From a virus (Duplodnaviria > Heunggongvirae > Uroviricota > Caudoviricetes), in IMG/VR virus record IMGVR_UViG_2690316166_000020: a stretch of 4,987 nucleotides of DNA, one strand, 5' to 3'. The notes beneath the pieces were generated by a model. It was given only the letters and a program-made list of their open reading frames with translations, searched no databases and had not been told where the DNA came from. How positions within the stretch are numbered: the stretch's first letter is position 1; each line of letters begins with the position of its first letter. The position numbers and the translations under genes were made by a program. Of the stretch, positions 1-4,987 are shown piece after piece.

Positions 1-28
1 ACACTATCAATAAGTTGGAGTCATTACC
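1..28. repeat. Left copy of a perfect 28-bp inverted repeat (partner at 4957-4984)
   Basis: Read directly: 1-28 acactatcaataagttggagtcattacc is the exact reverse complement of 4957-4984 ggtaatgactccaacttattgatagtgt. The match breaks inward at 29/4956. Outward extension cannot be tested because the left copy starts at window position 1. Confidence 0.95.
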
Positions 29-410
29 CGTTAAAACATCTGCAGATAATGACGTTGACTTGGATACAGATGGATTCAGACAACTGAGGATATCGTGCCC
101 ATCCCCTTCTGCCAGCGGTGCGATTATATTGAGAAAAGCTTCTTATGAATTCGGCAAAAGTATAGGTGTATTTGATTTTGCAAACAATGCATCACCAGCG
201 ACGATGACATTTTTGATCCCAATATATAAAGATGATGATTTTGATTCAGATACTGTTGGTTTTACATTTGCGTTCAAGATGCCAAGAGGCCAGTTTTTTG
301 TAGATGTAAAAGAAAACGGGAATATCAGAGCTGGAGTTAATGTTAATGGCGAGTCGGGAGTGACCTACGAAAATTGCAAATTGAATATGAAAGATATTAA
401 TGATGATTAA
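3..410 (+). CDS. 3' portion (about 135 codons) of an AT-rich ORF of unknown function; the 5' end probably lies upstream of the window
   Basis: Frame 3 is open from the first full codon (pos 3) to TAA at 408-410. The track start at 15 is a TTG with no Shine-Dalgarno; the first in-frame ATG (204-206) also lacks an SD, so the gene most likely begins upstream. Hand-counted GC is about 35% versus about 60% in the downstream tail genes. The translation (...KDDDFDSDTVGFTFAFKMPRGQFFVDVKENGNIRAGVNVNGESG...) is beta-rich and acidic, with no motif I recognise. It is the only long ORF on either strand in 1-410 and is followed by a terminator. Confidence 0.55.
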   Translation, partial: TINKLESLPVKTSADNDVDLDTDGFRQLRISCPSPSASGAIILRKASYEFGKSIGVFDFANNASPATMTFLIPIYKDDDFDSDTVGFTFAFKMPRGQFFVDVKENGNIRAGVNVNGESGVTYENCKLNMKDINDD

Positions 411-416
411 TATATA

Positions 417-442
417 AGCCGCCAGAAATTGGCGGTTTTTTT
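417..442 (+). terminator. Rho-independent terminator downstream of the AT-rich ORF
   Basis: Stem 419-424 (ccgcca) pairs with 430-435 (tggcgg), 6 bp, with one or two extra closing pairs (418 G-U, 417 A-U). Loop is gaaat (425-429). A run of 7 T follows (436-442). It lies 7 nt after the TAA stop. Confidence 0.6.
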
Positions 443-456
443 ATAGTGGAGACAGT

Positions 457-1977
457 ATGGACTTACCTTCTTTACCTTCTCTTTCTTCACTCTTTTCTGC
501 ATCTTCAGGTATCAATTGGCGCGATAATCTTTACGACGCTTCATTTCGTGGCGTTCCGTTTTCGGTGGAGAGCGACGAGGGTTCGTTCGGACGCCGCGTT
601 CAGGTCCATGAATACCCAAACCGTGACAAACCGTACACGGAAGATCTCGGGCGTGCCACGCGACGGCTGACGATTAATGCGTATCTCGTTGGTGATGATT
701 ACGCAGAGCAGCGCGACAGGCTGATTACAGCGATTGAAACCGCCGGGCCGGGGACGCTGATCCATCCGCAGTTCGGTGAAATGCAGGGCTGTATTGACGG
801 GCAGGTGACCGTTTCTCACTCCGGCACTGAAGGCCGTATGTGCCGGGTTTCATTTCAGTTTGTTGAGAGCGGGGAACTGTCATTTCCGGTCGCCGGANNN
901 NNNNNNNNNNNNNNNNNNNNNNNNNNNNNNNNNNNNNNNNNNNNNNNNNNNNNNNNNNNNNNNNNNNNNNNNNNNNNNNNNNNNNNNNNNNNNNNNNNNN
1001 NNNNNNNNNNNNNNNNNNNNNNNNNNNNNNNNNNNNNNNNNNNNNNNNNNNNNNNNNNNNNNNNNNNNNNNNNNNNNNNNNNNNNNNNNNNNNNNNNNNN
1101 NNNNNNNNNNNNNNNNNNNNNNNNNNNNNNNNNNNNNNNNNNNNNNNNNNNNNNNNNNNNNNNNNNNNNNNNNNNNNNNNNNNNNNNNNNNNNNNNNNNN
1201 NNNNNNNNNNNNNNNNNNNNNNNNNNNNNNNNNNNNNNNNNNNNNNNNNNNNNNNNNNNNNNNNNNNNNNNNNNNNNNNNNNNNNNNNNNNNNNNNNNCT
1301 GGCGGGCCGGAACCCGGCTGGTGGATAACACACAGGATCTGGTGCAGTCCATAACGACAATGTCCGGCATTACGCTGGACCCAGGACTGGCACCGCGTGC
1401 GGTGTGGCCCACAGATTCCGCATCGGTTATCAGGCAAAAACAGCAGACAAACCTTGTGGCTGCTGTCATCCGGACGACGGCAATCAGCGAAGCCACAAGG
1501 GCGGTCACTTCACTGCCACAACCCGGAAGCCTGGTGAAAAATCAGCAGGCGGTTGTGGCTGTTGGTGGTTCCACTGAACGTCAGTCCGATATTATTCACG
1601 TTTCTCATCCGGCACTTGACAGCGTGGCAGCCAGCACAGGACAGGATGAGAGAGCGCAACCACCCACGCGGGAAAATCTCACCATCATACGCGAATCGCT
1701 GAACGCGGCGATTGAACAGGAGCTCAGGCGTACGGCGGATGACAGGCTGTTTTTTCAGCTGACGTCATTACGTACAGAACTGAACCGGGATATTCAGGCG
1801 CGTCTGGTTCAGACGGAGGAAACCGCAGAGCGAACGCCAGCGGAAGTTCTGCCTGCGCTTGTTCTGGCTGCGTCATGGTACGACGATGCGTCCCGTGAAA
1901 CTGATATCCTGGATCGAAATGCCATCTCTCATCCGGGCTTTGTTCCGGTCAGGGCATTAAGGGTACCCGTCAGATGA
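457..1977 (+). CDS. Mu N-like tail protein (DNA circularization protein family), 506 codons, internally masked
   Basis: ATG at 457 is preceded by GGAG (448-451) with a 5-nt spacer; the ORF runs to TGA 1975-1977. Visible parts are the N-terminal 147 aa and C-terminal about 225 aa (898-1298 masked). The N-terminal region (...DNLYDASFRGVPFSVESDEGSFGRRVQVHEYPNRDKPYTEDLGRATRRL...YLVGDDYAEQRDRL...GPGTLIHPQFG...) matches my recollection of the DNA-circularization N-terminal domain family of Mu-like phages. Length (about 500 aa) and position directly upstream of, and overlapping by ATGA with, a P-like gene fit Mu order N-P. No database search was possible. Confidence 0.75.
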   Translation: MDLPSLPSLSSLFSASSGINWRDNLYDASFRGVPFSVESDEGSFGRRVQVHEYPNRDKPYTEDLGRATRRLTINAYLVGDDYAEQRDRLITAIETAGPGTLIHPQFGEMQGCIDGQVTVSHSGTEGRMCRVSFQFVESGELSFPVAGXXXXXXXXXXXXXXXXXXXXXXXXXXXXXXXXXXXXXXXXXXXXXXXXXXXXXXXXXXXXXXXXXXXXXXXXXXXXXXXXXXXXXXXXXXXXXXXXXXXXXXXXXXXXXXXXXXXXXXXXXXXXXXXXXXXXXXWRAGTRLVDNTQDLVQSITTMSGITLDPGLAPRAVWPTDSASVIRQKQQTNLVAAVIRTTAISEATRAVTSLPQPGSLVKNQQAVVAVGGSTERQSDIIHVSHPALDSVAASTGQDERAQPPTRENLTIIRESLNAAIEQELRRTADDRLFFQLTSLRTELNRDIQARLVQTEETAERTPAEVLPALVLAASWYDDASRETDILDRNAISHPGFVPVRALRVPVR

Positions 1978-2666
1978 ATGATACCGTTTTACTTCGGGTT
2001 TCCGGTCGCGAATGGGGCGGCTGGACATCCGTCCGTATCAGTGCGGGCATTAACCGTATTGCCCGGGATTTTAATGTTGCCATTACCACCCGCTGGCCCG
2101 GAAGCCGGGATTATCAACCCCGGATAAAAAATGGTGAGCTGGTTGAAGTGCTTATCGGGGATGAGCCTGTGCTCACCGGATATGTGGAGGCACTACCGCT
2201 TCGTTATGACGCCAGCAGCGTCAGCATGGGAATTGTNNNNNNNNNNNNNNNNNNNNNNNNNNNNNNNNNNNNNNNNNNNNNNNNNNNNNNNNNNNNNNNN
2301 NNNNNNNNNNNNNNNNNNNNNNNNNNNNNNNNNNNNNNNNNNNNNNNNNNNNNNNNNNNNNNNNNNNNNNNNNNNNNNNNNNNNNNNNNNNNNNNNNNNN
2401 NNNNNNNNNNNNNNNNNNNNNNNNNNNNNNNNNNNNNNNNNNNNNNNNNNNNNNNNNNNNNNNNNNNNNNNNNNNNNNNNNNNNNNNNNNNNNNNNNNNN
2501 NNNNNNNNNNNNNNNNNNNNNNNNNNNNNNNNNNNNNNNNNNNNNNNNNNNNNNNNNNNNNNNNNNNNNNNNNNNNNNNNNNNNNNNNNNNNNNNNNNNN
2601 NNNNNNNNNNNNNNNNNNNNNNNNNNNNNNNNNNNNNNNNNNNNNNNNNNNNNNGCGGTTTTCTGA
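1974..2666 (+). CDS. Mu P-like baseplate/hub protein; start well supported, true 3' end uncertain (masked)
   Basis: ATG at 1974 overlaps the stop of the upstream gene (ATGA, 1974-1977). The visible N-terminal 87 aa (MNDTVLLRVSGREWGGWTSVRISAGINRIARDFNVAITTRWPGSRDYQPRIKNGELVEVLIGDEPVLTGYVE...) resemble Mu P / late-control-D-like tail proteins as I recall them. 2237-2654 is masked. The end coordinate 2666 is only the first in-frame stop in the unmasked island 2655-2739; the gene may really extend into the 2740-4235 mask (Mu P is, from memory, about 380 aa). Confidence 0.55.
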   Translation: MNDTVLLRVSGREWGGWTSVRISAGINRIARDFNVAITTRWPGSRDYQPRIKNGELVEVLIGDEPVLTGYVEALPLRYDASSVSMGIXXXXXXXXXXXXXXXXXXXXXXXXXXXXXXXXXXXXXXXXXXXXXXXXXXXXXXXXXXXXXXXXXXXXXXXXXXXXXXXXXXXXXXXXXXXXXXXXXXXXXXXXXXXXXXXXXXXXXXXXXXXXXXXXXXXXXXXXXXXXAVF

Positions 2667-4235
2667 ATATCAGGTCAGTGGGCAGCGCCCGGGCAACGAC
2701 GATGATTTTGGTGAGGCCACCATTGCCGCAATACGTCANNNNNNNNNNNNNNNNNNNNNNNNNNNNNNNNNNNNNNNNNNNNNNNNNNNNNNNNNNNNNN
2801 NNNNNNNNNNNNNNNNNNNNNNNNNNNNNNNNNNNNNNNNNNNNNNNNNNNNNNNNNNNNNNNNNNNNNNNNNNNNNNNNNNNNNNNNNNNNNNNNNNNN
2901 NNNNNNNNNNNNNNNNNNNNNNNNNNNNNNNNNNNNNNNNNNNNNNNNNNNNNNNNNNNNNNNNNNNNNNNNNNNNNNNNNNNNNNNNNNNNNNNNNNNN
3001 NNNNNNNNNNNNNNNNNNNNNNNNNNNNNNNNNNNNNNNNNNNNNNNNNNNNNNNNNNNNNNNNNNNNNNNNNNNNNNNNNNNNNNNNNNNNNNNNNNNN
3101 NNNNNNNNNNNNNNNNNNNNNNNNNNNNNNNNNNNNNNNNNNNNNNNNNNNNNNNNNNNNNNNNNNNNNNNNNNNNNNNNNNNNNNNNNNNNNNNNNNNN
3201 NNNNNNNNNNNNNNNNNNNNNNNNNNNNNNNNNNNNNNNNNNNNNNNNNNNNNNNNNNNNNNNNNNNNNNNNNNNNNNNNNNNNNNNNNNNNNNNNNNNN
3301 NNNNNNNNNNNNNNNNNNNNNNNNNNNNNNNNNNNNNNNNNNNNNNNNNNNNNNNNNNNNNNNNNNNNNNNNNNNNNNNNNNNNNNNNNNNNNNNNNNNN
3401 NNNNNNNNNNNNNNNNNNNNNNNNNNNNNNNNNNNNNNNNNNNNNNNNNNNNNNNNNNNNNNNNNNNNNNNNNNNNNNNNNNNNNNNNNNNNNNNNNNNN
3501 NNNNNNNNNNNNNNNNNNNNNNNNNNNNNNNNNNNNNNNNNNNNNNNNNNNNNNNNNNNNNNNNNNNNNNNNNNNNNNNNNNNNNNNNNNNNNNNNNNNN
3601 NNNNNNNNNNNNNNNNNNNNNNNNNNNNNNNNNNNNNNNNNNNNNNNNNNNNNNNNNNNNNNNNNNNNNNNNNNNNNNNNNNNNNNNNNNNNNNNNNNNN
3701 NNNNNNNNNNNNNNNNNNNNNNNNNNNNNNNNNNNNNNNNNNNNNNNNNNNNNNNNNNNNNNNNNNNNNNNNNNNNNNNNNNNNNNNNNNNNNNNNNNNN
3801 NNNNNNNNNNNNNNNNNNNNNNNNNNNNNNNNNNNNNNNNNNNNNNNNNNNNNNNNNNNNNNNNNNNNNNNNNNNNNNNNNNNNNNNNNNNNNNNNNNNN
3901 NNNNNNNNNNNNNNNNNNNNNNNNNNNNNNNNNNNNNNNNNNNNNNNNNNNNNNNNNNNNNNNNNNNNNNNNNNNNNNNNNNNNNNNNNNNNNNNNNNNN
4001 NNNNNNNNNNNNNNNNNNNNNNNNNNNNNNNNNNNNNNNNNNNNNNNNNNNNNNNNNNNNNNNNNNNNNNNNNNNNNNNNNNNNNNNNNNNNNNNNNNNN
4101 NNNNNNNNNNNNNNNNNNNNNNNNNNNNNNNNNNNNNNNNNNNNNNNNNNNNNNNNNNNNNNNNNNNNNNNNNNNNNNNNNNNNNNNNNNNNNNNNNNNN
4201 NNNNNNNNNNNNNNNNNNNNNNNNNNNNNNNNNNN

Positions 4236-4370
4236 GTTGCTTCCCGTCTTGATATTAACGCTGTCCGGACCGGGACAGACTCGCTGGCACTTGCCATTAC
4301 CATTTACCAGCGTGACGGCAATATTCACAACATTATTTTTGATGATATCTGGAGTGAACTGAATGGCTGA
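4236..4370 (+). CDS. C-terminal 44 codons of a small baseplate protein (possibly gp25/W-like wedge, Mu gp46 position); 5' end masked
   Basis: Frame 0 is open from the mask edge to TGA 4368-4370 (...VASRLDINAVRTGTDSLALAITIYQRDGNIHNIIFDDIWSELNG*). It is more protein-like than the alternative frame ending at 4362. The stop overlaps the start of the next gene by 8 nt. Family assignment rests on synteny (gene immediately upstream of a Baseplate-J-like gene) and a loose resemblance to gp25/W C-termini. Confidence 0.4.
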   Translation, partial: VASRLDINAVRTGTDSLALAITIYQRDGNIHNIIFDDIWSELNG

Positions 4371-4987
4371 CAGTCAGTTTTATCGCCCCGGCCTCCCGCA
4401 ACTTATTTCTATGATCCGGAGCGATTTATTAACCCGCTTTGAGCAGGATACGCTGCTTCGTCGTATGGATGCGGAAGTGTATGCCCGTGTACAGGCTGCA
4501 GCCGTACACACGTTGTACGGGTATATCGATTATCTTGCCAGAAATCTGTTACCGGACGTGTGTGATGAAGACTGGCTGTACCGGCACGCCAGAATCAAAC
4601 GCTGCCCGCGAAAAGAAGCGGTGGCAGCCCGGGGATTTGTGCGCTGGGATGGCGTAGAGGGGACGCCGGTATTGCCAGCGGGAACGCAGATCCAGCGTGA
4701 TAATCAGGTGACCTTTACCACGACGGCGACGGTGACCGCAGCCGATGGTCTTCTCCGGGTGCCTGTTGTGGCAGACGAACCGGGATCGGCGGGGAATACG
4801 GATGATGGTATTGCCATGCAACTGGGAACACCCGTCAGTGGTCTGCCGTCCACAGGGTACGCTGACACCATTACAGACGGTGAAGATATTGAAAATCTGG
4901 AAATATGGCGTGCCCGCGTTATGGAACGTTATTACTACATTCCACAGGGGGGCGCAGGTAATGACTCCAACTTATTGATAGTGTTTT
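4363..4987 (+). CDS. Baseplate J-like protein (Mu gp47 / P2 gpJ family), N-terminal 208 codons; continues beyond the right edge
   Basis: ATG at 4363 is preceded by GGAG (4351-4354) with an 8-nt spacer. My hand translation finds no stop through 4986 (MADSQFYRPGLPQLISMIRSDLLTRFEQDTLLRRMDAEVYARVQAAAVHTLYGYIDYLARNLLPDVCDEDWLYRHARIKRCPRKEAVAARGFVRWDGVEGTPVLPAGTQIQRDNQVTFTTTATVTAADGLLRVPVVADEPGSAGNTDDGIAMQLGTPVSGLPSTGYADTITDGEDIENLEIWRARVMERYYYIPQGGAGNDSNLLIVF). It is absent from the supplied track only because it has no stop in the window. The sequence is typical of the N-terminal region of Baseplate_J family proteins as I recall them. Confidence 0.75.
   Translation, partial: MADSQFYRPGLPQLISMIRSDLLTRFEQDTLLRRMDAEVYARVQAAAVHTLYGYIDYLARNLLPDVCDEDWLYRHARIKRCPRKEAVAARGFVRWDGVEGTPVLPAGTQIQRDNQVTFTTTATVTAADGLLRVPVVADEPGSAGNTDDGIAMQLGTPVSGLPSTGYADTITDGEDIENLEIWRARVMERYYYIPQGGAGNDSNLLIVF
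4957..4984. repeat. Right copy of the perfect 28-bp inverted repeat (partner at 1-28), lying inside the Baseplate-J-like CDS
   Basis: Exact reverse complement of 1-28. In the J-like frame it encodes ...GNDSNLLIV...; the left copy encodes TINKLESLP in the AT-rich ORF. Confidence 0.95.

Follow-up and report, generated by a model that had tools for sequence, protein, structure and literature searches.

The perfect inverted repeat bounding the window (the whole 4,987-nucleotide stretch of DNA analysed here) consists, with a probability of about 0.96, of the tips of two IS1 copies at contig breaks in a defective phiP27-like prophage, most likely of Shigella sonnei, into which the two elements were inserted independently. 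This reading draws directly on the match of the arms to IS1, the full-length copies, both target-site duplications, colinearity with an intact prophage and the recurrence of the contig in many assemblies. On this reading, two IS1 copies transposed independently, and in opposite orientations, into a tail/baseplate module with Mu-type tail genes, where one split a 160-aa gene and the other baseplate J after codon 198, each insertion generating the 9-bp target-site duplication typical of IS1. Short-read assemblers then emit the ~4.4-kb stretch between the two elements as a contig, its ends lying a few tens of bases into IS1.

The arms of the inverted repeat are IS1 termini

Positions 1–28 (ACACTATCAATAAGTTGGAGTCATTACC) and 4957–4984 of the window are 100% reverse-complementary, as the initial annotation had noted. 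Its view that the match is not due to chance holds up under calculation: none of 200 dinucleotide-preserving shuffles gave a matching repeat, and ~5e-11 perfect 28-nt inverted pairs are expected in the 2,671 unmasked bases. Its GC estimate of about 36% likewise agrees with the 35.7% measured for the arm. Masking accounts for 2,316 of the 4,987 positions (46%), which are N, and the lengths of the N runs in the window are not faithful, the three runs being 129, 79 and 314 nt longer than the replaced sequence when a 100%-identical sister contig is taken as reference. In this particular genome the runs could still conceal something unexpected. Internal coordinates are inflated to that extent and, because the N runs exceed what they replace, the true arm-to-arm distance is ~4.41 kb, not 4.93 kb.

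Against the IS1-type terminal inverted repeats (GGTGATGCTGCCAACTTACTGAT... / GGTAATGACTCCAACTTATTGAT...), both arms proved identical to the IRR of annotated IS1A. The left arm is identical to IS1A 741–768 of E. coli K-12 MG1655, and the reverse complement of the right arm (4957–4987) to IS1A 738–768. The latter match spans 31 nt and includes the final ttt, which had been singled out earlier as a possible extension of the repeat and is indeed part of the repeated element. Each arm is the insB-proximal end (IRR) of a different IS1 copy; the opposite IS1 terminus, GGTGATGCTGCC..., is present at the far ends in the sister sequence L013 and in the neighbour contig L016. Of 5,426 finished E. coli genomes, 4,296 contain the 31-mer of the arm, at >49,000 places in total and a median of 7 per genome, and it was annotated there as IS1 transposase in all eight rows sampled; these counts, together with the Shigella literature, agree with a multicopy, dispersed element. 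Compared with IS1 of E. coli K-12 (IS1A/IS1B), whose terminal 28 and 31 nt are identical to the arms, there is no difference of substance, the window having the tips of two copies only. The IS1-related features of the window are as follows.

1..28, + strand: tip of the left IS1 copy, last 28 nt, IRR downstream of insB (identity to IS1A 741–768; full copy at L013 15–782)
29..37, no strand: inner copy of the left 9-bp target-site duplication, CGTTAAAAC (same 9-mer outside the other IS1 end at L013 6–14, and in L016)
4948..4956, no strand: inner copy of the right 9-bp target-site duplication, GGGGGCGCA (same 9-mer past the far IS1 end at L013 5963–5971)
4957..4987, − strand: tip of the right IS1 copy, last 31 nt, same IRR terminus (identity to IS1A 738–768; full copy at L013 5195–5962)

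Each complete IS1 copy has its own target-site duplication

Both junctions are present in L013, which comes from a 61.7-kb contig. IS1 occurs there twice at its full length of 768 bp, at 15–782 (+) and 5195–5962 (−), the two copies being inverted relative to each other and 99.5–99.6% identical to IS1A. It was in this sister sequence, not in the window itself, that element size, InsA/InsB and the frameshift were examined. The IS1 products matched the Pfam families Zn_ribbon_InsA (E 1e-21), HTH_Tnp_IS1 (E 5e-31) and DDE_Tnp_IS1 (E 6e-78), and the A6C −1 frameshift motif TTAAAAAACTC lies at L013 319–329. In length, insA, frameshift motif, insB and 9-bp target duplications, the full copies are like IS1.

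The target-site duplication of IS1 is typically direct and 9 bp long. Both 9-mers next to the arms were predicted before being seen, the chance of each being ~4e-6; CGTTAAAAC is single-copy in the intact target (6001–6009 of the intact prophage L001), as is GGGGGCGCA in the intact gene (L001 10402–10410). No target duplication is obvious around the reference IS1A copy of K-12. For standard IS insertions at large, a general statement in mBio gives target duplications of 1–9 bp (PMC11708052, 2024). Since each IS1 has its own 9-bp duplication and the DNA between the copies is colinear with the intact prophage, the two elements arrived by independent, simple insertion. The uncharacterised invertible or mobilisable segment offered as a first option by the initial annotation gives way to IS1 termini with adjoining insA/insB and a separate duplication for each element.

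The same flanks bear on whether the segment and its two IS1 copies form an IS1 composite transposon of the Tn9/Tn1681 type, arriving or moving as a unit. IS1 composites are known with inverted copies (Tn1681) and with direct copies (Tn9), and here two IS1 copies, inverted as in Tn1681, bracket a DNA segment of a few kilobases (L013 15–782 and 5195–5962). However, the outer flanks differ (CGTTAAAAC versus GGGGGCGCA), so that there is no unit-level target duplication, and each IS1 has a duplication of its own. The interior, moreover, natively continues the prophage genes on either side, and no other context was found for it. Unlike in Tn9 and Tn1681, then, a composite origin is not borne out and there is no sign of movement; we regard it as extremely unlikely.

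The insertions interrupt a prophage tail module

Homology to the uninterrupted tail modules of intact E. coli prophages starts exactly at window position 29 and stops at 4956/4957. The initial annotation had placed the arms inside coding sequences; open frames do read through them, but the native genes lack the arms and end their match at these same boundaries. On the left, the frame of the gene remnant is open leftward through the IS1 tip and gives a fused product (TINKLESLP-VKT...) exactly matching WP_052939073.1, "partial [Shigella sonnei]". The genes and gene remnants between the IS1 tips are listed below.

29..410, + strand: 3′ remnant of the 160-aa AT-rich phage gene, ~127 codons plus stop (100% identical to L001 6001–6382, CDS of WP_000594909.1)
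416..445, + strand: terminator-like hairpin and T run after the left gene (consensus scan only)
457..1977, + strand: DNA circularization protein gene (Mu gp43-like), partly N-masked (L001 annotation; PF07157 on sister contigs, product 463 aa)
1974..4370, + strand: baseplate hub (gp44-like), gp45-like and GP46 genes, mostly N-masked (gene calls and Pfam on the unmasked sisters L003–L012)
4363..4956, + strand: baseplate J/gp47, first 198 codons, cut by the right IS1 (L001 9817–10410 of CDS 9817–10899)

The 160-aa gene, of unknown function, lies between the tape-measure and DNA-circularization genes; its product has no Pfam match and hits phrog_5586 at E 1e-88. Intact baseplate J is a protein of 360 aa (PF04865, E 1.6e-54), and with this gene cut the prophage would presumably be unable to build a baseplate. 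The tail module is 99–100% identical to that of an E. coli FDAARGOS_944 prophage. With the Stx2e phage phiP27, nucleotide identity is 96.7% over the stretch that opens with the DNA circularization gene and ends at the IS1 point in baseplate J; phiP27 is without the AT-rich 160-aa gene, the match to it beginning at 453. IS1 is absent from both sites in phiP27 and in the E. coli prophages. An IS600 lies nearby, in the same phiP27-like prophage of S. sonnei.

Both junctions were looked for more widely. Neither was found in any of the 5,426 finished E. coli genomes, and scans of a one-genome-per-species collection yielded neither the predicted far-left junction nor the window's own left junction. 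The two insertion sites appear specific to an S. sonnei lineage.

The segment keeps its native order and orientation

The interior and both outer flanks are colinear with L001 and point the same way. Which way the segment faces with respect to its flanks can be read only from sequences that span an entire 768-bp IS1; the single contiguous one available, L013, has the native orientation. The left neighbour contig, L016, is colinear as well, running from the tail sheath to the tape-measure genes up to the duplication and then into 30 nt of the other IS1 end. These data speak to the second option of the initial annotation, a scar left by an earlier inversion or by mosaic recombination; had two IS copies been the partners, the segment would now be inverted with respect to its original surroundings. 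A pair of inverted 768-bp repeats separated by 4.4 kb could serve as a substrate for RecA-dependent inversion, and IS-mediated rearrangement is common in Shigella (PMC7373316). Yet an inversion would swap the inner duplications (CGTTAAAAC-IS1-TGCGCCCCC), whereas the IS1 copies of L013 each keep their own pair, and interior and flanks retain the arrangement of the intact prophage. Such a scar is very unlikely.

A dedicated inversion system, in which the arms would be crossover sites flipping the 4.4-kb baseplate segment as do Gin/gix of Mu and Cin/cix of P1, has almost no probability. Its appeal lies in the inverted placement of the repeats in a phage with Mu-type tail genes, and in their length, which is similar to that of gix and cix sites; Mu G/Gin, P1 C/Cin and e14 P/Pin likewise have short inverted repeats around a few kilobases of the tail region. 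In contrast to these systems, the arms here are not isolated sites but the tips of 768-bp IS1 copies. The initial annotation had suggested looking nearby for a serine invertase or tyrosine recombinase gene; what adjoins instead is insA/insB, and in the intact prophage L001 the annotation has no invertase or other recombinase within 6 kb to the left or right. Nor are the supposed crossover sites conserved. The 28-mer is absent from both places in intact relatives, and its occurrence in neither gene is an outcome that, by the reasoning of the initial annotation itself, tells against a functional site. Lastly, the segment extends from the DNA-circularization to the baseplate J genes, with baseplate J cut mid-gene and without alternative tail-fibre ends; whereas phage invertible segments switch, the insertions here enclose baseplate genes and destroy two genes.

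The window ends where short-read assemblies break

In the assembly collection, 113 blocks contain the fused protein WP_052939073.1, and in every one of them its longest contig is <5 kb. Ten such contigs were examined. Sister contigs are 100% identical to the window in all unmasked blocks. Of the ten examined, seven reach both junctions, ending 26–28 nt (left) and 27–44 nt (right) into IS1. How much of IS1 remains at the ends differs by assembly among these contigs; one, L009, retains 28 and 31 nt, exactly as the window does. Because of this identity, and of the name borne by the protein, the window almost certainly represents one entire contig of a short-read assembly, and its source organism is most likely S. 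sonnei.

In Shigella, IS1 is the most abundant IS, accounting for 46–73% of the 229–348 IS insertions on reference chromosomes (PMC7373316). With some hundred or more near-identical IS1 copies in a genome, assemblers are blocked at IS1, and the stretch between two copies therefore emerges as its own contig. This accounts for the repeat at either end of the window. The earlier suspicion that the window boundaries are not arbitrary is thus borne out, the ends coinciding with IS1 tips where assemblers stop.

A pure assembly artefact, by contrast, would make the repeat a hairpin chimera or a k-mer overlap absent from the genome. The repeat does coincide precisely with the ends of the contig, and how much of it is retained depends on the assembly. 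Nevertheless, both junctions recur in NCBI and Logan assemblies made independently, as well as in IMG/VR contigs. L013, moreover, continues without a break across each full IS1 copy to the flanks expected beyond it, target duplications included, so that the chance of such an artefact is negligible. Only the contig-end position is an assembly effect. The artefact option of the initial annotation accordingly stands in part: its contig-end effect was correct and due to an untraversable repeat, but the k-mer or hairpin origin falls, the repeat being real DNA.

Implications for IS1-rich genomes

We consider it very unlikely that within S. sonnei populations the 4.4-kb segment detectably flips by homologous recombination or moves as an IS1 composite. 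Structural heterogeneity of this kind is invisible to short-read assemblies.

Two IS1 tips at contig breaks represent known biology, and the phenomenon is nothing new in kind. It does carry a caution: where a perfect inverted repeat is found exactly at both ends of a short enterobacterial draft window or contig, a comparison with IS termini should come first. Genomes rich in IS1, such as those of Shigella, break into contigs bounded by IS copies, and these contigs resemble invertible or mobile cassettes. For the organism itself, two pseudogenising IS1 insertions in a phiP27-like prophage of S. sonnei fit the known IS-driven decay of Shigella genomes.

The terminal repeat corresponds to IS1 termini

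Window positions 1–28 and 4957–4984 are perfect reverse complements, as the initial annotation stated, and its view that such a repeat does not arise by chance was borne out: 0 of 200 dinucleotide-preserving shuffles of the window gave a 28-nt inverted match, with ~5e-11 perfect 28-nt inverted pairs expected in the 2,671 unmasked bases. Using the annotated IS1A of E. coli K-12 MG1655 (NC_000913.3, 19796–20563) as reference, we found the left arm identical to IS1A 741–768, and window 4957–4987 (including the trailing ttt), when reverse-complemented, identical to IS1A 738–768. Since both arms match the extreme tip of IS1A on the side downstream of insB, while the opposite terminus (GGTGATGCTGCC...) differs from them at several positions, both window ends are the same kind of end. 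They belong to two oppositely oriented IS1 copies situated beyond the window. Of 5,426 finished E. coli genomes, 4,296 contain the 31-mer of the right end, with more than 49,000 sites in total and a median of 7 per genome, and an IS1 transposase annotation covers it in all eight rows sampled from these genomes.

The arms interrupt two prophage genes

Megablast against finished E. coli genomes matched window 29–897 on the left and 4236–4957 on the right, with no match among these genomes extending into either arm. The reference carrying the intact locus (L001, a prophage of E. coli FDAARGOS_944) has an uninterrupted tail module there, in the order tape measure, 160-aa hypothetical protein, DNA circularization protein, baseplate assembly proteins, GP46, baseplate J/gp47, YmfQ and tail fibre. 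Window 29 equals L001 6001, 101 nt into the 160-aa hypothetical gene, and window 4956 equals L001 10410, 594 nt into the baseplate J gene (1,083 nt). As both junctions map mid-gene, the native genes lack the 28-mer. The arms had been placed within coding sequences, which holds in that open frames run into the IS1 tips but not for the native genes; the 28-mer, sought in the two genes of related prophages, was in neither gene of intact relatives. The Stx2e phage phiP27 is the closest phage record (96.7% identity); its match likewise ends at the right junction, and the left AT-rich gene is missing from phiP27.

Interrupted left gene
Window 29–452 (intact in L001, 5900–6382): 160 aa, phrog_5586, no Pfam match

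This gene has a GC content of 37.5% versus 55% in the tail genes, and a terminator-like hairpin of its own at window 416–445. It is absent from phiP27 and therefore resembles a moron-type insertion, placed after the tape-measure gene and ahead of the DNA-circularization gene. By eye, its N-terminus MIKPFLMTVAILTSC resembles a lipoprotein signal with a lipobox. A 37-aa protein ending ...SNVKT, named 'partial [Shigella sonnei]', corresponds to the N-terminal part of this interrupted gene. S. flexneri assemblies carry the 160-aa protein as 'partial' versions of 151, 92, 133 and 124 aa (P0004, P0007, P0008 and P0009), on contigs of about 5.1–5.3 kb, which may point to further contig breaks or IS sites in the homologous prophage of that species.

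The suggestion that the arms bound an invertible or mobilisable segment was not upheld. A Gin-like site-specific inversion system fails as an explanation, because no invertase is present in the L001 annotation or the DNA adjoining the arms, the sites are IS1 tips missing from intact relatives, and the segment cuts baseplate J and offers no alternative tail-fibre ends.

Each IS1 copy carries its own target-site duplication

Simple IS1 transposition should leave 9 bp of target repeated on the far side of IS1. Before the data were seen, the predicted 9-mers were CGTTAAAAC for the left copy and GGGGGCGCA for the right copy. A scan of viral contigs returned a contiguous sister sequence (L013), part of a 61.7-kb contig with both junctions.

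Features of L013
Left outer flank: AGTAA-CGTTAAAAC
15–782, + strand: complete left IS1, 768 bp
Interior: CGTTAAAAC-ATCTGCAG..., then ~4.41 kb of prophage, then ...CACAG-GGGGGCGCA
5195–5962, - strand: complete right IS1, 768 bp
Right outer flank: GGGGGCGCA-GACCCTG..., baseplate J resumed from L001 10402

Both predicted duplications were found, CGTTAAAAC on either side of the left IS1 and GGGGGCGCA on either side of the right. The two copies are 99.5–99.6% identical to IS1A, their products match Pfam InsA and DDE_Tnp_IS1, and the A6C frameshift motif is present. On the left neighbour contig (L016), the tail sheath, tube and tape-measure genes are colinear up to the left duplication, and the contig stops 30 nt inside the IS1 terminus GGTGATGC... 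That each IS1 has its own duplication, with a chance of ~4e-6 for each flank identity, shows that the arms mark two independent, simple IS1 insertions.

The same flanks speak against other histories. The initial annotation had raised the scar of an inversion or of mosaic recombination. Had the segment been inverted between the IS1 copies, the inner copies of the two duplications would have changed places; these are unswapped, and segment order and orientation agree with the intact prophage, so that we reject a scar. We likewise reject a composite-transposon origin of the IS1-segment-IS1 unit, as the outer flanks are unlike each other and the intervening DNA is native to the prophage. Homologous recombination between the inverted 768-bp IS1 copies could nevertheless flip the segment occasionally in a subset of cells.

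The other end of L016 (4,498 nt) is an IS600 terminus at 4449–4498, near the tail sheath start (about L001 288). Together with the two IS1 copies this makes at least three IS insertions in about 10 kb of prophage. In the FDAARGOS_944 prophage, the tail sheath gene is split by ISEc60 (IS4-like; L001 781–1971); here a different host shows a separate IS insertion in a prophage of this family.

Contig ends and masked sequence

Among the unmasked genes of the window, only the IS1-fused remnant (3–407) reaches a stop codon. Its exact product occurs in 113 blocks of a public assembly collection, the longest contig being below 5 kb in all 113, and corresponds to WP_052939073.1, 'hypothetical protein, partial [Shigella sonnei]' (longest contig 4,497 nt). 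We examined 10 contigs with this product (GCA_001250495.1, GCA_001249875.1 and GCA_001256555.1 from NCBI, plus Logan runs). All 10 start at the common left junction and seven reach the common right junction; these seven keep 26–28 nt of IS1 on the left and 27–44 nt on the right, varying with the assembly, and one (L009) has exactly the window's ends (28/31 nt). Recurrent ends of this kind typify de novo assembly halted at a multicopy repeat. IS1 accounts for 46–73% of the 229–348 IS insertions per Shigella reference chromosome (PMC7373316). An assembly effect, also raised initially, thus accounts for the contig-end positions; the repeat itself as a pure artefact is excluded, the same junctions being present in independent assemblies and both in the contiguous L013. 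The unmasked blocks are 100% identical to L013 and a sister contig without N masking (L003), and because sister contigs are identical and the protein is so named, we infer that the window is a whole contig from S. sonnei. In one Logan assembly (L007, 4439–4468) the right-junction IS1 tip has a single-base variant (GATGGTG versus GATAGTG), reflecting either sequence differences among IS1 copies or copies mixed in assembly.

N runs in the window
898–1298: 401 nt (272 nt in L003; 129 nt longer)
2237–2654: 418 nt (339 nt in L003; 79 nt longer)
2739–4235: 1,497 nt (1,183 nt in L003; 314 nt longer)

The N-run lengths are not faithful; they reflect either estimated scaffold gaps or masking that altered the length, and this gives an apparent shift of reading frame across the second and third of them. 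In sister contigs the gp43–gp46 sequence behind the runs is unremarkable. Under the second run, the gp44-like baseplate hub gene holds a GCTGGT hexanucleotide array (3.8 copies; L005, another sister contig, 2391–2413), and its product has 358, 360, 362 or 364 aa by assembly, which suggests in-frame repeat-number variation between isolates.

Consequences for the prophage

The repeat consists of the ends of two IS1 copies, located where short-read contigs break, and its biology is already known. Baseplate J is predicted to be cut at codon 198 of 360, and in the 160-aa gene the break would follow the signal-like N-terminus. This prophage is very probably defective. A defective, IS-hit prophage fits the IS-driven decay known for Shigella genomes (PMC7373316).

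Follow-up and report, generated by a model that had tools for sequence, protein, structure and literature searches.

The AT-rich open reading frame at the left end of the window (the whole 4,987-bp stretch of phage DNA analysed here) owes its apparent lack of a start to an IS1 insertion with a 9-bp target-site duplication. Positions 29 to 446 very probably represent the 3' four-fifths of an IS1-broken moron, whose intact product would be an exported beta-barrel and is proposed as a lysogenic-conversion factor. The host of this prophage is a Shigella/E. coli lineage. The feature is of an ordinary kind, namely an inactivated moron, and it belongs to a protein family that is catalogued yet uncharacterised. 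Two routine processes can be read in this part of a Shigella-type genome: the gain of a moron by a prophage, and the decay of that prophage by IS1 insertion. The coordinates of the features are collected in Table 1.

Table 1. Features of the window (positions counted from its first base)
Positions	Strand	Feature	Remarks
1-28	+	Last 28 bp of IS1, insB-side terminal inverted repeat	Body of the element lies left of the window
29-37	+	9-bp target-site duplication CGTTAAAAC of the first IS1	Also found directly ahead of the other IS1 end in contig L012
30-410	+	3' remnant (codons 35-160 and stop) of a 160-codon moron gene, WP_000594909.1 type, phrog_5586	Pseudogene
416-445	+	Intrinsic terminator of the moron, GC-rich hairpin and T7	Terminator scan; right edge of the AT-rich insert
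457-1977	+	Mu N-type DNA circularization/tail protein gene	Annotation in matching genomes; apparent length inflated by masking
4948-4956	+	9-bp target duplication GGGGGCGCA of the second IS1	In the baseplate J/gp47 gene
4957-4987	-	End of the second IS1 copy, inverted relative to the first	767/768 identity with the first copy

Composition and layout of the window

A frame of 136 codons stays open between base 3 and its TAA stop (408 to 410); it includes the motifs DDDFDSD and GVNVNGESG. Its GC content is low: 37.2% for positions 1 to 446, and 37.4% for positions 29 to 410, with a GC3 of 31%. For the rest of the window (457 to 4956), GC amounts to 55.0%, a value based on 2184 bases because masking as N covers about 46% of the window (898 to 1298, 2237 to 2654 and 2739 to 4235); the GC3 of gene N is 54%. 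The initial annotation had put the contrast at approximately 35% versus 60%. Its direction is correct and persists over the unmasked bases of the window, whereas its size had been exaggerated by a hand count.

All four unmasked segments are matched exactly by an IMG/VR contig, UViG_2874968258_000001 (L012 in what follows), which allowed the masked stretches to be gauged. The runs of N exceed the true lengths by 129, 73 and 314 nt and thus do not preserve length, so that ORF lengths read across them are artefacts; for example, the N protein has 463 amino acids in L012, not the 506 that are apparent in the window.

On the right side, the compositional break corresponds to a strong terminator located just ahead of the N start (457), which agrees with the position of the break proposed initially, at the junction between terminator and N. 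The hairpin (416 to 438), followed by its T-run, folds with -14 kcal/mol (z = -3.4), and its comparison with Rfam gave sub-threshold matches only.

IS1 copies at both edges of the window

The presence of IS1 ends at the two window edges was missing from the initial annotation. Bases 1 to 28 are 100% identical to the reverse complement of bases 4957 to 4984. In L012, these 28 nt close a 768-bp element with insA and insB ORFs (5232 to 5999), and the same 28 nt end a copy annotated as 'IS1-like element IS1B family' in E. coli PEC122 (760/768 identical). An IS1 is recognised by its 768 bp, its imperfect terminal inverted repeats of about 23 to 30 bp, its insA and insB genes and the 9-bp duplication of its target; the element at L012 5232-5999 has this length, the insA and insB ORFs and the flanking duplication. 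The sequence CGTTAAAAC is present once in the uninterrupted gene of E. coli FDAARGOS_944 (contig L001), and flanks IS1 on both sides in L012; at the far end of the element, the L012 junction reads ...AGTAACGTTAAAAC up to the boundary and GGTGATGC... beyond it.

The L012 contig also reveals how the frame terminates on the left: an in-frame stop is located within IS1, 4 nt left of window base 1. The frame is therefore closed 4 nt past the window edge, which leaves no place for a larger upstream protein. On the other side of IS1, the first 37 codons of the gene remain, and are followed by 6 IS1-derived codons and a stop. IS1 thus transposed into codons 34 to 37, and codons 35 to 160 were left without start codon or signal peptide. 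As both are lost, the gene is dead in this genome.

The second target duplication, GGGGGCGCA, likewise flanks the opposite side of the corresponding IS1, at L012 10412-11179, and the window is the exact segment between these two inverted copies. Given that both target duplications are intact, neither inversion nor deletion has taken place between the copies. We conclude that they are two simple transpositions into a prophage that is decaying, since the second one splits the baseplate J gene.

The exact junction between IS1 and the gene was absent from complete E. coli genomes, where every match begins at base 29; the only junction-identical sequence found was contig L012. A separate IS1, with the duplication GGACTGCCA, was observed in E. 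coli PEC122 (L078:1607-2374, NZ_CM168021.1) at approximately codon 14 of a divergent allele, designated group 2 and described below. The AT-rich cassette has therefore been struck by IS1 at least twice. IS1 prefers AT-rich targets, and the double insertion in the cassette fits this preference.

The intact gene and its prophage

A megablast search of positions 1 to 897 against the complete E. coli genomes returned 11 genomes matching positions 29 to 897, with 97.6 to 100% identity. In these genomes, the AT-rich stretch is contained within an annotated 483-bp 'hypothetical protein' CDS (WP_000594909.1, FDAARGOS_944). The surviving 382 bp are 100% identical at the DNA level to L001 12001-12382, in the hypothetical protein CDS at 11900-12382. 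When intact, the gene has 160 codons and a GTG start, with a GGAG Shine-Dalgarno sequence 8 nt upstream; it begins 67 bp past the stop of the tape-measure gene and finishes 46 bp ahead of N. Among the species-representative genomes scanned, intact copies only were encountered, in Shigella flexneri SFBU1023 and E. coli ECMA0423.

The initial annotation had seen in this ORF an occupant of the place where the tape-measure gene was expected. This view had to be abandoned, as an intact tape-measure gene of 649 amino acids lies directly upstream, both in L001 (9883 to 11832) and in L012 (3105 to 5054, immediately upstream of IS1). The observation that the end of the ORF does not resemble a tape-measure C-terminus was nevertheless right: the tape-measure gene has a stop of its own, 67 bp upstream of the moron start.

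The prophage associates HK97-type head genes with Mu-type contractile-tail genes, the latter in the order sheath, tube, chaperone, tape measure, N, P, gp45, gp46, gp47 and gp48. This combination is presumably the SfV-like architecture. The closest prophage with an intact moron (L001, positions 1 to 22916) is also decaying, its portal and tail-sheath genes being split by ISEc60. Just past its tail-fibre genes lies a frameshifted ipaHe gene, encoding a T3SS effector, and this 'E. coli' record is therefore Shigella-like.

An optional cassette in a reused slot

The cassette is about 580 bp long and consists of a 67-bp leader, the 160-codon ORF and the intrinsic terminator, placed between the tape-measure gene and N. 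The gap between these two genes is 596 bp when the cassette is present, compared to 15 bp in prophages whose flanks are 96 to 98% identical. In such empty-site prophages, all sequence between the tape-measure stop codon and a point some 10 nt ahead of N is missing, and the same 15-bp gap was observed in 18 IMG/VR relatives. Overall, the cassette was found in 11 of the 198 E. coli genomes having this N allele, the other 187 or so matching only from base 453 and showing the 15-bp gap as well.

The GC content of the insert is 36.7% (GC3 31%), compared to 52% for the tape-measure gene and 55% for N (GC3 about 55%), and a similar contrast with the neighbouring genes was repeated for the alleles of contigs L004, L037, L040, L042 and L036. 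In the sense of Juhala/Hendrix 2000, a moron is optional DNA of foreign composition with its own terminator, and the three traits are present here. We conclude, from an insert of about 580 bp where sister prophages have 15 bp, that the cassette is a moron, that is, a self-contained, AT-rich and horizontally acquired gene. An accessory gene of this kind was among the options that had been considered initially, and it is the one borne out by the empty sites.

A promoter of its own is a further defining feature of a moron (PMC3594210). A scan for consensus sigma-70 promoters detected none in the 67-bp leader of either allele, a scan from which weak or non-consensus promoters could escape. Autonomous expression in the lysogen is therefore putative, and the gene might be expressed only within the late operon. 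As for termination, a different GC-rich stem and T-run were read in the aligned sequence of the group-2 allele, but were not called by the terminator scan.

The same slot is occupied by a whole range of alleles. Escherichia phage vB_EcoM-720R4 and 101 of 5426 E. coli genomes have the group-2 allele in it, which is 50% identical; an allele with 74% identity occupies it in Yersinia enterocolitica, and alleles with 34 to 38% identity in other Mu-tail prophages. Strict co-variation between the moron and the alleles of the tape-measure C-terminus was not observed, so that a mechanism specifically targeting the tape measure receives no support.

In one IMG/VR relative (IMGVR_UViG_2189573020_000003, L049:1872-2432), the slot is filled by a different AT-rich gene (35% GC). 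It encodes a 151-amino-acid protein with a canonical LAGC lipobox (MKKALIILSCLFCLAGC...), unrelated to the moron of the window, and is followed by a terminator hairpin that resembles the one after the window ORF. This protein had no match among PHROG and Pfam profiles, and was absent from the 5426 complete E. coli genomes.

Distant relatives of the moron product (24 to 28% identity) are encoded outside tail operons, beside genes for ParA, a cI-type repressor, IncFII RepA and toxin-antitoxin systems. Reuse of the slot, together with these non-tail relatives, indicates that the gene is mobile cargo of temperate elements and not part of the tail machinery. On three Logan/NCBI contigs (L034, L035 and L043), the relatives P0024, P0021 and P0020 were observed in a conserved accessory region with genes for ParA, a cI-like repressor, a RecA-dependent nuclease, DUF1064, and either MazEF or a Gp49/HTH toxin-antitoxin pair; L035 additionally carries IncFII RepA. 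These contigs look like phage-plasmids. The GC content of the gene on them is 49 to 55%, which is not below that of the surroundings.

Protein family, predicted export and selection

The protein matches phrog_5586 over its full length (E = 1e-88). The catalogue entry for WP_000594909.1 reads 'hypothetical protein', and neither it nor that for phrog_5586 gives a function. Pfam, NCBIfam and PADLOC profiles, including the defence families and the Pfam families for Imm, Cor, Llp, Bor and Lom, yielded zero matches even at E <= 10, and a sequence profile search of the PDB gave chance-level matches only. The literature was searched for the gene, for phage vB_EcoM-720R4 and for periplasmic exclusion near tape-measure genes, and nothing on this family was found.

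When 1.84 billion cluster representatives were searched exhaustively with the profile, only 19 hits were returned. The small homologues among them are stand-alone proteins of 148 to 176 amino acids, without any fusion to a further domain; apart from two with a 5' truncation, each has a signal peptide of its own by inspection. Three long repeat proteins of 883 to 2363 amino acids (P0018, P0019 and P0023) also matched the family profile, with E values from 1e-6 to 5e-11. Their matches are made of 8 to 12 short stretches at profile positions of about 40 to 111, such as 'SICxGxSYxFNG', and probably represent the sum of weak repeat or compositional similarities rather than domain fusions.

The family is under purifying selection. 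Between the E. coli and Yersinia alleles, dN/dS is 0.08 to 0.10, which shows that the gene, where intact, is a selected coding sequence; deeper pairs gave 0.2 to 0.4, with a dS at or near saturation.

Signal peptides and lipoboxes were called by inspection of the alignment. The complete homologues all have an N-terminal region containing K or R, a hydrophobic core of 12 to 18 residues, and an A-x-A-like site before K or Q. Judging from these traits, the intact product would be exported by means of an N-terminal signal peptide. In addition, using [LVI][ASTVI][GAS]C as the lipobox criterion, the Shigella/E. coli and Yersinia alleles fit with L-[TI]-S-C, while other alleles do not. Because of this lipobox, the Shigella and Yersinia alleles may be outer-membrane lipoproteins. 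Two cysteines, C57 and C150, are conserved family-wide.

Predicted structure

With an alignment of 14 diverse sequences, AF2 produced a model with a pLDDT of 85.4 and a pTM of 0.78, in which a helix (residues 24 to 41) is followed by eight beta-strands. A run with 7 close sequences had given a pLDDT of 43 and was discarded in favour of the former. Once mature, the protein would comprise about 140 residues, predicted to form a helix of amphipathic length packed on an eight-stranded antiparallel beta-barrel. From the conservation of the cysteines and the order of the strands, a C57-C150 disulfide probably closes the barrel. The beta-rich character attributed to the ORF in the initial annotation is supported.

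Foldseek searches against the PDB and BFVD returned nothing with E <= 0.001, and all fold hits had at most 11% identity, of a kind generic for eight-stranded barrels. Membership of the MliC/PliC family, suggested by the fold class and by a shared 'SASGA' string, was rejected on the basis of an hhalign probability of 0.06%.

Proposed role and alternative explanations

Lysogens would transcribe the cassette independently of its neighbours, up to its terminator. The exported protein would be a lysogenic-conversion factor whose site of action is the periplasm or the outer membrane. In lytic growth, antiterminated late transcripts would be expected to pass through the terminator into N. By analogy with T4 Sp, HK97 gp15 or Cor/Llp, we tentatively prefer superinfection exclusion as the mechanism, without holding it to be probable; the protein would bind either a receptor or a component of an incoming phage tail that is exposed to the periplasm, such as the tape measure, the spike or a tail lysin. 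A broader proposal is more doubtful still: in prophages with Mu-type tails and HK97-type heads, the tape-measure/N junction could be a dedicated slot where genes for exported envelope proteins are exchanged, and the phrog_5586 family, with its distant relatives on phage-plasmid-like contigs, a new class of periplasmic superinfection-exclusion proteins that would neutralise a periplasm-exposed component of contractile tails.

The same IS1-broken moron may have encoded a product that serves in the interaction between the bacterium and its animal host, or in stress, instead of excluding phages. The candidates would be a periplasmic inhibitor of lysozyme or of another envelope-attacking enzyme, or a calycin-type ligand-binding barrel (lipocalin- or avidin-like). 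This explanation is the main rival, though rather unlikely. It is opposed by the profile-profile comparison with MliC/PliC mentioned above, by the lack of a Pfam MliC match at E <= 10, by the fact that the shared 'SASGA' string sits elsewhere in the barrel, and by fold hits that are generic for eight-stranded barrels. Moreover, the IS1 hits and the many empty sites indicate a gene that is easily lost, which also argues against it.

Could the ORF instead be an accessory of phage morphogenesis or injection, associated with the tail tip or the tape measure and particular to some tails, rather than a moron expressed in the lysogen? Its constant position between the tape-measure gene and N, for alleles down to 34% identity, would agree with such a role, as would the negative result of the sigma-70 scan for an independent promoter. 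A signal peptide, however, would export the product away from the cytoplasm, where tails are assembled, and the gene is present or absent among prophages whose tape-measure and N genes are otherwise 96 to 98% identical. These two elements make a structural role unlikely. With relatives located beside plasmid partition and repressor genes and no tail genes nearby, a foreign composition and a terminator of its own, and an unrelated lipoprotein gene able to fill the same slot, we regard this explanation as highly improbable.

The initial annotation had favoured the C-terminal domain of a larger upstream protein, possibly receptor-binding, polymorphic, or an odd tape-measure C-terminus. Within the window, this was a natural reading of a frame that is open to base 3 and has no convincing start. 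It is contradicted by the upstream sequence in L012, where the stop in IS1 closes the frame 4 nt out, and by the intact gene, with its own start, its ribosome-binding site and its 160 codons beginning after the tape-measure gene has ended. A polymorphic C-terminus borne by varied N-terminal partners does not fare better, since no fusion exists among the homologues of 148 to 176 amino acids, and the long hits of the exhaustive search are repeat proteins, probably with summed weak stretches. We consider that the larger-protein explanation has practically no chance of being correct.

The reading of the fragment as the remnant of an IS1-broken moron corrects a plausible misinterpretation of an ORF that seemed to leave the window. 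It also draws attention to a family of about 19 representatives that is confined to temperate phage elements, predicted to be exported, maintained by purifying selection and devoid of known relatives, and that recurs in one slot of the tail operon where a different lipoprotein gene is accepted as well. If the product is an exclusion or host-interaction factor, a new envelope-acting function would be added to those of prophages, and the tape-measure/N junction would be marked out for a search for further genes of this kind.

Comparison with known systems

The MliC/PliC inhibitors (PF09864; PDB 2f09, 3f6z, 4mir and 3oe3) have no profile similarity to the window protein. Compared to them, the window family has an extra N-terminal helix and approximately 50 more residues, and the MliC loop motifs SxSGAxY/TKG are unaligned in it.

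T4 Sp is a periplasmic inhibitor of the gp5 tail lysozyme and a helical protein, whereas T5 Llp and phi80/N15 Cor are lipoproteins that act as exclusion factors by blocking FhuA. Together with lambda Bor and Lom, they are small phage proteins with a signal peptide or lipobox that act outside the cytoplasm, encoded by optional cargo genes in or beside tail genes; the window family would share these traits. They show no sequence similarity to the window family in Pfam and PADLOC comparisons, and what they have in common with it is limited to logic and location.

A close parallel in gene organisation is the HK97 gene 15 moron (Juhala et al. 2000; Cumby et al. 2012; reviewed in PMC3594210). Its product, gp15, blocks DNA injection by superinfecting phages, and offers a precedent both for the moron logic and for exclusion factors encoded beside tape-measure genes (PMC3594210). 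The two proteins have no sequence relationship: gp15 is a small YebO-like protein of the inner membrane, whereas the one described here is predicted to be a beta-barrel of about 140 residues exported by a signal peptide. Their genes also differ in position, gene 15 being upstream of the tape-measure gene, and the present moron downstream of it and without a detected promoter. What they share is a small single gene of foreign GC content with its own terminator, adjoining the tape-measure gene within the tail operon and absent from sister phages, and a product destined, here by prediction, for the cell envelope.

Follow-up and report, generated by a model that had tools for sequence, protein, structure and literature searches.

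Results

Organization of the locus

The window, by which we mean the whole 4,987-nt stretch of DNA analyzed here (one strand of IMG/VR virus record IMGVR_UViG_2690316166_000020, Caudoviricetes), opens with the end of an insertion sequence and continues with the 3' part of an AT-rich gene, a short intergenic gap holding a hairpin and a U-tract, and a tail gene of the DNA-circularization type (Table 1). This downstream gene had been called N-like in the original prediction, an assignment confirmed by Pfam DNA_circ_N (PF07157, E 4e-37) and by the baseplate hub family phrog_184 (E 2e-67); the RefSeq label is likewise 'DNA circularization protein'. Masked bases (N) fill three runs of the window, at 898-1298, 2237-2654, and 2739-4235. 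The first run comprises 401 N where the otherwise identical sequences L012 and L001 have 272 nt, an excess of 129 nt. Because of this overlong run, the N-type gene measures 506 aa in the window versus 463 aa in L012, and downstream coordinates are shifted.

Table 1. Features of the window, with the hairpin and U-tract sequences of the ten cassette lineages
Feature	Position	Strand	Basis or sequence
Last 28 nt (terminal inverted repeat) of IS1, inserted in the cargo gene	1..28	+	L012 comparison
3' remnant of the AT-rich cargo gene, approximately codons 35-160 plus stop TAA 408-410	29..410	+	identity to intact gene
Stop codon TAA of the AT-rich ORF	408-410	+	sequence reading
Predicted terminator hairpin	416..438	+	MFE structure and consensus scan
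Hairpin 5' arm	416-424	+	AAGCCGCCA
Hairpin loop	425-429	+	GAAAU
Hairpin 3' arm	430-438	+	UGGCGGUUU
Hairpin G+C core	C419-A424 with U430-G435	+	CCGCCA/UGGCGG
U-tract, seven consecutive T directly after G435	436..442	+	sequence
Ribosome-binding region of the N-type gene: SD GGAG 448-451, 5-nt spacer, ATG 457-459	448..459	+	sequence
DNA-circularization gene (Mu gp43/N-type, baseplate hub), first tail gene past the predicted terminator	457..1977	+	PF07157, phrog_184
Hairpin and U-tract, window			AAGCCGCCA-GAAAU-UGGCGGUUUUUUU
Hairpin and U-tract, Yersinia			AAACCGCC-CAAUUGA-GGCGGUUUUUU
Hairpin and U-tract, 720R4 type			AAAAACCGCGU-UUAC-ACGCGGUUUUU
Hairpin and U-tract, Leclercia			AAACCCGCC-AAUC-GGCGGGUUUUUU
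Hairpin and U-tract, Citrobacter			AAACCCGC-UUCG-GCGGGUUUUUUU
Hairpin and U-tract, Pantoea			GACCCGC-UUCG-GCGGGUUUUUU
Hairpin and U-tract, metagenome L054			AAAAAACCCAC-UCCG-GUGGGUUUUUUU
Hairpin and U-tract, metagenome L056			AACCCACCG-CGAAUU-CGGUGGGUUUUUUU
Hairpin and U-tract, metagenome L057			AACCCGCC-AAUC-GGCGGGUUUUUU
Hairpin and U-tract, metagenome L058			AACCCGC-UACG-GCGGGUUUUUU

The left edge of the window was resolved by comparison with L012 (IMG/VR UViG_2874968258_000001), a 100% match that carries an entire 768-bp IS1 inside the cargo gene. This copy (L012 2204-2999) is flanked by a 9-bp target duplication, CGTTAAAAC, and the NCBIfam model NF033558 (IS1 family transposase) matches its ORFs (E 7.5e-26 and 6.3e-42). 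Window positions 1-33 align with the termini of IS1 elements annotated throughout E. coli; in the E. coli FDAARGOS_944 prophage, positions 1-28 are unmatched and 29-897 are 100% identical. The AT-rich ORF, originally taken for a gene, turned out to be an IS1-truncated remnant. By these alignments, the 131-aa ORF starting with TTG (15-410) is an artefact whose first 14 nt belong to the IS1 terminal repeat, and the truncated frame has neither the original start nor the signal peptide of the cargo gene. The IS1 lies directly upstream of the remnant in the same orientation and is a secondary insertion, absent from most copies of the cassette.

Prophages of the window's type are, as far as these genomes tell, decaying through IS insertions. 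A second, independent IS1 in the opposite orientation lies 31 nt into the DNA-circularization gene of L005 and L006 (~3560, equivalent to window 487/488), carried by Shigella flexneri SFBU1023 and E. coli ECMA0423. Among complete relatives, the FDAARGOS_944 prophage comes closest to the prophage of the window; it is itself defective, with ISEc60 copies splitting the sheath and portal genes and with frameshifts in the terminase large subunit and in Q (L001 3307-6107; L004 1380-3925, 4119-5877, and 8869-9557). This prophage is flanked by an ipaH effector pseudogene, which indicates a Shigella/EIEC-like host.

Structure and stability of the hairpin

The hairpin sits on the coding strand of a 46-nt intergenic gap, between the stop of the AT-rich ORF and the next ATG. 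Its 9-bp stem, whose 6-bp core includes five G-C pairs, closes a loop of 5 nt, and the first three T of the U-tract are also able to pair with AAG 416-418. The stem starts 5 nt past the stop codon, and 14 nt separate the end of the U-tract from the ATG of the N-type gene. Both the GC-rich hairpin with a 7-T tract and its placement between the two genes, as originally described, were borne out, and so was the good Shine-Dalgarno (SD) sequence of the N-like gene.

The possibility that the hairpin is only marginally stable was dispelled by folding. Positions 405-460 fold at -16.9 kcal/mol in RNAfold (z = -3.9), none of 200 dinucleotide shuffles folding equally well, and the hairpin by itself accounts for -12.8 to -13.3 kcal/mol. 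A loose consensus scan for terminators was uninformative taken alone, with three sites observed versus 2.9 expected. Under a strict definition, i.e., a hairpin of -12 kcal/mol or lower followed directly by at least seven T in eight positions, the terminator was the sole site on both strands of the equivalent 6 kb of an intact relative, where chance predicts a mean of 0.033 sites over 150 dinucleotide shuffles. The minus-strand version is weaker (-10.4 kcal/mol), and its tail, CUUAUAUAUU, is not a proper U-tract. Altogether, the hairpin of the window is a real and probably functional intrinsic terminator.

Other identities for the element were considered and rejected. A scan of Rfam 15 returned no curated RNA family at gathering score, and the sub-threshold matches (RcsR1, 24 bits versus 60; sroD, 22 versus 50; Phe_leader, 22 versus 55) all end at 441-445, which suggests that they match the terminator portions of those models rather than a known RNA family. 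Nor is the element a dispersed repeat or mobile hairpin, since the 55-mer around it is single-copy and confined to the AT-rich cassette; of 5426 E. coli genomes, 10 contain it, in one copy each and always under the same hypothetical-protein gene. A second stable hairpin on the plus strand of the window (820-847, UCCGGCAC...GUGCCGGG, -13.1 kcal/mol) has an interrupted T-tract, TTTCATTTCA, behind it. This structure is non-canonical, has a large loop, lies inside the DNA-circularization coding region, and is probably a coding-sequence coincidence.

The AT-rich cargo gene and its product

The remnant in the window is 100% identical to L001 9001-9382, part of an intact 160-aa gene (WP_000594909.1) that is placed between the tape-measure and DNA-circularization genes of the E. 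coli FDAARGOS_944 prophage. The complete cassette spans ~580 bp and consists of a ~65-nt leader, the AT-rich gene, a 5-nt gap, and the hairpin with its U-tract. Its composition sets it apart from its surroundings. The GC content of the cargo gene is 0.34-0.41 versus 0.53-0.61 for the N-type gene of the window and, across nine lineages, 0.34-0.39 versus 0.48-0.56 in the flanking 600 nt.

The cargo protein matches PHROG 5586 (phrog_5586, E 9.7e-89). Neither Pfam, NCBIfam, nor PADLOC gave a match, and a sequence search of the PDB returned nothing meaningful. All homologues have an N-terminal signal peptide, in most cases ending in A-x-A followed by K, and share two conserved cysteines and an invariant CPxxSASG segment. 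Proteins of the window's lineage also have a possible lipobox, LTSC, through which they might be lipoproteins, a possibility weakened by the ordinary signal peptides of the homologues. AlphaFold reached a pLDDT of 85 with 17 sequences (41 with 8 sequences), and fold searches with this model retrieved generic small beta-barrels only. The cargo gene is predicted to encode an exported 8-stranded beta-barrel protein of ~150-160 aa. Membership in the MliC/PliC periplasmic lysozyme inhibitors was rejected, with neither a Pfam MliC match nor a close fold match.

The cargo gene carries its own SD. Consensus and relaxed scans of the 34-109 nt (mostly 61-71 nt) upstream of it revealed no convincing sigma-70 promoter in any lineage; some lineages have weak extended -10-like motifs (TGgTAAAGT in type B and TGgCAAAAT in Yersinia), and nothing is conserved. 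Independent expression in the lysogen can for this reason be proposed only tentatively. The leader of the type-B cassette contains a perfect palindrome, CTACTT-TAATC-AAGTAG, directly after the tape-measure stop (L003 5852-5868). It has no T-tract behind it, is absent from the window's lineage, and may act as a binding site for a protein or fold into a hairpin in the RNA.

Linkage of the hairpin to the cassette and conservation across lineages

In relatives devoid of the cassette (E. coli UTME-13, L002, and phage phiP27), the tape-measure and N genes are separated by 15 nt, counted from stop to start codon, with no hairpin between them. The cassette is present in 11 genomes of the E. coli set, versus some tens with the N gene only, and in E. 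coli N genes of the latter kind the part similar to the window sets in at base 453, just beyond the U-tract. Since the hairpin accompanies the cassette and is missing from cassette-less relatives, the predicted terminator is part of an optional, moron-type AT-rich cargo cassette and not of the tail operon.

Searches for cargo homologues in protein, viral, genome, and metagenome collections yielded ten lineages, with identities down to 38-45%. These are E. coli/Shigella, Yersinia enterocolitica, the vB_EcoM-720R4 type (about 40 loci in IMG/VR and metagenomes), Leclercia, Citrobacter, Pantoea, and four metagenome contigs. The arrangement is the same in 10/10: the cargo gene, richer in A+T than the sequences on either side, is bordered by the tape-measure and DNA_circ_N genes and is followed by a G+C hairpin and U-tract of its own, just upstream of the N ribosome-binding site (Table 1).

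The stem cores vary in sequence (CCGCCA/UGGCGG, CCGCGU/ACGCGG, CCCGCC/GGCGGG, CCCAC/GUGGG, and CCCACCG/CGGUGGG) and retain their pairing. When five core pairs are numbered from the base of each stem in seven lineages, every one of the 35 pairs is canonical, and at three of the five positions both partners have changed. Part of this pattern could be due to the stem having slid by one base, and not to compensatory substitutions that arose independently. The pairs were counted manually, since MAFFT placed the 5' arms of different stem types out of register and a covariance model derived from four lineages missed both the window type and the Yersinia type and pulled in unrelated matches. The U-tract is equally constant, with 7 U within the first 8 nt after the G+C core in each of the seven lineages tabulated for this feature and T6 instead of T7 in one variant of the window's lineage (L010/L013). 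Most cassette lineages have a GGAG-type SD after the terminator, and Yersinia and type B have a weaker GAGG. Retention of the hairpin in ten lineages whose intergenic sequences are not alignable argues strongly for selection on the predicted terminator.

Prophage type and late regulation

The E. coli FDAARGOS_944 prophage is annotated with an integrase, an exonuclease, cI/cro-like regulators, RusA, the antitermination protein Q, and tRNAs. Its late part specifies a holin and lysozyme, a P27-type terminase, an HK97-type protease and capsid, and a tail module in the order sheath, tube, tape measure, N, P, gp45, gp46, gp47, and fibres, all on one strand. Phage vB_EcoM-720R4 follows the same plan. 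In both of these annotated carriers Q is located upstream of the co-directional lysis, head, and tail genes; it is intact in vB_EcoM-720R4 and frameshifted in FDAARGOS_944 (L004), the one examined genome with the cassette type of the window. The vB_EcoM-720R4 sequence, deposited as a complete phage genome, has at the same spot an equally strong terminator that scores on both strands.

By gene content, the host element is a lambdoid prophage with an HK97-type head, in which only the tail module is Mu-like. The premise of a canonical Mu-like late region consequently failed. Even in Mu, no single upstream promoter serves the late genes, which are read from four C-dependent promoters, one of which (PP) is named for gene P (PMC2582627). 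Neither the FDAARGOS_944 prophage nor vB_EcoM-720R4 has an annotated Mor/C-type activator, and a consensus scan detected no promoter-like site within 411-456, the interval from the terminator to the N start included. The idea that the hairpin adjoins a promoter or activator site of the Mu late type was accordingly rejected; with no Mor/C gene annotated and the regulators lambdoid, the search for a late-promoter activator site envisaged in the original prediction is not the relevant test for this element. Among the regulatory options then raised, separate regulation of the AT-rich gene and antitermination of the N-P-...-J genes agree with the evidence.

A hairpin resembling a weaker terminator, AAAGCCGCUGCGUAAUGCGGUUUUUU, extends over the end of the major capsid gene (L001 1294-1317; L002 2785-2823), and the covariance model of the cassette terminators also matched L002 2785-2823 (E 0.0044). 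This capsid-end hairpin may represent an expression step in the late operon.

Discussion

The presence of a strong predicted terminator in the middle of a tail operon finds its explanation in the 3' end of a cargo cassette in a lambdoid, probably Q-dependent prophage and does not point to unusual regulation of the tail genes; the terminator itself is ordinary and reveals nothing new about termination. We assign a probability of roughly three in four to the reading in which 416-442 is an intrinsic terminator of the cargo cassette that stops unmodified RNA polymerase and is read through by Q-modified polymerase in lytic growth. In intrinsic termination, a G+C-rich hairpin in the nascent RNA and a weak rU:dA hybrid lead to transcript release. 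The hairpin of the window would form in the nascent RNA while the seven-U rU:dA hybrid occupies the polymerase, placing release near 440-443. In the repressed prophage, unmodified polymerase transcribing the cargo gene would stop at this site, and so would stray transcription arising from the AT-rich DNA or, in the source of the window, coming out of IS1. The baseplate and tail-fibre genes would thereby be kept silent in the lysogen.

The only ribosome-binding site for N begins 6 nt past the U-tract, with no room for a promoter between the two, so the mRNA for N and the baseplate genes must cross the terminator. Q-type antiterminators let polymerase pass terminators (PMC3851460). Given that the carriers are lambdoid, with Q upstream of a single co-directional late block, a terminator-resistant, Q-modified polymerase is the likely means of read-through during lytic growth. 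Such read-through presumably happens, as vB_EcoM-720R4 is a complete phage genome with an equally strong hairpin. Alternatively, the cargo gene, which has its own SD, could be expressed only within the late transcript. A terminator that Q-modified polymerase ignores would then bring no obvious benefit, yet it is conserved.

The same structure might serve as an attenuator, i.e., a partly efficient terminator through which the baseplate and fibre genes (low-copy) are transcribed less than the sheath, tube, and tape-measure genes upstream (high-copy), even in lytic growth. It lies exactly at the boundary between these two groups of genes, a common place for expression steps, and the weaker hairpin behind the major capsid gene belongs to the same operon. 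However, related phages with the same tail module, phiP27 among them, have no terminator at this junction, so the tail operon needs none; the hairpin is present only alongside the cargo gene in 10/10 lineages, and Q-modified polymerase is expected to ignore it. These observations make attenuation improbable. A principal role in RNA stability, in which the hairpin shields the upstream message or the 3' end of a processed late mRNA from 3'-5' exonucleases, would fit a stable structure at the end of a gene, a property of any stable 3' hairpin. It does not account for an uninterrupted U-tract abutting the stem, which is conserved in all lineages examined and is required for termination but not for protection against exonucleases. 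We regard such a role as quite improbable as the main one, the two functions not being mutually exclusive.

It is very unlikely that the element is primarily an insulator, that is, a bidirectional terminator directed against antisense or outside transcripts such as those from insertion sequences or from antisense promoters in AT-rich DNA. An A-tract before the stem confers a terminator score on both strands in type B and some other lineages (L003, -14.9 kcal/mol on the minus strand and -13.5 kcal/mol on the plus strand), and the window has an IS1 immediately upstream, oriented the same way. The lineage of the window itself, however, forms only a poor terminator on the minus strand (tail CUUAUAUAUU, -10.4 kcal/mol); nearby there is neither a minus-strand gene nor a promoter-like site, and most copies do not have the IS1, which is a secondary insertion. 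Least credible of all is a chance structure or a functionless relic of an earlier genomic context of the gene. The scans did not find a cargo-gene promoter, and a lambdoid late operon would bypass the terminator anyway, as a relic would allow. Against this stand ten lineages, with proteins ~40% identical and unalignable intergenic DNA, that all retain hairpin and U-tract, the compensatory character of the stem changes, and the chance expectation of 0.03 sites of such quality per 6 kb. Termination at the end of the cargo cassette is better supported than these rivals mainly because cassette-less phages do not have the element and because the U-tract is conserved.

So strict a synteny, with the cargo gene always in the interval from the tape-measure gene to N, would be uncommon in a free moron and could denote a functional tie to the tail module. 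This fixed place next to the tape-measure gene, maintained despite divergence to ~40% identity, leads us to suggest, tentatively and with considerable doubt, that the cargo gene, instead of being a random moron, forms a dedicated but optional companion to the Mu-type tail module, its low GC content and private terminator being kept to allow separate expression in the lysogen, and specifies either a periplasmic protein that excludes superinfecting tails of related phages or an inhibitor of some lysozyme-type enzyme. The superinfection exclusion idea is modelled on HK97 gp15. If this reading were true, the conserved terminator would mark an unrecognized and widespread defence or conversion gene in prophages of Enterobacteriaceae. 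More generally, phrog_5586 is an uncharacterized, widespread family of predicted exported prophage proteins with a fixed place by the tape-measure gene and a conserved private terminator, which makes it a reasonable candidate for a function expressed in lysogens, e.g., superinfection exclusion.

Compared with known systems, the predicted terminator shares with canonical intrinsic terminators of the E. coli type the 6-9 bp G+C stem, the loop of 4-5 nt, the seven U, and the position after a stop codon. There is no structural difference between them; what distinguishes the terminator of the window is its location inside a long co-directional operon, where it needs overriding. The likeness to Mu is confined to the tail genes, i.e., homologues of N, P, Q, V, and W in the same order, whereas the carriers have no annotated Mor/C, are not transposable phages, show no promoter-like site near the terminator, and are lambdoid in their regulation. 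With the lambda-type late operon they share an annotated Q upstream of lysis, head, and tail genes in one direction, the difference being that Q is frameshifted in the one examined genome with the cassette type of the window.

The closest parallel is provided by morons, which are inserted genes of deviant GC content that come with a promoter and a terminator of their own and are expressed from the repressed prophage (PMC3594210). Like them, the cassette is inserted between genes that are adjacent in relatives, has a lower GC content, and ends in a predicted factor-independent 3' terminator. HK97 gene 15, the type moron, resides in the tail operon adjoining the tape-measure gene (PMC3594210; Juhala et al. 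2000 and Cumby et al. 2012 reviewed therein). It has in common with the cargo gene this neighbour and the predicted envelope destination of the product; it differs in that neither consensus nor relaxed scans found an upstream promoter for the cargo gene. The proteins are unrelated, HK97 gp15 being a small inner-membrane protein and the cargo protein a predicted exported beta-barrel. In contrast to freely inserted morons, the cargo gene occupies one fixed position across very diverged tail modules and in this respect resembles more an optional component of the module.
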